Assembly: GCA_002329335.1 (NCBI GenBank)
Contig: DCTY01000036.1
Location: 22,169 to 86,168 of the forward strand
Reading direction: 5' to 3'
Source: Christensenella sp. UBA1428
GTDB lineage: Bacteria; Bacillota; Clostridia; Christensenellales; UBA1750
Length of the DNA stretch: 64,000 nt
Part shown: positions 1 through 64,000 of the stretch, one piece after another
Position numbering within the stretch: position 1 is the first letter of the stretch
How the letters are laid out: every line of letters starts with the position of its first letter
The notes under the pieces: generated by a model
Databases searched by the model: none
Seen by the model: the letters and a program-made list of their open reading frames with translations, nothing else
What the model was told of the DNA's origin: nothing
Made by a program: the position numbers and the translations under genes

Positions 1-15
1 GGGCTGCTGAAAAAT

Positions 16-753
16 ATGTTCCGGATGGGCGGGGGCGCGCAGGTCAAATGGAGCCGGCGGCAGCAGAAAATCCTGGCGCTGGCGGGGCTTGATCCTGCTG
101 CGGCGCTTCCCCCGGCGTGGGTCTGGATGGCCACCCGCCCAAACGCCGATCCGGTTGCGTTTGCCTATTGCCTTTTTGACGAAAATCATCGCTATACCGC
201 CGATCTTTATGCGCCCCTGCTGGGCGAAGCGCCGTTTCGCCGGCTGGAAAAATGGATGACGGATCATGGCTATCGCGCCTATGATACCTATAACACCCAA
301 TGGCCGGATTATCAGCTGACGCTCTGCTATGCAAACCCGGCGTGGGGCGATGAGCGCCCCCGCGGCGGCAACGCGTATAAAATCAAGCATACCGGCATTT
401 GCGCGCAGTTTGACGCGTATGTGGACGAGCCTGTGTCGCTGGGGCTGTGTATTCCATCTGGTATGAAGCCCTATCTGGCGCATTTTGATCAGATGCCGCC
501 AAAGGTTCAGGCGTTTGTAATGGAGCGCACCAAAAAATGCGATGGATGCAGGTACTGCGTTCAGACGGACAAAACGGGCCGCAGGCCCCTGGCGTGCATC
601 CCGATCAGGTACCGGGACGAAACATACCGGCTTTGTCCGTATTTTCCGGGGTATCGCTATTGCTGGCACCGAATCGACGACGGCCTTGTCGGGAATCTGA
701 CGGCGCTGCTGGATTTTATGGATGGATTTGCCGGTAAACTGGCGGCAAAATAA
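16..753 (+). CDS. Hypothetical protein, Cys-rich C-terminal half; the frame is open to position 1, so it may be 5'-truncated by the window edge
   Basis: 245-aa ORF with balanced composition. C-terminal cluster CDGCRYC...C...C...C. No family recognised. Confidence 0.5.
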   Translation: MFRMGGGAQVKWSRRQQKILALAGLDPAAALPPAWVWMATRPNADPVAFAYCLFDENHRYTADLYAPLLGEAPFRRLEKWMTDHGYRAYDTYNTQWPDYQLTLCYANPAWGDERPRGGNAYKIKHTGICAQFDAYVDEPVSLGLCIPSGMKPYLAHFDQMPPKVQAFVMERTKKCDGCRYCVQTDKTGRRPLACIPIRYRDETYRLCPYFPGYRYCWHRIDDGLVGNLTALLDFMDGFAGKLAAK

Positions 754-845
754 AAAGAATCCGGGGCGGGCGGCCGGTTTGGAAACGGCAGCCCGCCCCG
801 GTGCTTTTTGGGAGGCGGCGGTGTTGTATCCGGCCTAAGGGCGGA

Positions 846-1490
846 TCAGTCGTTTTTTTCGTGCAGCGCCAGCACATATTTTGCAATTTCATTTTCCGGC
901 GCAAAGGTTTTCAGACAATCCTGAACCGCCTTGCCTGCCGTGGCATGGCGCATCAGCGCAGGGTCGACGGCGCGCAGGGCGTCAAGGGGCGCTTGGCATA
1001 CCGACGCTTTGACCTGCTTTAGCTGGGCGGCGTACTGCTTTTGCGCCTGCGCGCGATGGACGGGATACCCGCCGCCGGCCGGCGTGCCGAGCAGTTTTTC
1101 AAAAATATTGCGCAGGTTCAGCTCGCCGCCCCAGCCAAAGCCCTTGGCGTACGGCAGCGAGACGGCGTTGCCGGCGTTGATGCGCATAAACAGCTCGGCT
1201 TCGACCGGGTCATAGATCAGGCCGCACTGCACGCCCGGATAGCTGTTGAGCGAAAGCATGACGCCCTGGCCCGTGCCGCAGCCGGAAACGACAAAATCCA
1301 CCGCGCCGCTTGCAAGCAGCGCAAAGCCGAGCATGCCGATATGGACATAGGAAAGCTCCGGCTCCTGCGGGCCGGTTTGCCCCAGATTGTAAACGGCGTG
1401 GCCCGCGTCAAACGCGCACTGGCTCAGCGCGTCGTAAATCACCGGGTTTTTTTCACACTGGCTGACTTCGTTTAAAAGCGCGATTCTCAT
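846..1490 (-). CDS. RpiB/LacA/LacB-family sugar-phosphate isomerase
   Basis: N-terminus MRIALLNE..., central VVSGCGTGQG motif typical of the RpiB/LacAB fold. RBS AAAGGAG 8 nt upstream of the ATG. Confidence 0.8.
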   Translation of the reverse strand: MRIALLNEVSQCEKNPVIYDALSQCAFDAGHAVYNLGQTGPQEPELSYVHIGMLGFALLASGAVDFVVSGCGTGQGVMLSLNSYPGVQCGLIYDPVEAELFMRINAGNAVSLPYAKGFGWGGELNLRNIFEKLLGTPAGGGYPVHRAQAQKQYAAQLKQVKASVCQAPLDALRAVDPALMRHATAGKAVQDCLKTFAPENEIAKYVLALHEKND

Positions 1491-1654
1491 GGAACATGCT
1501 CCTTTGATTTGATAGCAACAGTATAACGCGCATTTGGGGGGAGGTCAACTTTACGAAACGCCGGTTTTCTGCTATACTGAAGCTGCATTTTGACAACAGG
1601 ACAATTCGCTGCGCGCCGGGCGCGGGCGGGGACAACAAAAGGAGAGCGGTTTTT

Positions 1655-4054
1655 ATGGATTTTACGATGACGCCCTTTCCGGACGGCGTGCAGATTGAAG
1701 CGGGGGAGCGGCTTTTGCGCATTGCGGGCGTCGGCGCGGGGATTTTAAGAATCAACGAAACGCGCCGCGGGGCGTTTTTAAACCAGCCCAGCGAAATTGT
1801 CGTGCGCCAGGGCGGCCATCCCTGCGCCGTGACCCAAAGCGATGCGGCCGTCGTCGTGGACGCGGGGCAGATCCGGGTGCGGATGGACCGGAAATACGGC
1901 AATTTAACATTTTATGACGCCGCCGGGCGCGTGCTGCTGGATCAGCCGCGCTATGACGGACATCTGTTTGAAACGACGCCGGTATGGATCAACGAGTTTG
2001 ACCCAAGCGCCCAAATCGAGGAAAAGCAGAGCGTGGACGGCGCGCGCTCCGACGCGCAGGCGTTTACGCCCCGGCATGTGCGCGACGCTTACCAGCTGAA
2101 AATCAATTTCCTTTTCGACCGCGATGAGGGGCTTTACGGACTGGGGTCGCACGAGGAAGGGTACGGCAACCTGCGCGGCAGAAGACGCAATTTGTTTCAG
2201 TACAACATGAAGGCGTGCGTGCCGGTGCTGGTATCCACCAAGGGCTACGGCGTGCTGTTTGATTTTAGCTGCCTGATGGTGTTTCATGACGACCCGGACG
2301 GCTCGTATCTGTGGGCCGACTGTGCGGACGAACTGGACTACTACGTTTTTGCCGGCGGCGATTTTGACGGCGTGATGGGCAATTACCGCGCCCTTACCGG
2401 GGAAACGCCGATGCTGCCGCGCTGGGCGTTTGGATATTTTCAAAGCAAGCAGCGCTATCAATCCTTTCAGGAGCTTCAGGACGTCGCCGCGCGCTACCGC
2501 GCCCTGGGCGTCGGGCTGGACTGCATCGTGCAGGATTGGCGCTCCTGGCCCGAGCCGCTGTGGGGGCAGAAATCCTTTTGCCCGGTGCGCTTTGCCCAGC
2601 CGGAAAAGAACATCGCAAAGCTCCATGAAATGGACGTGCATCTGATGCTCTCCGTCTGGCCGAATATGACCGGAGACGGCGAAAACCGCATGGAGATGCT
2701 GCGTCAGGGTGTGATGCTGGGCAACCGGAGCACCTATGACGCCTTTGATCCCAAAGGACGCGCGCTGTATTGGAAACAGGCCAACGAGGGGCTGTTTTCA
2801 AAGGGGCTGGACGCCTGGTGGTGCGACTGCACCGAACCGTTTGAGGCCGACTGGGACGGCGCGGTGCGCGCCGAAAGCCACGAACGCATTGCCAAAAACA
2901 CCGCAATGTTTAAAAAATACCTTGATCCGGCCAAAATCAACGCCTATAGCCTGATGCACAGCAAGGGCATATACCAGGGGCAGCGAAATACGACCGATGA
3001 AAAGCGTGTGGTCAACCTGACCCGTTCCTCCTATGCGGGCCAGCACCGGTACGCGACGATTACCTGGTCGGGGGACGTAACGGCCAAATGGGAAACGCTG
3101 CGCCGCCATATTCCGGAAGGGTGCAATTTTACCGCAACCGGGGAACCGTACTGGTCCACGGACGCGGGCGGCTTTTTCGTCCGGCGCGCCCGGCAGTGGT
3201 TCTGGCGCGGCGATTTTGACGGCGGCGCAGCGGATCTGGGCTTTCGCGAGCTGTATGTGCGCTGGCTGTGGTACAGCGTTTTTCTGCCGATGATGCGTTC
3301 CCACGGCGACGATACCCCGCGGGAGATCTGGAATTTCGGCAATCCGGGCGAGCCGTTTTTTGAGGCGATCCGGTCGGCCATCCAGATGCGCTATGCGCTG
3401 GTGCCGTACCTTTACAGCCTGTGCGCGCGCGTCAACCAAACGGGCGCGGCGATGCTCAAGGCCCCGGCGCTGGCGTTTGCCAACGACGAAACGCTGCGCG
3501 GGCCCGTGGGCGAAACGGCGATGCTCACCGGCGATTTTCTCTATGTGCGCCCTGTAACCGAGCCGATGGATTATGGGCCGGAGAGCGCGCCGGTTTTGGG
3601 CCACGACCATCATGTGGACGTATATCTGCCCAAGGGCGCGCTGTGGTACGATTTTTATACCAACGAGCGTTTTGAAGGCGGGCAGACGGTTCATACCGCC
3701 GCGCCGCTCAGCCGCATTCCGGTTTATGTGCGCGCCGGGGCGATTTTGCCCACCGCGCGTCCGGCGCAAAGCACGGCCGCTCAGCGCGGCGCGCCGGTGA
3801 CGCTGACGGTTTATCCCGGGTGCGACGGGCGTTTTACGCTCTATGACGATGCGGGCGACGGCTACGGCTACGAGCAGGGACAATGCGCGCAGATTGATAT
3901 GACCTGGGACGATGCGGCGCGGACCCTTACGCTGGGCGCACGCCGGGGCAGCTATCCGGGGATGGCGTCGGTCTGCACCTTCCTGGTGCGTGTATCGGGC
4001 GGCGCGCCGCTTTCGATTGCTTATGACGGGGCGCAGCGGGAGATTTTATTATAG
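1655..4054 (+). CDS. Glycoside hydrolase family 31 (alpha-glucosidase/alpha-xylosidase-like)
   Basis: 799 aa. GH31 signatures PRWAFGYFQSK, DCIVQDW, DAWWCDCTEP, SGD..., MRSHG. RBS AAAGGAGAG. Confidence 0.9.
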   Translation: MDFTMTPFPDGVQIEAGERLLRIAGVGAGILRINETRRGAFLNQPSEIVVRQGGHPCAVTQSDAAVVVDAGQIRVRMDRKYGNLTFYDAAGRVLLDQPRYDGHLFETTPVWINEFDPSAQIEEKQSVDGARSDAQAFTPRHVRDAYQLKINFLFDRDEGLYGLGSHEEGYGNLRGRRRNLFQYNMKACVPVLVSTKGYGVLFDFSCLMVFHDDPDGSYLWADCADELDYYVFAGGDFDGVMGNYRALTGETPMLPRWAFGYFQSKQRYQSFQELQDVAARYRALGVGLDCIVQDWRSWPEPLWGQKSFCPVRFAQPEKNIAKLHEMDVHLMLSVWPNMTGDGENRMEMLRQGVMLGNRSTYDAFDPKGRALYWKQANEGLFSKGLDAWWCDCTEPFEADWDGAVRAESHERIAKNTAMFKKYLDPAKINAYSLMHSKGIYQGQRNTTDEKRVVNLTRSSYAGQHRYATITWSGDVTAKWETLRRHIPEGCNFTATGEPYWSTDAGGFFVRRARQWFWRGDFDGGAADLGFRELYVRWLWYSVFLPMMRSHGDDTPREIWNFGNPGEPFFEAIRSAIQMRYALVPYLYSLCARVNQTGAAMLKAPALAFANDETLRGPVGETAMLTGDFLYVRPVTEPMDYGPESAPVLGHDHHVDVYLPKGALWYDFYTNERFEGGQTVHTAAPLSRIPVYVRAGAILPTARPAQSTAAQRGAPVTLTVYPGCDGRFTLYDDAGDGYGYEQGQCAQIDMTWDDAARTLTLGARRGSYPGMASVCTFLVRVSGGAPLSIAYDGAQREILL

Positions 4055-4063
4055 GAGGCGTCT

Positions 4064-5134
4064 ATGCAGGCCGATCCGTATGTTTTAAACCGATTGACCA
4101 ATCTGATGCACGGCCAGGGGCTTTGCTGGGCGGTTCCCGTCGTGCGCGACGCAGTTCGCGCCCGGGCGCAGGAACCCAAAACGCCCAAAACCCCGCAGCA
4201 GCTTTTCGACGGGTATTTTACCGAGGCCGGCGTTTGGGGTTATTGGGGCCAATATCTGGATACGCACCTGCTTTTGGGCCATCAGCTGCCCATCGTATGG
4301 TGCAATTTCGGCACCTCCGGCTCGGCCAAATACGCGCCGGGCGCACGCTTTGCCTGCCGCCCGGATACGATCTGGTATGAGCCGATCATCAAGGACTGGG
4401 CGGCGCAGCCGCCGCTGTACGATCCTCAAAGCCCCAATCTTTTGCGCGAGCTCGATACCATCCGGGCGCTTTGCCAACGCCATGGCGACCGGGCGATGAT
4501 CTCCTTTCCGGACAACTGCGGGGTGCTTGACGCGCTGGCGCATCTGCGCGGCAGCGAAGCGCTTTTGATGGATATGCTCTGTGAACCGCAGGCGGTTCAT
4601 CTGGCCATGCGCCGGCTGCTCGACGGGTGGAAGGACAGCGCGGCGCGGCTGTTTGACGCGCTGAGGGACAACAATCTGGGCGGCAGCTGCCATGGCTGGA
4701 TGTATACCTGGTACCCCGGCCGCCATGCGCAGCTTCAGGCGGATCTGTCGGTGATGCTTTCTCCGGATTTGTACGAGCAATTCGTCCTGCCCGAATTGTA
4801 TGAGCTGAGCGGGTTTTTGGACGCGGCGGTTTATCATCTGGACGGGCAGGAGCAGCTGCGGCATCTGGACATGATCCTGTCGGTGCCCGGTATCCGCATG
4901 ATTCAGTGGACGCCGGTGGCCGGTCAACTGCCCACCAGCGCCTATCTGCCGGCGCTTGAGCGCATCTTAAAGGCGGGCAAGGCGCTGGTGCTGCTGCCCG
5001 GCAAGGCAGAGCTGGACACATTGCTGCCCGCCCTTGGGCGCGACGGCGTGTTTTACATCGTGCGCGACGCTCAGAGCGAAGCGGAGGCCATGGCCATTGC
5101 CTCCCGCCTGGAAGCGTTTGCCGGTCAAAAATAA
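4064..5134 (+). CDS. Hypothetical protein, possibly a uroporphyrinogen-decarboxylase-like (URO-D fold) family member; function unknown
   Basis: 356-aa ORF 9 nt after the GH31 stop, RBS AGGAGG. Only loose resemblance to URO-D-like proteins seen in sugar operons. Confidence 0.6.
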   Translation: MQADPYVLNRLTNLMHGQGLCWAVPVVRDAVRARAQEPKTPKTPQQLFDGYFTEAGVWGYWGQYLDTHLLLGHQLPIVWCNFGTSGSAKYAPGARFACRPDTIWYEPIIKDWAAQPPLYDPQSPNLLRELDTIRALCQRHGDRAMISFPDNCGVLDALAHLRGSEALLMDMLCEPQAVHLAMRRLLDGWKDSAARLFDALRDNNLGGSCHGWMYTWYPGRHAQLQADLSVMLSPDLYEQFVLPELYELSGFLDAAVYHLDGQEQLRHLDMILSVPGIRMIQWTPVAGQLPTSAYLPALERILKAGKALVLLPGKAELDTLLPALGRDGVFYIVRDAQSEAEAMAIASRLEAFAGQK

Positions 5135-5789
5135 AATTAGTAGAACGGTTTCGCAATCACAACGATGAAAAACGCCGCTGAACCGCATGAATACGATCTT
5201 TCAGCACCTTTTATAATCCCATGTTATTGGTTACAGAATGCCGTTTGACGCTTTTTTGACGCCTGCGCTTACAAAGCGAAGATATAAAGACATATAGCCT
5301 GATTTGAGCGGATATGCGGAAAAGCCAGTATTTAAGCTGCTTTCCAGTGATGCTTATAAACGTTTATAAGGGCTTGTAAGGCGATTTTCGTCTATAAAAT
5401 CGTATTTGTTTTTCATTTAAAAAAGCATTATGCTGTGAAAATCCTTGTAGATACTGATCTTTTTCGTCTGTTGGATTGCTTGACACCACATCGATTTTTG
5501 ATGGTTGGGTGCCAAAATGGTGTCCGGATTATCTGTGGCGATATAAAACGATGGGAATAGATATAAGAAAAAACCATACGATATGTGGGCGAACGCCCTT
5601 GTTTGCCCTCTTGTCTGCACGTTAGCAAAGACAGGTGCACTTGTCAACGATGGGCGAAGCCCGTTCCTTCTAATCGATGACGGCGGTGCTTGGCTTTGGC
5701 TACTGCTAAAAAAGCAGGAACATGGTAGAAATCTGCATATAAGTGATATTATTTGTATATCGAAGAAAACACGAAAGGAATTTGTAAAG

Positions 5790-6293
5790 ATGAACTTTTG
5801 GGTTGAACTAAAAGAAATCACCCAGAAAAATATAGATGAAGTTCTTGCATTGAAAGTTTCTGTAGAACAAAATAATTTTGTAGAGAATACAGCACGCAGC
5901 TTAGCAAAGGCGTGGGTATACAAAAATACCGCGTTCCCTTTTGCTATATATGTACACAACACGATAGTTGGTTTTATAATGTTGGGTTACTATGAGTTGA
6001 AGAATCAATATACTATTTGGCAATTTTTGATTGATGAGCGATATCAACATAAAGGATATGGAAAAGCCGCTTTGAGGTTAGGAATACAATTTTTGATAGA
6101 CGAATTTGACATTAATGAAGTTTATCTTGGGGTGAAGTTTCAGAATATTGTAGCCAAAAAACTGTACTCCTCTTATGGTTTTGTGGAGACCGGTGAAACA
6201 ACGGATACCGCGCTTGAAATGAAGCTTATTGTTAATGAAAATAATGAAACAACAGCTGCGGTTAGTCTTAATGATTTGGGATCTTCCCAATAA
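5790..6293 (+). CDS. GNAT-family N-acetyltransferase (diamine/spermidine acetyltransferase-like)
   Basis: Acetyl-CoA motif QHKGYGKAAL. Start chosen at MNFWVELKEI with RBS AAAGGAA. The gene lies in a visibly AT-rich segment. Confidence 0.8.
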   Translation: MNFWVELKEITQKNIDEVLALKVSVEQNNFVENTARSLAKAWVYKNTAFPFAIYVHNTIVGFIMLGYYELKNQYTIWQFLIDERYQHKGYGKAALRLGIQFLIDEFDINEVYLGVKFQNIVAKKLYSSYGFVETGETTDTALEMKLIVNENNETTAAVSLNDLGSSQ

Positions 6294-6828
6294 ACAAAAA
6301 TAGTAGATTTTTACGGAAAGGGTACCCCGTTCCTATGCTTGCAACGGAACTTTTTGCAAAGGAACAGGAAAGGATCGGCTAAACAGATAGCAGCTTGCTT
6401 TGAAATGTTACGCAATTAAATGGCATTTTTGAGGGGAAAGGTATCATTGTTCCGCCTTATCCGTTTTGTATCTGTAACGTCTTTGTCTGCAAGACTTAAT
6501 GAACTTCGAAAAGCGTAAATACCAGAGCGGTTCCAAACAGTCTTTTGCGCGTGAACTTGTGGTTTGCTGCCTTGTTTGTGGTGCAAAATGGTCCCAACTC
6601 TACAAAACCAACTGATACGAAGATATGAGAAAATACAAGCGGAAATGGGAAAGCCCTTGTAAATCAAGCTTTTTGATGCTTCTATAAACACTTGCAAAAA
6701 GTTATAAAACAATTTTTGTCTGTAAAATGAATAAAAAATGCGCGCCTTGGCAGGATTTTGCCGCGTGTGCGCGTATACTGTTTTGATATGAAACGATTTT
6801 ATCCCTTCGGGGTAAGGAGGTATTTTGG

Positions 6829-7350
6829 ATGAACGAGGTTTTAAACGCCATTGAGCAGCGCCGCAGCGTGCGCGGCTATGAGGACAGGGCGCTGACGCAG
6901 GAGCAGATCGACGCGCTGGTAAAGGCCGCGCTGGAATCGCCCAGCGCCCGCAACGCCCAGCCGTGGCATTTTTCCTTTGTCACCGACCAGGCGCTTTTGG
7001 CGCAGATCAATGCGGAAATTCTCAAAAACAGCGGCCTGACCGACCGCGAGATTTTCTACGGCGCGCCGCTGTGCGTCTTTTTAAGCGCGGATCGCGAAAA
7101 CAGCTGGGGGCCGGTGGACTGCGGCATTGCGGTTGAAAATCTGGCCCTTGCCGCCCATGGGCTCGGGCTTGGCAGCGTGATTTTGGGCATGCCGCGCGCG
7201 GCGTTTGCCGGCCAGCGCAGGGCGGAGTTTGAACAGGCGCTGAAAATCCCGCAAACGCATGATTTTGTCGTCGCCATTGCCATCGGCGTGCCGGCCATGA
7301 GCAAGGAGGCGCACGAGGTTTTCCCCGGGAAGGTGGATTTTGTCCGGTAA
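6829..7350 (+). CDS. Nitroreductase-family protein
   Basis: N-terminal RRSVRGY and SARNAQPWHF motifs. RBS AAGGAGG. Confidence 0.85.
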   Translation: MNEVLNAIEQRRSVRGYEDRALTQEQIDALVKAALESPSARNAQPWHFSFVTDQALLAQINAEILKNSGLTDREIFYGAPLCVFLSADRENSWGPVDCGIAVENLALAAHGLGLGSVILGMPRAAFAGQRRAEFEQALKIPQTHDFVVAIAIGVPAMSKEAHEVFPGKVDFVR

Positions 7351-7488
7351 AGGACGATCCCGGCGGAGCGGTTTTTGGATAAAAGCCAAAAAACGGCGGT
7401 AAAAGTGAATTTTTGCCGCCGTGTCTTTTCAAGCGCGGTAAAATGTGGTATGATAGATGTAGAAATTTTCGCAAAGGAGTCTGCGCAG

Positions 7489-8994
7489 ATGAAACATTAT
7501 TCCGAACTGATCGAGCTTTTGCGCCCGCAAATCAATATGGGGCCCGACCCCGTCACCCTGCATGTGGACAACGCCGAGGAGTACGGCGTTTATCCCAATT
7601 CCATCCATACGGTGAAAAAGGCGATCCTCTTTATGGTCAAGGGCGACGGCGAGGATCTTCTGATCGTGTCCAACTATGACTCTGGTTTTGCCGGCTGGAT
7701 CAAGGACGGCTATGTCGTTTGCCAGCTGTGCAAGCGCAACGCGGCGACGATGCGCCGCATCTGCCCGTTTACCAAGCCGGTGCGCGTTTTGGGCAAGGAG
7801 CGCTCCTTCGGCGTGGGCGACCGTCTGGGCATCGCTTCGGAAGGGCATCTGGCCATCTTCGAAAAATACGACGCGTATCCCGTTATGGCGCAGCAGTCCA
7901 TCCGCGAGCTGGATCTGACCAACCGCACCTATGAGGACGTGCTGGACTGCGTGACCTGGGCGGCGTTTAAAAACGATTACCGCAAGGGCTTCGGCGCCGA
8001 CGGCGACCATCTCAAGCGCGCGCAGGACGTTAAATATGCGCTGGATCTGGGCTATACGATGATCACGCTGGACTGCTCGGAGCATATCCGCAACGACGTG
8101 GAAGCGCTCAGCGACGCGCAGGTCGCGGCGCAGTATACGCCCAACGCCCAGCTGGAAGCGCTGTATCTGGGCAAAAAGTTTGACATCGGCGAAGGCGTGG
8201 TGCTGGAGTTTGGCAAAGAGGAGCTCATGCGCGACGTGCTGACCTACGGCGAAGCGATCGACTTTGCGGTGGATATTTACAACGAGTTCTTTGTCAAGGG
8301 CGCTGCGGACGCGGACTTTGAAATGTCCATTGACGAAACGGCCACGCCCACCACGCCGCTTCAGCATTTCTTTGTTGCCAGCGAGCTGATCCGCCGCGGC
8401 GTCAAGCCTGCGACGATTGCCCCCCGCTTCTGCGGCGAATTCCAAAAGGGCGTGGATTATATCGGCAACCTGGAGCAGTTTGATGCGGAAATGCAGGTGC
8501 ACGCGGTGATCGCCCGCCATTTCGGCTACAAAATTTCCGTTCACTCCGGCTCGGACAAATTCTCCGTGTTCCCCAGCGTCGGCAAGCAGACCCAGGGCGT
8601 GTTCCATGTCAAGACCGCCGGCACCAACTGGCTGGAGGCCATGAAGCTGGTGGCGATGGTCGATCCGTCCCTGTACCGCGAAATCCATGCCTATGCGCTC
8701 ACCGCGTTCCATGAAGCGACGGCGTATTACCATGTGACGACCGACCTGAATAAGGTTCCCGCGCTGGATACCCTCACCGACGCCCAGCTGCCCGAACTGT
8801 TCAACCAGAACGACGCCCGTCAGCTGATTCACATCACCTACGGCCTGATCCTCAACCACAAGAACCCCGACGGTTCCTTTGCGTTTAAGGATCGGCTCTA
8901 CAAGCTGTGGCAGCAGCATCGGGCTGAATACAATGATTTGCTGATGAAGCATATCGGCAGACATCTGGACCTGCTCGGCGTCAGCAAAAACTGA
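7489..8994 (+). CDS. uxaE: Tagaturonate/fructuronate epimerase (UxaE-family) protein
   Basis: 501 aa from MKHYSELIELL with RBS AAAGGAG. SFGVGDRLG and HSGSDKFS motifs as remembered for the UxaE family. Family assignment is from memory only. Confidence 0.65.
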   Translation: MKHYSELIELLRPQINMGPDPVTLHVDNAEEYGVYPNSIHTVKKAILFMVKGDGEDLLIVSNYDSGFAGWIKDGYVVCQLCKRNAATMRRICPFTKPVRVLGKERSFGVGDRLGIASEGHLAIFEKYDAYPVMAQQSIRELDLTNRTYEDVLDCVTWAAFKNDYRKGFGADGDHLKRAQDVKYALDLGYTMITLDCSEHIRNDVEALSDAQVAAQYTPNAQLEALYLGKKFDIGEGVVLEFGKEELMRDVLTYGEAIDFAVDIYNEFFVKGAADADFEMSIDETATPTTPLQHFFVASELIRRGVKPATIAPRFCGEFQKGVDYIGNLEQFDAEMQVHAVIARHFGYKISVHSGSDKFSVFPSVGKQTQGVFHVKTAGTNWLEAMKLVAMVDPSLYREIHAYALTAFHEATAYYHVTTDLNKVPALDTLTDAQLPELFNQNDARQLIHITYGLILNHKNPDGSFAFKDRLYKLWQQHRAEYNDLLMKHIGRHLDLLGVSKN

Positions 8995-9031
8995 TTATAT
9001 ACCGTTTTGCGGGCGCGGTGCTTCAAACCGC

Positions 9032-9256
9032 ACCTGTGAGGCTGTCGAAAAAGTTTTTTCGACAGCCTCAAATGAAATCTGCGATTTCATTTGAAACAGC
9101 CCTGCTGCGCGCCTAAAGACGCTTGCAGGGCTGCAAAGTATGAAAATCTAACGATTTTCGTCCGTTCGCCGGCAAAGCCGGCGATGCCGGGATTGAAAGT
9201 CAAGGAAACTGCGTTTCCTTGACAATCTTTCCTCAAAGAAGTTTTTTGACACGCTG
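9032..9256 (+). repeat. Multi-hairpin intergenic repeat, copy A (full length, about 225 bp)
   Basis: Contains hairpins GAGGCTGTCGAAAAA/TTTTTCGACAGCCTC, AAATGAAAT/ATTTCATTT, GAAAATC/GATTTTC, CCGGC/GCCGG and GTCAAGGAAAC/GTTTCCTTGAC. Ends in TTTTTTGACACGC. Flanked by a 23-bp direct repeat (9009-9031 and 9257-9279). Confidence 0.9.
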
Positions 9257-9258
9257 GC

Positions 9259-9289
9259 GGGCGCGGTGCTTCAAACCGCGCCCGTTTTC
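9259..9289 (+). terminator. Rho-independent terminator of the uxaE-like gene
   Basis: GGGCGCGGT-GCTTCAA-ACCGCGCCC followed by GTTTTC. Confidence 0.8.
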
Positions 9290-9309
9290 GGTCCCGGGCA
9301 GGCGCCGCT

Positions 9310-9516
9310 TTGAAACGGCGTGTCCGGCATGGAAAGGAATGGCGCGCAATTAAGACCTTATATTACCAGCTGATTCGCTACGACGGCGACTACGCCGTTT
9401 TAAAGGACCGTACAAACGGGGAGGAAATTCTGGTGGCGCGGGCGTTTTTGCCCGAGCAGGCACAGGAGGGCTCCTTTTTACGCTATGAACTTCTCAGCTA
9501 TACCATGGACGAATAA
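9310..9516 (+). CDS. DUF3006-like small protein (start codon uncertain)
   Basis: Core IRYDGDYAVLKD...EEILVARAFLPE..EGSFL resembles DUF3006. No in-frame ATG; the track uses TTG at 9310. Confidence 0.5.
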   Translation: MKRRVRHGKEWRAIKTLYYQLIRYDGDYAVLKDRTNGEEILVARAFLPEQAQEGSFLRYELLSYTMDE

Positions 9517-9561
9517 AGCGCCGGCCGCGATCGTGCGCACGGCATACAGGGAGTACGATAC

Positions 9562-10935
9562 ATGACACAGCGTGTTCGGGATATGACGCAGGGAACGCCC
9601 TGGCGGCTTATTTTGACCTTTGCCCTGCCGCTGATGCTGGGCAATGTTTTTCAGCAGCTTTATACGATGACCGACGCGGCGATCGTCGGGCGTTTTGTCG
9701 GCGTGGAAGCGCTGGCGGCGCTGGGCGCGGTGGAGTGGCTGCACTGGCTTTTGTCCAGCACGGTGCAGGGCTTTGCGCAGGGCTTTGCCATTTTGATGGC
9801 GCAGCGGTTCGGCGCGGGCGACGCTGCCGGGCTCCAGAAAAGCACGGCGATGAGCATCGTCCTGCTGGTCGTTTTGTCGCCGGTCTTGACCGCCGTAAGC
9901 CTGTTGGGCGCGGCGCCGGTGCTGCGCCTGATGAACACGCCGGAAAACATCTTTGACGGCGCGCTGATCTATCTGCGAACGTATCTTTCCGGGCTGATTT
10001 TCATCGCCGCGCATAATTTCCTGGCCGCCGCGCTGCGGGCGCTGGGCAACAGCAAAACGCCGCTGTATGCGATGGTGATCGGCGCGGTTTTCAACGTCGG
10101 CGCGGATCTGTTTGCCGTCAATGTCCTTCATTGGGGGATTTTCGGCGCGGCGCTGGCGACCGTGCTGGCGCAGCTGGTCAGCGCGCTGATTTGTCTGTAT
10201 GCGGTTTTGCGCATCGATGTATTGCGTTTGCCAAAGGGCAGTTTTGCGCCAGACCGTCCGGTCGTCGGCAGGCTGATGCGCCTGGCGCTGCCCATGGCGT
10301 TTCAAAACGTGGTGATTTCTGTGGGCGGTATGGTGGTACAGGCGATCATCAACGGTTTTGGCTTTTTGTATGTGGCCGGATTTACGGCCACCAACAAGCT
10401 TTATGGGGCGCTGGAGGTCGCGGCGACCAGCTTTGGCCACGCCATGGCGACCTATACCGGGCAAAATCTCGGCGCCGGGAGCGTTTCGCGCATCAAGCGC
10501 GGCCTTCGAAGCGGCGTGGTGATGGGCACGCTGGTGGCGCTGGTCATTACCGTCGCGGCGCTGCTGTTTGGCCGGCCGGTTTTGAGCCTGTTTGTGACGG
10601 GCGACGCCGCCCAGGTGGCGCAGGTGGTGGAAATCGCCTATGAATACCTGAAAATCATGAGCCTGTTTTTGCCCATCCTTTACTGGCTTTATGTCTATCG
10701 CAGCGTGCTTCAGGGCATGGGCGATACCGTGGTGCCCATGGTTTCCGGCATGGTGGAACTGGCGATGCGCTGCGCCGCCGTGCTGCTTTTGCCGCGGATT
10801 ATCGGCGAGCGCGGGATCTTCTGGGCGGAGGTCGCCGCCTGGTTCGGCGCGGATCTGGTGCTGATCCCGGCCTATTATGCGCGCATTTACCGGCTGAACC
10901 GTCAGCTGCCCAAACCTGTTTCCCCTTTGAGTTAA
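9562..10935 (+). CDS. MATE-family efflux transporter
   Basis: 457 aa, about 12 TM segments. N-terminal PLMLGNVFQQLYTMTDAAIVGRF pattern typical of MATE. Confidence 0.9.
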   Translation: MTQRVRDMTQGTPWRLILTFALPLMLGNVFQQLYTMTDAAIVGRFVGVEALAALGAVEWLHWLLSSTVQGFAQGFAILMAQRFGAGDAAGLQKSTAMSIVLLVVLSPVLTAVSLLGAAPVLRLMNTPENIFDGALIYLRTYLSGLIFIAAHNFLAAALRALGNSKTPLYAMVIGAVFNVGADLFAVNVLHWGIFGAALATVLAQLVSALICLYAVLRIDVLRLPKGSFAPDRPVVGRLMRLALPMAFQNVVISVGGMVVQAIINGFGFLYVAGFTATNKLYGALEVAATSFGHAMATYTGQNLGAGSVSRIKRGLRSGVVMGTLVALVITVAALLFGRPVLSLFVTGDAAQVAQVVEIAYEYLKIMSLFLPILYWLYVYRSVLQGMGDTVVPMVSGMVELAMRCAAVLLLPRIIGERGIFWAEVAAWFGADLVLIPAYYARIYRLNRQLPKPVSPLS

Positions 10936-10961
10936 ACCGCCTTTTCGGCAAGGAGCGTACG

Positions 10962-12356
10962 ATGACCACAAGTCCCAAATTCAAACGCCTGATCGGCGAC
11001 AAAGCCTTTTATACTGCGGTGCTGGCCATTTCCGTGCCGATCATGGTGCAAAACGGCATTACCAATTTTGTCAGCCTGCTGGACAATCTGATGGTCGGCC
11101 AGGTCGGCACGGAGCAGATGTCCGGCGTGGCGATCGTCAACCAGATCCTGTTCGTCTTTAACCTTTGTATCTTCGGGGCGACCTCGGGCGCCGGCATTTT
11201 CTGCGCGCAATTTTTCGGCAGCGGCAATCATGAGGGCATCCGGGACGCGTTCCGTTTTAAAATTCTCATCTGCATCGGGTTGTGCATTGCCGGTACGGCG
11301 GTGTTTTTATCCGCCGGCGATCCGCTCATTGAGATGTTCCTGCACGAGGGCAGCGACAGCGGCGATCTGATGCTGACGCTCCAGAGCGGCCGGGCGTATC
11401 TGCGCATGATGCTGGTCGGGCTGATCTTTTTTGCGGTCAAGGACGCGTATGCCAGCACGCTGCGCGAGATGGGGCAGACGGTGCTGCCGATGAAGGCGGG
11501 CATTGCCGCGGTGCTGGTCAATCTGGTTTTTAACTATATTTTTATTTTCGGCAAGCTCGGGCTGCCGGCGATGGGCGTAGTCGGCGCGGCGCTGGCAACG
11601 GTGATTTCAAGAATCGTCGAGTGCGTCATCGTCGTTGCTTGGACGCACGCGCACAGCGCGCTTTGTCCGTTTATCCGCGGCGCGTATCAGAAATTCCGAA
11701 TTCCGCTGTCGCTTTGCCGGCAGATTCTGGCCAAGGGCATGCCCCTGCTGGTCAACGAAGGGCTTTGGTCGCTGGCGATGACGGTTTTGATGCAGTGCTA
11801 TTCCCTGCGCGGTCTGGCCGTTGTTGCGGCGATGAACATTGCCTCCACGATCAACAATTTGTTCTCCATCGTGTTTATGTCGATGGGCAACGCGGTGGCG
11901 ATCATCTCCGGCCGCCTGCTGGGCGCAAACGAGCACGAGCAGGCGCGGCTGAGCGTTTCGCGCATGATCGCGTTTTCCGTAGCGGTCGCCGCCGTGGTTG
12001 GAGCGGTGGTGGCCTGTCTGTCGCATCTTTTTCCCGCGCTTTACAACACGACCGACGAGGTGCGCGCCCTGGCGGCCAAGTTTATTTTGATCGTCGCCTG
12101 CGTTATGCCGATCCATGCGTTTAACCATGCGTCCTATTTCGCGCTGCGCTCCGGCGGCAAGACCATCGTCACCTTCTTTTTTGACAGCGTCTATACCTGG
12201 GTGGTGTGCGTTCCGCTGGCGTTTTATCTGTCGCGCTTTACTGCCATGCCGATCGTACCGCTTTATGCCATTGTGCAGAGCGTGGATCTGATCAAATGCA
12301 CGGTGGGCTATATCTTGATAAAAAAAGGCGTTTGGGTCAACAATATCGTTGCCTGA
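10962..12356 (+). CDS. MATE-family efflux transporter
   Basis: 464 aa, polytopic. PIMVQNGITNFVSLLDNLMVGQ pattern. RBS AAGGAG. Confidence 0.9.
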   Translation: MTTSPKFKRLIGDKAFYTAVLAISVPIMVQNGITNFVSLLDNLMVGQVGTEQMSGVAIVNQILFVFNLCIFGATSGAGIFCAQFFGSGNHEGIRDAFRFKILICIGLCIAGTAVFLSAGDPLIEMFLHEGSDSGDLMLTLQSGRAYLRMMLVGLIFFAVKDAYASTLREMGQTVLPMKAGIAAVLVNLVFNYIFIFGKLGLPAMGVVGAALATVISRIVECVIVVAWTHAHSALCPFIRGAYQKFRIPLSLCRQILAKGMPLLVNEGLWSLAMTVLMQCYSLRGLAVVAAMNIASTINNLFSIVFMSMGNAVAIISGRLLGANEHEQARLSVSRMIAFSVAVAAVVGAVVACLSHLFPALYNTTDEVRALAAKFILIVACVMPIHAFNHASYFALRSGGKTIVTFFFDSVYTWVVCVPLAFYLSRFTAMPIVPLYAIVQSVDLIKCTVGYILIKKGVWVNNIVA

Positions 12357-12376
12357 ACAAAAAAGGAGGGCCGCTT

Positions 12377-14134
12377 ATGATTAACGGCAGTACCCAGGGC
12401 ATCCGTGCGTCCATACTGGCGCAGATGGAAACCCTGTATGAAATCCAGACAGACCGGGACGAATTCGCTTCGCAGGCGCTCTTAACCGCGATGGCGGCCT
12501 TTACCGGGATTTTACAGCGGGAAATCGCCGTATATCTGGACCGGACGGGCGATGTGGTCGACGTCAGCGTCGGCGACAGCACGACCGTGCCGCTTCAGAA
12601 TCTGCGCGTCCGCCGCAGCCAAAGCCGCCTTTGCGGCCTGCGCTGCATTCACACGCATCCCGGCGGGGACGCGACGCTCTCCGCAGTGGATCTTCAATCC
12701 CTTCAAAAGCTGCGTTTGGATGCGATGGCCGCGCTGGGCGTCAAGGACGGCGGACAGGCCAGCGCGCTGATGCCGGCGTTTTTGATTCCCGACGCCAACG
12801 GCGTGCCCGCGCCGGTATGCGAAGCGCCCCGGGGGATTTATCAGATTCCCCAGCGGGAATGGATGGCGCGCATCTATGACAGCGACGAGCTGATCGGCAA
12901 AACGGCGGAGCAGCAGGATGAAACCGAACGCGCGATCCTGGTCGCATTGGAAGATGCCCAGAGCGAATCGGTCAAGGAACTGGCCAGCCTGGCCAAGACC
13001 GCAGGCGTTGCGGTTTGCGGGGTGGTGACGCAGAAAAGCGCCGGCATCGATCCGGCAACGTATATCGGCAAGGGCAAGGCGCAGGAGCTATCCTTGACCG
13101 CGCAGGCGCTGGACGCGGACGTATGCATTTTCAACGACGAGCTGTCCGGCGCGCAGATCCGCAATCTGGAAAATGAGGTGGGCTGCCGGATCATTGACCG
13201 TACGACGCTGATTTTGGATATTTTCGCCCAGCGCGCACAGTCGCGCGAGGGCAAGCTGCAGGTGGAACTGGCGCAGCTGCGCTACAATTCCTCACGGCTG
13301 ACCGGTCTGGGCATCGCCATGTCGCGCCTGGGCGGCGGCATCGGCACGCGCGGCCCCGGCGAAACCAAGCTGGAAACCGACCGGCGCCATATCCGCAGCC
13401 GTATCGGCGAAATCGAGCGGGAAATTGCTGCCATTGACAAAAACCGCAGCGTGCGCAGAGCCCGGCGGGAACGCAACGAGGTGCCGGTATGCGCGCTGGT
13501 GGGCTATACCAACGCCGGCAAATCCACGCTGCTCAACGCGCTTTCCGGCGCGGACGTTTTTGTGCAGGACGCGCTTTTCGCCACGCTGGATCCCACGACC
13601 CGGCGCATCGAGCTGCCGGACGACGGCCCCTGCCTTCTGGTCGATACCGTCGGGTTTATCAGCAAACTGCCCCATGCGCTGGTGGACGCCTTTAAGTCCA
13701 CTCTGGAGGAAGCTCTGTATGCCGACCTGCTTTTGATCGTTGCCGACGCCTCCAATCCCAATTTCCCGATGCAGCAGCAGGTGGTGGATGAGGTGCTGGC
13801 GCAGCTGGGGGCGGCGGAAAAACCGCGGCTTCTGGTTCTTAACAAGACCGACCGGGATTCAGCGCACGGCCTGGCGGATGCAAAAGACGCAGTAGCCATT
13901 TCCGCCAAAACCGGCAAGGGGCTGGATACGCTTTTGTCCGCCATCGAGCAGGCGCTTGCGCGCGGGCGTGTGCAGGCGCAGCTGCTGGTACCCTATGCCC
14001 GGGGCGATGTGGCGGCGTTTATCCACAAATACGGCATCGTGGCGGCGGAAAGCTATCAGGATCAGGGCACGCTTTTTGATTTTTCGATGGATCGTATTTC
14101 CTTTGGCCGTGTGACCAAGATGTTGGAAGGGTAA
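12377..14134 (+). CDS. hflX: GTPase HflX with an approximately 185-aa N-terminal JAMM/MPN-like extension
   Basis: HflX-N motif IIDRTTLILDIFAQRAQSREGKLQVELAQL. G1 GYTNAGKST, G3 DTVGF, G4 NKTD. N-terminal IHTHPGGDATLSAVD. RBS AAAGGAGGG. Confidence 0.9.
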   Translation: MINGSTQGIRASILAQMETLYEIQTDRDEFASQALLTAMAAFTGILQREIAVYLDRTGDVVDVSVGDSTTVPLQNLRVRRSQSRLCGLRCIHTHPGGDATLSAVDLQSLQKLRLDAMAALGVKDGGQASALMPAFLIPDANGVPAPVCEAPRGIYQIPQREWMARIYDSDELIGKTAEQQDETERAILVALEDAQSESVKELASLAKTAGVAVCGVVTQKSAGIDPATYIGKGKAQELSLTAQALDADVCIFNDELSGAQIRNLENEVGCRIIDRTTLILDIFAQRAQSREGKLQVELAQLRYNSSRLTGLGIAMSRLGGGIGTRGPGETKLETDRRHIRSRIGEIEREIAAIDKNRSVRRARRERNEVPVCALVGYTNAGKSTLLNALSGADVFVQDALFATLDPTTRRIELPDDGPCLLVDTVGFISKLPHALVDAFKSTLEEALYADLLLIVADASNPNFPMQQQVVDEVLAQLGAAEKPRLLVLNKTDRDSAHGLADAKDAVAISAKTGKGLDTLLSAIEQALARGRVQAQLLVPYARGDVAAFIHKYGIVAAESYQDQGTLFDFSMDRISFGRVTKMLEG

Positions 14135-14135
14135 A

Positions 14136-16637
14136 ATGGACATCAAAGAAACGAAAGCCGCCGGTTGTTCGGCGGCTTTTGCCGCATCCGAAAAAACGCA
14201 GATACGCGTCAGCGCCCGCGCAATGGCCGAGGCGGTCCATGTCGGCGGCGATTTGTTTGCCGCCGGGGCGTTTGAAGTGCTCAACGACGCCGCGCAGGCG
14301 CATCGCGACTGGCAGCGCGAGCAAAAGCAAACCGAATACCGCGCCGAGGTATCGGTCAGTACCGACATTGAAAGCGAGCATTTTTGTTTTCATGTAACCG
14401 GAAGAATCGACGGATTGATTCAAAATGACCAGGGCGTTACCGTTCAGGAAATCAAAACCGTCGGACAGGATGCGCCGCTGGTTTTGGAAAGTGCAAATCC
14501 GGCCTATTGGGCGCAGGCCATTGCGTACGGGTATATGCTCTGCCGCCTTGAAAACCTGCCGGGGCTGACGGTGCAGCTGTTGTACCTTGGCCGGCAGGAC
14601 GGCAGCCGTCAGGCCTATAACCGGCCGATGACGGCAAAGCAGCTGGAGCAGGCTTTTTTTCAAACCGCAAACGTGTATATGGACGCGCGCGAGCGCGAAT
14701 GGGCCCGCCGCCGGCAGCTGTGCGATTCGGTTGAGAAGCTGGGGTTTCCGTTTCCCGCTTACCGCGAAGGGCAGCGCACGATGATGAAATATGCGTATCT
14801 TGCGGCGCTTGACGGCCGGCGTGTGTTCGTTCAGGCGCCCACCGGCACGGGCAAAACCGCCGCCGCGCTGTATCCTGCCATACAGGCGCTCCGGCAGGGC
14901 GCGATCAGCCGCGTGTTTTATCTGACGGCGCAGGGGACCAACGCCGCTGCGGCGCTTGGCCTGCTGCAGAAGCTGTGCGGGGCAGGGCTGGACGCGCGCG
15001 TATGCCGGATCCGCGCAAAGGACGACGTTTGCCCGATGCCGGTGCGCAGCTGTTCGGACGCCTGTCCGTATGCCAATGGGTATTTTGACCGCGCGCCAAA
15101 GGCAGTAGAGGCGCTTTTGGATCGGGGCGGTGTGTTTGACGCGCCTGAAATCCTTGAGGCGGCGATGCAGGCGCAGGTTTGTCCCCATGAATTTACGCTG
15201 GATTTATCGCTGGGCTGCGAGGTTATCGTGGGCGATTATAACTATGCGTTTGATCCGCGCGCGGGACTCAAGCGCTATTTTACCAACGGCGGCGACTATC
15301 AGCTGCTGGTGGACGAGGCGCATGCGCTGCCGGACCGGGCGCGCGCCATGTTCAGCGCGCAGGTCAGCTTTGCCGGATTTGCCGCGCTGCGCAGGCAATT
15401 GGGCGTTTCCGGACGGCGCAGTGCATTTTACCGGGCGACGGCAAAAGCGGCAAGGGCGTTGGCGCAGATCGAAAAGGACGAGGCGTTTTTAGCAGGTGAA
15501 AATATGGACGAGCCGGCCCTTGACGCTTTGCCGGCGCAGGACGCAGACGTGCCGCTCAATAAAGAGGCGCCGGAAAATCATCCGATGGGATTGCCGCGCC
15601 GGGTGGCCTGCGCCCAAATGCCGCAGACCGTTTTGGAGGCGCTGACCAACTGGCACAGCGAGGCGCAGGCGCATCTGCCGCAGGCCGGCGCGATTTTGAG
15701 GGAGCTGTTTTTTGAAACGCAGCATTTTCTTTCCATGTGCCGGCTTGCGCAGCGGCAGCCGGAGGGCGCGCCGCGGCATCAGTTTTTGATCACCCGGGGA
15801 AAAACCTGCGCAAAGGTGGAGCTGCTTTGCCTGGATGCGTCGATATATCTGCGCCAGGTGCTGGATAAATGCCAAAGCGCGCTGTTTTTTTCCGCCACGT
15901 TTTCGCCGGTGGAATACTATAAACGCCTTTGCGGCGGTCAGGAAAGCGACGCGCACGCCCTTTTGCCGTCGCCCTATGACCCCGGGCGATTGTGCGTACT
16001 GCATTTGCCGGTGCGCGTGTCCTACCAGTACCGGGCGCAGGCGCTTTGTACGGTAACGCAGGCGCTTTATCAAATGGTCTGCGCCAAATCCGGGCATTAT
16101 ATGGCCTTTTTTCCATCATACGCCTATTTAAACCAGGCCTTTGAGGCGTTTACCGCCCGCTATCCGCAGATACCGGTTCGAAAAACCGACCCGGATGAAT
16201 CCGCGCAAACCCGGGCGGCGCTGATCGATACGCTCCAATGCCGCATCGATGGGCCGCTTTTGGTATTTGCGGTTTTGGGCGGCGTGTTTGCCCAGAGCGT
16301 GGACCTTCCCGGCGATGCGCTCATTGGCTGCGCCATCGTTACGGTCGGCCTGCCGCGGCTGGATCCATCGACGCGCCTGCTGCGCGCCTATTTTGATCAG
16401 TCCGGTCAAAACGGTTTTGACTGCGCGCTGCGCTATCCCGGCCTTTGCCGTGCCATACAGGCCGCCGGGCGCGTGATCCGCTGCGAAAGCGACCGCGGTG
16501 TTGTGCTGCTGATCGACCAGCGCTATGGACAGCCGGACTATGCTTCCCTGCTGCCGCCGCATTGGCGCGTCATGCCGGTAAACGGGCCGGAGGATTTGTC
16601 CGCGCAGCTTGACAACTTCTGGCGAAAAACGGTATAA
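14136..16637 (+). CDS. XPD/DinG-family (Rad3-like) Fe-S helicase fused to an N-terminal RecB-like PD-(D/E)xK nuclease domain
   Basis: Nuclease motifs GRIDGL, QEIKT, QAIAY. Helicase motif I APTGTGKT and motif II DEAH. Cys cluster C..C..C and VCPHEF between motifs I and II. ATG is 1 nt after the hflX stop. Confidence 0.85.
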   Translation: MDIKETKAAGCSAAFAASEKTQIRVSARAMAEAVHVGGDLFAAGAFEVLNDAAQAHRDWQREQKQTEYRAEVSVSTDIESEHFCFHVTGRIDGLIQNDQGVTVQEIKTVGQDAPLVLESANPAYWAQAIAYGYMLCRLENLPGLTVQLLYLGRQDGSRQAYNRPMTAKQLEQAFFQTANVYMDAREREWARRRQLCDSVEKLGFPFPAYREGQRTMMKYAYLAALDGRRVFVQAPTGTGKTAAALYPAIQALRQGAISRVFYLTAQGTNAAAALGLLQKLCGAGLDARVCRIRAKDDVCPMPVRSCSDACPYANGYFDRAPKAVEALLDRGGVFDAPEILEAAMQAQVCPHEFTLDLSLGCEVIVGDYNYAFDPRAGLKRYFTNGGDYQLLVDEAHALPDRARAMFSAQVSFAGFAALRRQLGVSGRRSAFYRATAKAARALAQIEKDEAFLAGENMDEPALDALPAQDADVPLNKEAPENHPMGLPRRVACAQMPQTVLEALTNWHSEAQAHLPQAGAILRELFFETQHFLSMCRLAQRQPEGAPRHQFLITRGKTCAKVELLCLDASIYLRQVLDKCQSALFFSATFSPVEYYKRLCGGQESDAHALLPSPYDPGRLCVLHLPVRVSYQYRAQALCTVTQALYQMVCAKSGHYMAFFPSYAYLNQAFEAFTARYPQIPVRKTDPDESAQTRAALIDTLQCRIDGPLLVFAVLGGVFAQSVDLPGDALIGCAIVTVGLPRLDPSTRLLRAYFDQSGQNGFDCALRYPGLCRAIQAAGRVIRCESDRGVVLLIDQRYGQPDYASLLPPHWRVMPVNGPEDLSAQLDNFWRKTV

Positions 16638-16793
16638 TGCCGAAAGATACATCGTTTTGTCCTGAAATTCGAACTGCATAAAACCGCGCGGCGCGTGCGC
16701 AAAGGGTCTGTTTGGCCTTTTTGTCCAAAATCAGCGGCGCGGGAGCAGGCTGCCGTTTTCGGACAAAAGCGCAGACAGAAAGGGGTTCCTGTA

Positions 16794-17879
16794 TTGGAAC
16801 AGGTTTTGTATTTTCTGGCAACGGTCGCTGTGGGGACGGCGGGCGGACTGTTGGCAAAAAAGGCCAAAATGCCCGCAGGCGGCATGGTCGGCGCGATGAT
16901 CGCGACGATCATTTTTAACGTCTGGCTGGAAAAGGGCGTGTTCCCTGCGCAGCTGCGCACCGTGATTCAGATTTTTACCGGCGCGATGATCGGCAGCAAG
17001 ATGCGCCGGCAGGACGTCGCTGCAATCCGGCATCTGGCACTGCCGATGGTGATTGTGTTAATCAGCGTTTTTTCGATGAACCTGCTGTGCGCCTGGGGGA
17101 TGTACCGTGCCAGCACGCTGGATCTGGCAACCTGCCTTTTTGCCACCGCGCCGGGCGGCATGAGCGACATGCCGCTTATCGGAGCGGAACTGGGCGGAAA
17201 TCCGGGCTATATCGCCATTTTGCAGCTGGTGCGGATTTTGCCGATTTTTGTATTGATGCCGCCGATTTTTAAAAAACTGGTTGCATGGGACGCCAAAAAG
17301 CATCCGGCGCCCGTTTGCGAGGCCCCGGCTTCCACCCGCGCGGGGACGAGTCCGGCCAAACCCGTGCTGGACGAAAAAACCAAAATCCTGCGTTTTTTGC
17401 TCACCGTCGCCGCATCGTCGGCGGGCGGGCTGCTGTTTAAGGCGCTGGGCGTGCCGGCGGGCGCGATGATCGGTTCCATGCTCTTTTCCATCCTCTTTTC
17501 CGTGTCAACCGACCGGGCGTATTATCCCGGCGGGATGCGGATCATCACCCAGATTGCCTCGGGGATTTATATTGGCCTGCGCATGGACCGGGCCGGACTG
17601 ATGAACCTGACCCAGCTGGCGGTGCCTGCGCTGCTGGTAGCGCTGGCTGTTTGCGCGTTTACCGCGCTTTGCGCGCTGGTGCTCTATAAGTGTACGAAGC
17701 TGCCGCTGGCGACCTGCCTGATGGTTTCCACGCCGGGCGGCGTGCAGGAGATGGCGCTGCTGGCGGACGACCTGGGCGCCGACGTGCCCACCATCGCGGT
17801 GATGCAAAGCGTGCGGCTGATGACGGTCGCGGCCGTTGCGCCCACCGCGCTTGCCGCGCTGCTGTCCGCAATGGCCTGA
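16794..17879 (+). CDS. AbrB-family (AmoA-like duplication) integral membrane protein
   Basis: Two internally repeated halves (GGLLAKKAKMPAGGMVGAMIA and GGLLFKALGVPAGAMIGSML; APGGMSDM and TPGGVQEM). TTG start with RBS GAAAGGGG. Confidence 0.75.
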   Translation: MEQVLYFLATVAVGTAGGLLAKKAKMPAGGMVGAMIATIIFNVWLEKGVFPAQLRTVIQIFTGAMIGSKMRRQDVAAIRHLALPMVIVLISVFSMNLLCAWGMYRASTLDLATCLFATAPGGMSDMPLIGAELGGNPGYIAILQLVRILPIFVLMPPIFKKLVAWDAKKHPAPVCEAPASTRAGTSPAKPVLDEKTKILRFLLTVAASSAGGLLFKALGVPAGAMIGSMLFSILFSVSTDRAYYPGGMRIITQIASGIYIGLRMDRAGLMNLTQLAVPALLVALAVCAFTALCALVLYKCTKLPLATCLMVSTPGGVQEMALLADDLGADVPTIAVMQSVRLMTVAAVAPTALAALLSAMA

Positions 17880-17939
17880 AGAAACTGCGCGGGCGCCGTG
17901 CAGAAGATCCTTTTTCCCTGTTTTATTCCAATGCCGCTG

Positions 17940-18138
17940 ATGACAGCCTCAAATGAAACCTGCGATTTCATTTGAACAGCTCCGCCGTGCGCCGAAAGAT
18001 ACTTGCAGGGCTGCAAAGTACGAAAATCGAACGATTTTCGTCCGCTTAGCGGCAAAGCCGGCAATGCTGGGATGGAACGTCAAGAGGGCTTCGTTTCCCT
18101 GACAAGCCCTTCTTAAGGATATTTTTTTGACATGCTCA
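17940..18138 (+). repeat. Multi-hairpin intergenic repeat, copy B (lacks the left half of the first hairpin)
   Basis: Aligns with copy A from GACAGCCTCAAATGAAA to TTTTTTTGACATGCT. Flanked by AATGCCGCTG at 17930-17939 and 18139-18148. Confidence 0.9.
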
Positions 18139-18140
18139 AA

Positions 18141-18167
18141 TGCCGCTGCTCACAGCGGCATTTTTTT
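18141..18167 (+). terminator. Rho-independent terminator after the AbrB-family gene
   Basis: TGCCGCTG-CTCA-CAGCGGCA followed by TTTTTTT. Confidence 0.85.
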
Positions 18168-18302
18168 GCGCGGAAATCCGGTTATGACAAAAAACTAAAC
18201 TGGATTGGAAAAATCTCAAAAACGCGCGATTTTATCCGCTGCACCGCTTGAAGATGCGCAAGATTTGCGTATATAATAATGCAAACGAAAGGAGAATTGC
18301 AT

Positions 18303-21300
18303 ATGCGTATCGATGATTTCAGGCGGCGCTCCGTGGGCGTGCTGCTGACGTTGTGTTTGGTATTTACGGCGTTATGGCCCGGTCTGGCTTTCGCTCAAGG
18401 CACATCGATTGCTGATTGGACGTTCAAAAGCATTGTGTCCGGGGAAAATCCGGGCGGCAATCCGGCGTTTGAAAAAACGGCCGATGCGATTTATACCTAT
18501 GATTTTTCTGATAACGACGGATTTAACAGCAAAGGGATCCGCCATTGCGGCGCGCTTTTGCTGCCGGGCGAAATTACCGGCGATTTTGAGATCTGCGCGA
18601 CGGTTGAACCGCTGCGCTGGTATCGCAAAGGTACCGGTGCGGTTGTCGGCGTAGCGCTGTTTGCCGCAGACGGCGACGGTATCAGCACGACCAACTATTT
18701 TTCACTGGTTGAGCGCGGCGACGGCAAGAACCAGATAACGGCGTATTACCGCCGGTACAAGGATGGCGCTTACGGCCTTGCAGCCCTGGGCGATAAGGCG
18801 GACGCCGTTTCCGGCGGTACTCGGATCGTGCTGAGCCGTACCGGGACGACCATGACGGCAACGGTTGACGGAACGGTCGTATGCACGGCATGCTCAGGGA
18901 CGGAAAAGAGCAATTATGACCCGGCATTAAATGACGCGGCGCGTATCGGGCTGGTTTTCGACGGCTGCGACGCCAGAATCACTGAACTGAAGATCACCGT
19001 CGGCGATCAGGTGCGCTATGATCAATCGGCCGACGATTCGATTGCGGTGCTGCATACCCAGGCGCCAAGCGCTGCTGCAGTGCTGACGGCAAACGATACG
19101 GTTTCTGAGGGAATCGGCGTGGACTGGGCGCTGGACATTCCGGCAAGCGGCTATGACGCGCTTTGGATTGCGGTTATGGACAGCGAAACAAACATGCGCC
19201 AACAGCAATATTTGCAGCCCGCAGACGGCGTTTGCGGCACCTGGACCTATGTGCCGGAAGCAGGCGGCGCTTATCTTGTCGCAGCAAGAGGTCTTTACCG
19301 GCAAAATGGCCAGATTCTGACCGGGCCGGAAACCACCGTTTCGCTGGCTTATGCCGCACCGCTTGCTGCACCGGTCGTTACGGCGCAGATTGCCGGGCCC
19401 GGGAGCGTAACCCTTTCCTGGACGGCGCAGGCGGCGGCGACCGGCTACAGCGCCGCGTATCAGCCGGAAGACGGTGAAACGGTGGACCTGGGAACGATCA
19501 CCCCTGGCGAAAGCGGCGGCATGCTGTCCTATACGGTAGCGGGCCTGGCTAACGGTGCGGCATATTGGTTTACCGTTACCGCGACAGACGGCGTATCGTC
19601 GATGACCAGCCAGGCGGTATCCTGTACGCCGCTGGCGGATGCAGCGCTGTGGCAGACGGGTATTTTTGGTTCCTCCACCAAACAGCCCACGGCGCAGAAC
19701 ATTGCCGACGGCAAGTATTGCAGTGTCACGCAACAGTCTGACGGTACGGTGCTGATTGAATCCGTCGGCGGCGCCGGCAAGCTGCAGGATCAGCACGACG
19801 GCATTGCCTGGTATTACACCAGAATTCCCGCGGATCAAAACTGTGTGCTCAGCGCAGACGTGAAGCTGGTTTATCACGGTACTGCGGGGACCGGCGGGGA
19901 TAATAAGCAGCAAAGCTTCGGCATCATGATGCGCGACGTCCCTGGAAAATACGAAGGCCTTTCCGATTCCAGCTATGGCTACAGCAACATGGTTGCGCTG
20001 GCGCCGTATGATTTGAGCCGGCCGATGCTGGCGCTGCGCCGTTTGGGCGTGCGTCCCGGCGCTCTGTCGTCCACGGAACTGACAGATATTCAGTTTGAAA
20101 AGCTGGAATTTCCCGTCGCCTATCCCAAGGTTGGCGAGACATACCATATGCGGATGGAGAAAAACAATACGGGATTTGTCATCAGTTTGACGGATCCGGC
20201 AACGGGCGCAGTGTATACGCAGGTTTTTTATGATGAGGATGCGCCGGATTTGCTGCTTGCACAGGATCCGCAGGCGTATTATGCGGGCTTTTTTGCATCG
20301 CGTGAAGCGAAAATTGAGGTTTCCAATCTTTCGCTTGTTACGACGCTGGCGGCGAACGATCCGCCGGCACAGCCCAAACCGGTACAGCCCATCGTCCCCA
20401 CGCTTGCCGTTGTGAGTGCGGCCCAGACGGGCAATGAGGAATATCTCCTTTGCTTTAAGACCAATGTCGCGGGCAAAGCGACGATCACACGGGCAGATGC
20501 AGTGCTTGGCGCAGATCTGGACGTTGTTCCCGGCGAAAACAGCTATGCAATTACGCTGCTTCCCGGTGAAAATGCGCTGAAAATTACCGTTACGCCCGAT
20601 GCGGCCCAGACGCTTACGGCTTATGATCCGCTGACGGAAGTGTTCGCTGTTGCGCTGCGCGTCTTTGACGGCGATATTTATGCTGCGCCGCAGGGACGGG
20701 AGGATGCCAGCGGCTCGGCGCTGGATCCGACGGATCTGCCAACGGCGGTGCTGCATGCGCGGCCGGGCCAGCGGATTATTTTGGCGCCGGGCGAATATCG
20801 GCTCAGCGATACGCTTGTGATCCCTGCGGCCTGCGACGGTACGGAACAAAACCCCGTGATGCTCCTGGGCGGCGGGCAGGCGTCGCTGGATTTTGGGGGC
20901 ATGGCCGGCGGTGTGATTCTGGAGGCGGATTATTGGCAGATTCATGGGCTGACGGTACAAAACAGTGCGGATAACGGCCTGCTCATCCGGGGCAGCCATC
21001 ATGTTGTTTCCGATTGTGTCTTTACAGGAAACGGCGATACCGGGCTTCAGATCAGCGGCAGAAGCGCCGACAGCTATGAACAGTGGCCCGCGTATAATCG
21101 GATTGTAAACTGCGAGTCCTGTCATAACCGCGACGCTTCCGACGGCAATGCCGATGGATTTGCGGCAAAGCTTGCCTGCGGCGACGGCAATGTGTTTGAC
21201 GGCTGCATTGCCCATCATAACAGTGATGACGGCTGGGACCTGTATGTGCGTACGGGCGATGTTATCGGCGCAGTTACGATTGCCAACTGCGTTGCCTATC

Positions 21301-22073
21301 AAAATGGCTATGCGATGGATCATTCGCAAACCAAGGGCGATGGCAACGGGTTTAAACTGGGCGGCGAAAGTGTGCCCGTGTGTCATTCTATTTATAATTG
21401 CGCCGCCTTTGACAACCGTGTGGATGGGTTTACGGCCAACAGCAATCCGACTTTTACCATGACCGACGTCACCTCCTTTCGAAACGGGCGATCCAACTTC
21501 GTCTTTGCCGGCGGTGATACGGCGTATACGGTGCGCGGCGCGCTGTCGGTGGACGGCGGTGCGGCGGATCAAAATACGCAGGGCGCCCTCCACGAAACCA
21601 ATTATTTCAGTGGGGATGCGCGTGCGGTTTCTTCTCTGTTTGCCTCCACGCAGGCGCCGGAGCGCGTGCGGCGCAATGCAGCCGGGCAGATCCGGTTGGG
21701 GGATTTTCTTTATGTGTCCACGGGAGAAACCGGCGCAGACCTGCGCGGGGAAACGGATTTGCCTGCGCCGACCAACGCGCCGTCCTATGGACAGGATGAT
21801 TGGATTTTGCCCGTTCAAACGCCGGCGCGGACGGAACCCCCTGTCCAGACCAGCGATCCGGATTCCGTTCTTTTTGTGCCTGCCCAAACGGCTGTGCCGA
21901 TTGTAACGGCGAATCCGCAGGCGGCTGCGACATCCCCGCAGGCCGGGAGCATTACGCCCTTGGCGGATATCCCCAAAACCGGCGACGCATCCACCGTGCC
22001 CGGGTATGCGGCGGCGTTTGCTGCCCTTGCCGCACTGTCAGCCGTGCTTTTCCTGCGCAAAAAGGCTCAATAA
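18303..22073 (+). CDS. Cell-wall-anchored multidomain polysaccharide lyase, PL9-like pectate lyase beta-helix with Fn3-like modules
   Basis: Signal peptide ...ALWPGLAFAQG. Fn3-like SVTLSWTAQ..YWFTVTA. Beta-helix motifs GNADGF, DDGWDLY, GNGFKLGG. C-terminal IPKTG followed by a hydrophobic segment and RKK tail. Confidence 0.8.
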   Translation: MRIDDFRRRSVGVLLTLCLVFTALWPGLAFAQGTSIADWTFKSIVSGENPGGNPAFEKTADAIYTYDFSDNDGFNSKGIRHCGALLLPGEITGDFEICATVEPLRWYRKGTGAVVGVALFAADGDGISTTNYFSLVERGDGKNQITAYYRRYKDGAYGLAALGDKADAVSGGTRIVLSRTGTTMTATVDGTVVCTACSGTEKSNYDPALNDAARIGLVFDGCDARITELKITVGDQVRYDQSADDSIAVLHTQAPSAAAVLTANDTVSEGIGVDWALDIPASGYDALWIAVMDSETNMRQQQYLQPADGVCGTWTYVPEAGGAYLVAARGLYRQNGQILTGPETTVSLAYAAPLAAPVVTAQIAGPGSVTLSWTAQAAATGYSAAYQPEDGETVDLGTITPGESGGMLSYTVAGLANGAAYWFTVTATDGVSSMTSQAVSCTPLADAALWQTGIFGSSTKQPTAQNIADGKYCSVTQQSDGTVLIESVGGAGKLQDQHDGIAWYYTRIPADQNCVLSADVKLVYHGTAGTGGDNKQQSFGIMMRDVPGKYEGLSDSSYGYSNMVALAPYDLSRPMLALRRLGVRPGALSSTELTDIQFEKLEFPVAYPKVGETYHMRMEKNNTGFVISLTDPATGAVYTQVFYDEDAPDLLLAQDPQAYYAGFFASREAKIEVSNLSLVTTLAANDPPAQPKPVQPIVPTLAVVSAAQTGNEEYLLCFKTNVAGKATITRADAVLGADLDVVPGENSYAITLLPGENALKITVTPDAAQTLTAYDPLTEVFAVALRVFDGDIYAAPQGREDASGSALDPTDLPTAVLHARPGQRIILAPGEYRLSDTLVIPAACDGTEQNPVMLLGGGQASLDFGGMAGGVILEADYWQIHGLTVQNSADNGLLIRGSHHVVSDCVFTGNGDTGLQISGRSADSYEQWPAYNRIVNCESCHNRDASDGNADGFAAKLACGDGNVFDGCIAHHNSDDGWDLYVRTGDVIGAVTIANCVAYQNGYAMDHSQTKGDGNGFKLGGESVPVCHSIYNCAAFDNRVDGFTANSNPTFTMTDVTSFRNGRSNFVFAGGDTAYTVRGALSVDGGAADQNTQGALHETNYFSGDARAVSSLFASTQAPERVRRNAAGQIRLGDFLYVSTGETGADLRGETDLPAPTNAPSYGQDDWILPVQTPARTEPPVQTSDPDSVLFVPAQTAVPIVTANPQAAATSPQAGSITPLADIPKTGDASTVPGYAAAFAALAALSAVLFLRKKAQ

Positions 22074-22253
22074 CGCAATTTATTTAAAAACGCATCGGAG
22101 AAATCCGGTGCGTTTTTGCATACAGCGAGCGCTGCGGCGTGAATTTTTTACGAAGGCCGTGTGCGGTCAGGTGCGGATATATCGCATTAAAAATCCGCAG
22201 TTTGGACGCATCGACCATTAAAGGCCGATGTTTTTTGCCAATAACAGGAAAAA

Positions 22254-22859
22254 TCACGGTTCCGGCGTGGTGGTGTATCCTTTTTCCCGGTGAAATACGG
22301 CGCGGCGTCCTCTGGCAATTGCGTCTTCCAGAAGCGCCAGATCCGGCTGAATATTATCCGGGCATATGAGCTGGCCGGTGGCCTTCTCCATTTCATAGTT
22401 TTCCAGCACCATGCGCGCGGCGCTGACTCTTGCCTGCATGGAGGTATGGCAGTGGGCGGTAAACATCTGCAGCAGCGAATACCAGGAACTGCCGTGCGCG
22501 CCGGTCATTAAAAATAACAGCTCCCTTTTTTCCATCTGAGAGGATTGCTGGATTAAAAACAACAGCGCCTCTTCAATGCGCGCGTCATCGGACGGATCGA
22601 AGTCTTTAAAAAGATTGGGATACAGAAAGGATACATAATAGGGCATTGGGTTAAGCCCCAGCAGCCGAAACCATTCGCTGCCCTGAAAAAGATTGGGGGA
22701 ACTGATGCCCTTTTCCCAGTTCTGGATGGTCTTTTTGGATACGCCAAGACCCAGAGCCATGAATTCCTGAGATTTGGCGGCGTCTGCTCTGGATTGCCAC
22801 CAAATTTTTGCAAATCGCTGTGCACGTTCAATTCTGGATTCTGATGAATTCATCTGCAT
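22254..22859 (-). CDS. XRE-family helix-turn-helix transcriptional regulator
   Basis: SQEFMALGLGVSKKTIQNWEKGISSP is a classic HTH_3 pattern. Start at MQMNSS with RBS GAGG. Confidence 0.7.
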   Translation of the reverse strand: MQMNSSESRIERAQRFAKIWWQSRADAAKSQEFMALGLGVSKKTIQNWEKGISSPNLFQGSEWFRLLGLNPMPYYVSFLYPNLFKDFDPSDDARIEEALLFLIQQSSQMEKRELLFLMTGAHGSSWYSLLQMFTAHCHTSMQARVSAARMVLENYEMEKATGQLICPDNIQPDLALLEDAIARGRRAVFHREKGYTTTPEP

Positions 22860-23390
22860 TCCTCGATATTCTGTAATTTGGCTTGCGCAGGAAAAAACTT
22901 TACCAGTGCGAACCCAAAAAATGGCGTAATATTTCTCGCTGAAAAGTCTCAAAAAGGAGCGCCGTTTTCTGCGCCGGCGCGCATGATGATGCAGGAGACA
23001 GATATACACTGATTTGGATGGGAAAAAAGATCTTCCGGCAACCTGACAGAAACGGCCTGCATGGGTAAAATGAAATCAAACGCAATGATGTATATACGTT
23101 TCAGTCCGATCTTTAAGGTGGTGGGGTTATCAATGGATAGATTGTATGACGATACGCCATTTCTGGCTTTGCATTGATCGTTGTAATATTGGCTCGCCTG
23201 CGATTCTTTTCCGGTATTGAAAAGCTCTTTTTGCAAAACGCCAGACACTTTTGACAACGCTGCAGAAGGAGATCCTGATATTTTTGTACGTTCTTTACAT
23301 TACCAGAATGTGGCGGCGGATGTCAAGTGGTTTTTTTGTGGGCGCGGCGAGGATGCCAACGGCCGCAATATGTGAATTTAAGGAGGATTC

Positions 23391-23762
23391 ATGCAGCAGA
23401 AAATCGTTAATTTGTTTTGCACTTTAGGCATTACGCCGAATTACAAAGGGTTTTTCTATATGGGATATGCCCTGTTGCTGGTTTGCGAGGACGCGCGCTG
23501 GCTTCAAAGGGTTACCCAGCGGCCTTACCCGAAGATTGCTGAAAGATACCATACGACTGCTTCCTGCGTGGAACGTGATTTGCGCTGGGTGATTCATGTC
23601 GCCTGGAAACGCAACCCGCACAGGCTCGTACAGCTTGCGCAGCGGGCATTGCATACGGCGCCGACGACCGTTCAAATGCTGTCCATGCTCAATGGCTATC
23701 TGTGCGCACAGGAAAACAGACCCGCAGGCGTCAGCGCGCAGGATGCGTTTCCCAGGTTTTGA
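23391..23762 (+). CDS. Stand-alone Spo0A C-terminal (DNA-binding) domain-like protein
   Basis: LGITPNYKGFFYMGYALLL...YPKIAERYHTTASCVERDLRWVIHVAW parallels the Spo0A effector-domain signature. No receiver domain. RBS AAGGAGG. Confidence 0.7.
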   Translation: MQQKIVNLFCTLGITPNYKGFFYMGYALLLVCEDARWLQRVTQRPYPKIAERYHTTASCVERDLRWVIHVAWKRNPHRLVQLAQRALHTAPTTVQMLSMLNGYLCAQENRPAGVSAQDAFPRF

Positions 23763-23907
23763 CGAACAGACAGCGTTTTTCTTTCCTCAATGGAATCTCC
23801 CATACAATTTTATAACCAATACAACAAGGGAGGCTGTATGAACAGCCTCCCGATGTTTTGGGCAGATTTTGCGGGTATTATGAAAATACGCGCAAAACAA
23901 TCTGAAA

Positions 23908-25098
23908 TTAGAAATCCACTTCGGTGTCGTAGTAGCAGCATTTGAGCAGCTGTTCCATCTGTTCGGGGGTGATGGGACGGGGGTTGGAGCCGGTGCAGGC
24001 GTCGCCCACCGCATTTTTGGCCACCTCGGGCAGTTTGGCAAGGAATTCTTCTTCGCCCACCATGCCGCCTTCGTAATCGCGGATGCACTGTGCGATGTGC
24101 AGCTGATCGTTCATCTGACGGATGCGGGCAATCAGCGCGTCCTTGAGCTGCTCGTCGGTCTCGCCCTTGAGCCCCAGGTATTTGGCGATCACCGCGTATC
24201 TGTGGCAGGCCTCGGCAACCTTGGCGTTATAGGCGATGACCTTGGGCAGATACATGGCGTTGGCAGCGCCGTGGACGATGTGCCCGCCGGAATAGGCCGC
24301 GCCGGTCTTGTGCGCCATGGAATGGACAATGCCCAGAAGCGCGTTGGAGAACGCCATGCCGGCCAGGCACTGCGCGTTGTGCATGCGGTCTCTGGCGGCC
24401 ATGTCGCCGTTATAGGAGTCGACCAGATCCGCGTTGATCATTTCAAGGGCATGGATTGCCAGCGGATCGGTGTAATCGCAGTGCAGCGTGGAAACATACG
24501 CTTCAACCGCATGGGTGAAAGCGTCCATACCGGTGTTGGCGGTCAGCTTCGCGGGCATGGTTTCCGCCAGGTCGGGATCCACGATCGCCACGTCGGGGGT
24601 GATATTAAAGTCGGCCAGGGGATATTTGATGCCCTTCTGGTAGTCGGTGATGACGGAGAACGCCGTCACTTCCGTCGCGGTGCCGGAGGTCGACGGGATG
24701 GCGCAGAACTTGGCCTTGGTGCGCAGCGTCGGGAAATTAAAGGGGATGCACAGATCTTCAAAGGTCACATCCGGATACTCGTAAAACGCCCACATCGCCT
24801 TGGCAGCGTCGATGGGGGAGCCGCCGCCGATGGCCACGATCCAGTCGGGATTGAATTCGCGCATCGCCTGCGCGCCCTTCATGACGGTTTCAACGGAAGG
24901 ATCGGGCTCGACGCCTTCAAACAGGCGCACTTCCATGCCGGCTTCCTTCAGATATTGTTCCACTTTGTCCAGAAAACCGAAACGCTTCATCGAGCCGCCG
25001 CCCACCACGACGATGGCTTTTTTGCCGGTGAGGGTTTTGAGGTTTTCAAGAGCGCCCTGACCATGATACAAATCTCTCGGTAAAGTAAAACGTGCCAT
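23908..25098 (-). CDS. Iron-containing (group III) alcohol dehydrogenase
   Basis: GGGSMKRFG, AIGGGSPIDAAKA and His-rich metal site HSMAH...H. RBS AGGAGG. Confidence 0.9.
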   Translation of the reverse strand: MARFTLPRDLYHGQGALENLKTLTGKKAIVVVGGGSMKRFGFLDKVEQYLKEAGMEVRLFEGVEPDPSVETVMKGAQAMREFNPDWIVAIGGGSPIDAAKAMWAFYEYPDVTFEDLCIPFNFPTLRTKAKFCAIPSTSGTATEVTAFSVITDYQKGIKYPLADFNITPDVAIVDPDLAETMPAKLTANTGMDAFTHAVEAYVSTLHCDYTDPLAIHALEMINADLVDSYNGDMAARDRMHNAQCLAGMAFSNALLGIVHSMAHKTGAAYSGGHIVHGAANAMYLPKVIAYNAKVAEACHRYAVIAKYLGLKGETDEQLKDALIARIRQMNDQLHIAQCIRDYEGGMVGEEEFLAKLPEVAKNAVGDACTGSNPRPITPEQMEQLLKCCYYDTEVDF

Positions 25099-25146
25099 TA
25101 GAATTGCCTCCTAACACAGAAAACAGAAAGTGCGGTAAAATCAAGT

Positions 25147-25164
25147 TTGTTAAACCTTTAACAA
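25147..25164. promoter_or_regulatory. Candidate Rex (redox repressor) operator upstream of the Fe-ADH gene
   Basis: TTGTTAA-ACCT-TTAACAA, an exact match to the clostridial Rex box TTGTTAANNNNTTAACAA. It sits 49 nt upstream of the ADH ATG. Confidence 0.6.
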
Positions 25165-25360
25165 ACTAAGGTTAGTGTAGCGCTTTTTACCAGATTTTGC
25201 AATGCGAATATCGCATAGCGCATTGCATATCCGGCATATCAGCGCTAGCTTGCCCCATGCAGGCCAAATGATGCGCAGGCAATGCCGGCGCGCTGTTTGA
25301 CCGGCCGTTTGATTTGGCGCATGGCTGCGCGGACAGTCGCCTGCTGCGCTCTTTTTGCCG

Positions 25361-26278
25361 TTAAGGCGCGGTTTCGGTGGGATAAACGGTTTTTTGCTGA
25401 TGCGCGGCGCGGTACTGACGGGGCGTTTGATCAAAGGCGGCGCCGAAATGCCGGGAAAAATAGCTGGGCGTGGAGAACCCGCACTGTGTGGCGATTGCGC
25501 TGACGCTCTGATCCGTTTGCGCCAGCAGCGTCAGGCTTTGCTCCAGCCGATAGCGCAGGAGGTATTCAAAAACGGACTGATGCATCAGCCGTTTGAAAAA
25601 ACGGCAGCACTCGCTTTGACACAGGCTTATCTGACGCGCAACGTCCGCAAGCGTGACTTTTTCGGCGTAATGTGCATGCAGATAGGTCAAAATGGCCAAA
25701 AGCCGCTCCCGGTCCCGCGCGGCGGCGGCCTGCGCATCCTTTTGCGGATGCAGGTTTTCCACCAGGGCGCATATGATCTGCGACAGCAGAATCTGGATGC
25801 GAAACGGCCCTGTCGCTTCCTGCGCGTCTGAAAGCGCGTGGATCTGTTCCATCTGCGCCAGAACCGGCTGCTGCCAGCCGGTTTGTCCGGTCAGATGAAC
25901 GGCGGCGCAGCGGCTGTCCGTCATCAGCGCCGCCAGATACCGCGTTTGAATCAGGCTGCCCTCAAAGCCGTAGACGATTTTGGGATCAAAGGTGATGGAA
26001 ACATACCGGCAATCTCCGTTTTCGGTCCGGCTGCCGGTGTGAGGCATGTTCGCGTTGCAGAAAAGCCCCTCTCCGGCGCGCAGCAGATATTGCCGGTCGT
26101 TGACCTGATAGCGGATCTGTCCGTTAAGCACCAGCGTCAGCTCCGCCTGCGGATGCCAGTGCCAGAAAAAAGCGCCGCCCTGATATTCCGAAAGGCGTTT
26201 GCAGCTGATGCGCACGGGAAACGCGTAGGTGCCGTGCGTCTTAATTTCCCGACGCGTCTGATCAATTTGTATCTGCAT
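25361..26278 (-). CDS. AraC-family transcriptional regulator (cupin sensor plus HTH)
   Basis: C-terminal HTH_AraC signature (GFSTPSYFSRHFGAAFDQTPRQYR). Divergent from galT. Confidence 0.85.
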   Translation of the reverse strand: MQIQIDQTRREIKTHGTYAFPVRISCKRLSEYQGGAFFWHWHPQAELTLVLNGQIRYQVNDRQYLLRAGEGLFCNANMPHTGSRTENGDCRYVSITFDPKIVYGFEGSLIQTRYLAALMTDSRCAAVHLTGQTGWQQPVLAQMEQIHALSDAQEATGPFRIQILLSQIICALVENLHPQKDAQAAAARDRERLLAILTYLHAHYAEKVTLADVARQISLCQSECCRFFKRLMHQSVFEYLLRYRLEQSLTLLAQTDQSVSAIATQCGFSTPSYFSRHFGAAFDQTPRQYRAAHQQKTVYPTETAP

Positions 26279-26397
26279 GGCAAAACCTCAAAATTGTGAT
26301 AGAACTGGCTGAAATAGTTGTTGTTTTTAGACCGTATGCTCATTATACTGATTATAAACAGATTCGTCAACGATTTTGGGAAGGGGAGGCGCGCGTT

Positions 26398-27891
26398 GTG
26401 ACGTTGGATCAGAAAATTGCCGCGCTTGTATGCTATGGGGAACGCACCGGGCTGATACCTGCCTGCGAGCGCGATTACAGCGTCAATCAGATTCTGGCGC
26501 TGTTTGGCGTAGCGGACTTTGCCTGGCCGGACGCGCCGGCGCAGCCGGACTGGCCGCTGGAAAAAATTCTGGAAGCGCTTTTGGACGAGGCGGCTGCGCG
26601 CGGATTGCTTGCCGAAAATACCACGCTGTGGCGCGACCTGTTTGATACCCGGTTGATGAACTGCATCACGCCGCGCCCCGCGCAGGTGATCGACCGGTTT
26701 TATACCCTGTATGCCCAGAGCCCCCGGCAGGCGACGGACGATTTTTACCGGTTTTGCCAGGACAGCGATTATATCCGGCGATACCGCATCCAAAAGGATG
26801 TGCGCTGGCAGATCGACAGCGCGTATGGGCAGATCGAGCTTTCGATCAATCTGTCCAAACCGGAAAAGGATCCCAAAGCCATCGCCGCTGCGGCCGGCGG
26901 GCAAAGCGGTTACCCCAGGTGCCAGCTGTGCGTTGAAAACGTCGGCTACGCCGGAAGGGCGGATCATCCCGGGCGCAGCACGCATCGGGTGATCCCGATC
27001 CGGCTTTTGGGCGAGGACTGGGCGTTTCAGTATTCGCCCTATGTGTACTATTCCGAACACTGTATCGTGCTCAATACCCGGCATGTGCCCATGCGCATCG
27101 GGCGCAGGACCTTTGAAAAGCTGCTGGATTTTGTGCGGCAGTTTCCGCATTACTTTCTGGGCTCCAACGCCGATCTGCCGATTGTGGGCGGATCCATCCT
27201 CAGCCATGACCACTATCAGGGCGGCCGGCATGATTTCCCGATGGCCAGGGCGCCGGTGGATTTCTGGCGCCGGATTGAGGGCTTTGAGGACGTGTCTTTG
27301 GGCGTGGTGCGCTGGCCGATGACGGCGCTGCGGCTGCGCGGGCATAAGATCGAGCCGCTGGCGGATCTGGCGGCGTATGTTTTGAACCGCTGGCGCGCTT
27401 ACAGCGACCCTGCGGCGGAGATCCTTGCCGGTACCGGCGATACGCCGCATAACACGATTACGCCCATTGCGCGGAAAAACGGCGCGGATTACGAATTGGA
27501 TCTGGTGCTGCGCAACAACCGTACGACGGCGCAGTATCCGCTGGGCATTTTTCATCCGCACTCTGAAAAGCACCATATCAAGAAGGAAAATATCGGCCTG
27601 ATCGAGGTGATGGGGCTGGCCGTGCTGCCGGCACGCCTGAACCAGGAGCTGCGCCAGCTTGCCCGGGCGCTGGCGGACGGCGCGCCGTTTGACGGTCCGC
27701 TGCTTGAAAAGCATGCCGCATGGGCCGAACCCATGCGCCAAACCTGCCGGGGCAGGACGGAAGCGGAAATCTGGCAGACGCTGCTTTTGGAAACCGGGCG
27801 GGTGTTTGTTGGGGTGCTCGAGGACGCGGGCGTATACAAGCAAACGCCTGCGGGCAAAGCGGGGCTGGAGCGCTTTTTAAAAACGCTGTAG
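26398..27891 (+). CDS. galT: UDP-glucose--hexose-1-phosphate uridylyltransferase (type 2 GalT)
   Basis: GGSILSHDHYQGG motif and length typical of Firmicutes GalT. GTG start behind RBS AAGGGGAGG. Confidence 0.85.
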   Translation: MTLDQKIAALVCYGERTGLIPACERDYSVNQILALFGVADFAWPDAPAQPDWPLEKILEALLDEAAARGLLAENTTLWRDLFDTRLMNCITPRPAQVIDRFYTLYAQSPRQATDDFYRFCQDSDYIRRYRIQKDVRWQIDSAYGQIELSINLSKPEKDPKAIAAAAGGQSGYPRCQLCVENVGYAGRADHPGRSTHRVIPIRLLGEDWAFQYSPYVYYSEHCIVLNTRHVPMRIGRRTFEKLLDFVRQFPHYFLGSNADLPIVGGSILSHDHYQGGRHDFPMARAPVDFWRRIEGFEDVSLGVVRWPMTALRLRGHKIEPLADLAAYVLNRWRAYSDPAAEILAGTGDTPHNTITPIARKNGADYELDLVLRNNRTTAQYPLGIFHPHSEKHHIKKENIGLIEVMGLAVLPARLNQELRQLARALADGAPFDGPLLEKHAAWAEPMRQTCRGRTEAEIWQTLLLETGRVFVGVLEDAGVYKQTPAGKAGLERFLKTL

Positions 27892-27949
27892 GCCGTCCGC
27901 GCGAAAAAGTGTGTGTTCAATCGCTAAAAAATCATCAGGAGGAACGCTT

Positions 27950-28972
27950 ATGAAAATTCTGGTAACGGGCGGCGCGGGTTATATCGGCAGCCATACCTGC
28001 GTGGAATTGCTGGCGGCGGGCTATGAGGTTGCCGTAGTGGATAATCTGGTCAATTCCAGCGCGCAGGCCATTTCGCGGGTGGCGCGCATTGCGGGCAGGC
28101 CGCTGGCGTTTTATCCGATCGACGTGTGTGACCGCGCAGCGCTTGAAACGGTGTTCAAGGCCGAATCGCCCGATGCGGTGATTCACTTTGCGGGGCTGAA
28201 AGCCGTTGGCGAATCGGTTGAAAAGCCGCTGGCATATTACCGCAACAATCTGGACGCGACGCTGTCGCTTTGCGAGACGATGGGCAAATTCGGCGTAAAA
28301 CGCATTTTGTTCAGCTCCTCTGCAACGGTCTATGGCGACGCGGCGCAGATGCCCATCGCCGAAAGCTGCCCCAAGGGCGTCTGCACCAATCCCTACGGAT
28401 GGACCAAATGGATGATCGAACAGATTTTGACCGATCTGACAAGCGCGCAGCCGGATTGGCAGGTGACGCTGCTGCGCTATTTTAACCCCATCGGTGCGCA
28501 TCCAAGCGGGCTGATCGGCGAAGATCCGCGCGGCATTCCCAATAACCTGTTGCCGTATGTGGCGCAGGTGGCGGTGGGCAAGCTGCCGTATCTGCGCATA
28601 TTCGGCGACGATTATCCGACCGTTGACGGAACCGGCGTGCGCGATTACCTGCATGTGGTGGACTTGGCGCGCGGGCATGTGATGGCGCTGGCGGCGCAGC
28701 GCGCGGGCGTGCAGGTTTATAACCTGGGCACCGGCAGGGGCAGCAGCGTGCTGGAGGTTGTGCGTGCGTTTGAACAGGCCAGCGGCAGGCCGGTGCCGTA
28801 CCGGATTGCTCCGCGCCGGCCCGGCGATGTGGCGGAAAACTATTGCGATCCGTCCCTGGCGCTTCGGGAGCTTGGCTGGAAAACGCAGTATGACCTGCAT
28901 ACGATGTGCGTGGACGCCTGGAACTGGCAGCGGCAAAACCCGGACGGGTACCCGGAAAATGCCGGCGCGTAA
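27950..28972 (+). CDS. galE: UDP-glucose 4-epimerase
   Basis: MKILVTGGAGYIGSH, YGWTKWM (YxxxK) and overall GalE collinearity. RBS AGGAGGA. Confidence 0.9.
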   Translation: MKILVTGGAGYIGSHTCVELLAAGYEVAVVDNLVNSSAQAISRVARIAGRPLAFYPIDVCDRAALETVFKAESPDAVIHFAGLKAVGESVEKPLAYYRNNLDATLSLCETMGKFGVKRILFSSSATVYGDAAQMPIAESCPKGVCTNPYGWTKWMIEQILTDLTSAQPDWQVTLLRYFNPIGAHPSGLIGEDPRGIPNNLLPYVAQVAVGKLPYLRIFGDDYPTVDGTGVRDYLHVVDLARGHVMALAAQRAGVQVYNLGTGRGSSVLEVVRAFEQASGRPVPYRIAPRRPGDVAENYCDPSLALRELGWKTQYDLHTMCVDAWNWQRQNPDGYPENAGA

Positions 28973-28983
28973 AAGCGGCGCTT

Positions 28984-29151
28984 TGGCGTGTCAAAAAACA
29001 TCCTTGAGGAAGGATCGTCAAGAAAGCGCAGCCTTCTTGACGTTCAATCCCGGCATCGCCGGCTTTTCCGCTAAGAGAACGAAAATCGTTGAATTTTCGT
29101 CCTTTGCAGCCCTGAAAGCGTCTTTGTGCGCGCGGCAGAGCGGCTTCAAAC
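28984..29151 (-). repeat. Multi-hairpin intergenic repeat, copy C (reverse orientation, 5'-truncated)
   Basis: The reverse complement aligns with copy A from TTTGAAG...AAAGACGCT..CAGGGCTGCAAAG to GTTTTTTGACACGCC. Flanked by GCGGCGCTT at 28975-28983 and 29152-29160. Confidence 0.9.
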
Positions 29152-29322
29152 GCGGCGCTTGCCATTTGGCGGGAATTGGATTATACTGAAAGCGCATGAA
29201 ATATGAATTGAAAATACGCAGCGCCGTTTTTCGGCTTGCCGGGGCGGGCATGTGATGGCGATGCCTGCGCGGGCGGGGATGCGGCGGCGTCTTTTCAAGC
29301 ACAAAGAAAGGGAACCATTGCG

Positions 29323-30198
29323 ATGAAACAAAATCTTTTGATTTCCGGATTTGCCGATGAAATCAGCCCGGATTTTACCAAACAGCTTCAAACCGTGACC
29401 GAGCTTGGCATGCGCTATATTTCCCTGCGCTCTGCCGATGGCAAAAATATCGCCGAATATACGCCGCAGCAGGCGCGCGAACAGCTTTTGCCAAAGCTTT
29501 CGCAGTTCGGCGTGCGCGTGTCGTCCATCGGTTCGCCGATCGGCAAGGTCGATATCGGGGATGAAGCGGGCTTTGAAAAACAGCTTGCGGCCCTTGAGAA
29601 CCTCTGCCAGATCTGCCAGCTGCTGCAATGCCGCTATATCCGCATTTTCAGCTTTTTTATCCCGGAAGGGCAGGATCCGGAGCGCTACCGCGAGGCGGTG
29701 CTGGAAAAAATGCGCCGGTTTGTGCAGGTTGCGGAACGATACGGCGTGATGCTGCTGCATGAAAATGAAAAGGATATTTACGGCGATACCGGCGCGCGCT
29801 GCAAGGTGATTCTGGACGCGCTGGGCGGGCCGAACCTGCGGGCGGCGTTTGACTTTGCCAATTTCGTCCAGTGCGGGGAGGATACGGCGGTTTGCTGGGA
29901 AATGCTCAAACCGTATATCGAGTACATTCATATCAAGGACGCGGTGGCCGCAACGCGGGAAAACGTGCCCTGCGGTACCGGAGAAGGGAAAATTCCCCAG
30001 CTGCTTGCCCAGGCAATCCGGGACGGTTATGAAGGGTTCCTCACGCTTGAGCCGCATCTGGTGCGCTTCGTTTCGCTGCAGTCCCTGGAAAAGCAGGACG
30101 CAGCCGAGGTGATCAAGGCCGATAAGGCCGAAAACGGCGCGCAGGGATATGCCATCCAGTATCGCGCGCTCAAGGAGATTCTGGACCAAATCGGTTAG
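29323..30198 (+). CDS. Sugar phosphate isomerase/epimerase (xylose-isomerase-like TIM barrel)
   Basis: 291 aa, GFADEIS start, LHENEKDIYG and LTLEPHL motifs typical of AP-endonuclease-2/XI-like TIM barrels. Confidence 0.8.
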   Translation: MKQNLLISGFADEISPDFTKQLQTVTELGMRYISLRSADGKNIAEYTPQQAREQLLPKLSQFGVRVSSIGSPIGKVDIGDEAGFEKQLAALENLCQICQLLQCRYIRIFSFFIPEGQDPERYREAVLEKMRRFVQVAERYGVMLLHENEKDIYGDTGARCKVILDALGGPNLRAAFDFANFVQCGEDTAVCWEMLKPYIEYIHIKDAVAATRENVPCGTGEGKIPQLLAQAIRDGYEGFLTLEPHLVRFVSLQSLEKQDAAEVIKADKAENGAQGYAIQYRALKEILDQIG

Positions 30199-30273
30199 GC
30201 GAATAATAAAGGCTTTGCACCGCGCGGGGCGTTCCCCGGCAGCGGCGCAAAGCCTTTTTTGCAGGAAGCTTTT

Positions 30274-30864
30274 TCAGCCGTCTGCGTTTTGACGCTGGGC
30301 GGCGTTTTGGAGGCAGGCGGCAATTTGCCCGGGCAAAAGCGCGCTGACGGGCAAAAGCGCCTCGGGCGCGCCCTGGCAGGGCGTCAGCACATGGCGCATC
30401 CACGCCACATCGCGCCACAGCCCCATTTTATAGCCGGCGTTTTGCTGGATATAAACCGTTTCAAAGCCCATCGCGCGATGAAATTCCATCGAGGGGCGGT
30501 TGGGCTGGGTGATGATTGCATAGAGCGTGTGTACATGCTGCAGGCGCAACAGCGCAAACAGCGCCTGATACAGCGCGCTTGCCACGCCGCGGCGCGCGAA
30601 GCGTTCGTCGACATAAATCGTCGTTTCCGCGTTCCAGTCGTAGGCCTTACGTTCCTGCAGCCGGTGGGCATAGGCGTAGCCGGCAATCTGACCGTCCAGC
30701 TGGCAGACCAGCACGGGATAAACGGCGGCAAAGCCGGCCAGGCGTGCGGTAAACTGATCGAGCGTGGGCGGTTCGTATTCAAAGCTGACGGCGCTTTGGG
30801 TCACATACGGCCGGTAAATTTCAAGCATGGCCGCAGCGTCTGCCGGCGTATAGAAACGGATCAT
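30274..30864 (-). CDS. GNAT N-acetyltransferase (phosphinothricin-acetyltransferase-like)
   Basis: MIRFYTPADAAAMLEIY...; RRGVASALYQALF acetyl-CoA motif. ATGA overlap with the upstream hemZ-like stop. Confidence 0.8.
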   Translation of the reverse strand: MIRFYTPADAAAMLEIYRPYVTQSAVSFEYEPPTLDQFTARLAGFAAVYPVLVCQLDGQIAGYAYAHRLQERKAYDWNAETTIYVDERFARRGVASALYQALFALLRLQHVHTLYAIITQPNRPSMEFHRAMGFETVYIQQNAGYKMGLWRDVAWMRHVLTPCQGAPEALLPVSALLPGQIAACLQNAAQRQNADG

Positions 30865-32288
30865 GACAAGCCCTCCCCTGCGCCGTACAATGCGCGCTTT
30901 TTTTCAATCATTTCGTCAATCCGCGCAATGTACAGCTCAATGTTTTTTAAATTTGCCGCCCGCTCGATGCGCCTGCGGCCGTCAAACACCCATTTGCTGA
31001 TGGCGCCCGCGCCGAAGGCCAGGTTGCAGGTGGTTTCCTCCATTACGTCCACATTGTAAATGCAGGCCTTGCCGGGACGGCAGTAGCCGACGTTTTCAAG
31101 ATTGCCCGCCATATACTTTTGCCGGTACAGATAATAGGGCGTGTAGCCCTGCCCAAGCGCAAACGCGCAGCCGGCCTCGACCATGGCCTGCGCCGCTTCG
31201 GGCGCGGCCTGGACATAACCGCCCAGCTTCAGGGCGGAAGCGCGCTTGATGGCCAGCGTATGGATGGTCAGGCTTTCGGGCGCCAAAAACGCGATCTGCT
31301 CGAGCGTATGGGTAAAATCGGCAAGATCCTCCCCCGGCAGCGCGGCGATGATATCGGCGTTGATGTTGTCAAATCCCTGTGCGCGCGCCAGGGCAAAGGC
31401 CTCATGGATGGCCTTGGTGCTGTGGCTGCGCCCAATGGCGGCGAGCGTTTGGTCGTTCATGGTCTGCGGATTGATGGAGATGCGCGTCGCGCCCGCCTGG
31501 CGGATGACCCGCAGCTTGTCCGGGTCGATGCTGTCGGGGCGGCCGGCCTCGACCGTCAGCTCCGGGCAGTGGCCGAACCCGCAAAGCGCCGCGTCCAAAA
31601 CGGCTTCCAGCTGCGCGGCGGTCAGCGCTGTGGGCGTGCCGCCGCCGACATAGACGCTCCGTACGGTGCGCCCCATGGCCCGCATGTCCGCGGCCCCGGC
31701 GGCAATTTCCCGCACAAGCGCCTGCACATACGCCTGGGTCCATTTGCCGCCGGTTTTTAAATCCGTCGCGGCAAACGAACAGTAGGAGCAGCGCGTGGGG
31801 CAAAAGGGAATGCCGATATAAATGCTTACGCCGTTTTCCGTCCGGTCATATACCGGCGCCTGCGCGCGTATAATCTGAGCAAGCAGCCCCGCCTTTTCCG
31901 GCGAAACGTCGAAGGTTGCCGATACCTGCGCCGCAGCGTCGTCCAGCGTCAGCCCCTGCGCCATCGCTTCATAGACAAGCCGCGTGGGCCGGATGCCGGT
32001 AAGCGCGCCCCAGGGCGGCCGGTACCCGGTAAACTGTTTGAGGGTTTCATAAAGCCCCTGCTTGCAAAAACGCTTGCGCAGGCGAATGTATTCCAGCTCG
32101 TCTGAAAAATGCCCCTGCTGCTCAAAACTGCGGGTCAGGCTGCGGGCCTGCATACTGACGGTAAACCGATCCCGCCAGGTAAGGCCCTCGTCTGCGCTTT
32201 CGTGCTGGACGCGGATGCCGGCGTCAAACAGCCTGAGCGTATCCGCCAGGTCGTTTTCAAACCTGGGCAATGTGGTGGTCAGCTCCAT
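30861..32288 (-). CDS. hemZ: HemN/HemZ-like radical SAM oxidoreductase (coproporphyrinogen dehydrogenase family)
   Basis: Radical-SAM CPTRCSYCSF, GGGTPT, and a long N-terminal extension as in HemZ. RBS AGGAGG. Confidence 0.8.
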   Translation of the reverse strand: MELTTTLPRFENDLADTLRLFDAGIRVQHESADEGLTWRDRFTVSMQARSLTRSFEQQGHFSDELEYIRLRKRFCKQGLYETLKQFTGYRPPWGALTGIRPTRLVYEAMAQGLTLDDAAAQVSATFDVSPEKAGLLAQIIRAQAPVYDRTENGVSIYIGIPFCPTRCSYCSFAATDLKTGGKWTQAYVQALVREIAAGAADMRAMGRTVRSVYVGGGTPTALTAAQLEAVLDAALCGFGHCPELTVEAGRPDSIDPDKLRVIRQAGATRISINPQTMNDQTLAAIGRSHSTKAIHEAFALARAQGFDNINADIIAALPGEDLADFTHTLEQIAFLAPESLTIHTLAIKRASALKLGGYVQAAPEAAQAMVEAGCAFALGQGYTPYYLYRQKYMAGNLENVGYCRPGKACIYNVDVMEETTCNLAFGAGAISKWVFDGRRRIERAANLKNIELYIARIDEMIEKKRALYGAGEGLS

Positions 32289-32296
32289 AACGCCTC

Positions 32297-32746
32297 CTAA
32301 AACAGCCGCGTGGAATCCAGCAGAATCGTCACCGGGCCGTCGCCCAGCATCTGAATCTGCATATCCGCGCCGAATTGCCCGTGCTCAACCGTCACGCCCT
32401 GCTGCGCTACGGCGTCGCAGAGCGCCAGATACATCTGCTGCGCCTGCTGCGGCGCGGCGCTGGCGGAAAAACCGGGACGGTTGCCATGGCGTGCATCGCC
32501 GGCAAGCGTGAACTGGGAAACGATCAGCATCTGCCCGCCGGTTTGGCGGATATCCAGATTCATCTTGCCGTTTTCGTCCTCAAAAATGCGCAGGCGGACT
32601 AGCTTGCCGGCAATATATGCCAGATCCTCCTGCGTATCGCCCGCCATGACGCATACCAGCACCAGAAACCCGGTTCCGGTTTGCGCGATGCATCGGCCGT
32701 CCACCTCCACCGCCGCGCTTTTTACGCGCTGTACGACTGCCCGCAT
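32297..32746 (-). CDS. dtd: D-aminoacyl-tRNA deacylase
   Basis: MRAVVQRV...VSQFTL...G.RP.F, the canonical Dtd pattern. 149 aa. RBS AAGGAGGG. Confidence 0.9.
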   Translation of the reverse strand: MRAVVQRVKSAAVEVDGRCIAQTGTGFLVLVCVMAGDTQEDLAYIAGKLVRLRIFEDENGKMNLDIRQTGGQMLIVSQFTLAGDARHGNRPGFSASAAPQQAQQMYLALCDAVAQQGVTVEHGQFGADMQIQMLGDGPVTILLDSTRLF

Positions 32747-32904
32747 GCGATGCCCTCCTTTTTTTGCTTTTGCGCCGGAACGCAGGCGTCCCGCCAAACG
32801 GCGCAAATACCCCAATATATGTTGTTTATTATAGCATCGTGGCGGGTGATGTGCAAATGCTTTGCATTTAGTGTTGACTAATCCTGCGGCGCGCTGATAC
32901 AATA

Positions 32905-33034
32905 CAGATGTAAATGAGGGAGTAGTTCGCGCCCCCTGCGGGTGTGGCAAGTCAACATACTGGCCCAAACGGCCTGGCTTTCCTTAAAGAACAAGACTCA
33001 TGCACGTTTGTTTGGCGTGCATGGGTCTTTTTTG
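32905..33034 (+). promoter_or_regulatory. yybP-ykoY (Mn2+) riboswitch with terminator, upstream of mntP
   Basis: GAGGGAGUAG, GGCAAGUCAACAUAC and AACAAGACUC conserved blocks. Terminator AGACTCATGCACG/CGTGCATGGGTCT plus T6. Promoter TTGACT-18-TACAAT at 32874-32903. Confidence 0.85.
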
Positions 33035-33070
33035 TTCACACAAACCGCAAAGCGGAGAGGAGTATTTTTC

Positions 33071-33628
33071 ATGTTTTTTCTGGAGACCATCGGCATCGGC
33101 GTCGGCCTGAGCATGGACGCGTTTGCCATCACTCTGGCCAATATGATGGCGTATGCGGGCCAGCTGCGCGGCGGCAAAAAGTGGCTGATGCCGTTGTTTT
33201 TCGCGGTGTTTCAGGGCCTGATGCCGCTGCTTGGCGCGCTTTTGGGCACTGTGCTGGAGCGGTTTATCACCCGCTTTGCGCCCTGGGTCATGTTTGCGGT
33301 GCTTTGCGCCATCGGCGGGAAAATGCTGTGGGATGGGCTGCACGACGGCGGACAGGACGGCCAGACGCAGACGCGGTGCTGTTCGGTCGGCCTGATCGCC
33401 CTTCAGGCGGTGGCAACCAGCATTGACGCGTTTGCCGTTGGGGTCGGGTTTGCGGTGTCCGGGCAAAACGCATTTGCCGCCGTGCCGGTCATTGCGCTGA
33501 CGACCTTTGTCATCTGCGGTGCGGGCGTTCTTTTGGGCGGCAAATTTGCGGCGCTGCTTGAAAATAAAGCGACGATTTTCGGCGGGCTGATTCTCATTGC
33601 CATCGGGATCCTGTCGCTTGTGGGATAA
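33071..33628 (+). CDS. mntP: Manganese efflux pump MntP
   Basis: GVGLSMDAFAIT...and second repeat TSIDAFAVGV (DUF204 duplication). RBS GGAGAGGAG. Confidence 0.85.
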   Translation: MFFLETIGIGVGLSMDAFAITLANMMAYAGQLRGGKKWLMPLFFAVFQGLMPLLGALLGTVLERFITRFAPWVMFAVLCAIGGKMLWDGLHDGGQDGQTQTRCCSVGLIALQAVATSIDAFAVGVGFAVSGQNAFAAVPVIALTTFVICGAGVLLGGKFAALLENKATIFGGLILIAIGILSLVG

Positions 33629-33695
33629 GGGCTTTTGCCCAAAGGGACGCTTTTGTCCCATTGACAGCGGAACAAAAGCATGATATTGTTTTTTT

Positions 33696-33825
33696 AACAA
33701 CTCAATATTGAGGGAGTAATTCCACAGAACCATGTGGGGCAAGTCAACAGCAAGCCGTGTATAACGGCTGGTTTGTCCTGAAAGAATGAGACTCAAAGAC
33801 AAATTTCTGCCTTTGGGTCTTTTTT
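33696..33825 (+). promoter_or_regulatory. Second yybP-ykoY (Mn2+) riboswitch with terminator, upstream of the P-type ATPase
   Basis: UUGAGGGAGUAA, GGCAAGUCAACAG and AAUGAGACUC blocks. Terminator AGACTCAAAG/CTTTGGGTCT plus T5. Promoter TTGACA-17-TATTGT at 33661-33689. Confidence 0.8.
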
Positions 33826-33871
33826 CATAGCAAGCCCTGAGGCGCAAATCAAATTACAGATGGAGGATTGT

Positions 33872-36508
<2,637 letters not shown>

Positions 36509-36957
36509 ATTGCGTGTGTAAAAGACGAAAGAACGGCGCATATACGGGCGCGTCGGGCATGCCCGCATAAAAACGGGTGCTTCCGACAAAACGCTGTAGG
36601 AACCCAATCCATGCGCAGGCCCAAGAGGCGGCGCTGGTAAAACCGTGAACCGTGGCAGTTATTTCAGCTGCCACGGTTTTATTGTTTGCGGCTGTTCGTT
36701 TGTGATAAAAAATGTCGTGCAATCCTTGAACCAAAATGAAAAATCAAACGCTCAGGAGAATGGCGTTTAACCTGAATTTGAAAAATGCAGCTTTTATAAA
36801 GGGCATTGTGCCGGCAGCTTTTTTGTATTGGCGATTCAACCGCAGCGTTTTCGGTTCGATCAGGACACGTTTGGATCAAACAGATTGGCCGGCATGGATT
36901 GGCAGAAAATACAGGAAAAGGCATTGACAGAAATAAATAGTTGTGCTATCATCCAAA

Positions 36958-36977
36958 ATAGTTGATCGATCAACTAT
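36958..36977. promoter_or_regulatory. Perfect 20-bp palindrome, candidate MarR operator
   Basis: ATAGTTGATC|GATCAACTAT lies between the promoter (TTGACA 36924-36929, 17 nt, TATCAT 36947-36952) and the marR RBS. A third ATAGTTG half-site overlaps the spacer. Confidence 0.6.
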
Positions 36978-36998
36978 ATGGAGGAACGGAGGGATTCT

Positions 36999-37502
36999 AT
37001 GGATCTGTCTCGAAGAATGATTACCAAAATTGCCCGCAATGCGGCGCGCTTCACGCAGCGCCAGGGAAAGGCTTTGGGGCTGGGCTCCAGCGAATATGAA
37101 GCGCTGCACTTTATTCGGAAAAATCCGGGCGTCTGCCAGGATGCGGTTGTGCAGGGGCTTGGGCTGGAAAAAAGCGCGGTTGCGCATTTGATGGCTGGTC
37201 TTGAGCAAAAAGGGTTCATCACGCGCACAAAGGATCCGCAGGATAATCGCCGCCGCCTCTTATTTGCCACGCCCAAGGCGGAGCGCCTGCGCGACAGCCG
37301 CGCCGCGCTGGAAGCGTATTACTACCAATGGCTGCTGGAAACGCTTGCGCCGGCGCAGCGCGACGCGTTTTTGCAGACGTTGGAACTGCTTTATCAAAGA
37401 TCAAAAATGGATTGGCGAAACGGCTTTGCCGAAATTCTGGCAAGCATGAAGGAGGGGCAGCATACGCATGAAATCGACGCAAACCAAAGCGAGTCAACCT
37501 GA
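36999..37502 (+). CDS. MarR-family transcriptional regulator
   Basis: Winged-helix pattern LEKSAVAHLMAGLEQKGFITRTKDPQDNRRRLLFATPKA. RBS GGAGGG. Alternative ATG at 36978. Confidence 0.8.
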   Translation: MDLSRRMITKIARNAARFTQRQGKALGLGSSEYEALHFIRKNPGVCQDAVVQGLGLEKSAVAHLMAGLEQKGFITRTKDPQDNRRRLLFATPKAERLRDSRAALEAYYYQWLLETLAPAQRDAFLQTLELLYQRSKMDWRNGFAEILASMKEGQHTHEIDANQSEST

Positions 37503-38724
37503 TTTTGTCAAATCTGTCATTGCAGTGATCGTGCTGTTTGGCCTGGTCAGCTGCTTTGGCGACATCATTTATGAAGGCGCCCGCAGCGCGAACGGTCAAT
37601 ATTTCAACCTTCTGGCAATTAACGCAACGACGGTTGGCGTAATTTACGGCATCGGGGAATTTTTGGGCTATGCGCTGCGCCTGGTGTCCGGGAAAATTTC
37701 CGACGCCACCGGCAAACACTGGACGATGATCTTCATCGGATACGGCACGCTGATCGTTGTGCCGCTGATGGGGCTGACGACCAGCATTCCCGTGCTGTGC
37801 GCGCTGTTTTTGCTGGAACGCATCGGCAAGGCGCTGCGCAACCCGCCGAAAGATACGATCCTGTCGCAGATTGCGCAAAATGCCGTTGGGACGGGATTTG
37901 TGTTTGGCCTCCAGGAGGCGCTGGATCAGCTGGGCGCTTTTGCAGGGCCGATGGTATTTACGGCGGTATTTCTGTCAACCGGGCAGGAGACGCTTGAAAG
38001 CTACCAGCTGGGATATCGGGTGCTGTTTTTTGCCTTTATTCTGGTTATGGCGGCGGTATGGATCGCCTATCGGCGGGTACGCAAATATGATCTGACCCAT
38101 CAGGAGCGGATCAATCGCCAGGAGGACCGGCTTACCGGAACATTTTGGCTGTACTGTCTCTTTACGTTTTTAACGACGTTTGGATTTGTTGCCTATTCCA
38201 TTATCGGCTTTCATCTCAAAGCGCAGGGCGTATTGCCGGATGCGAGTATTACCGCGTTTTACTCCATTGCAATGGTGGTGGACGCCGGGGTGGCGCTGGC
38301 AATTGGGCGTTTGTATGATACGATCAAGAAGCGTACCGGCAACCGGCAGGCAGGCCTTTTAACGCTGGCGTTTATTCCGGCGGCAACGGCGATCATCCCG
38401 TTTTTGACGCTGGGTACGCATACTGCCGCCGCCATTGCCGGATTGATCCTCTACGGGGTGGTGCTGGGCACGCACGAAACCGTCATGCGCTCGGCGATTG
38501 CGGATTTGACGTCGTTTAAAAAGCGCGGTACGGCTTACGGTATTTTCAATGCGGCCTATGGTCTGGCGTTCCTGGCGGGCAGCAGCGTCATGGGGGTCAT
38601 GTATGACCATCTGCCGGCGCTGTCAATCGGCCTTGTGACAGTCGCGGCACAGGCTGCCGCGCTGGCGGTGTTTGTTTTGCTGCGCCGGCGCGTTCATCAA
38701 AGCGGCGCTGTGGAACCCCGGTGA
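37468..38724 (+). CDS. MFS transporter
   Basis: 418 aa, about 12 TM segments. Overlaps the marR end by 35 nt. RBS GAAGGAGGGG. Confidence 0.85.
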   Translation: MKSTQTKASQPDFVKSVIAVIVLFGLVSCFGDIIYEGARSANGQYFNLLAINATTVGVIYGIGEFLGYALRLVSGKISDATGKHWTMIFIGYGTLIVVPLMGLTTSIPVLCALFLLERIGKALRNPPKDTILSQIAQNAVGTGFVFGLQEALDQLGAFAGPMVFTAVFLSTGQETLESYQLGYRVLFFAFILVMAAVWIAYRRVRKYDLTHQERINRQEDRLTGTFWLYCLFTFLTTFGFVAYSIIGFHLKAQGVLPDASITAFYSIAMVVDAGVALAIGRLYDTIKKRTGNRQAGLLTLAFIPAATAIIPFLTLGTHTAAAIAGLILYGVVLGTHETVMRSAIADLTSFKKRGTAYGIFNAAYGLAFLAGSSVMGVMYDHLPALSIGLVTVAAQAAALAVFVLLRRRVHQSGAVEPR

Positions 38725-38791
38725 AGCAAGGAAACCGGAATATCAAAAAATCGGACGTGCAGAACGGGCATGTCCGATTTTTTGATAAAAT

Positions 38792-39319
38792 TCAGGTGGG
38801 AGAAGCGGGGGCGTCAGACGCTGTGTGCGACGGATTTTTTTCCGACTGTACCCGACGGGTACGGAAAAAGCCGGAGAGCAGCTCCGCGCATTGCTGCCGG
38901 CAAACGCCGCCGATGATTTGGGTGGCACAGCCAAGGCGCGGGTCGCTGCAAAGCGCGTAGACGCTGCCGGCGCAGCCCATGCGGGGGTCATATGCGCCGT
39001 AAACAACGCGTTTTAGCCGGGCAAGCCCGATGGCGCCTGCGCACATGGGGCAGGGCTCGAGCGTAACGTACAGCGTCGCGTCGTCAAACCGCCAGGAGCC
39101 AATCTGCTGCGCCGCTTCGCGCAGCGCCAGAATTTCCGCGTGTCCGCAGGGATCGCCGCTTTGCTCGCGCCGGTTATGCGCGCGGGCAATGACCTGCCCC
39201 TGCCAGACAACGACCGCGCCTACGGGCACCTCGCCTGCCGCTGCGGCCAAACGTGCCTGCGCCAGCGCCTGCGCCATATAGTTTTCGTGAAAGTTCAAAT
39301 CCGTATCAGGCGCGCTCAT
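38792..39319 (-). CDS. tadA: tRNA adenosine(34) deaminase
   Basis: CGHAEILALREA and TLEPCPMCAGA zinc-binding motifs. ATGA overlap with the upstream USP gene stop. Confidence 0.85.
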   Translation of the reverse strand: MSAPDTDLNFHENYMAQALAQARLAAAAGEVPVGAVVVWQGQVIARAHNRREQSGDPCGHAEILALREAAQQIGSWRFDDATLYVTLEPCPMCAGAIGLARLKRVVYGAYDPRMGCAGSVYALCSDPRLGCATQIIGGVCRQQCAELLSGFFRTRRVQSEKNPSHTASDAPASPT

Positions 39320-39756
39320 AGCTGAACCTGGGGCGTAAGGGGCAGCGCCTGGGCCGCAGCGGCCGCTGCCATGGCGTCGGAGGGGATGATGCACTGTTCA
39401 ACGCCCGGCAGGGCCTGGCGCAGCTTTCCGGGAAATTCCCAAACGCCCGTTGCGGCCGGGCCGCCCAGAACGATATGGGTGATGTGATTTTTTTTGGCAA
39501 AATCCGCCAACGTGCCGACGACATCGGTTGAGCGCAGGATCGTCATATCGGCGCCGAAATGGGCGGAAATACGATAAAGGTATTCCAGCGCGCCGGCGGT
39601 GTCGCCGACACCCAGAAAAGGGCTGGTGTCATCTGCGACATGTACGACGCTCACCGGGCAGTCCAGCGTTTGGGCAAAAGCCGCGCTGTGGCGGATCAGC
39701 CGTTCGCAGGTGCGCTGTCCGGTGACGCATACCATCACATGATAATGTTTGTTCAT
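39316..39756 (-). CDS. Universal stress protein (USP/KdpD-Usp-like) domain protein
   Basis: 146 aa, HVMVCVTGQ...VHV...HIVLGG pattern of the adenine-nucleotide alpha-hydrolase/USP fold. Confidence 0.65.
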   Translation of the reverse strand: MNKHYHVMVCVTGQRTCERLIRHSAAFAQTLDCPVSVVHVADDTSPFLGVGDTAGALEYLYRISAHFGADMTILRSTDVVGTLADFAKKNHITHIVLGGPAATGVWEFPGKLRQALPGVEQCIIPSDAMAAAAAAQALPLTPQVQL

Positions 39757-39914
39757 GCTTGTTCCATCCTGTTCTGAAAGACCGTTTTTTTTTCACAGGG
39801 CGGCGCAAAAGGGAATGCCGGCGGCGTTCCCGTAAGGCGCGCAGCTGCCTGAAAATACAAAAAGCTGCGCCTGCGACAAAATGTCAAAGCCTTTCGATAT
39901 CAAAATACCATCGG

Positions 39915-40364
39915 TCAGTCAAGCGCCACAATGCTTTGCCCAAAGGTGGTCAGCTTCAGTTTCTGTCCCTCTTCAAGCGGCGGTAGGGGCTTGAGCTCGT
40001 CCCAGTAAAGCCGGTGTTCAAAGCCGTCCTCATCCAGCACGATGATCGGGCGGAAACGTACGCCGTCGCGCACATCCGCGTCCGGTTCGCTGCGCAGGAA
40101 AACCAGCTCGCGTTCATGGCGGCGCGCCTCAAACACGTCGCGCAGAAAACGGTGATAGCGGATCGGCGGCAGCAGAAAAACGGCGAAAAGGAAAAAATAA
40201 ACCGGCAGCACGATCAGCGATACAATCGTACACAGCAGCTGCAGCCGTGCAATGACAAAATAAACGCTCAGCGCAATATACAGCGCCAGCACGACGCCAA
40301 AAAGCACGCCCTTTTTTTTCAGTTCCCGATTTAAACGGTCAAGATCTTCCCGTGAATAGTGCAT
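39915..40364 (-). CDS. Hypothetical membrane protein
   Basis: 149 aa, two predicted TM helices then a soluble C-terminal domain. RBS GGGAGG. No family recognised. Confidence 0.6.
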   Translation of the reverse strand: MHYSREDLDRLNRELKKKGVLFGVVLALYIALSVYFVIARLQLLCTIVSLIVLPVYFFLFAVFLLPPIRYHRFLRDVFEARRHERELVFLRSEPDADVRDGVRFRPIIVLDEDGFEHRLYWDELKPLPPLEEGQKLKLTTFGQSIVALD

Positions 40365-40675
40365 TGCTGCGCCTCCCGCTGTAAATTAAACGTTCAAAAC
40401 GCTTTCTCTGTTTCAATTATAACAAATTTGCGCCGCGATTAAAAGCGGCGCGGAGATAAGTTTAAGAAAGTTTATGCAGGTAACAGGTCCGTTTGCCAAA
40501 TCCGATCCGGATGTGCCTGGGCGGCAGCAAACGTCGTGGATGGAAAATGACAAAACCAACAGGATAAAACTTTGGAAAAAAGAAATCCGAACCTGTGACC
40601 GATTGGCCGCAGGTTCGGATGCGCTTATATGGATTGGGATGCGTGGCTGGGCGGCATGCCGCAGCGGCGTCTTGG

Positions 40676-42907
40676 CTATATGACCTCATGGAAGGTACGG
40701 GAGATGACCTCGCGCTGCTGCTCGCGCGACAGCTTGTTGAAATTGACCGCATAGCCGGAAACGCGGATGGTCAGGTTGGGGTAATTTTCCGGGTGTTCAT
40801 AGGCGTCCATCAGGGTTTGGCGATTGAGCACATTGACGTTGAGATGATGCGCGCCCTGGCCGAAATACCCGTCGAGCAGATGCACCAGGTTTTCCGAGCG
40901 CGCCTGCTCGGTTTTGCCCAGCGCCTGCGGCACGATGGAGAAGGTGTTGGAAATGCCGTCCTTGCATACCTGATAGGACAGCTTGGCAACCGAGTTGAGC
41001 GCAGCCAGCGCGCCGTTTTGCTCGCGTCCATGCATGGGATTGGCGCCGGGGGCAAACGGTTCGCCTCTTTTGCGCCCGTCCGGTGTGGAGCCGGTCTTTT
41101 TGCCGTATACGACGTTGGAGGTGATCGTCAGAATCGACAGCGTCGGCTCAGCGTCGCGATAAAGCGGGTGTTTTTTCAGTTCGTCGTGGAACTTTTTGAC
41201 CTGCTCGCAGGCAATCTGATCCACCCGGTCGTCGTCGTTGCCATAGGCCGGATACGTTCCTTCAATCTCAAAATCGCAGATCAGCCCGGTTTGCTCGTCG
41301 CGAATGGGGCGTACCCGGGCATAGCGGATGGCGGAGAGCGAGTCGGCGACAACCGAAAGCCCGGCGGCGCCAAAGGCCATGAACCGATGCACATTGGTAT
41401 CGTGCAGCGCCATCTGCGTCTTTTCATAGGCATATTTGTCGTGCATATAATGGATGACGTTCATGGTGTTGGCATACAGCCCCGCCAGCCATTGCCGGTA
41501 AAAGTCCAGCCGCTGGCACACTTTGTCATAATCGAGCACATCGTCCTCATAGACCGGCATCACAGGGCCGACCTGTTCGTTTTTGATTTCGTCGCGGCCG
41601 CCGTTGAGCGCCATTAAAAGCAGCTTGGCCAGATTGGCGCGCGCGCCGAAAAACTGCATGTCCTTGCCCACGCGCATTGCCGAGACGCAGCAGGCGATGG
41701 CGTAATCGTCGCCGAAAATGGGGCGCATCAGGTCGTCGTTTTCGTACTGGATGGCGTCCGTATCGCAGGAAACCCTGGCGCAGAAGCGTTTAAACGGCTC
41801 CGGAAGCGCCTGCGACCACAGCACCGTCAAATTGGGCTCGGGCGCGGGCTTGAGATTGTAGAGCGTGTTGAGCATGCGGTAGGTGTTTTTGGTCACCAGC
41901 GTGCGGCCGTCCTGCCCCATGCCGCCCAGCGCCTCGGTAATCCACATCGGGTCGCCGCCAAACAGCTCGTTGTATTCGGGCGTGCGCAGGTGCCGCGCCA
42001 TGCGCAGCTTGATGACCAGATCGTCCATCAGCTCCTGCGCCTGCTGCTCGGTGAGCAGACCGGCTTTCAAGTCGCGCTCAAAGTAGATATCCAGGAACGT
42101 GGCGGTGCGCCCAAAGCTCATCGCCGCGCCGTTTTGCTCCTTGATAGCGCCCAGATAGGCAAAATACAGCCACTGCACCGCCTCGTGTGCGTTGGCTGCG
42201 GGGCGGGAAATATCGCAGCCGTACATGGCCGCCATGTCGACGAGCATGCCAAGGAAATTGATCTGCTGGAAAAGCTCCTCCTGCTGGCGGATATGCTCCA
42301 CGTCCATCGGTTCCAGCGCCAGAGCGGCCTTGTCCTTCTTTTTCTGCTCGATCAGATACGCCACGCCGTAGAGCGGAACGCGCCGGTAATCGCCGATGAT
42401 CCGGCCGCGGCCATAGGCGTCGGGCAGGCCGGTGATCAGCCCGCAGTGGCGCGCTGCGCGCATCTGGCTGTTGTACGCGCGAAAAACGCCGTCGTTATGG
42501 GTGGTGCGGAATTTAAATTCTTCCTCGACTTTGGAGGAAAGCTCATAGCCGTAGGCGCGGCAGGCGTCGCGCGTCATGCGCAGCCCCCCAAAGGGATTGA
42601 CCCCGCGCTTGAGGGGCCGGTCGGTCTGCAGGCCGACGATCAGCTCATTTTCCCGATCCAGATAGCCGGGCTTGTAGGTCAAAAGCGACATGACCGTGTG
42701 CGTGTCCACGTCCAGCACGCCGCCGAACTCCTGTTCCAGAGTCATGAGGTTTTCAAGCTTGTGCAGCAGTTTTTCGGTGCGCGCCGTCGGGCCGGTCAAA
42801 AAAGCGCCGTCCGATTCATAGGGCGTGTAGTTTTGCTGGATAAAATCGCGTACGTCGATGGTTTCCTGCCAGCGGCCGGGGTTGAAGCCTTCCCATTGTG
42901 CGGTCAT
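40676..42907 (-). CDS. pflB: Formate C-acetyltransferase (pyruvate formate-lyase)
   Basis: 743 aa. Active-site ACCVSAM and glycyl-radical motif RVSGYAV. RBS AAGGAGG. Confidence 0.95.
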
Positions 42908-43219
42908 TTCAGACGCCTCCTTTTTTTATCAAAACACCGCCTGCTGTCTTTTTGAAAACAAAAAGACAGCATCAAAAGCGATGCTGCCCAGACGGTCGGC
43001 TGTTGTCGGCGCTCATTCCCCTGTGGTAATCCACAAAACCCGTCAGTCATAAGCACCCCTGATCTGCCTTCACTATAGCACAGCGCGCCGGAGGCGTCAA
43101 GGGTGCGCGGCAAAAAAGAAATTTGGCCGAAAAAATGGACAGGACGGCAAAAAAGCGATATAATAAAGCTGCAACGATATTTTCATAATTTTGTGTCAAA
43201 CCCGAAAGGAGTGTCTGTT

Positions 43220-44749
43220 TTGACCGGATCTTACGCGCTTTTGACAAAGTCCCCTGAAAGCCTGGGAATTCCCAGCGCTGCGATTTTGAAGTATCTGAAA
43301 ACGCTCGACGCCGCAGGCGTGAACATGCACGGCTTTTTGCTGGCGCGCCACAGCAGCATTGCCGCCGAGGGCTATTACGCGCCCTTTTATCAGGGGCAGC
43401 TGCACCGGATGTATTCCACCAGCAAAAGCTTTGCTTCCTTTGCCATCGGGCTATTGGTGGACGACGGCAAAGTGCGCCTGACGGATAAAATTGCCTCCCA
43501 TTTTCCGGATAAGCTGCCCAAAACGCCGCTGCATCCGTATATCGAAGCGATGACCGTGCGCGATCTGCTGATGATGTCCACCTGTTTTGCCGGGACAACG
43601 TATAACCGCGTCAATGTGGACTATGAGGATCCGACCGATTGGGTTGCGACGTTTTTTGCCTGTCCGCCGGATCGCTATCCCGGCCAGACGTTTGTTTACG
43701 ATACCTCGGCCAGCACCGTTCTGGGCGCGCTTGCCGAACGGCTCACCGGCATGACCGTGCCGGATTTCCTGCGCGCGCGGGGATTTGAACAGTTGGGCTT
43801 TTCCCGGGAAGCCACCGCGGTGAAAACCGAGTCCGGCGAGTTTTCCTGGATGGGCTCGGGGCTTTTATGCTCGCTGCGCGATCTGGCGCTGTTTGCCCAG
43901 GTTTGTCTGGGTCAGGGCGAGCTCAACGGCCGGCGTATCATCAGCCGGGAATATATCGCCGCGGCGACGTCCAAGCAGATTGACAATTCCCTTTCCGGGC
44001 GCGAATACGGCTATGGCTATCAGTTCTGGATGAGCCGCGCAGGCTTTAACTGCTCCGGCTTGGGCGGACAGATGGCGTATTGCCTGCCGGGCAAGGACGC
44101 GTTTTTGGCGACGATCGCCGATACGCAGGGCCAGAGCTGGGCCGGCGCCGTCATGGAGGACGCGCTGCACAGCTGCATTGTATCGGAAATGACGGAAAAT
44201 CCCCTGCCGGAAAATCCGCAGGATCAAAAAGCGCTGGCGGATTTTATTGCCGGGCTGCATGTCAAGCCGCTTCCCAATACGTTTGTTCCGCAAACGGCCC
44301 AGGAGGTCAGCGGCAGGACCTATCATATGAACGCCAACGACCCCAAAGCGGCGGGCGCGCTTAGCTGGCGCTGGATGAAGGTGGACTTTACTGCGGCGGG
44401 CGGGGCGCTGACCTATGGGGACGATGAAGGCGAAAAAACGCTTGCGTTTGGCTATAACGCCTTTCAGGCGCAGAACTTTCCCGGTTTTGCGCCGCCGGAG
44501 CAGACGCAGGGCAAGCCGATGCTGGTTTATGGTTTCCACAGCAAGCCTGCGCTGACGCTGCCGTGCATGACCAGCGCGGCGTGGGTGGGCGAAAAGACGC
44601 TCAATTTGCTGTGCTATGCCACCGGCGCGTTTTTGGGCACGCTGAAAATGCAGCTGGTCTTTGATCGGGATCATGTGACCGTTCACAGCGTGAAGTTTTC
44701 CGAAAAATTCTGGGAAGACCTGCAGGGCTTCCAGTCCGGGCAGCTTTAA
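43220..44749 (+). CDS. Serine hydrolase (beta-lactamase/transpeptidase-like, class C fold)
   Basis: SxxK motif YSTSKSF and overall beta-lactamase-family N-domain. TTG start 8 nt after GAAAGGAG. Confidence 0.75.
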   Translation: MTGSYALLTKSPESLGIPSAAILKYLKTLDAAGVNMHGFLLARHSSIAAEGYYAPFYQGQLHRMYSTSKSFASFAIGLLVDDGKVRLTDKIASHFPDKLPKTPLHPYIEAMTVRDLLMMSTCFAGTTYNRVNVDYEDPTDWVATFFACPPDRYPGQTFVYDTSASTVLGALAERLTGMTVPDFLRARGFEQLGFSREATAVKTESGEFSWMGSGLLCSLRDLALFAQVCLGQGELNGRRIISREYIAAATSKQIDNSLSGREYGYGYQFWMSRAGFNCSGLGGQMAYCLPGKDAFLATIADTQGQSWAGAVMEDALHSCIVSEMTENPLPENPQDQKALADFIAGLHVKPLPNTFVPQTAQEVSGRTYHMNANDPKAAGALSWRWMKVDFTAAGGALTYGDDEGEKTLAFGYNAFQAQNFPGFAPPEQTQGKPMLVYGFHSKPALTLPCMTSAAWVGEKTLNLLCYATGAFLGTLKMQLVFDRDHVTVHSVKFSEKFWEDLQGFQSGQL

Positions 44750-44751
44750 AA

Positions 44752-44962
44752 CGGTCAGCAAAATATATTTGAGAAAGATTTGTCAATAAGCCGTCGTTGT
44801 CTGGACGTCAATTCCGGCGTCGGCGGCGGATAAAAGCGCAAGCGTTCCTTGCGTTGCAGCCATGCAAGCGTATTTTGGCGCGCGGCAGGGGCGCTGCATA
44901 TGAAAGCGAAAGCGCTGGTTTTATTTGAGGCTGCCGAAAGGACTTTTCGACAGCCTCATTGT
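44752..44962 (-). repeat. Multi-hairpin intergenic repeat, copy E (reverse orientation, near full length but diverged)
   Basis: Contains GAGGCTGCCGAAAGG/CTTTTCGACAGCCTC, GTTGCAGCCATGCAAGCGT...GCGCGCGGCAG and CAATTCCGGCGTCGGCGGC, alignable to copies A and C. Flanked by AAAACGG on both sides. Confidence 0.7.
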
Positions 44963-45035
44963 TAGAACCGCGCCGGAACAAAACGGATAAAAATTGAAAT
45001 ACCGGCGGAATCTGCCGGATCAGCGAGGCCTGACG

Positions 45036-46406
45036 ATGAAAGCATCCAAAGACGCGCATTACCAGAAAATGACCCAAACGCCGGTTGAAAAACTGACGCT
45101 TTCACTGGCGCTGCCCGCGGTTGTGAGCATCCTGATCACCATGGTCTATAATATGGCCGACACCTGGTTTGTTTCCAGAATCAGCACGACCGCCGTGGCC
45201 GCCGTCGGCGTTTCCTTTTCCATCACGACCTTCAGCAATGCGGTCGGCTTCCTGTTCGGCATGGGCAGCGGCACCAGCATCGGCCGGCTGCTCGGGGCGA
45301 AAAAAATCGACGAAGCCAGCAAAATTGGATCGACCGGGTTTTTTGCCGCCATTTTCTTTTGCGCGGCGCTTGGTGCGGCGGCGCTTTTGTGCATCAAACC
45401 GCTGATGCGCTTTTTGGGCGCGAGCGACGCGGTGCTGCCGGAGGCGTGCGCCTATGGCAAATACATTTTGATGGGGCTGCCGGTGATGTGCTCCTCGCTG
45501 GTGATGAGCACAATCCTGCGCTGCGAGGGCCGGACAAAGCTTTCCATGCTGGGCATCGGCGCGGGCGGCGTGCTCAATATGGCGCTGGACCCGCTTTTGA
45601 TGTTTGGCCTGAAGCTTGGCGTGGCGGGCGCGGCGATCGCCACGCTGATCAGCCAGTGCGTCAGCTGGGCGTTGCTGCTGAGCTTTTATCTGACCGGAAA
45701 AAGCGCGCTGCGCCTGTCCCTGCGCCGCGCCAGCTTCCGTTTTGAGACGTTCCGTACGATCCTGACCACCGGCTTTCCGTCGCTGTGCCGCCACCTGATC
45801 AGCACGCTGGCCAACATTGCGCTCAACACCAGCGCCGGCTGGGCGGGCGGGGATACGGCCATTGCCGCCATGGCGATTGTGTCCAAAATCGTCAGCCTGA
45901 GCCTGGCGGTGTCTACCGGCGTGGGGCAGGGGGCGCAGACCGTGTTTGCCTACAACAAGGGCGCCGGGCTGGACGGCCGCGTCCGGCGCGCGTTTTTCTT
46001 CACGCTTTTGTTCAATACCGCGCAGATGGCGGTAATCTGTGTGGCGCTTGGCATTTTTGCCAGGCAGATACTGGCGCTTTTTCGGGCGGACGATCCGGCG
46101 GTGCTTCAAACCGGCGTGCAGGCGCTGCGGCTGCAAAGCGTGACCATTTTGCTTACGCCCTGGAACAGCCTGGTCAATCAGCTGTTTCAATCCGTGGGCG
46201 AGTCGGGCAAATCGTCGGTTCTGGCGTCGCTGCGCCAAGGGGTTTATTTCATTCCGGCGGTGTTTTTGCTGCCGGCGGCCTTTGGCGTGACGGGCGTTCT
46301 GCTGGCGCAGCCTGTGGCCGATGTGCTGACGGCCCTGACCGTGCTGCCGTTTTTAATCCTTTATCTGAAGCGTACTGCCGGGCGCATGCGGGCGCTGGCG
46401 GCGTGA
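45036..46406 (+). CDS. MATE-family efflux transporter
   Basis: Polytopic. LSLALPAVVSILITMVYNMADTWFVS N-terminal MATE pattern. Start uncertain (TTG 44994 or ATG 45036). Confidence 0.85.
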   Translation: MKASKDAHYQKMTQTPVEKLTLSLALPAVVSILITMVYNMADTWFVSRISTTAVAAVGVSFSITTFSNAVGFLFGMGSGTSIGRLLGAKKIDEASKIGSTGFFAAIFFCAALGAAALLCIKPLMRFLGASDAVLPEACAYGKYILMGLPVMCSSLVMSTILRCEGRTKLSMLGIGAGGVLNMALDPLLMFGLKLGVAGAAIATLISQCVSWALLLSFYLTGKSALRLSLRRASFRFETFRTILTTGFPSLCRHLISTLANIALNTSAGWAGGDTAIAAMAIVSKIVSLSLAVSTGVGQGAQTVFAYNKGAGLDGRVRRAFFFTLLFNTAQMAVICVALGIFARQILALFRADDPAVLQTGVQALRLQSVTILLTPWNSLVNQLFQSVGESGKSSVLASLRQGVYFIPAVFLLPAAFGVTGVLLAQPVADVLTALTVLPFLILYLKRTAGRMRALAA

Positions 46407-46494
46407 ATAGACGGCCGGAGGACACAAAAGGGTTCGCCTGCTATGCGTATTTTAAGCGCATCGGTTTGCGGCAATCCAATAAGGGGGGCGTGAG

Positions 46495-46815
46495 ATGAAA
46501 AAACGCATCCGGGCATGGAGTCCATATATCGTCCTGCTGGCGCTGGATTTTTATCTGCTTCCGCTGCTGATTCGCGATACGGGATCGGGCATGCTGATGC
46601 TGCTGTGCATTATGCCGCTGACCGCGTTTATCTGCGCCCTGATTGGCGGTATCCGCCGCGGGTTTGATCTGGTTCTTCCCCTTGCGGGGATCCTTCTTTT
46701 TGCGCCGACGGTTTTGATCTATTACAACGCAACCGCATGGCCGTATGGGATCGTTTACGGCGGTGTGCTTTTTGCAGGCGTCGGCCTGGGCGGCATATTT
46801 TATAAAAAACGATAA
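46495..46815 (+). CDS. Hypothetical small membrane protein
   Basis: 106 aa, 3-4 TM helices. RBS AAGGGGGG. Confidence 0.6.
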   Translation: MKKRIRAWSPYIVLLALDFYLLPLLIRDTGSGMLMLLCIMPLTAFICALIGGIRRGFDLVLPLAGILLFAPTVLIYYNATAWPYGIVYGGVLFAGVGLGGIFYKKR

Positions 46816-46956
46816 TCCTTTGCCGCGCGCCGTCCGGCTCCGACGCAGAAACCAGGAGCAATTGCGGCGGCGATGGCGCAAGATTTATCCAAAAAACGCT
46901 TTCGGGCTTGATTTCCCGAAAGCGTTTTGCGTAGATAAGAGGGCATGCGCCGGCTG

Positions 46957-47625
46957 CTATTGGCGGGCGCTTTTGCGCATCAGGGCGGCGCTGATTGGCA
47001 GGAACAGGCCGGGAATCAGACGCGTACCCAGCATTGAGGCAAGGTGAAGCGTCGTTGTGACCCCGGCGGCGATGGAATATTCGATTTGCGCCGGAATCGC
47101 CAGCAACGCCAGGCCGATCAGCGCATGCAGCAGCGCCAGCAGCTTTTGCGCCGCGCTGCCGGTTAAAACGCCGGTGACAAACAGCGTCAGCGGCATTGCC
47201 GCCATGACAAAAGGGCCGGACAGCTCGATCACGCGCCCGGGCTGTTCCAGAGCAAACCAGGCGGCAAGACGCTGCCCCGCCGCGCCGTAGAGCGTGACGC
47301 CCAAAAGCATGCCGCCCCATATGTCGATCAGCTGCAGCGCAGTGTTTCGCGCCAGACGCCGCTGCGCGCTGCGGCAGGAAAGATACGCTGCCAATACGGC
47401 GATCAGCGCGGCCAGCTGGATCCCCTGCTGCACATAAGCGGCAATGGCAACGCGCTGCCCAATGGGCAGCGTTTGCCCCAGCAAATGCCAGATGCCCAGC
47501 GTATTGGCGGCGGACAAAAGCCCCTGCGCCGTCCAAAAAATCCCCGCAGCCGTTAAAAACCGCGCCGGCAGGGCAAGCTCCGATTGTGCGCCCGGGATGC
47601 CGGCGTCTGATGTCTGTGCATGCAT
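46957..47625 (-). CDS. Hypothetical integral membrane protein
   Basis: 222 aa, multiple TM helices. RBS GGAGG. Preferred over the overlapping Arg-rich 364-aa frame. Confidence 0.6.
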   Translation of the reverse strand: MHAQTSDAGIPGAQSELALPARFLTAAGIFWTAQGLLSAANTLGIWHLLGQTLPIGQRVAIAAYVQQGIQLAALIAVLAAYLSCRSAQRRLARNTALQLIDIWGGMLLGVTLYGAAGQRLAAWFALEQPGRVIELSGPFVMAAMPLTLFVTGVLTGSAAQKLLALLHALIGLALLAIPAQIEYSIAAGVTTTLHLASMLGTRLIPGLFLPISAALMRKSARQ

Positions 47626-47673
47626 GCGATACCTCCGATTGCTTTTTGACCGTATAACTCGTATGCGACTGCC

Positions 47674-48723
47674 TTACCCCTCGGGCGATGCGAGAAATTC
47701 CCGCACAAAATCGTCGTCGCAAAGGTGTGGGTACATGGTATAAACGCGGTCGATCTGCTCAGCCTGGCCGGGCGAAAGCGTCTCCTGCGGGTCTAAGCAC
47801 CAAATACCGGGCATCAGCCCCTGCCGGCGCAGCACCTCATGAATCCCGGCGATGCAGCCCCGAAAGCCGTTTTGGGTGTCAAAAAAAGCGCTGTTGGCGT
47901 CGGTAATCTGAGCGGCCAGGGTCATCCACTGCGCGTCGATGACGCCGCTGCGCGCAGCGTCTCGCGCTCGGTGGAACAGGTCGACGGCGGTATGGGTCCA
48001 AACCGCCCAATGCCCCAGAAGCCCGCCAACGGTGCGCACAGTGCGGGTTTGTCCGTTGTGCTCAAACTGATAGACGGTCAGCAAATCGCCGATGATATGG
48101 TCGTCGTTGCCGGTGTACAGTGCGGCGCTGCTGCCGGTAAGGGCGATGGCGCGCGCGACGTCGCCGGTAAGGTACCGGTCAAAGGCGGCGCATTTGACCG
48201 CAACAACGTTTGGAATCTGCACCAGCTGCTCCCAGTAATCATAGCGGAATACCCGGCCGCCGACGGCTGGCTGCAGATAAAAACCGATTACCGGCAGCAC
48301 TTCGGCTACTGCGCGGGTGCGCGCCAGCAAATCCTCCGGCGTCAAGTCGGCAAGGCCGCCGGGGCTGAGCAGCACCGCGTCATAGCCGAGCGATTTTGCA
48401 AGGCGCGCTTCGGCCAGGGCCTGCTGCGTCGGGCCGCAGGCGCCGGCAATTTTCAAAAGCGGCCGCGGATGCCGGCTCGCCCAGGCGTCCATCTCCTGGC
48501 TGACGGTGCGCAGCACCGGCTCCAGAAGGTTGTGCGGACTTTGGCGAATCTCAAATTGAGTCGTATGGACGGCGGCGGCGATACCGTCCGCGCCCGCGGA
48601 CAGATAATAGCGCACCAGACGGCGCTGTCCCTGAGGGTCAAATTGACGGCGCTCGTTTAATACCAGCGGCATGGCCGGCAAAAACGCGCCGCTGCAAAGC
48701 AATGCCATTTTTTCCTTCTGCAT
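47674..48723 (-). CDS. Dihydrodipicolinate-synthase-family (class I aldolase-like TIM barrel) protein
   Basis: 349 aa from MQKEKMALL with RBS GAAAGGAAGG. GADGIAAAVHTTQFEIR and LLSPGG segments resemble DapA/DUF993-type proteins. Confidence 0.65.
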   Translation of the reverse strand: MQKEKMALLCSGAFLPAMPLVLNERRQFDPQGQRRLVRYYLSAGADGIAAAVHTTQFEIRQSPHNLLEPVLRTVSQEMDAWASRHPRPLLKIAGACGPTQQALAEARLAKSLGYDAVLLSPGGLADLTPEDLLARTRAVAEVLPVIGFYLQPAVGGRVFRYDYWEQLVQIPNVVAVKCAAFDRYLTGDVARAIALTGSSAALYTGNDDHIIGDLLTVYQFEHNGQTRTVRTVGGLLGHWAVWTHTAVDLFHRARDAARSGVIDAQWMTLAAQITDANSAFFDTQNGFRGCIAGIHEVLRRQGLMPGIWCLDPQETLSPGQAEQIDRVYTMYPHLCDDDFVREFLASPEG

Positions 48724-48874
48724 GCGAATCCTTCCTTTCTTTCCCGCAGCTGCGCGCAGGCGGGGGAAATCCGTTTTGCGCGCCCTTGCGCGTCGGGCGT
48801 TCCCGGCTTTTTTACAAACCATATCTACATCGGCGGCGGACAGAACCTGCGCGCCGATGCGGGCGCATTAAAAG

Positions 48875-49891
48875 TTAAAAGTTGCCCTTGTTTTCTTCAA
48901 AGTGGGTCGGCTTGTTTAAAAGCCTTCCGCCCTGCAGGATCCATTGCGCCTGCCAGCGGATCAGACGATGCACGCCGTATTGCGGATACCCAAACTGGTC
49001 GATGCAGGCGCCGGCGTTGCTCAGCAGCGCCGTATCGCCGGGATCGTCCTGAAAAACCGGCGTTTTATTGAAATATTGCCCCAGCTGACAGGCCGCCTCG
49101 CGCACGCTGACCGTTTCAGGGCCGGTGACGTTGAGCGCTCTTGCAGGCGACTGCGCCAGAGAAAAGGCGCCCAGCGCGACCTGATTGGCGTAGCCCTGCC
49201 AAACGCAGTTGAACGCCGGAACCTTCAGCGAAATGGGGCGTTCCTCCAAAATCCGCTGCGCAAGATCGCAAAGCACGCCATAGCGCAGGTCTACCGCATA
49301 GTTCAGGCGGTACAGCAATACTTTTGCGCCCAGGCGCAGCGCGGCGTCCTGGAAAATCCGTTCGCGGCCCAGACAGCTCATGGCGTATTCGCCGACCGGG
49401 CCGGGCTGATCCTGTTCGGTACTGCCGCCCCGGTTTAGCGGCGTAAAGGGATAGATGTTGCCGGTTGAAAACACCACATAGCGCGCCGCGCCAAAATGCG
49501 CCGCAGTCATGGCCGGTACGGCGGTGTTCATCATCCAGGTTGCGCCCGCGTTTTCGCCGGTGCCAAACTTGCGCCCGGCCATAAACAGGATGTTTTCTGC
49601 CCGGGGCAGGGCGGCAATCTGCGCCGGGTCGGTCAAATCGGCGCAGATCAGCTCCACGCCGTTTTCTTTCAGCAGCGTTACCGCCTGCGGATCGGAAAAA
49701 CGGGATACGGCGATCACCCGCCGGCTGCGCCCGCTGGCGCGTACCGCGCGCTGCGCCATCACGCACAGGCTGGGGCCGACTTTGCCGCCGGCGCCCAAAA
49801 TGAGGATATCGCCGTCAAGCTTTTCAAAATCGGCGATCAGCGCAGGGCTGGGGGTGCTGAGCAGGTCGTCCAAATAGGCTTCATTCCACAT
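48875..49891 (-). CDS. NAD-dependent epimerase/dehydratase family protein
   Basis: Rossmann ILILGAGGKVGPSL. Start at MWNEAYL with RBS AGGAGGA. Confidence 0.8.
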   Translation of the reverse strand: MWNEAYLDDLLSTPSPALIADFEKLDGDILILGAGGKVGPSLCVMAQRAVRASGRSRRVIAVSRFSDPQAVTLLKENGVELICADLTDPAQIAALPRAENILFMAGRKFGTGENAGATWMMNTAVPAMTAAHFGAARYVVFSTGNIYPFTPLNRGGSTEQDQPGPVGEYAMSCLGRERIFQDAALRLGAKVLLYRLNYAVDLRYGVLCDLAQRILEERPISLKVPAFNCVWQGYANQVALGAFSLAQSPARALNVTGPETVSVREAACQLGQYFNKTPVFQDDPGDTALLSNAGACIDQFGYPQYGVHRLIRWQAQWILQGGRLLNKPTHFEENKGNF

Positions 49892-50214
49892 AGAGATTCC
49901 TCCTGAAACTTCATTGAAAGACAAAAAGAAGACGTTTGTTGGGGCTTGGTTCATTGCGCTTACGATCCGTCGCGGGAATATTAAAAGACCGATCGGGATT
50001 GGGACAAAAACCGCTGGACACGTTGTCGGTCCGACGCGGCAGAAACGGCTGCCCCTGCGGGAAAAAGGCGTTTTACCGGACGATTATGCGCGATGGATGC
50101 TATTGGAAATCGGATCAGGTTCAGTATATCATATAATTTTGAGCGATGCAATAAAATGCGCCCCGGTTTTCGGGGCGCATGGATAATTGGACGCAAAAAG
50201 ATGATTTTATCAGA

Positions 50215-50754
50215 TTATTTTTCCGGAATCAGCAGGCCGTAATCCTTGTCGCGGCGCTGATAAACGGCGCAGACGCCGCCGGTTTCCGTGTTGAGAAACA
50301 GGAAAAAGGTATGCCCTAAAAGCTCCATCTGCTCGATGGCCTCGTCGGGCGTCATGGGTACGACGGTGAACCGTTTTTCGCGCACGATGGCAAAATCGTC
50401 GTCCTCTGCCATCAGCTCGTCCGTCTGGTACAGGTTCGGATCCGGTTCAAAGCCGGTCTTGAGCTTCTTTTCAAGGCGGGTGCGGTGACGGCGAACCTGG
50501 CGTTCAAGCTTTTCACACACTTCGTCGATGGCGGAAAACATATTGTTATCGGCGGATTCCTCGGCGCGAAGAATGCCGCCGCCTGGAATTGGGATGGTTA
50601 CCTCGCAGATATTGCGCAGCTTGCTGACGGTCAGGCGCACCTGGGCTTCCACGTCGTCGCCGAAGAAACGGGACAGCTTGCCCACCTTTTTCTCCACCCG
50701 TTTGGTGAGCGCCTCGGAAATGTTGATGTTCTTGCCTGAGATGGAAATACGCAT
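50215..50754 (-). CDS. hpf: Ribosome hibernation promoting factor (long HPF)
   Basis: MRISISGKNINISEAL...; C-terminal dimerisation domain MTPDEAIEQMELLGHTFFLFLN. RBS AAGGGAGG. Confidence 0.9.
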   Translation of the reverse strand: MRISISGKNINISEALTKRVEKKVGKLSRFFGDDVEAQVRLTVSKLRNICEVTIPIPGGGILRAEESADNNMFSAIDEVCEKLERQVRRHRTRLEKKLKTGFEPDPNLYQTDELMAEDDDFAIVREKRFTVVPMTPDEAIEQMELLGHTFFLFLNTETGGVCAVYQRRDKDYGLLIPEK

Positions 50755-51014
50755 CAGTCAGACCTCCCTTTGATCCGACGGGCAGATTGCCCCGCCGGTG
50801 AATTCAAAAACGGCAGCGCCTGAAAAGATTTTCAATTGTCTGTCGTTCTTTGCTTTAAATAATTCGACGCGGGATTGGAAATCCCTGCACCGGAGCGCAG
50901 GTTTTATTTCTTTTCATAATTTTAACGGGACGCCGATATTTACAAAGCCGTGCCCGTGCGCTACAATAAAATAGCCTAATCCTGCGGATTGGTACTGATG
51001 ATGGAACGTGCAGC

Positions 51015-51044
51015 GCTGCGCCAATGCGCGCAGCATATTTTTTT
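51015..51044 (+). terminator. Terminator-like hairpin plus U-tract inside the trkA 5' leader (candidate attenuator)
   Basis: GCTGCGC-CAATGC-GCGCAGC then ATATTTTTTT. Lies between promoter TTTACA-17-TACAAT (50939-50967) and the trkA RBS. There is no upstream same-strand gene to terminate. Confidence 0.55.
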
Positions 51045-51056
51045 GGAGGAATACCC

Positions 51057-52418
51057 ATGCATATTGTCATCGTGGGCGAGGGGAAGGTCGGCTTTGCGCT
51101 GACCCAGCAGCTCTCGCGCGAAGGCCACGACCTGGTCGTGATCGACAACCGCCCGGCGGCGCTGCGTCAGTCGGACGACGTTCTGGACGTTTTTACCGTT
51201 GAGGGCAACGGCGCGTCCTACGCCGTGCAGACCGAGGCAGGGGTTGGCCGGGCCGATCTTTTCATTGCCGCAACCGCCTCGGACGAGGTCAACCTGCTTT
51301 GCTGCATGGTGGCCAAGCAGATCGGCGCGCGCCATACGATCGCCCGCGTGCGCAACCCCGATTATACCAGTCAGATCGCCTTTTACCGCGAGCGGCTGGG
51401 GCTTTCGATGACGGTCAACCCGGAGATGAGCGCTGCAAGGGAGATTTCGCGCATGCTGCGCTTCCCTTCGGCCAGCAATATTATGACCTTTGCCAGCGGG
51501 CGCGTCGAGGTTGTGGAAACCAAGATCGACGTCAAAAGCCCGTTAAACGGGCTGGCGCTGCGGGAGATTTACCGAAAATATCAGATCAAGGCGCTGGTAT
51601 GCGCGGTGGAACGCGAGGACGCCGTTTATATCCCGACCGGCGATTTTGTCCTGCGCGCCGGCGACCGCGCTCACATTACCGCCCAGCCGACGCACATTGC
51701 GGATCTTTTCCGGGCGCTGGGGATCTTCAAGGAGCGCGTCCGCACGGTGATGCTGGTAGGCGGCAGCCGGATTGCGGCCTATCTGGCCAAAATGCTGCCG
51801 GAAATGGGCATCCGCGTGACGCTCATTGAAATTGATCCGGCGCGCGCCGCGCAGTTAAACGAGCAGCTGCCCAAGGCCATCGTCCTTTGCGGCGATGGCG
51901 CGGATCAGGAAATCCTGCTGGAGGAAGGCCTGGAACAGGTGGACGCGTTTGTCGCGCTGACCGGGTTTGACGAGGAAAATATTCTGCTGGGGATGTTCGC
52001 GCGGGCCAAAGGCGTGCCCAAGGTGATCGTCAAGGTTGACCGGATTTCCTTTTTGGACGTGCTGGGCGAGCAGGCGGGCATCGAGGGCGTGATTTCCCCC
52101 AAGCAGCTGACGGCGGACCGCATCTGCACCTATGTGCGCGGGATTCAGAACTCGCTGGGCTCCGGCGTGGAAACGATGCGCAGTATTGTCGGCGGCAAGG
52201 CGGAGGCGCTGGAATTCCGCGTCCGTGCAAACGCCAGGCATCTGGGGACGCCGCTGCGTCAGCTCAAGCTGCGCGCAGGCGTGATCTTATGCTGCGTGAT
52301 CCGCGCGGGCGTGCCGATTATCTGCGATGGCAGCACGACCGTGGAGGCGGACGACAGCGTGATTGTGATGACCACGGTGCAGGGGCTGAATGAATTTAAC
52401 GATATTTTTGTTGTGTAA
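51057..52418 (+). CDS. trkA: Trk system potassium uptake protein TrkA (two RCK/NAD-binding modules)
   Basis: MHIVIVGEGKVG and second VMLVGGSRIA Rossmann repeats. RBS GGAGGA. Confidence 0.9.
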   Translation: MHIVIVGEGKVGFALTQQLSREGHDLVVIDNRPAALRQSDDVLDVFTVEGNGASYAVQTEAGVGRADLFIAATASDEVNLLCCMVAKQIGARHTIARVRNPDYTSQIAFYRERLGLSMTVNPEMSAAREISRMLRFPSASNIMTFASGRVEVVETKIDVKSPLNGLALREIYRKYQIKALVCAVEREDAVYIPTGDFVLRAGDRAHITAQPTHIADLFRALGIFKERVRTVMLVGGSRIAAYLAKMLPEMGIRVTLIEIDPARAAQLNEQLPKAIVLCGDGADQEILLEEGLEQVDAFVALTGFDEENILLGMFARAKGVPKVIVKVDRISFLDVLGEQAGIEGVISPKQLTADRICTYVRGIQNSLGSGVETMRSIVGGKAEALEFRVRANARHLGTPLRQLKLRAGVILCCVIRAGVPIICDGSTTVEADDSVIVMTTVQGLNEFNDIFVV

Positions 52419-52442
52419 TGCAGGGAAACGGAGCGTTTTTGG

Positions 52443-53885
52443 ATGAACGGACCCATGGTGATCAATATCCTCTGCCTGATTTTAAGGGTGGAGGCGGCTT
52501 TGCTGCTGCCCAGCGTACTGATCGGAGCGCTTGACGGGGACGGCAGCTGGATTGCATTTGTCGTGACCATCGGCATTTTGCTGCTGCTGAGCCTGACGAC
52601 GCTGCTGGTTCGGCCGAAAACACGGGTGATCTATGCGCGCGACGGTTTTGTCATTGTGGCGCTGGCCTGGGTTTTGATGAGCGTTTTCGGCGCGCTGCCG
52701 GCGGTGTTTTGCGGCGCGATCCCTTCCTTTGTCGACAGCTTTTTTGAAACCGTGTCCGGCTTTACGACAACCGGGTCGAGTATTCTTACCAATGTTGAGG
52801 TGCTGCCGCGCAGCGTGCTGTTCTGGCGCAGCTTTACCCATTTTATCGGCGGCATGGGCGTTCTGGTTTTTGTGCTGAGCATTCTGCCGCTGGCGGACGA
52901 CCGGTCGATGCATCTGATGCGCGCCGAGGTGCCGGGCCCTTCGGCGGGCAAGCTGGCGCCGCGGCTGCGCGCGACGGCGCGGATTTTATACGGGCTGTAT
53001 GTGGCGCTGGCGGCGCTGCAATGCATTTTGCTGCTCCTTGGCGGCATGCCGCTGTTTGACAGCGTTGTCAATACCTTTGCTACTGCGGGTACCGGCGGTT
53101 TTGCAATTAAAAACGCCTCCATCGCCGCCTATGACAGCGCTTATCTTCAGTGGGTCATCACCATTTTCATGATCCTTTTCGGCGTGAATTTCAACCTGTA
53201 TTATCTGATCATGCTGGGACAGATCGGCCGTGCGCTGCGCAGCGAGGAGCTGCGCTGGTATTTGAGCATCATTGCGCTGTCCATCGGCCTGATTACGATC
53301 AATATCTGGGATCAGTACGGCGCGGGCGGTTTTTTGCAGGCGTCCTTCCAGGTCGCCTCGGTGATCAGCACGACCGGCTTTGCCACGGCGGACTTTAATA
53401 CCTGGCCGGAACTGAGCCGGATGATTCTGGTGATTTTGATGTTTTTGGGCAGCTGCGCGGGGTCTACCGGCGGCGGAATCAAAACCTCCCGTTTCATCAT
53501 TCTGATCAAATCCATCGGCTGCGAGATTCACCGTATTTTGCATCCGCGCGCCGTAACGGCCATTAAACTGGAGGATAAGCCGGTGGCGGAAAACACCCTG
53601 CGGGGCGTGCAGGCGTATTTGTCCACCTATATGGTGCTGATGGGCGCGTCGATGCTGCTGGTTTCTCTGGACGGGTTTGATTTTGAAACGACGACCACTG
53701 CGGTGATCTCCTGTTTTAACAATATCGGTCCCGGCCTTGGCATGGTCGGCCCTACGGGGAATTTTTCGGCGTTTTCGATTTTCTCAAAGCTGGTGCTGTC
53801 GGCCAATATGCTGCTGGGGCGTTTGGAAATCTTCCCGATGCTGGTGCTGTTTTCGGTGCCGAAAAACTGGCGGCGCGGGCGGTAA
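52443..53885 (+). CDS. trkH: TrkH-family potassium transporter
   Basis: 480 aa, polytopic. Selectivity-filter-like TTTGSS, TAGTGGF, STTGFAT and GSTGGGIKT repeats. Confidence 0.9.
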   Translation: MNGPMVINILCLILRVEAALLLPSVLIGALDGDGSWIAFVVTIGILLLLSLTTLLVRPKTRVIYARDGFVIVALAWVLMSVFGALPAVFCGAIPSFVDSFFETVSGFTTTGSSILTNVEVLPRSVLFWRSFTHFIGGMGVLVFVLSILPLADDRSMHLMRAEVPGPSAGKLAPRLRATARILYGLYVALAALQCILLLLGGMPLFDSVVNTFATAGTGGFAIKNASIAAYDSAYLQWVITIFMILFGVNFNLYYLIMLGQIGRALRSEELRWYLSIIALSIGLITINIWDQYGAGGFLQASFQVASVISTTGFATADFNTWPELSRMILVILMFLGSCAGSTGGGIKTSRFIILIKSIGCEIHRILHPRAVTAIKLEDKPVAENTLRGVQAYLSTYMVLMGASMLLVSLDGFDFETTTTAVISCFNNIGPGLGMVGPTGNFSAFSIFSKLVLSANMLLGRLEIFPMLVLFSVPKNWRRGR

Positions 53886-53915
53886 AACCGGCGCCTGGGA
53901 GGAAAGGAGCGGTTT

Positions 53916-55841
53916 ATGCGCATTTGCAATACCGGCATTGTCGCGCACGTCGACGCGGGCAAAACAACGATTACCGAACAGCTGCTTTGCAAAAGCGGCG
54001 CAATTGAAAAGCCGGGCAGCGTGGACAAGGGTACGGCAAAGACGGATTATATGGACATCGAGCAGCGCCGGGGCATTTCCGTGCGCGCGGCTGCGGTGCA
54101 GCTGGTGTGGGAAAATACCCGGATTCATCTGATCGATACGCCTGGCCATGCGGACTTTTCCGCCGACGTGGAGCGGGCGCTGCGCGTGCTGGACTGCGCG
54201 GTGCTGGTGGTGTCGGCGGCGGAGGGCGTGCAGGCGCGCACCCAGCTTTTGTTTCGCGCGCTGATGCAGCGCAGGCTGCCGACGATTGTTTTTATCAATA
54301 AAACCGACCGGGTTGGCGCGGACATCGACCGGACGATGGCGCAGCTGCGCGAAAAGCTTTCGCCTCAGATGGTGCTGATCGGCGGACAGAGCGACCGGGC
54401 GCTTGGCGAAGCGCTGGCGGATCGGGACGAGGAGCTTTTCGAGCGTGTGCTGGCGGGCGAAACGATTGAGCGCGCGCGGCTGGACCGGCTCATTGCGCAG
54501 CAATGTCAGAGGCTGGAGCTTTTCCCGGTTTTCTGCGGCAGCGCGCTGCACGGCCAGGGCATGGAAGAATTGCTCTGCGCCATGGTGCGGTATTTTCCCG
54601 CCAGCCAGGGGGGCGCGGATCGTCCCTTTTCGGCGCTGGTTTATAAACTGGAGCACGACCCCAAACTGGGGGCGCTGGCGCATGTGCGCCTGTATGGGGG
54701 GAGGGTCGGCGTGCGCGACAGCCTGTACAACAACCGCACCGGGCAGCAGGAAAAGGTGACCCAGCTGTTTACCGCTTCCGGCGCGGCCCTGCGGCGCACC
54801 GACAGCGCCGTCTGCGGCGAGGTTGCCGTTTTGTGCGGTCAGGCGCATGCGCGTATCGGCGACGTGCTGGGGGATCCTCAGCCGATTCCGCCGGCGGGAA
54901 CGCCGACGCGGCCGCTGCTGTCCGTGCGCGTGCTGCCCAAAACGCCGGAGCAGACGCCTGCGCTTTTGGCGGCGCTGGAGGAATTGACCAGCGAGGATCC
55001 GATGCTGGACGTGCGCTGGGAGCCGTCGCTTCGGGAAATGCTGTTGTCCATTACCGGCCTGATTCAGCTGGAGGTTTTGGGCGAGCTTTTAAAGACGCGC
55101 TTTGGGCTGGAGGCGGATTTTGACCAGCCGACCGTTGTCTATATGGAAACGCCCGCGCAAAGCGGCACGGGCTTTGTTGCCTATACGATGCCCAAGCCCT
55201 GCTGGGCGGTAATTGAGCTGGCGTTTGAACCGCTTGAACGGGGCAGCGGCGTGGTGTTTGAGTCGGTTGTCAACCCCAACCAGATGCTGCCGCGCTATCA
55301 GGAGCATATCCGCCAGTGTCTGCCGCGCGCGCTGCGCCAGGGGCCGCTGGGCTGGCAGGTGACGGATGTGAAAATTACGCTTACCGGCGGGCACCATCAT
55401 CAGTTCCATACCCATCCGCTGGACTTTTTCGTGGCGACGCCCATGGCGGTGATGGACGGGCTGACGCGCACCGGCACCACGCTGTTGGAGCCGTATATGC
55501 GCTTTGAAGCGCATGTGCCGGAAAAATGCGGGCCGCAGATCATCGGCGAGGTCCTGCGCATGCGCGGTCAGGTGGACGATTCGCATCTGGATGCGGACGG
55601 GATCGTGCTGTGCGGCGTGGTGCCGCTGGCAACCTCGCTGAATTTTCCGGTGTATCTGGCCAGCGCGGCCTCCGGCAAGGGCACGCTGTTTGAACAGTTT
55701 GATTCCTATCGGCCCTGCCCGCTGGAGCTGGGCCGTCAAGCGCCCTATCGCGGCGTGCATCCGCTGGATACCGCGCGGTATATTCTGGCGGCAAGAGGCG
55801 CGCTTTCCGACGAGCTGGCGGCGCACGAACAATCTGTCTGA
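53916..55841 (+). CDS. TetM/TetO-family ribosomal-protection-like translational GTPase (EF-G paralogue)
   Basis: 641 aa (I recall Tet(M) as about 640 aa). Collinear with Tet(M) as recalled: GIVAHVDAGKTT, GSVDKGTAKTD, W.NT...IDTPGH.DF, TIVFINKTD. Confidence 0.8.
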   Translation: MRICNTGIVAHVDAGKTTITEQLLCKSGAIEKPGSVDKGTAKTDYMDIEQRRGISVRAAAVQLVWENTRIHLIDTPGHADFSADVERALRVLDCAVLVVSAAEGVQARTQLLFRALMQRRLPTIVFINKTDRVGADIDRTMAQLREKLSPQMVLIGGQSDRALGEALADRDEELFERVLAGETIERARLDRLIAQQCQRLELFPVFCGSALHGQGMEELLCAMVRYFPASQGGADRPFSALVYKLEHDPKLGALAHVRLYGGRVGVRDSLYNNRTGQQEKVTQLFTASGAALRRTDSAVCGEVAVLCGQAHARIGDVLGDPQPIPPAGTPTRPLLSVRVLPKTPEQTPALLAALEELTSEDPMLDVRWEPSLREMLLSITGLIQLEVLGELLKTRFGLEADFDQPTVVYMETPAQSGTGFVAYTMPKPCWAVIELAFEPLERGSGVVFESVVNPNQMLPRYQEHIRQCLPRALRQGPLGWQVTDVKITLTGGHHHQFHTHPLDFFVATPMAVMDGLTRTGTTLLEPYMRFEAHVPEKCGPQIIGEVLRMRGQVDDSHLDADGIVLCGVVPLATSLNFPVYLASAASGKGTLFEQFDSYRPCPLELGRQAPYRGVHPLDTARYILAARGALSDELAAHEQSV

Positions 55842-55898
55842 CGGGACGCGCAGCCTTGCGGCTTGCGCGCATGCTTTTGCGGAGAAAAGGAGGGGCGT

Positions 55899-56615
55899 AT
55901 GCAGATAACAGGACGAATCCATTCTTTTCAGTCCATGGGCGCGGTAGACGGCCCGGGGCTGCGGTTTGTGGTGTTTATGCAGGGATGCCCGCTGCGGTGC
56001 GCCTATTGCCATAACCCGGACACCTGGGACTTTCAGGGCGGACAGGCATATACCCCTGAGCAGGTCGCTGCGCGCGTGATGCGCTGCCTGCCGTATTTGA
56101 AAGGCGGCGGCGTTACCGTCTCCGGCGGCGAGCCGCTGGCGCAGCCGCGCTTTGTCAAAGCATTGTTTCGCCAGCTGAAGCAAAAGGGCGTTCATACGGC
56201 GCTGGATACCAGCGGCGCAGGCGATCTGGACGCTGCGCGGGAGGTGCTTGCCGATACCGATTTGGTGCTCGCGGACGTCAAATTCCTCTCCGGGGCGGAC
56301 TATCGCCGGTATTGCGGCGCGGATTTTGACCGTATCGCCGCCTTTTTGGAGCTGACGCGTCAGTGCGGCGTTGCGCTGTGGGTGCGCCAGGTTGTGGTTC
56401 CCGGCCTGAACGATACGCCTGAATCAATCGACGCGCTGGCGGCGTTTTTAAAGGATTATCCCAATCTGGAAAAAATCGAGCTGCTTGGCTTTGAAAAGCT
56501 CTGCCTTGAAAAATACGACGCGATGGGCATTGCGTTTCCCTTTCGCGATACCCCCGCGATGGACCCGGCTGCGCTGGCGCGTTTGAGCGCGCGTCTGCCG
56601 CAGCTTGGGCATTGA
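55899..56615 (+). CDS. pflA: Pyruvate formate-lyase activating enzyme
   Basis: GAVDGPGLRFVVFMQGCPLRCAYCHNPDTW radical-SAM activase signature. RBS AAAGGAGGGG. Confidence 0.9.
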   Translation: MQITGRIHSFQSMGAVDGPGLRFVVFMQGCPLRCAYCHNPDTWDFQGGQAYTPEQVAARVMRCLPYLKGGGVTVSGGEPLAQPRFVKALFRQLKQKGVHTALDTSGAGDLDAAREVLADTDLVLADVKFLSGADYRRYCGADFDRIAAFLELTRQCGVALWVRQVVVPGLNDTPESIDALAAFLKDYPNLEKIELLGFEKLCLEKYDAMGIAFPFRDTPAMDPAALARLSARLPQLGH

Positions 56616-56769
56616 GAAATAAAAGACCTGGTTGGCGCCAGCGAACGAAAAGGCGAAAAGATCCGGCGCATTTGCGCAAAATTGCGGCGCGCGGATTTTA
56701 TGGATGAAAAATTTGATGTTGGGGCTTGACAAAATGTGCGTCGGGTGCTTATAATCATTGCATAATGTG

Positions 56770-57030
56770 ACGACCGGAAAGAAGTACTTGGGTTCGCCCT
56801 TTCAGAGAGCTGCGGTTTGGTGCAACGCGGCAGGGAGCCTTGGGAAATACATTCCGTGAGCAGCGCACCAAACGGCTTTGGCCAAGTAGGCTGCGACGGG
56901 CGCGCCCGTTATCGCGATAGGGTATGCATGTACCTGAAGGCTGTCTTTGCTTTGACACAGGCAGCGAACCGAGGTGGTACCACGGGCAAGGAATTTCCGC
57001 TCGTCCTCCGTAAGGAGGACGGGCTTTTTT
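56770..57030 (+). promoter_or_regulatory. T-box riboswitch leader (candidate Tyr specifier)
   Basis: AGAGAG bay, distal-loop GGUGCAA, F-box CCGUUA, T-box GAGGUGGUACCACGG. Terminator CGTCCTCCGTAAGGAGGACG plus T-run. Promoter TTGACA-18-TATAAT at 56726-56755. Confidence 0.85.
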
Positions 57031-57080
57031 ATTTTGTCCGGCCTTGGCGACATGCAGATCAACAAGAAGGAGTGGTTCAT

Positions 57081-58640
57081 ATGTGGATCAAACTGGCGAT
57101 GCTGATTGTCTTTTTTGGGGCAATGGTCGCTGTCGGACTGCAGTGCCGCCGCCATGCGACGGATGTAAACGGCTTTGTGCTCGGCTCGCGTTCGGTCGGC
57201 CCGTGGCTGACGGCGTTTGCCTATGGCACTTCGTACTTTTCCGCGGTTATCTTTGTCGGATACGCCGGTCAATTTGGCTGGCGCTTTGGCGTGGCTTCGA
57301 CCTGGATCGGCCTTGGCAACGCGTTTTTGGGCTCGCTGCTGGCCTGGGTTGTGCTGGGCAGACGCACGCGCCTGCTGACCCGCAAGCTGGACAGCGCGAC
57401 GATGCCGGAATTTTTCGGCCGCCGCTATGACAGCCAGGCGCTGAAAATCGGCGCGTCGCTGATCATATTCGTGTTTTTGATTCCGTATACCGCGTCGCTG
57501 TACAACGGCCTTTCCCGGCTGTTTGCCATGGCGTTTCACATCGACTACACCGTATGCATTTTGCTCATGGCGGTGCTCACCGGCGTTTATGTCATCGCAG
57601 GGGGGTATATGGCCACGGCCATCAACGATTTTATTCAGGGCATTATCATGCTGGGCGGCATTGTGGCCGTTGTGGCGGCGGTGCTCAACACCAACGGCGG
57701 CTTTATCCAATCCCTTGGCGCGCTGGCGCAGGTGGAAGACCCTGCTACGCAGATTCCCGGCGTGTTCGCCTCGTTTTTCGGGCCGGATCCGCTTGGGCTT
57801 TTGTCCGTTGTGATCTTAACCAGCCTGGGCACCTGGGGCCTGCCGCAGATGGTGCAGAAATTTTACGCCATCAAATCGGAAAAATCCATCGATAAGGGGA
57901 CGATCATTTCGACGATTTTCGCCGTTGTCGTGGCGGGCGGCTGCTATTTTTTGGGCGGCTTCGGCCGGCTGTTTACCACGCAGGAGGCGGTCACGGCGGC
58001 GGGCTATGACTCCATTATTCCGGCCATGCTCTCCGGCCTGCCGGATGTGCTGATCGGCGTGGTGGTGATCCTGGTGCTTTCCGCGTCGATGTCGACGCTT
58101 TCCTCGCTGGTTTTGACCTCCGCCTCGACGCTGACGCTGGACGTCATCCGCGGGCATCTGGTCAAAAAAATGGACGGGCGCAGGCAGCTTTTCGTGATCC
58201 GCGCGCTTATTGTGGTGTTTATCGCCATTTCCGTTGTGCTGGCGGTGGTTCAGTACAAAAGCTCGGTTACGTTTATCGCGCAGCTGATGGGGATTTCCTG
58301 GGGCGCGCTGGCCGGCGCGTTTCTGGCGCCGTTCCTCTATGGCCTTTACTGGAAGCGGACGACCAGGGCGTCGGTATGGGTCAGCTTTGCAATGGGCGTG
58401 GGCCTGATGTGCGCCAATATGTTCTTTGGCGGCTTGCTCCCCGCGTTTTTGCGCTCGCCGATCAACTGCGGCGCGTTTGCGATGGTTGCGTCGCTTGTCG
58501 TGGTGCCGGTGGTCAGCCTGTTTACCAAAGCGCCTGATCACGCTTTGGTGGACGACGCCTTCTCCTGCTATGAGCAAAAGGTCGTTGTTACCAGCAAAAC
58601 GGCCCTTGGCGACGCGTCGGCACAGGAAGAGGCGCTGTGA
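57081..58640 (+). CDS. Sodium:solute symporter (SSS family)
   Basis: 519 aa, about 13 TM segments. N-terminal GFVLGSRSVGPWLTAFAYGTSYFSAV pattern of PutP/PanF-type SSS carriers. RBS GAAGGAG. Confidence 0.9.
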   Translation: MWIKLAMLIVFFGAMVAVGLQCRRHATDVNGFVLGSRSVGPWLTAFAYGTSYFSAVIFVGYAGQFGWRFGVASTWIGLGNAFLGSLLAWVVLGRRTRLLTRKLDSATMPEFFGRRYDSQALKIGASLIIFVFLIPYTASLYNGLSRLFAMAFHIDYTVCILLMAVLTGVYVIAGGYMATAINDFIQGIIMLGGIVAVVAAVLNTNGGFIQSLGALAQVEDPATQIPGVFASFFGPDPLGLLSVVILTSLGTWGLPQMVQKFYAIKSEKSIDKGTIISTIFAVVVAGGCYFLGGFGRLFTTQEAVTAAGYDSIIPAMLSGLPDVLIGVVVILVLSASMSTLSSLVLTSASTLTLDVIRGHLVKKMDGRRQLFVIRALIVVFIAISVVLAVVQYKSSVTFIAQLMGISWGALAGAFLAPFLYGLYWKRTTRASVWVSFAMGVGLMCANMFFGGLLPAFLRSPINCGAFAMVASLVVVPVVSLFTKAPDHALVDDAFSCYEQKVVVTSKTALGDASAQEEAL

Positions 58641-58792
58641 TTTTCAATCGCCCATTGGGGCGGGAGCCCCGGAAGCATAAAAATATTTTTTGAGGCCGGC
58701 CGCATGCAAGACCATCCATGCGGCCGGCTGATCCGGCGGCCGGGCGGCCGCCCCGTCAAGATTGTCAGGAATATGAAAGGAAGAACTCAATT

Positions 58793-60433
58793 ATGCCCAT
58801 TACAGATTTGCTGATCCGCAATGCTCAGCAGTACGGCAGCGAGGTTGCGCTGGTAGAAATCAACCCGGATGTGTGCGAGGTGCGCCGGCGCGTTTCCTGG
58901 CGTGAATACGAGCTGATCGAGGAGGGCGCCGCACAGACTTTCCGGCGCGAGATCACCTGGCGCGCGTTTAATGAAAAGGCCAATCGCTGCGCCAATCTGC
59001 TTTTGCAGCGCGGCGTGCGCAAGGGCGATAAGGTGGCAATTTTGCTGATGAACGGCCTGGAATGGCTGCCGGTCTATTTTGGTATTTTAAAAACCGGCGC
59101 GCTGGCAGTGCCGCTCAATTACCGCTATACCGCCGATGAAATCGCGTACTGTCTGGATCTGGCGGATGTGGACGCGCTGTTTTTCGGTCCGGAGTTTATC
59201 GGGCGCATCGAGGAAATTGTGGACGAAAAGATGCCGCGCGTCAAGCTTTTGCTCTATGTCGGCGACGCTTGCCCGACGTTTGCGGAAAACTATCTGCATC
59301 TGGCGGCCAACTGCGATTCGAGCGAGCCGGGCGTCCCGCTTTGCGATCAGGACGACGCGGCGATCTATTTTTCCTCCGGCACGACCGGGTTTCCCAAGGC
59401 GATTTTGCATCCGCACCGCAGCCTGATGCACGCCTGTGTGGTGGAACAAAAGCACCATGGTCAAACCCATGACGACGTATTTTTGTGCATACCGCCGCTT
59501 TACCATACCGGCGCCAAAATGCACTGGTTTGGCTCGCTGCTCTCCGGCGGACGCGCGGTGCTGCTCAAGGGTGTGCGCCCGGAGGTGATCTTTGATACCG
59601 TTTCGCGCGAGCACTGCACGATCGTCTGGCTTTTGGTGCCCTGGGCGCAGGATATTCTGGACGCCATCGACCGCGGACAGCTGGATCCGGCCAAATACGA
59701 GCTTTCCCAGTGGCGTCTGATGCATATCGGCGCGCAGCCGGTGCCGCCCAGCCTGATCAAGCGCTGGAAAAAAATATTCCCGCACCATGATTATGACACC
59801 AACTACGGCCTGAGCGAATCCATCGGCCCCGGCTGCGTGCATCTGGGGATTGAGAACATCGACCATGTCGGCGCAATCGGCGTGCCGGGCTATGGCTGGC
59901 AGGTTCGGATTGTCGACGAGCAGCGCCGTCCGGTTGCTCAGGGCGAGGTCGGCGAGCTGGCGGTGTATGGCCCCGGCGTCATGACCTGCTATTACAAGGA
60001 TGAAAAGGCCACGGCGGAGGTGCTCTCCGACGGATGGCTGTATACCGGCGATATGGCGATGCAGGATCCGGATGGATTTATTTATCTGGTCGACCGTAAA
60101 AAGGACGTCATCATCTCCGGCGGCGAAAACCTCTATCCGGTGCAGATCGAGGATTATCTGCGCGCCTGTCCGCAGATCAGCGACGTGGCGGTTATTGGCC
60201 TGCCCGATCCGCGTCTGGGCGAAATCGCCGCGGCGATCATCCAGGTTAAGGAGGGGCAATCCCTCACCGAAGCGCAGGTGCAGGATTTTTGCCGGGAGCT
60301 GCCGCGCTATAAGCGGCCCAGACGCATCATTTTTGCCGATGTGCCGCGCAATCCAACCGGTAAGATTGAAAAGCCGCTTTTGCGTAAAATCTACTGCGGG
60401 GAGAGCCTGGTGGCCTCTCAGGTGCGCGGATAA
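58793..60433 (+). CDS. AMP-dependent acyl-CoA synthetase/ligase
   Basis: AMP-binding motif YFSSGTTGFPKAI, YGLSE, TGDMA and C-terminal PRNPTGKI. Confidence 0.85.
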   Translation: MPITDLLIRNAQQYGSEVALVEINPDVCEVRRRVSWREYELIEEGAAQTFRREITWRAFNEKANRCANLLLQRGVRKGDKVAILLMNGLEWLPVYFGILKTGALAVPLNYRYTADEIAYCLDLADVDALFFGPEFIGRIEEIVDEKMPRVKLLLYVGDACPTFAENYLHLAANCDSSEPGVPLCDQDDAAIYFSSGTTGFPKAILHPHRSLMHACVVEQKHHGQTHDDVFLCIPPLYHTGAKMHWFGSLLSGGRAVLLKGVRPEVIFDTVSREHCTIVWLLVPWAQDILDAIDRGQLDPAKYELSQWRLMHIGAQPVPPSLIKRWKKIFPHHDYDTNYGLSESIGPGCVHLGIENIDHVGAIGVPGYGWQVRIVDEQRRPVAQGEVGELAVYGPGVMTCYYKDEKATAEVLSDGWLYTGDMAMQDPDGFIYLVDRKKDVIISGGENLYPVQIEDYLRACPQISDVAVIGLPDPRLGEIAAAIIQVKEGQSLTEAQVQDFCRELPRYKRPRRIIFADVPRNPTGKIEKPLLRKIYCGESLVASQVRG

Positions 60434-60440
60434 CGGCGCT

Positions 60441-60572
60441 ATGCAGGGATGCAAAGTGCGAAAATCTAACGGTTTTCGTCGGCTTAGCGGCAAAACCGGC
60501 AATGCCGGATTGAAAGTCAGGGAAATCGCGTTTCCTTGACAATCCTTCCTTAAAAATGTTCTTTGACACACT
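60441..60572 (+). repeat. Multi-hairpin intergenic repeat, copy D (strongly 5'-truncated)
   Basis: Aligns with the copy A 3' part from GCAGGGATGCAAAG through GAAAATCTAACGGTTTTC and GTCAGGGAAATCGCGTTTCCTTGAC to CTTTGACACACT. Lies between the ligase stop and its terminator. Confidence 0.9.
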
Positions 60573-60574
60573 GA

Positions 60575-60610
60575 AACGGATCTGCCGGTATACATGGCAG
60601 ATCCGTTTTT
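60575..60610 (+). terminator. Rho-independent terminator after the acyl-CoA ligase gene
   Basis: AACGGATCTGCC-GGTATACAT-GGCAGATCCGTT followed by TTT. Confidence 0.85.
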
Positions 60611-60630
60611 CACAGGAGGGGGGGCTTGTG

Positions 60631-61095
60631 ATGATTGAACTGAAGCTCGTTTTGCCGCAGGAGGCGGCGCAGCTGCTTGCGATGCAGCGGGCGGCGTTTA
60701 TGCCGCTGCTTGAAAAATATCATGATGACGCCACAAGCCCTGCCTGCGAATCGCAGCAGCGTGTATTGGCGCGCATCACCCAGCCGGGGAGTTTTTATTA
60801 TTGGATCGTTCTGAATCAAACGCGCATCGGCGCCGTGCGCGTGCTGGATCGGAAAAACGGCGAACGCAAAAAAATCAGCCCGATTTTTATTCTGCCTCAA
60901 TACCAGAACCGCGGTTATGCCCAGCAGGTATTTGCGCTGCTGGAAAGCGCGCACGGCCAATCGAACTGGGGGCTGGCGACCATCGAGCAGGAGACGCGCT
61001 GCTGCTATCTGTATGAGAAGCTGGGCTATACCCGGACGGGAGAACGGACGGCCGTCAATTCACGGATGACCATCGTGGGATATGTGAAAGGTTGA
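60631..61095 (+). CDS. GNAT-family N-acetyltransferase
   Basis: QNRGYAQQVFALLE acetyl-CoA motif. RBS CAGGAGGGGGG. Confidence 0.75.
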   Translation: MIELKLVLPQEAAQLLAMQRAAFMPLLEKYHDDATSPACESQQRVLARITQPGSFYYWIVLNQTRIGAVRVLDRKNGERKKISPIFILPQYQNRGYAQQVFALLESAHGQSNWGLATIEQETRCCYLYEKLGYTRTGERTAVNSRMTIVGYVKG

Positions 61096-61346
61096 TCGTT
61101 CGTACAGGAAGTTTTTGGCGGTTCATGGGAAAATACAGCATATCTCTTTTTAATATTAAAAAATTTTTATAGCTGCATCAAGCGCGAAAAAGTCGACTTT
61201 TGTCGAGAAATCCAGTCGTTTGTTGACTAAAAAGGCAGCAATGAAACCAAAAAAATATCCGACGCGTTGTTGAATTATTCGCGCAAATCTGCTAAACTGT
61301 TCGTACCTGAAAAACATCGGCGGGAATCGGAATAGGAGTATGAGAA

Positions 61347-61697
61347 ATGAATCAAGAAGCATTGCTGTTAGAATTGCTGTATCGGGATATCGGGCGTGAA
61401 ATGGCGCAGCAGGCACAGGTGGTGGATATGGACTATCCCACGCGTGCAGCGGCAGCGGTGGAAGAAATTTATCATATTTTGCGCCAGGAACATGTGGACA
61501 GCCGTACCAGGATCCGGCGTATTCAGTCGGCTATGCTGCGACAGGGTGTATTTGGCCCGAGACCTTCCGATCCCAGTGCCGTGGAATCGCTCGATTCCTA
61601 TCTGCGGCGTCGTCCTGAGCCGGAGCAGGCGCCCGAGCCCGTGGTGGTGGAAAAACCGCGGCGCGGCCGTCCGCGCAAATACCCGATTCCGGAATGA
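61347..61697 (+). CDS. Hypothetical small protein with a C-terminal AT-hook-like motif
   Basis: 116 aa. RBS AGGAG. C-terminus KPRRGRPRKYPIPE contains the GRP AT-hook core. Confidence 0.55.
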   Translation: MNQEALLLELLYRDIGREMAQQAQVVDMDYPTRAAAAVEEIYHILRQEHVDSRTRIRRIQSAMLRQGVFGPRPSDPSAVESLDSYLRRRPEPEQAPEPVVVEKPRRGRPRKYPIPE

Positions 61698-62233
61698 TTG
61701 GGTCAGCCTTTTTCGGGGGCGCTGCTTAAGGTGACGGCGCGCTGTGCGGCAGGCCGCTTTTAAGGAAGGACTAAAAATTGCATGACGGCGTTTGCCGTCG
61801 GGAAACCAGCAACCAAAGGGTATGCATCCCCGGATGCATACCCTTTGTCATGCCAGCAGTACGTAAACGGCGATGGTTTGTTTTTTCCAGGATTAAGCGG
61901 AAGCTCGAATGGAACCGGGGCCTTAAACGGCTGGTCTTGCGAAGCCTGTCTGCGGCTTTTGGAAATCCGATGGCGGATGAAAAAGCGTATCGCCATATGG
62001 TACGGATCGACCGCAATGATTTGCTGTTTTGAATTGAGCTGCTTTTCCGGGAGGCGACGACGGCCGGTTTTGAGCGCGTGATGGTAATTGTCCGCGATTG
62101 GCGCATCATTGCAGTATGAACGCCTCCTTGATTGCCAAACGCATCGGCGTTTTGCTGTGCGCTCTTGATGCGCCGGGGAAAATCTGTTATACTCGTCCTA
62201 TCGGTGAAAATATCATGAGGAGGCTTGGTTTGA

Positions 62234-63379
62234 ATGATGAAAAACCCAACCATCGAACGCTATATTGATTCGCTTTTGGAAAAAAGCACGCCTACGCGTC
62301 CTGTTTGGAATATGGAGGCGATTCGCCAGGGCAAGGCGCCCAGCTGGAACTATGTGGACGGGTGCATGATCAAAGCGATTTTGGATCTGTATGCGATTAC
62401 GGGCGATAAGCGGTATGCCGAGTTTGCAGACGCGTTTATCGATTACCATGTGCTTGAGGACGGCTCCATCCGCAATTATCGCGTGGATGAGTTCAATCTG
62501 GACAATATCAACGCGGGCAAGACTCTTTTTGAACTGTACGACCTGACCGGAAAGGAAAAATACCGCAAGGCGATCGACCTGATTTATACCCAGGTGCTCA
62601 CCCAGCCGCGCAACCGCGAGGGCAGCTTCTGGCATAAGCTGATCTATCCGACTCAGATCTGGCTGGACGGGCTGTATATGTGCCAGCCGTTTTATGTGGA
62701 GTATGAAACCCGGTTTAACGACTGCAAAAACTATCCGGATATCTTCAAGCAGTTTGCCACCTGCGCCAGATGCCTGCGGGATGAAAAAACGGGGCTTTAT
62801 TACCATGCCTATGATTCGTCCAGAACCATGTACTGGTGCGATAAGGAAACCGGCCTTTCCCGGCATTTTTGGATTCGTGCGCTGGGCTGGTATACGATGG
62901 CGCTGCTGGACACCATGGACAAGATGGATCGGGAGCGCTTCCCCGAGGATTACAAGATGATGCGCGGTTTGTTTGTGGATCTGATCGATTCCATGCTGCG
63001 TTTCCAGGACGAAAGCGGCATGTGGTATCAGGTGGTCGACCAGGGCGGACGCGAACGCAATTATCTGGAGACCAGCGGCAGCTCCATCATGGCCTACGCC
63101 ATTTTTAAGGGAATCCGCTTGGGCTTTTTGCCGCAGAGCTATTATGCGGCCGGCGAAAAAGCGTTTTTGGGCATCTGTGACCGGTATTTGAGCGATGTGA
63201 ACGGCGAATTGAATCTGGGCGGGATCTGTCTGGTAGCCGGCTTGGGCGGCAAAAACCGGCGGGATGGTTCGTATGATTATTATATGTCCGAACCGGTTGT
63301 GGAAAACGACGCCAAGGGCGTTGCGCCGTTCCTGCTGGCATATACCGAGCTGCTGCGCCGCGATCAGGCGGGGCTGTAA
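62234..63379 (+). CDS. GH105 unsaturated rhamnogalacturonyl hydrolase (YteR/YesR-like)
   Basis: WNYVDGCMIKA, IWLDGLYMCQPF, HFWIRALGWY and GVAPFLLAY motifs characteristic of GH88/GH105 (alpha/alpha)6 hydrolases. RBS GAGGAGG. Confidence 0.85.
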   Translation: MMKNPTIERYIDSLLEKSTPTRPVWNMEAIRQGKAPSWNYVDGCMIKAILDLYAITGDKRYAEFADAFIDYHVLEDGSIRNYRVDEFNLDNINAGKTLFELYDLTGKEKYRKAIDLIYTQVLTQPRNREGSFWHKLIYPTQIWLDGLYMCQPFYVEYETRFNDCKNYPDIFKQFATCARCLRDEKTGLYYHAYDSSRTMYWCDKETGLSRHFWIRALGWYTMALLDTMDKMDRERFPEDYKMMRGLFVDLIDSMLRFQDESGMWYQVVDQGGRERNYLETSGSSIMAYAIFKGIRLGFLPQSYYAAGEKAFLGICDRYLSDVNGELNLGGICLVAGLGGKNRRDGSYDYYMSEPVVENDAKGVAPFLLAYTELLRRDQAGL

Positions 63380-64000
63380 TAAAAACGCCGCCGGGCGCGT
63401 CTGAATATGCGTCCGCAGGGGCGGTCGAGTCCGCAAATTTCAGGCGGTCAATGGTATTAGTGGGGAAAGTACACGGGAAGGCCGATTTGGCCTTCCCGTG
63501 CTGCATGATGCCGCAGTACTGTGCGGGGATCCGGACGGTTGAGCTATGAAACAGCATGGCGAAAGGCAATTTGTATGCCTGCGGATGTTTGCGCAAAAGC
63601 CGGCAGCGAGATTTTTGCGCTGCGGCAATCGCACGGGCACGCCGCTGCAGGCGCCGTTTGCATCCTGCCGATTGCGATAAAAAGTCCGGATCCGGATGCG
63701 TTGCCGGCGGTGTTGAAACGCAATATCGTCCGGTTTCGATTGTATGCGTCCGCCGACCTGACATACTGCTGCAGAGAAATATATGCGAACTGAAGCTGAC
63801 TTAAGAATAAAATAACATCCCAAAAGAAGTTTTAATGTATGAAAATACGATGTGTGAGCATCGGTTTTCAAAATACAAATGGATTTCCAGCTCGTACCAA
63901 GGCGCGCAGCATGAATCCGGATACAGCGGAGAAATCTGTTTTTGACGCATACGCCGTTTGAAACAGCCGACGCTGAGCGGGCGGTTGACCGGCAGGAAAG

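Follow-up and report, generated by a model that had tools for sequence, protein, structure and literature searches.

A small non-coding repeat at the foot of terminator hairpins, flanked by target duplications of variable length

Several copies of a short repeat lie beside terminator hairpins in a 64-kb stretch of DNA (64,000 nt, all of which was analysed and which we call the window), and sequences of the same hairpins recur on the other side of the copies. This arrangement raises the question of whether the copies arrived by insertion, whether the recurring sequences are duplications of the target, and which kind of reaction could duplicate hairpins over different lengths. To our knowledge, structure-directed insertion into terminators has been described for no more than a few insertion sequences, and how it works is still under debate. 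While a few insertion sequences are thus known to land at terminator hairpins, a miniature element that does so has not been reported; the one described here is a compact, recently active and non-coding case, in which natural empty sites fix the junctions to the base.

A family of repeats made of hairpins

Searching the whole 64-kb window with nhmmer, together with blastn, revealed five copies of one repeat (A to E) and no others; their positions and those of their flanks are given in Table 1. In blastn alignments, copy A shared 82–83% identity with B, C and D, and 69% with E. The copies are 138–225 bp long (E with its 5′ extension occupies 44755–44979 of the minus strand), and the full element measures about 220 bp. 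The 3′ end, ...TTTTTTGACAYRCTSA, is common to all of them. At the other side, A and E open with TGAGGCTGTCGAAAA, the left arm of hairpin H1, which is a 32-nt perfect palindrome (9038–9069 in copy A), and the 5′ end is defined by the same TGAGG start in A, E and a sixth insertion, F, found in another strain. No copy truncated at the 3′ end was seen, and internal deletions are present in E and F.

Table 1. Positions in the window of the repeat copies, of their flanking sequences and of the empty site of insertion F
Feature	Position	Strand	Description	Search
Copy A	9037–9256	+	Full-length; opens TGAGGCTGTCG, closes GACACGCTG	blastn, nhmmer
Copy A, left flank	9009–9037	+	Duplicated uxaE terminator stem-loop; 2 mismatches in right arm, without T-run	
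Copy A, right flank	9257–9289	+	Intact uxaE terminator; 11-bp stem, 7-nt loop, then GTTTTC	
Copy B	17942–18138	+	5′-truncated; starts in right arm of H1, 3′ end ...GACATGCTCA	
Copy B, left flank	17930–17947	+	Partial terminator copy: left arm, loop ATGA, then CAGC; 18 nt match to empty allele	
Copy B, right flank	18139–18167	+	Working terminator AATGCCGCTG-CTCA-CAGCGGCATT, then T-run	
Copy C	28984–29151	-	5′-truncated; start is the end of hairpin H2	nhmmer
Copy C, duplication beside element 3′ end	28971–28983	-	9 bp certain (28975–28983), maybe 13 bp	
Copy C, second duplication, element 5′ end	29148–29160	-	29148–29151 is GTTT (minus), target- or element-derived	
Empty site of F	32853–32867	+	Small hairpin TGCAAA-TGC-TTTGCA; element start directly 3′ in ERR10101491	
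Copy E, flank at element 3′ end	44748–44754	-	CCGTTTT on minus strand; overlaps stop of beta-lactamase-like gene	
Copy E	44755–44958	-	Divergent, full-length, with internal insertions and deletions	blastn, nhmmer
Copy E, 5′ extension	44959–44986	-	21–22 nt homologous to left flank of A, then second CCGTTTT	
Copy D, left flank	60432–60436	+	AACGG; overlaps TAA stop (60431–60433) of AMP-ligase gene	
Copy D	60437–60574	+	5′-truncated; starts just before H3 right arm, 3′ end ...GACACACTGA	
Copy D, right flank	60575–60612	+	Terminator AACGGATCTGCC-GGTATACAT-GGCAGATCCGTT, then T-run	

The element is a chain of six to seven strong hairpins. Copy A together with its flanks folded at −149 kcal/mol (z = −11.9), and the hairpins are kept between copies, with compensatory changes in 5 of 37 pairs. 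The ends form imperfect terminal inverted repeats of 16–20 bp (5′-TGAGGCTGTCGAAAAA ... TTTTTTGACAYRCTSA-3′), whose tips, TGAG…CTCA, are of the TG...CA type. The best pair matches at 15 of 20 positions (5′ TGAGGCTGTCGAAAAAGTTT against the reverse complement of the 3′ end of B, TGAGCATGTCAAAAAAATAT), and the remaining pairs with the 3′ ends of A–D match at 12–14 of 20. From its size and hairpin structure, we judged the element to be non-coding.

Very stable hairpins that are conserved with compensatory changes would also suit a module that never moved, that is, a conserved structured RNA or regulatory 3′ UTR element whose flanking repeats pre-existed or came from local slippage. The location of A, B and D, which lie in sense orientation between a stop codon and a terminator, agrees with this reading. 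On the other side, C and E are antisense to the adjoining genes, and the Rfam 15 covariance models yielded only chance-level matches, at the gathering threshold as well as at E-values up to 10. As an origin of the copies, this explanation is refuted by the fact that they are present in some strains and absent from others, three loci (B, C and F) having clean empty sites, and we regard it as the most improbable of those considered. The host may be affected secondarily, for instance by protection of mRNA 3′ ends, although this would not explain where the copies came from.

Empty sites, duplications and the hairpin foot

For comparison we used contigs of the same species that span the insertion sites and are 97–99% identical to the window; these were found through clusters of the flanking proteins. 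A Logan contig from SRR5321173 was 100% identical to the window, and other samples were 97–99.3% identical. About ten public samples contain the species, among them ERR10101491, ERR10101499, ERR13612632, SRR30752883 and JGI 3300045924. Site C was empty in five strains, and since copy C was present only in the window strain, it appears to be young. The spacer between the genes for the epimerase and the sugar-phosphate isomerase has 176 nt in four of the empty strains versus 350 nt in the window, and 87 nt in the fifth owing to a further deletion. The empty site reads ...GCCGGCGCG TAA A[A/C]GCGGCGCTT GCCATTTGG..., and it contains a single GCGGCGCTT, a sequence found at both 28975–28983 and 29152–29160 in the window. 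Therefore, C was inserted at this site, and the repeat of 9 bp is a genuine duplication of the target. The duplicate beside the 3′ end of the element lies 2 nt past the epimerase stop codon and forms, on the minus strand, the left arm of a stem-loop that is followed by GTTTTCC. It may extend to 13 bp (AAAMGCGGCGCTT, with 1 mismatch at a base that is polymorphic between strains), in which case the GTTT at the 5′ junction of the element would be common to target and element. Read against the empty alleles, this 5′ junction has a microhomology of 3–4 nt, TTT(G).

Site B was empty in one strain, ERR10101491, where the terminator AATGCCGCTG-ATGA-CAGCGGCAT is intact and runs into eight T. In the window, AATGCCGCTG is present at 17930–17939 and again at 18139–18148, and measured against the empty allele the duplication amounts to 12–18 bp, with a left-hand copy that runs through the terminator's left arm and loop and into the start of its right arm. 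The left junction, which reads AATGCCGCTGATGACAGC and then CTCAAATG, falls within 6 nt (GACAGC) common to the target and to H1 of the element, and two other strains carry a further deletion of 8 bp exactly at this 5′ junction. The loop of the right-hand terminator is CTCA, versus ATGA in the left-hand copy and in the empty allele; either this loop mutated after the insertion, or the ‘empty’ allele of B is a deletion scar between two ACAGC repeats.

The same strain, ERR10101491, carries the full-length insertion F at window position 32867/32868, a site that is empty in the window and in two other strains; the contigs with a variant of MntP belong to other strains and are empty. F is known from its left junction alone, where its TGAGG start abuts the 3′ foot of a small hairpin within a divergent promoter region. 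As insertions have been gained in different lineages that share about 98–99% nucleotide identity, the family must have been active recently. For the remaining copies no empty site was found among the samples that cover them: A was filled in six other samples, D in two, where it is 99% identical, and E in two.

At copy A, a 23-bp direct repeat, GCGGGCGCGGTGCTTCAAACCGC, is present at 9009–9031 and 9257–9279. This repeat extends to 29 bp with 2 mismatches (93%; 9009–9037 versus 9257–9285), a span that corresponds exactly, foot to foot, to the uxaE stem-loop (11-bp stem, 7-nt loop, 11-bp stem). We infer that the whole 29-bp stem-loop was duplicated here, the site being filled in all strains seen. 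The possibility that A is an element with its own terminal hairpins that entered a CCGTTTT target was considered and rejected, because the right-hand hairpins of A, B and D differ and that of B is native. At copy D the repeat consists of AACGG only (5 bp, 60432–60436 and 60575–60579), with a microhomology of 0–2 nt. Copy E lies between AAAACGG at 44748–44754 and 44980–44986, and the 22 nt between its TGAGG start and the left CCGTTTT resemble the left flank of A (local alignment score of 15, compared with 6.5 ± 1.5 for random windows). CCGTTTT also occurs before the left hairpin copy of A, and this heptamer is 3.4-fold over-represented in the window.

Every flanking repeat listed in the original prediction for A to E was therefore found in place, and its view that the copies are insertions that made target duplications of variable length was borne out by the empty alleles of B and C. 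There, the prediction would have been contradicted by flanking repeats that pre-exist without the element; the target was single at both sites. The C repeat and the B terminator occur only once in the strains without the insertion, and thus the duplications are not due to chance. The sizes originally proposed (23, 10, 9 and 7 bp) did vary as claimed but were underestimated for A and B; the lengths are 29 (A), 12–18 (B), 9–13 (C), 7 (E) and 5 bp (D), with no single fixed value. Of the weak AACGG..CT match noted at D, AACGG was recovered and nothing beyond it is repeated. The extent of the duplication follows the state of the copy: the full-length copies (A and the visible side of F) are accompanied by a duplication of the whole hairpin, and the truncated copies B, C and D by a partial one.

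To locate the insertion points relative to secondary structure, we folded the observed empty sites of B and C and the reconstructed empty sites of A and D. In A, C and D, the 3′ end of the element joins the first paired base of a stem of 11–13 bp, and in B it joins such a stem one base further in; in D, for instance, the junction is the first base of the predicted 13-bp stem of the reconstructed site. The earlier claim of insertion at hairpin terminators was in this way supported for A–D, whose 3′ ends all lie within 1 nt of a 5′ foot. In these four cases the target stem is followed by a T-run in the orientation of the element, so that the orientation of the element follows the T-run in 4 of 4 (p = 0.06). 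Copy C, which is antisense, uses a cryptic stem-loop plus TTTT that overlaps the epimerase stop codon. A terminator scan was too permissive (48 terminators found versus 32 expected), and the enrichment was for this reason assessed by counting hairpin feet. When hairpins whose stem has at least 8 bp are counted, about 3% of the oriented intergenic positions lie no more than 1 nt from a 5′ foot. With a strict rule that admits no bulge, 3 of 5 junctions are at such a foot (our own binomial estimate is about 3e-4), and with the one-bulge stem of C accepted the count is 4 of 5 (own binomial P of about 5e-6). The 3′ junctions are by no means randomly placed. The exception is E, at whose junction there is only CCGTTTT and no convincing hairpin. 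The target stems have no sequence or motif in common, which indicates that the recognition is structural. Taken together, these data support the idea that the element targets hairpins, usually intrinsic terminators.

Possible mechanisms: transposition in trans or copying primed at the target

Two features, the foot-to-foot duplication at A and the terminal inverted repeats with their TG...CA-type tips, point to a transposase that acts in trans. The reading we favour, with confidence about evenly balanced between its being right and wrong, is a MITE-type element moved in trans by a hairpin-recognising transposase, in which some insertions underwent deletions that span a junction. The enzyme would be encoded elsewhere in the genome and would recognise the structure of the DNA and not its sequence. 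It would join the 3′ end of the element to the 5′ foot of a GC-rich stem-loop with a T-run behind it, so that its practical targets would mostly be intrinsic terminators just past stop codons. In a complete two-ended reaction, both 5′ feet of the extruded stem-loop would be attacked, and gap repair would then duplicate the whole stem-loop; the duplication would be as long as the targeted hairpin (29 bp in A), and its length would vary because the size of the hairpins varies. The right-hand copy would keep the T-run and remain the terminator of the gene, leaving the left-hand copy redundant. For F, a duplication of GCAAATGCTTTGCAT is predicted at the right junction.

The truncations of B, C and D would each be the result of one deletion between short direct repeats of 6 (B), 3–4 (C) and 0–2 nt (D), extending from inside the left hairpin copy into the 5′ part of the element, which is rich in hairpins. 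This deletion could occur while the gap is being filled over the folded template, or shortly afterwards. One junction-spanning deletion would explain why whole duplications accompany the full-length copies and partial ones the truncated copies. The internal deletions in F and E, and the extra 8-bp deletion at the B junction in two strains, show that members of this family often lose sequence and also fit a deletion origin.

The variable duplications at terminators had originally been held to be something that a transposase does not produce. This inference was not supported, given the terminal inverted repeats and their tips and the precedents that we count in favour of a transposase, namely IS1630, IS1272/TnSha1 and the cruciform model of attack at the 5′ feet. 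IS1630, an IS30-family element of Mycoplasma fermentans (Calcutt et al. 1999, cited in PMC2853133 and PMC3317919), is reported to choose as targets inverted repeats whose sequence varies and to duplicate them over 16–26 bp, and it is an autonomous element of 1.2–1.4 kb with its own transposase and 27-bp terminal repeats. The likeness resides in the long, variable-length duplication of an inverted repeat, as in the 29-bp stem-loop of A. Duplication of the whole repeat in the manner of IS1630 would fit A, whose site is filled in all strains seen; in B, C and D the duplication is partial. Unlike IS1630, the element studied here has 220 bp, is non-coding, and often shows partial duplications with 5′ truncation, and no sequence relationship between the two was shown.

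In staphylococci, IS1272/TnSha1 (IS1182 family) always inserts into hairpins, mostly terminators confirmed by RNA-seq, at the base of the hairpin (PMC4923244). Its targets lack sequence specificity and are mostly terminators just downstream of genes (PMC4923244, PMC5678879), and in the cruciform model an attack at the 5′ feet duplicates the whole stem-loop (PMC5678879). The base of a hairpin or terminator as the target, with no specificity for sequence, is what our element has in common with the IS1182 group. However, IS1272 is autonomous, goes in either way round, and removes or replaces a portion of the hairpin it targets without making a duplication (PMC4923244, PMC5678879), which we count against it as a precedent; here, in contrast, the hairpin is duplicated and the right-hand copy is left functional. 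Since the element encodes nothing and no sequence relationship was shown, it is not a member of the IS1630/IS30 or IS1182 groups, and it could only be a passenger of an IS30-type DDE transposase.

Bacterial MITEs and other small repeats (BOX, RUP, SPRITE, Correia, ERIC) generate short duplications of fixed length, mostly at AT-rich targets, and a recent review of prokaryotic MITEs includes no element that targets terminator hairpins (PMC10969869, PMC3184786). The element resembles them in that it is small and non-coding, occurs in multiple intergenic copies, and has terminal inverted repeats, a target duplication and a strongly folded transcript, but it differs from the described MITEs in the variable length of the duplication and in its terminator-hairpin targets, and it had no sequence match in the collections searched. 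Given its absence from the review, we rate a miniature, non-autonomous element that targets the foot of terminators as a new form of a familiar type. An origin from the ISL3 family, whose terminal repeats start with GGCTCTTCG and which makes 8-bp duplications (PMC6305408, PMC11448079), was considered because of the tip GGCTGTCG and rejected: the likeness is weak (7 of 9 positions match if a gap is allowed, and this at a single end) and the duplications are not of 8 bp.

Several observations argue against the transposase. All three truncations are at the 5′ end, a bias that, on our assumption, could come from selection, as the copy on the right either serves as the terminator or extends over coding sequence. 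Copy C is young and yet truncated, whereas A and E, which are old and fixed, are full length. Copy E has no hairpin at its junction, a repeat of only 7 bp, and a sequence like the flank of A, which would not be expected of a two-ended transposase. An orientation that follows the T-run in all four cases does not agree with a symmetric attack on a cruciform, and the partner transposase was not seen within the 64-kb window.

A different reaction, which we consider rather unlikely, would account for several of these facts. In target-primed copying, a nick at the stem-loop's 5′ foot would prime the copying of a donor, whether RNA or DNA, starting at its fixed 3′ end; the copying would stall in the hairpins of the element or overrun its 5′ end, and the product would be joined back via microhomology. 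The outcome would be 5′ truncation, carry-over of the donor flank and variable duplications, as for LINE/SINE elements in eukaryotes. A 3′ end common to the six copies with 5′ ends that vary is what this mechanism would give, and three of the copies are truncated, each at a point within or adjacent to a hairpin's 3′ arm. The microhomologies at the 5′ junctions against the empty alleles (GACAGC in B, TTT(G) in C), the truncation of the young copy C, the lack of any 3′-truncated copy, and the constant orientation relative to the T-run (4 of 4) point in the same direction. So does E, which bears 22 nt homologous to the left flank of A, joined at the 7-nt CCGTTTT, and looks as if an A-like locus had been copied past its 5′ end, with the caveat of the 3.4-fold over-representation of CCGTTTT.

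Against this alternative, the terminal inverted repeats and their TG...CA-type tips suggest a two-ended transposase, the TGAGG start is identical in A, E and F, and an extra assumption is needed to explain that full-length copies go with whole duplications and truncated copies with partial ones. Moreover, no reverse transcriptase is encoded within the window, the 3′ flank of the donor was never carried along, and there is no A-rich 3′ tail. We know of no such mechanism for a bacterial repeat. In eukaryotes, non-LTR retrotransposons and SINEs have a fixed 3′ end and often show 5′ truncation, with variable duplications, 5′ microhomology and an occasional carry-over of the donor flank. The 5′ truncation, variable duplication and junction microhomology seen here resemble theirs, a resemblance of products only; the lack of an A-rich tail, the presence of terminal inverted repeats and the lack of a reverse transcriptase in the window set the element apart. 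Group IIC introns use the stem-loop of intrinsic terminators as a signal for insertion and have a fixed orientation; they insert downstream of it, produce no duplication and have a ribozyme structure. The element is like them in its terminator stem-loop signal and its orientation relative to the terminator, and unlike them in being inserted at the 5′ foot, in making a duplication, and in having no group II match in Rfam. The six insertions cannot separate the transposase from target-primed copying, and several facts fit copying better. Of the mechanisms originally suggested, replication or template switching is in line with the 5′ truncation, the microhomology and copy E; these features do not require it.

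The other mechanism put forward was that of a single-stranded DNA element (IS200/IS605, REPIN-RAYT or another HUH type) that recognises hairpins at the replication fork. That the targets are hairpins, and that the element is itself made of hairpins, agrees with this proposal. Nevertheless, IS200/IS605 and REP/REPIN elements make no target duplication, lack terminal inverted repeats and use a fixed tetra- or pentanucleotide target. Here target duplications, which the empty alleles verify, and terminal inverted repeats are both present, the targets have no common sequence, copies occur in both orientations (A, B and D on the plus strand, C and E on the minus strand) among genes of one strand, and no HUH gene is encoded within the window. 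We thus disfavour this mechanism and consider it very improbable.

The combination of whole and partial duplications, 5′ truncation, microhomology and donor flank provides a concrete test of cruciform attack by a transposase versus copying primed at the target; the latter, if true, would be new for bacteria and of high interest. For the host, these insertions put 140–220 nt of stable hairpins between a stop codon and a terminator and leave the terminator intact. They would be almost harmless and may change the stability of mRNA 3′ ends.

Gene context and distribution

The genes that flank the copies are ordinary ones, encoding a tagaturonate epimerase (uxaE), an AbrB-like membrane protein, a UDP-glucose epimerase, a beta-lactamase-like protein and an AMP-ligase, as well as MatE, GNAT and PelX-like proteins. 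No transposase, reverse transcriptase, recombinase or HUH domain was detected in the approximately 50 window ORFs that were scanned. Exact-pattern scans with two conserved core patterns and one 5′ pattern revealed no true copy in the GTDB representative genomes, the JGI metagenome contigs or IMG/VR; the lone pattern match was a chance match within unrelated sequence. With blastn, no match was found in plasmid and phage records. Beyond uxaE, the short-read contigs of this species break off within the element, which indicates that the element is multi-copy across the genome. Because it breaks short-read assemblies in this way, the element is absent from the genome and metagenome collections.

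With respect to the host, an uncultured bacterium, its genome is high in GC and Clostridia-like, and a Spo0A domain encoded in the window confirms that it is a Firmicute. Proteins nearly identical to UxaE were found in no more than a few public read-set assemblies; beyond these, relatives reach at most 68% identity, and the named ones, at about 64–65%, are Christensenellales- and Clostridiales-like.

Terminator and spacer at copy B

At copy B, the repeat copy downstream of the AbrB-like gene, the working terminator 3' of the element (window 18139-18162) carries the loop CTCA in every filled strain. The left partial copy (the duplicated piece of terminator lying 5' of copy B) has the loop ATGA, as does L013, the allele of strain ERR10101491 that is empty at this site. 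The CTCA loop creates a second TGCTCA, identical to the last six bases of the element.

The empty allele also contains approximately 38 additional bases (...GCCGCAGTTTGCGGCGAAATTTACGCCTTACGCAGGC...) directly 3' of the stop codon of the AbrB-like gene, and a shorter variant of these bases was observed in L014, the contig of another related strain. The spacer 3' of the AbrB-like gene is a hot spot of structural variation.

Strain JGI 3300038674 (L011), which also lacks copy C, has lost 89 nt of the spacer that precedes the sugar-phosphate isomerase gene. In the JGI 3300045924 contig (L017, 1324-2932), gene calling split the AMP-ligase gene 5' of copy D into several short fragments (141, 41 and 151 aa); either the gene is a pseudogene in this strain or the assembly is faulty.

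Insertion F and the leader regions of the window

Insertion F, the sixth copy of the element (L008 5086-5204, strain ERR10101491), is a full-length copy with two internal deletions; the contig stops within the element, and the right junction lies outside it. The insertion is located directly 3' of a small hairpin, TGCAAATGCTTTGCA (window 32853-32868), at a site that is unoccupied in the window and in the related contigs L023 and L024. This site lies between dtd (minus strand) and the mntP leader, in a divergent promoter region rather than at a gene terminator.

The manganese riboswitch match is located upstream of the manganese efflux pump gene mntP (33071-33628) and downstream of a promoter-like site, TTGACT-17-TACAAT; it probably represents a genuine riboswitch, only part of which the model aligned. 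The ZMP/ZTP riboswitch directly precedes a pyruvate formate-lyase-like gene (40676-42907, minus strand), in the classic 'pfl motif' arrangement. The T-box leader was found 5' of a gene of the sodium:solute symporter family (inside ORF 56817-58640).

Leaders in the window and structural variants in related strains
Feature	Position	Strand	Score or remark
Manganese (yybP-ykoY) riboswitch, partial sub-threshold match	32949-32980	+	18 bits (gathering score 45)
ZMP/ZTP riboswitch	42979-43060	-	63.9 bits
T-box leader	56761-57011	+	99 bits
Additional bases in L013	L013 about 1822-1860, aligned to window about 17882-17890		include another small stem-loop
89-nt deletion	L011 about 1070-1080, aligned to window about 29203-29291		

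Sequence motifs in and around the element

Close to the 3' end of the element there are two perfect TTGACA hexamers (window 9219-9224 and 9242-9247 in copy A, with equivalents in copies B-D), one of which faces outward, 10 nt from the element tip. The flanks showed no -10 box to match, and we do not claim a promoter. The heptamer AAAACGG/CCGTTTT occurs 51 times in the whole window, compared with an expectation of 15 ± 3 in shuffled sequence. Several terminators have it as their tail, copy E has it as its flanking repeat, and it also makes up the 7 nt preceding the left hairpin copy of copy A.

Follow-up and report, generated by a model that had tools for sequence, protein, structure and literature searches.

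Insertion sequences that target hairpins are known from the IS1182 family. IS1272 and TnSha1 insert into terminator hairpins without sequence specificity, deleting the hairpin (PMC4923244). According to the cruciform model of this reaction, joining at the 5' feet would duplicate the whole stem-loop (PMC5678879). On our comparison, these two are the closest precedent for the intergenic repeat described here, which recurs in a 64-kb stretch of DNA (the window). Their targets, as here, are stem-loops without a shared sequence, mostly terminators just 3' of genes (PMC4923244, PMC5678879). They likewise insert at the hairpin base and carry terminal inverted repeats of ~16 bp that are often imperfect, and the published model explicitly permits duplication of a whole stem-loop (PMC5678879), as is found in copies A, F and G of the repeat. 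They differ in that the hairpin is partly or wholly deleted without duplication, whereas here it is duplicated (26-29 bp), in that they are 1.9-3 kb long and carry a DDE transposase, whereas the repeat is ~220 bp and non-coding, and in their hosts, which are low-GC staphylococci.

Other described elements share parts of this pattern. The bacterial MITEs (Correia/NEMIS, ERIC, RUP, bcr1, QMITE and Chunjie) are also small, non-coding and multi-copy, with terminal inverted repeats, target duplication, an intergenic bias and stable predicted hairpins (PMC10969869, PMC3184786), and they include families with 5'-truncated copies (QMITE2). Their duplications are short and fixed (TA, or 2-9 bp) and lie at sequence-defined or AT-rich sites, whereas those found here are long, variable and hairpin-sized. 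In the collections searched, no DNA similarity was found. Group IIC introns target the base of intrinsic-terminator hairpins, always facing the same way with respect to the T-run, and often occur as 5'-truncated copies, but group II insertion takes place without target duplication, and the repeat has no ribozyme and consists of ~220 nt of simple hairpins. The SPRITE/BOX repeats of Streptococcus pneumoniae are modular, hairpin-rich and intergenic, some with terminator-like ends (PMC10969869). They differ from the present repeat in organism and in sequence. To our knowledge, no hairpin-duplicating insertion signature has been described for SPRITE/BOX.

The family reported here is genuine, previously undescribed and restricted to one lineage, and it is a known kind of selfish DNA, although an insertion signature in which the hairpin is duplicated is uncommon. 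We consider it rather probable that it is a family of small, non-autonomous, MITE-like DNA transposons of one uncultured Oscillospiraceae-type lineage, moved by an enzyme acting in trans that targets DNA structure. The preliminary description of a dispersed, non-coding, multi-hairpin intergenic repeat is upheld. It did not include the duplications, the series of 5' truncations, the fixed 3' end or the inverted repeats, which place the repeat among mobile elements of the MITE type rather than among structured-RNA genes or unclassifiable repeats.

Copies and anatomy of the repeat

An nhmmer profile of the copies found exactly five in the window (E 9e-67 to 4e-42), the rest being noise. In a repeat search, A, B and D matched one another directly, and C matched A and B in inverted orientation (149-165 nt, 82-83% identity). 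The five dispersed copies in both orientations that had first been proposed were thus recovered:

Copy A, 9038..9256 (+): full length, 219 nt; nhmmer E 9e-67; covariance model R1, 144.9 bits on the 3' half
Copy B, 17948..18135 (+): 5'-truncated, without the left arm of H1; nhmmer E 9e-63
Copy C, 28984..29147 (-): 5'-truncated, without H1 and H2; nhmmer E 3e-56; inverted relative to the flanking + strand genes
Copy E, 44752..44957 (-): full length, with a 14-nt internal deletion; nhmmer E 3e-46; covariance model 42.6 bits
Copy D, 60437..60573 (+): the most 5'-truncated copy, beginning inside H3; nhmmer E 4e-42

The density is ~1 copy per 13 kb. The copies are spaced 8.9-16 kb apart in both orientations and form no tandem array with unique spacers, in keeping with the earlier statement that this is not a CRISPR. 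All five lie between + strand genes, directly 3' of a stop codon, as had been noted, and C and E point the opposite way to these genes, so that copy orientation is independent of transcription. GC skew is positive across the whole window and nearly all genes are on the + strand; together with the orientation of the copies (three +, two -), this indicates that orientation is not tied to the direction of replication. Copy E, described at the outset as more diverged, is the most diverged copy, sharing 60-74% identity with the rest, and no duplication could be recognised at its flanks. Copy D had been placed at 60441; it is present, but starts at ~60437, after the stop codon, and the C-terminus of the upstream gene (CGESLVASQVRG) is native. 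Replacement of the acyl-CoA ligase C-terminus by copy D was considered and rejected, as this C-terminus is shared by homologues of the ligase, whose annotations are those of MAG proteins from Oscillospiraceae, Ruminococcaceae or Clostridia.

Further copies were found by translating the element and searching a protein database for spurious ORFs, which gave loci L013-L021. Four of the copies, all metagenome-derived, are at new loci:

Copy F (L020): full length, 95% identical to A
Copy G (L013): full length
Copy H (L014-L019): full length
Copy I (L021): 5' part degenerate

A second search for spurious ORFs added two more copies, known from peptides (translated ORFs) alone. The nine independent DNA copies are 137-220 nt in size, and pairwise identity among copies is 60-95%, which implies insertions of different ages. 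In the JGI sample that yielded G, contig L025 is 99% identical to the window, and the A and H loci both occur in sample ERR13612632, so that at least G and H are from samples holding the same species. No copy was found by nhmmer or the covariance model in 18-21 kb from each of the relatives with an 81-85% identical acyl-CoA ligase. Scans for two exact patterns gave no match in genome contigs or viral contigs and one chance match (L004) in metagenome contigs, negatives which are weak because the metagenome collection lacks some JGI samples: the JGI contigs carrying F and I (L020, L021) match the first pattern and yet were not returned. Copy A had no BLAST match among plasmids or phages.

The alignment of the nine copies shows a common 3' part ending TTTTTTGACAYGC, an end shared by A, B, C, D, F and I. 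Five copies (A, E, F, G and H) reach a common 5' end, (C/G)AGGCTGTCGAAAAA, and the starting points of B, C, I and D lie at increasing distances from it. The 5' end is thus missing in four copies of nine (B, C, D and I) and the 3' end in none. The full-length form is ~220 bp, with the ends 5' CAGGCTGTCGAAAAA ... TTTTTTGACACGCTG 3'. Copy A folds at -106 kcal/mol compared with -60 for shuffled sequences (z -9.9; other strand, z -11.1), as a chain of seven local hairpins where at least six had been reported:

Hairpin H1, 9038-9069 (+)
Hairpin H2, 9070-9092 (+)
Hairpin H3, 9097-9133 (+)
Hairpin H4, 9141-9160 (+)
Hairpin H5, 9168-9182 (+); alternative 9177-9191
Hairpin H6, 9199-9223 (+)
Hairpin H7, 9226-9239 (+)
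T6, 9242-9247 (+): 3' of H7
Terminal GACACGCTG, 9248-9256 (+): 3' of T6
Left terminal inverted repeat, 9038..9059 (+): GAGGCTGTCGAAAAAGTTTTTT
Right terminal inverted repeat, 9235..9256 (+): AAAGAAGTTTTTTGACACGCTG

The preliminary description had seen no terminal inverted repeats. The element does have them, although imperfect (16/22 in register in A and F, a value equalled by 0 of 100,000 shuffles) and degenerate in G, H and E. When reverse-complemented, the 5' half scores 28.9 bits against the covariance model of the 3' half, so that the element is a long dyad of hairpins with H4 as its pivot. Next to another hairpin stands H1, a perfect 15-bp palindrome. In H1 of copy H, two differences between strains were seen, one in each arm (L014:5060-5089 compared with L015:2305-2330; GGCTGCC / CGGCTGCC versus GGCAGCC / CAGCTGCC), one change restoring a pair and the other breaking one. 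A 14-mer inside a coding region, GACGCTGTCAAAAA (window 12178-12191, -), resembles the terminal repeat of the element with two mismatches; this solitary match is probably due to chance, as ~0.4 such matches are expected per window.

The repeat is non-coding, as first thought. Substitutions are spread evenly over the codon phases (22/42, 16/40 and 23/40), with no codon periodicity. A small protein was considered, since in A, B and C the reverse frame stays open over 55-67 codons, and was rejected, as this frame is shifted in D, copy E has the 14-nt deletion and periodicity is lacking. An outward promoter from the terminal TTGACA was likewise discarded, there being no matching -10 box and an intact terminator following directly. 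Public gene calls nevertheless include 'hypothetical proteins' of 40-106 aa that are translations of the repeat in either orientation (P0121-P0124, P0127 and P0128; L013, L014, L020 and L021), and the element has in this way seeded public databases with spurious entries. It also breaks short-read assemblies of this lineage: contigs end inside the element or at its edge in several samples (ends of L003, L022 and L023; starts of L001, L007 and L008), as expected of a multi-copy repeat, and assemblies of this organism are thereby fragmented.

No Rfam family was found on the copies when the window was scanned at the gathering score, the only matches being a T-box and a ZTP riboswitch elsewhere, and a permissive scan (E up to 1) of full-length copy F returned tpke11 alone, at chance level (E 0.18). 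The absence of a known family is therefore as first reported. Group II intron domains, domain V in particular, had no match at either threshold.

The stability of the multi-hairpin fold raises the question of whether this is a functional structured RNA (a 3' UTR module, an sRNA or a terminator cassette) that is kept for a role at the RNA level, mobility being incidental. Across the nine copies, 89% of base-pair cells are kept, compared with 38-49% in slid-partner controls, and eight pairs change on both sides; on the forward strand, G-U pairs outnumber A-C by 52 to 27; and six of the nine copies are co-oriented with the upstream gene. The kept hairpins, some with compensatory changes, could thus reflect an RNA-level role and in this respect speak against a transposon. 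These pair statistics are weak evidence, however, because the structure was derived from copy A, and hairpins are equally expected of a DNA element that is recognised by its structure. In addition, three of the nine copies are antisense to the surrounding transcription, the family is absent from close relatives and there is no Rfam relative. The varying extent of truncation also means that none of the hairpins preceding the 3' half (H4-H7) is obligatory. A conserved RNA function is therefore quite improbable in our estimate. As a consequence of insertion, on the other hand, copies co-oriented with the upstream gene would give it a structured 3' UTR, ending either at the element's own weak hairpin and T6 or at the original terminator, and ~200 nt of structured RNA would in this way be added to many 3' UTRs.

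Empty site, target duplications and terminator hairpins

Copy C occupies the site downstream of galE in the window and in L001 and L003. The same site is empty in L002, a Logan contig from a near-identical strain (ERR12641532). A 13-bp sequence, AAA(A/C)GCGGCGCTT, occurs once at the empty site and on both sides of copy C where the site is filled (L002:3260-3382 compared with window 28940-29200, with a few flank SNPs in the empty-site strain). This comparison proves that copy C was inserted, with a 13-bp duplication. Empty sites were also sought for A and D, and filled sites or broken contigs were all that was found. As the further copies lie at unrelated loci and an empty site exists, local segmental duplication does not account for the repeat.

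For each copy, the left and right flanks were compared by local alignment, and the result was set against 300 shuffles:

A: 29 bp, 27/29; reached by 0/300 shuffles
F: 26-28 bp; reached by 0/300 shuffles
B: 21 bp, 18/21; reached by 0/300 shuffles
C: 13 bp, 12/13; reached by 2/300 shuffles
H: 12 bp, 12/12; reached by 0/300 shuffles
G: 29 bp, 20/29, diverged; reached by 11/300 shuffles
D, E and I: no significant flanking repeat

The significant flanking repeats differ from locus to locus, and their lengths vary. A possible 5-nt duplication at copy D (AACGG; 60432-60436 and 60575-60579) was not significant. In the window, the target duplications are as follows:

Copy A, left, 9009..9037 (+): terminator hairpin without T-run, 2 mismatches
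Copy A, right, 9257..9285 (+): intact hairpin followed by TTTT, terminator-like; fold -24.9 kcal/mol
Copy B, left, 17927..17947 (+): TCCAATGCCGCTGATGACAGC; 18/21 against 18136-18156
Copy B, right, 18136..18156 (+): part of the intact terminator AATGCCGCTG-CTCA-CAGCGGCATTTTTTT
Copy C, element's 5' side, 29148..29160 (-): AAGCGCCGCGTTT
Copy C, element's 3' side, 28971..28983 (-): AAGCGCCGCTTTT; overlaps the galE stop codon

The left hairpin of A is partly similar to the left flank of E and was considered as a possible part of the element. It was excluded because an exact 20-mer of the duplication is confined to the two flanks of A, and because other full-length copies carry different hairpins. 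An inverted fragment of the element in the left flank of copy H was also considered and was unsupported, the match being of 9 nt only.

The target of insertion is a hairpin. Folding of the flanks showed a strong hairpin and then a T-run directly 3' of the element in A, B, D, F, G and I, including a strong terminator 3' of copy D (60575-60609, +; flank fold -24.2 kcal/mol), and the hairpins targeted by these six copies are unrelated to each other. At copy C the hairpin is weaker, with TTTT after it on the strand of the element. An intact hairpin and T-run are thus present on the element's 3' side in 6-7 of the nine copies. In A, F and G the stem-loop is duplicated in full (26-29 bp); in B the duplication reaches the middle of the 3' arm, and in C the loop. 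The 3' end of the element stops 0-6 nt short of the intact hairpin's 5' foot, with a few extra bases at this junction in A, F and H. The position of the 5' junction varies between the loop and the T-run; microhomology is seen there in B (ACAGC), in C (TTT) and possibly in H (TTCAG), and the left hairpin copy is always without a T-run. Flanking bases are not conserved among the copies. In a simple scan, 148 terminator-like sites were counted on both strands of the window, ~15 of them strong; as a rough estimate, the element would adjoin a hairpin by chance at ~1% of oriented positions or fewer. Many strong terminators are left unoccupied.

These duplications bear on a further possibility, that the repeat is a REP/BIME/REPIN or IS200/IS605-derived palindromic element moved as single-stranded DNA by an HUH transposase (RAYT or TnpA). 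It is intergenic, hairpin-rich and abundant, adjoins terminators and has sub-terminal hairpins at both ends, all of which would suit such an element. Elements of this kind, however, insert without target duplication, whereas the copies here have duplications of 12-29 bp. REP-type repeats have a unit of 20-40 nt with a conserved tetranucleotide head and a RAYT; the unit here is ~220 nt, has no such head and was seen with no RAYT, in keeping with the first description, which did not recognise it as REP/BIME. Elements derived from IS200/IS605 (PATE) are strand-biased, with a fixed 4-5 nt target and neither inverted termini nor duplication, whereas the present copies, with their unconserved flanks, are oriented 3:2 on a uniformly skewed replichore and so show no strand bias. 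We regard an origin of this type as very unlikely.

Proposed mechanism of insertion

Inverted termini, flanking duplications, an empty site, the lack of coding sequence and many dispersed copies of different ages together argue for a MITE-like non-autonomous transposon. On this reading, we infer that an enzyme supplied in trans recognises structure rather than sequence, its targets being inverted repeats such as intrinsic terminators contain, probably in the form of an extruded hairpin or cruciform. Strand transfer would join the ends of the element at the feet of the stem-loop, and gap repair would then duplicate the whole stem-loop, giving the 26-29 bp duplications of A, F and G. The expected outcome is an element whose 3' end lies 0-6 nt before an intact hairpin and T-run, with a left hairpin copy that has no T-run. 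The simplest account of copies B, C, D and I, and the one we favour, is later slippage deletion from the interior of the left hairpin copy into the element, across microhomologies of 3-5 nt; such deletions would lie next to the perfect H1 palindrome. A transposase gene, or a longer element with the same ends, was found neither in ~190 kb (the window and ~125 kb of related loci) nor in plasmids and phages.

Several features do not sit easily with this reading. The duplications, of variable length, are far outside the usual fixed DDE stagger of 2-12 bp. A precise 3' junction and a variable 5' junction form an asymmetry that concerted two-ended integration does not predict, and the bias of the hairpin and T-run to the 3' side is not explained by a symmetric cruciform target. 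The inverted repeats are imperfect, and truncation is one-sided (4/9 at the 5' end, 0/9 at the 3' end), the sole feature that possibly points to something more unusual.

Apart from the imperfect inverted repeats, these features would also fit a one-ended copying-in that is primed where the hairpin has its 5' foot and begins with a defined 3' end, the 5' end then being joined by microhomology, either by target-primed reverse transcription of an element transcript (SINE-like) or by rolling-circle or replicative copying with early stops. Such a process would account for a 3' end constant in 9/9 copies, for duplications varying between 12 and 29 bp, for microhomology at 5' junctions and extra bases at 3' junctions, and for the orientation of the element relative to the T-run; in addition, truncated copy C exactly abuts its duplication when the empty and filled sites are compared. 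Yet the fixed 3' end, the variable 5' truncation and the microhomology are equally explained by later deletions, and the H1 palindrome beside another hairpin is a plausible deletion hotspot that would account for the 5' bias. DNA transposons typically have terminal inverted repeats and a dyad layout, neither of which retroposition requires. The element ends with GACACGCTG after its own hairpin and T6, so that a terminated transcript would be without the true 3' end, and neither a reverse transcriptase nor an HUH gene turned up in the ~190 kb examined. We know of no bacterial precedent for one-ended copying of a small repeat. One-ended insertion is therefore unlikely, and an RNA-level function or a REP/IS200-type origin is less likely again. 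Its SINE-like form, in which a bacterial element primed at the 5' foot of the hairpin stops early and leaves 5'-truncated copies with their own duplications, we judge to be quite unlikely; if true, it would represent a target-primed and possibly RNA-mediated mechanism new for small non-coding bacterial repeats.

If structure-directed insertion of a MITE-like transposon is the correct reading, these copies are natural examples of whole-stem-loop duplication, until now a hypothetical pathway for hairpin-targeting insertion sequences. Terminators would then act as safe landing pads, on which a selfish element can spread densely without hitting genes.

Some neighbouring features of the window were also recorded. 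A T-box leader (56761-57011, +; Rfam 99.1 bits), whose terminator hairpin (56999-57024) precedes a long + strand ORF, has no relation to the repeat. A ZMP/ZTP riboswitch (42979-43060, -; 63.9 bits) lies upstream of a 743-aa - strand ORF (40676-42907). The window also contains a Spo0A_C gene, which together with the T-box and the ligase homologues marks the host as an uncultured, gut-type Clostridia resembling Oscillospiraceae. A small ORF (9310-9516, +), open in one frame, lies between copy A and the MatE-type gene downstream; it has no ATG near the expected start and a possible TTG at 9310.

Follow-up and report, generated by a model that had tools for sequence, protein, structure and literature searches.

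What does a sodium:solute symporter import when its gene lies behind a leader that reads the charging state of a single tRNA? This question arises in a 64,000-nucleotide stretch of Christensenella sp. UBA1428 DNA (the window), for which the original prediction described a full T-box leader before such a gene, a UAC (Tyr) specifier called by hand and, from it, sensing of tRNA-Tyr and uptake of tyrosine or aromatic amino acids. The features considered here, with their coordinates in the window, are as follows.

56726..56755, +: sigma-70-type promoter, TTGACA-18 nt-TATAAT (12/12 hexamer matches)
56761..57011, +: T-box leader with Stem I, Stem II with F-box, Stem III and antiterminator (RF00230 match)
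56767..56862, +: Stem I (motif positions, RF00230 alignment and covariation)
56767-56773 with 56857-56862, +: GA/K-turn of Stem I, GUGACGA with UGAGCA
56780-56786 with 56844-56846, +: S-turn of the specifier loop, AGAAGUA with GAA
56804-56809, +: AG bay of Stem I, AGAGAG
56819-56825, +: distal loop of Stem I, GGUGCAA
56848..56850, +: specifier codon UAC (Tyr), with GAA-A (56844-47) on its 5' side and the conserved purine A at 56851
56906-56911, +: F-box, CCGUUA
56971-56986, +: T-box core, GAGGUGGUACCACGGG (RF00230 alignment)
56971..57008, +: antiterminator with T-box bulge UGGUACC (56975-81), of which UGGU (56975-78) would pair with the tRNA 3' end ACCA
56999..57034, +: intrinsic terminator, a hairpin (56999-57024) with an 11-bp stem, GCUCGUCCUCC/GGAGGACGGGC, and a GUAA loop, followed by a U run
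57067-72, +: ribosome-binding site of the symporter gene, AAGGAG
57081..58640, +: SSS-family Na+/solute symporter, 519 aa (PF00474)
58694..58729, +: 13-bp GC-rich hairpin without a U tract in the 152-nt symporter-ligase spacer (-26.5 kcal/mol, z -4.9)
58793..60433, +: FadD-like AMP-forming acyl-CoA ligase downstream of the symporter, 546 aa, a candidate 4-hydroxyphenylacetate-CoA ligase

An Rfam covariance-model search matched the T-box family RF00230 to positions 56761-57011 of the + strand over the full length of the model (1-219), scoring 99.1 bits (gathering score, 93) at an E-value of 1.3e-20. In this alignment the GA/K-turn, the S-turn specifier loop (AGUA...GAA), the AG bay and the distal loop are all at consensus positions, and each motif named in the original prediction, from the K-turn to the T-box core and the terminator, was found and assigned coordinates. 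The promoter is the only promoter-like site on the + strand within 56500-61000, and a transcript from it would start about 6 nt upstream of the T-box model start. The terminator folds with -23.2 kcal/mol (z -6.34) and shares one arm with the antiterminator (5' in the former, 3' in the latter), so that the two structures compete. A match above the gathering score, a promoter and a terminator thus bear out the full leader proposed for this gene. We assign the element to the class I transcriptional T-box riboswitches, with specificity for tRNA-Tyr; as a T-box it is of a textbook kind.

The codon called by hand is the one that the RF00230 alignment places in the specifier position, as GAA-A-UAC-A abutting a covarying base stem. 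This stem is formed by CGGAA (56775-56779) and UUCCG (56852-56856), with UAC and A56851 being the final unpaired bases of the specifier loop. Because regex motif screens missed one leader (L038), a covariance model was run over all 80 orthologous symporter loci, and the leader count rests on this model: a T-box lies upstream in 10 of the 80 loci, and all ten leaders read UAC plus a purine, none having a non-Tyr specifier. UAC plus a purine stands immediately 5' of the base stem in 15/15 related leaders. Across 15 Tyr leaders, compensatory changes occur in 17 of the 19 Stem I pairs and 89.7% of cells are paired, a fraction that falls to 37-45% when the partner is slid by 1-3 columns as a control; in the base stem, all 5 pairs changed on both sides, and the paired fraction of cells reaches 97%.

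Applied to seven control leaders of the host genome, the same reading rule returned the correct codon each time. Five of these precede aminoacyl-tRNA synthetase genes (ThrRS, ACC; LeuRS, CUC; SerRS, UCC; IleRS, AUC; ValRS, GUC), and the other two precede a TrpB-like gene (UGG) and an aminotransferase-tyrS operon (UAC), the latter leader having the same geometry as the symporter leader. Since Aragorn found no tRNA-Tyr gene in the window's own assembly (a MAG that is 91% complete), the bulge and discriminator were compared with tRNA-Tyr(GUA) from the genome of the closest relative, which ends in ...CCCUUCC-A-CCA. Its A73-CCA is complementary to the UGGU bulge and its anticodon GUA to UAC, which, together with the geometry of the host tyrS leader, supports sensing of tRNA-Tyr as originally proposed. 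Computation thus establishes both the switch and its Tyr specificity, and we regard a T-box with a Tyr specifier at this position as close to certain.

The protein encoded behind the leader is an SSS-family symporter, as had been claimed, matching PF00474 (SSF) over residues 32-430 with an E-value of 9.6e-52 and 176.6 bits against a cut-off of 22.8. Its subfamily is abundant in the Clostridia of gut and rumen, with thousands of members at >70% identity, and orthologues of the symporter number at least 598. Cultured strains among the orthologues found are Flintibacter faecis BX5, Butyrivibrio sp. INlla18 and Lachnospiraceae bacterium AC2028, and none of these has a T-box at the locus. The curated models for specific carriers were matched below their cut-offs: the best-scoring were the equivalogs PutP (TIGR02121, 188 bits vs 515.5) and PanF (TIGR02119, 158 bits vs 328), with lower scores for the ActP-type cation/acetate (phenylacetate-type) models (26-38 bits vs 750-1099). 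Comparison of the symporter with solved structures returned generic relatives (SGLT/vSGLT/SiaT) and identified no substrate. The SSS family includes carriers of carboxylates such as acetate, monocarboxylates, pantothenate and phenylacetate. The greater nearness to PutP and PanF than to the ActP models is a counterpoint to 4-hydroxyphenylacetate as a substrate, as is the fact that a Tyr T-box would suit a tyrosine importer equally well.

The linkage of this symporter to the acyl-CoA ligase and to iorA is conserved. An orthologous FadD-like ligase (64-85% identity) adjoins the symporter in 27 of the 80 loci and iorA does so in approximately 12, with ligase-SSS-iorA operons present in about 11 genomes; iorA from the symporter neighbourhood scored 606 bits against TIGR03336, measured on a truncated copy. 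No T-box was found at the expected place upstream of five of these operons, assuming that contig numbers follow accession suffixes. Tight operons of T-box, symporter and ligase occur in L061 and in the closest relative, L019, where the gap of 43 nt lacks the hairpin seen in the window. Within the window the ligase is probably co-transcribed with the symporter, with less than certainty because the 152-nt spacer holds that stable hairpin. In three genomes the ligase lies apart from the symporter and has a GAA-UAC-A T-box of its own (L107, L116, L109), and we consider it very probable that symporter and ligase are members of one Tyr regulon. L107 has a PaaK-type aryl-acetate ligase behind its FadD-like one; where FadD-like and PaaK-like ligases share one operon, either may activate a given acid. 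Solved structures related to the window's ligase were generic (FadD13, feruloyl- and 4-coumarate-CoA ligases) and pointed to no substrate.

Elsewhere in the host genome, a Trp (UGG) T-box precedes iorA-iorB together with a PaaK-like ligase, and acyl-CoA ligases stand behind T-boxes for Val, Leu and Ile. The genome has two iorAB copies, the second of which, on contig C1, is without a T-box, and no iorAB was found within the window; both points weigh against the salvage reading set out below. Taken with the neighbour counts and the T-boxes of the ligase, the host iorAB and the leader of the aminotransferase-tyrS operon indicate that the symporter occurs together with, or is regulated alongside, genes for aryl-acetate salvage.

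Based on this gene company, we propose that the locus belongs to a tyrosine-salvage regulon. Transcription would initiate at the promoter (56726-56755), and tRNA-Tyr would bind the specifier UAC (56848-50) through its anticodon, GUA. When uncharged, this tRNA would also base-pair by its ACCA end to the UGGU bulge (56975-78) and keep the antiterminator closed; the terminator (56999-57024) would then be unformed, and RNA polymerase would read into the symporter gene, and probably further into the ligase gene. The operon would provide for uptake and activation within a tyrosine-starvation (salvage) regulon, in which the symporter would import 4-hydroxyphenylacetate and the ligase would convert it to 4-hydroxyphenylacetyl-CoA. 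One of the host's two indolepyruvate:ferredoxin oxidoreductases would reductively carboxylate this product to 4-hydroxyphenylpyruvate, which would be turned into tyrosine by the aminotransferase whose gene shares the other UAC T-box with tyrS. 4-Hydroxyphenylacetate is an abundant fermentation acid of gut and rumen, and rumen anaerobes reportedly form Phe, Tyr and Trp via reductive carboxylation of aryl-acetates, as Allison is said to have observed in the 1960s. A point against the proposal is that the salvage would not be obligatory, because the host encodes prephenate dehydrogenase and chorismate synthase. The pathway would run in the biosynthetic direction, as control through tRNA charging implies. 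A catabolic reading of the module was rejected for T-box loci, since induction by uncharged tRNA-Tyr is sensible only for supplying tyrosine.

The gene company suggests 4-hydroxyphenylacetate at least as strongly as tyrosine; because the transporter is genomically tied to the acyl-CoA ligase and iorAB, its substrate may be the precursor acid and not the amino acid. We therefore lean slightly towards 4-hydroxyphenylacetate, or a close aryl-acetate, as the substrate. For the complete statement, i.e., a Tyr T-box together with uptake of 4-hydroxyphenylacetate, its activation and its reductive carboxylation to tyrosine, we estimate a probability of roughly 0.55, a value set by the weakest step. 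It is about an even bet that the SSS subfamily is a dedicated Na+:4-hydroxyphenylacetate importer that, with the FadD-like ligase, IorAB and the aminotransferase, makes up a tRNA-Tyr-gated route to tyrosine from a fermentation waste acid.

The strongest alternative is that the symporter imports tyrosine or aromatic amino acids directly; in that case the ligase would belong to the Tyr regulon in its own right or have no connection to its neighbour. Of the original proposal the control by a Tyr T-box stands, and tyrosine as the substrate is not secured in view of the conserved ligase, the Tyr T-boxes of that ligase and iorA; we rate it as less likely than 4-hydroxyphenylacetate and, taken as a full explanation, as unlikely. 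Its nearest curated models, the amino-acid carrier PutP along with PanF, are in its favour, as is the partial passage of weak acids such as 4-hydroxyphenylacetate across membranes without a carrier. Seven of the ten other T-box loci (L023, L038, L059, L064, L066, L079, L097) have convergent neighbours and no ligase behind the symporter, and three of these genomes lack a ligase orthologue, with best matches of only 28-31% identity. Most known T-box-controlled transporters, moreover, import the cognate amino acid; however, the predicted carriers under Tyr T-boxes are of the NhaC-family YheL type and the NSS family, with no SSS member among them (Wels et al. 2008, PMC2494555). Against tyrosine also stand the ligase-SSS-iorA operons and the 27 loci with an adjoining ligase. 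Given the biosynthetic direction that the T-box implies, it is hard to see why a tyrosine importer would be flanked by an activating ligase and an aryl-pyruvate oxidoreductase. In a quick IQ-TREE run, from which nine loci including L097 were left out because their extracted ranges took in the stop codon, T-box-controlled symporters were interleaved with ligase- and iorA-linked copies and fell in the same orthologous clades as the operon copies, L079 lying within a 98%-supported clade of ligase-SSS-iorA loci.

We give little weight to a less probable alternative, in which the symporter would have a different tyrosine precursor as its substrate or accept many aromatic acids (4-hydroxyphenylpyruvate, 4-hydroxyphenyllactate, phenylacetate and indoleacetate together, or hydroxybenzoates), the Tyr T-box being one of several regulatory arrangements. 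The 70 of 80 orthologous loci without a T-box, the Amidohydro_2 gene downstream in 11 loci and the Phe (UUC) T-box of an iorA directly behind the symporter in L098 would fit such a carrier. However, all T-boxes found on the symporter (11) or its partner ligase (3) read UAC and none a Phe or Trp codon, and 2-oxo or 2-hydroxy acids need no CoA ligase. A misread register, by which a different tRNA would be sensed, is very improbable: other triplets such as AUA, ACA or AAU are possible on paper in the loop strand GAAAUACAU, and the initial call was made by hand, yet the spacer between GAA and UAC is 0, 1 or 2 nt in the ten orthologous leaders with UAC plus purine always at the covarying base stem, a 0-nt spacer (GAA-UAC-A) leaves no room for another register, the host control leaders validate the reading rule, and among the Tyr specifiers of TBDB UAC is dominant (PMC7778990). 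The registers AUA and ACA were accordingly rejected.

Neither an SSS carrier behind a Tyr T-box nor aryl-acetate salvage under T-box control was found described in the literature searched, of which coverage was incomplete. The Tyr specifier provides a functional handle on an abundant SSS subfamily that databases label only as 'sodium:solute symporter', and the substrate prediction is directly testable by uptake and labelling assays. If the aryl-acetate reading is true, a transporter, a ligase and a mode of regulation would be added to the reductive-carboxylation route, known physiologically since the 1960s. In that case, iorAB and ligase genes in metagenomes would mark salvage, not production, of 4-hydroxyphenylacetate, which is the precursor of p-cresol, and the aromatic amino-acid 'catabolic' genes of gut metagenomes would often run biosynthetically.

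Several known systems resemble parts of this locus. The leader shares with the B. subtilis tyrS-type class I transcriptional T-box (RF00230) a Stem I with K-turn, S-turn specifier loop, AG bay and distal loop, a Stem II region with F-box, a Stem III, an antiterminator that has a UGGN bulge and overlaps an intrinsic terminator, and a UAC specifier with U opposite the discriminator A73. Unlike the tyrS type, it is predicted to govern a transporter and a ligase instead of a tyrosyl-tRNA synthetase, and it has one additional A between GAA and the codon. The symporter has the same Pfam family and length as PutP (Na+/proline) and PanF (Na+/pantothenate) of the SSS family (TC 2.A.21), but differs from them in regulation and gene neighbours and scores far under their equivalog cut-offs. 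As in the tyrosine transporters of Wels et al. 2008 (PMC2494555), a Tyr-specifier T-box precedes a secondary transporter whose substrate is predicted from the specifier; unlike those NhaC and NSS carriers, this one is an SSS protein (PF00474) tied genomically to an acyl-CoA ligase and iorAB. With the IorAB and aryl-acetate-CoA ligase modules of anaerobes and with rumen reductive carboxylation, the symporter family shares its link to an AMP-forming ligase and indolepyruvate:ferredoxin oxidoreductase, as well as the biosynthetic direction, here implied by tRNA-charging control. The ligase is FadD-like in contrast to the PaaK type usually paired with ior, and the predicted pathway adds to the known modules a dedicated Na+ symporter and control by a T-box.

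The symporter gene is preceded by a complete T-box leader, as the original prediction held: each motif claimed for it was found at its position in the window sequence, and RF00230 matched over the whole model at window 56761-57011 (+), with 99.1 bits against a gathering score of 93 and an E value of 1.3e-20 (Rfam). The leader and the genes behind it comprise the following features.

56726-56755, promoter TTGACA-18-TATAAT with perfect hexamers
56999-57034, terminator with an 11-bp stem and a U run
57081-58640 (+), sodium:solute (SSS-family) symporter of 519 aa, RBS AAGGAG, PF00474 with E 9.6e-52, scoring far under the PutP, PanF and ActP equivalog cut-offs
58793-60433 (+), FadD-like AMP-forming acyl-CoA ligase, starting 152 nt past the symporter

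The terminator has a folding energy of -23.2 kcal/mol (z -6.3). The antiterminator, whose bulge reads UGGUACC, shares its 3' arm with the terminator 5' arm, so that the two structures are mutually exclusive. The leader RNA itself is an ordinary T-box family member. Two genes lie directly upstream of its promoter (window 53916-56615, +), first one for an EF-G/TetM-like GTPase of 641 aa and behind it one for a radical-SAM activase-like protein (Fer4_12 and Radical_SAM, 250 aa), with no apparent link to the T-box.

In the RF00230 alignment, the 3' strand of the specifier loop reads GAA-A-UAC-A, and the UUCCG after it forms the base stem with CGGAA at 56775-79. The covariance model thus returned the same tyrosine codon that had been called by hand. 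For comparison, 80 loci encoding symporter orthologues (66-79% identity) were scanned with Rfam and a covariance model of Stem I made for this analysis. Exactly ten carried a T-box upstream of the symporter, and all ten place UAC and a purine directly against the base stem, with no conserved non-Tyr specifier among them. Since the spacer between GAA and UAC varies (0, 1 or 2 nt) while UAC always abuts the base stem, other reading registers are excluded. Across 15 Tyr leaders, compensatory changes were observed in 17 of 19 Stem I pairs, including all five framing-stem pairs, and paired cells reached 89.7% versus 37-45% in slid controls. As a control, the same reading rule was run on the genome's other T-boxes, where it returned ACC before ThrRS, CUC before LeuRS, UCC before SerRS, AUC before IleRS, GUC before ValRS, UGG before a TrpB-like gene, and UAC before an aminotransferase with tyrS directly behind. 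No tRNA-Tyr gene was found in the window's own assembly; in the closest relative (L019), the 3' end of tRNA-Tyr(GUA), ...CCCUUCC-A-CCA, is complementary to the UGGU bulge. The genome's two Trp leaders carry UGGC, unlike the symporter leader. According to TBDB, two-codon families such as Tyr prefer the C-ending codon as specifier (PMC7778990). Taken together, these results make the Tyr assignment well supported.

The spacer between symporter and ligase was searched, and neither a canonical terminator nor a promoter was found. It contains a 13-bp, GC-rich hairpin without a U tract (58694-58729, +; -26.5 kcal/mol, z -4.9), absent from the closest relative; it may have been inserted, act as a weak terminator or affect RNA stability. 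Within flanks of just 1.5 kb, a ligase orthologue (64-85% identity) adjoins the symporter in 27 of the 80 loci, and T-box, symporter and ligase form a tight operon in the closest relative (43-nt gap) and in one further locus, L061; co-transcription in the window is inferred. The ligase orthologue is present in seven of the ten other genomes having a T-box-controlled symporter. In three of these seven genomes (L107, L116, L109) it is located elsewhere, each time behind its own T-box reading GAA-UAC-A, and in L107 a PaaK-type aryl-acetate ligase follows it. Each of the 14 T-boxes found in front of the symporter or of its partner ligase has a Tyr specifier. One in-frame TGA interrupts the L109 ligase (854-2726, -), whose leader contains NN; a pseudogene or faulty assembly could explain this. 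In the window, a GNAT acetyltransferase gene (60556-61095, +) lies immediately behind the ligase; GNATs regulate AMP-forming ligases through lysine acetylation.

The gene order ligase, symporter, iorA was observed in about 11 of the 80 loci, where a truncated fragment of iorA matched TIGR03336 with 606 bits. Within one such cluster (L098, 3151-3390), a T-box reading GAA-UUC-C (Phe), with a pyrimidine right after the codon, lies between symporter and iorA. T-box-controlled symporters occupy seven or more separate positions in a quick maximum-likelihood tree, interleaved with ligase- and iorA-linked copies, and one of them (L079) is nested in a clade of ligase-symporter-iorA loci that has 98% support. 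Based on this interleaving, we treat the symporters as one orthologous group, probably with a single common substrate. Directly 3' of the symporter, 11 of the 80 loci carry an Amidohydro_2 gene (PF04909; e.g., L084 3112-4182), for which no NCBIfam match was found. This family includes reversible aromatic-acid decarboxylases, and the neighbour is therefore a further hint of an aromatic-acid substrate. Orthologues of ~68-70% identity in Treponema, Deferribacteraceae and Synergistaceae MAGs (L054, L055, L088, L095) suggest that the module has spread horizontally outside Bacillota; in Treponema the ligase adjoins the symporter.

The window's own assembly, a 2.58-Mb MAG of 76 contigs, contains 18 T-box matches. 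A Trp T-box (AAA-UGG-A, bulge UGGC) precedes iorA-iorB and a PaaK-like ligase (L014/L102, G000:C27:22154-24359, -), pointing to a T-box-gated route from indoleacetate to tryptophan. Leaders that read GUC (Val; L009, contig C46), CUG (Leu; L008, C3) and AUC (Ile; L003, C18) stand before AMP-binding acyl-CoA ligases and not before synthetases, a hint that T-boxes may gate branched-chain fatty acid salvage; the L008 ORF is a xylose-isomerase-like TIM barrel fused to an AMP-binding segment. A second UAC T-box (116 bits; L001/L100, G000:C16:7190-9851, -) precedes an operon in which tyrS comes after a gene for a class I/II aminotransferase (MocR-like catalytic domain without HTH). A second iorAB copy lies on contig C1 without a T-box. 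Rumen and gut anaerobes classically use a reductive-carboxylation route from acid through acyl-CoA and 2-oxo acid to amino acid; the T-box, ligase and iorAB pattern fits this route, which here appears to be controlled by tRNA charging. Because the genome also encodes prephenate dehydrogenase and chorismate synthase, salvage would add to de novo synthesis, not replace it. The window also contains a ZMP/ZTP riboswitch (RF01750, 42979-43060, -; 63.9 bits against a gathering score of 39).

The switch, its Tyr specificity and the conserved gene linkage come directly from the computation. For the symporter substrate and the pathway direction, we infer the following. Under tyrosine shortage, uncharged tRNA-Tyr would stabilise the antiterminator and allow operon transcription; the symporter would import 4-hydroxyphenylacetate, the ligase would make its CoA thioester, IorAB would carboxylate this to 4-hydroxyphenylpyruvate, and the T-box-controlled aminotransferase would yield tyrosine, with tyrS induced in parallel. 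The original prediction of tyrosine uptake keeps its Tyr-specific leader, but the gene surroundings (ligase, iorA linkage) suggest another substrate. Import of tyrosine itself seems less likely, although PutP and PanF are nearest among curated models, three T-box genomes are without the ligase, and in seven T-box loci the ligase is not behind the symporter. A CoA ligase induced by uncharged tRNA-Tyr is sensible only as a helper in tyrosine synthesis.

The finding is of value mainly because it predicts, in a testable way, what an uncharacterised and very large subfamily of transporters carries. No description of T-box-controlled aryl-acetate salvage was found in the literature searched. The Tyr T-box carriers of Wels et al. 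2008 belong to NhaC and NSS, and none to SSS (PMC2494555); within the literature searched, the target gene of this leader is new.
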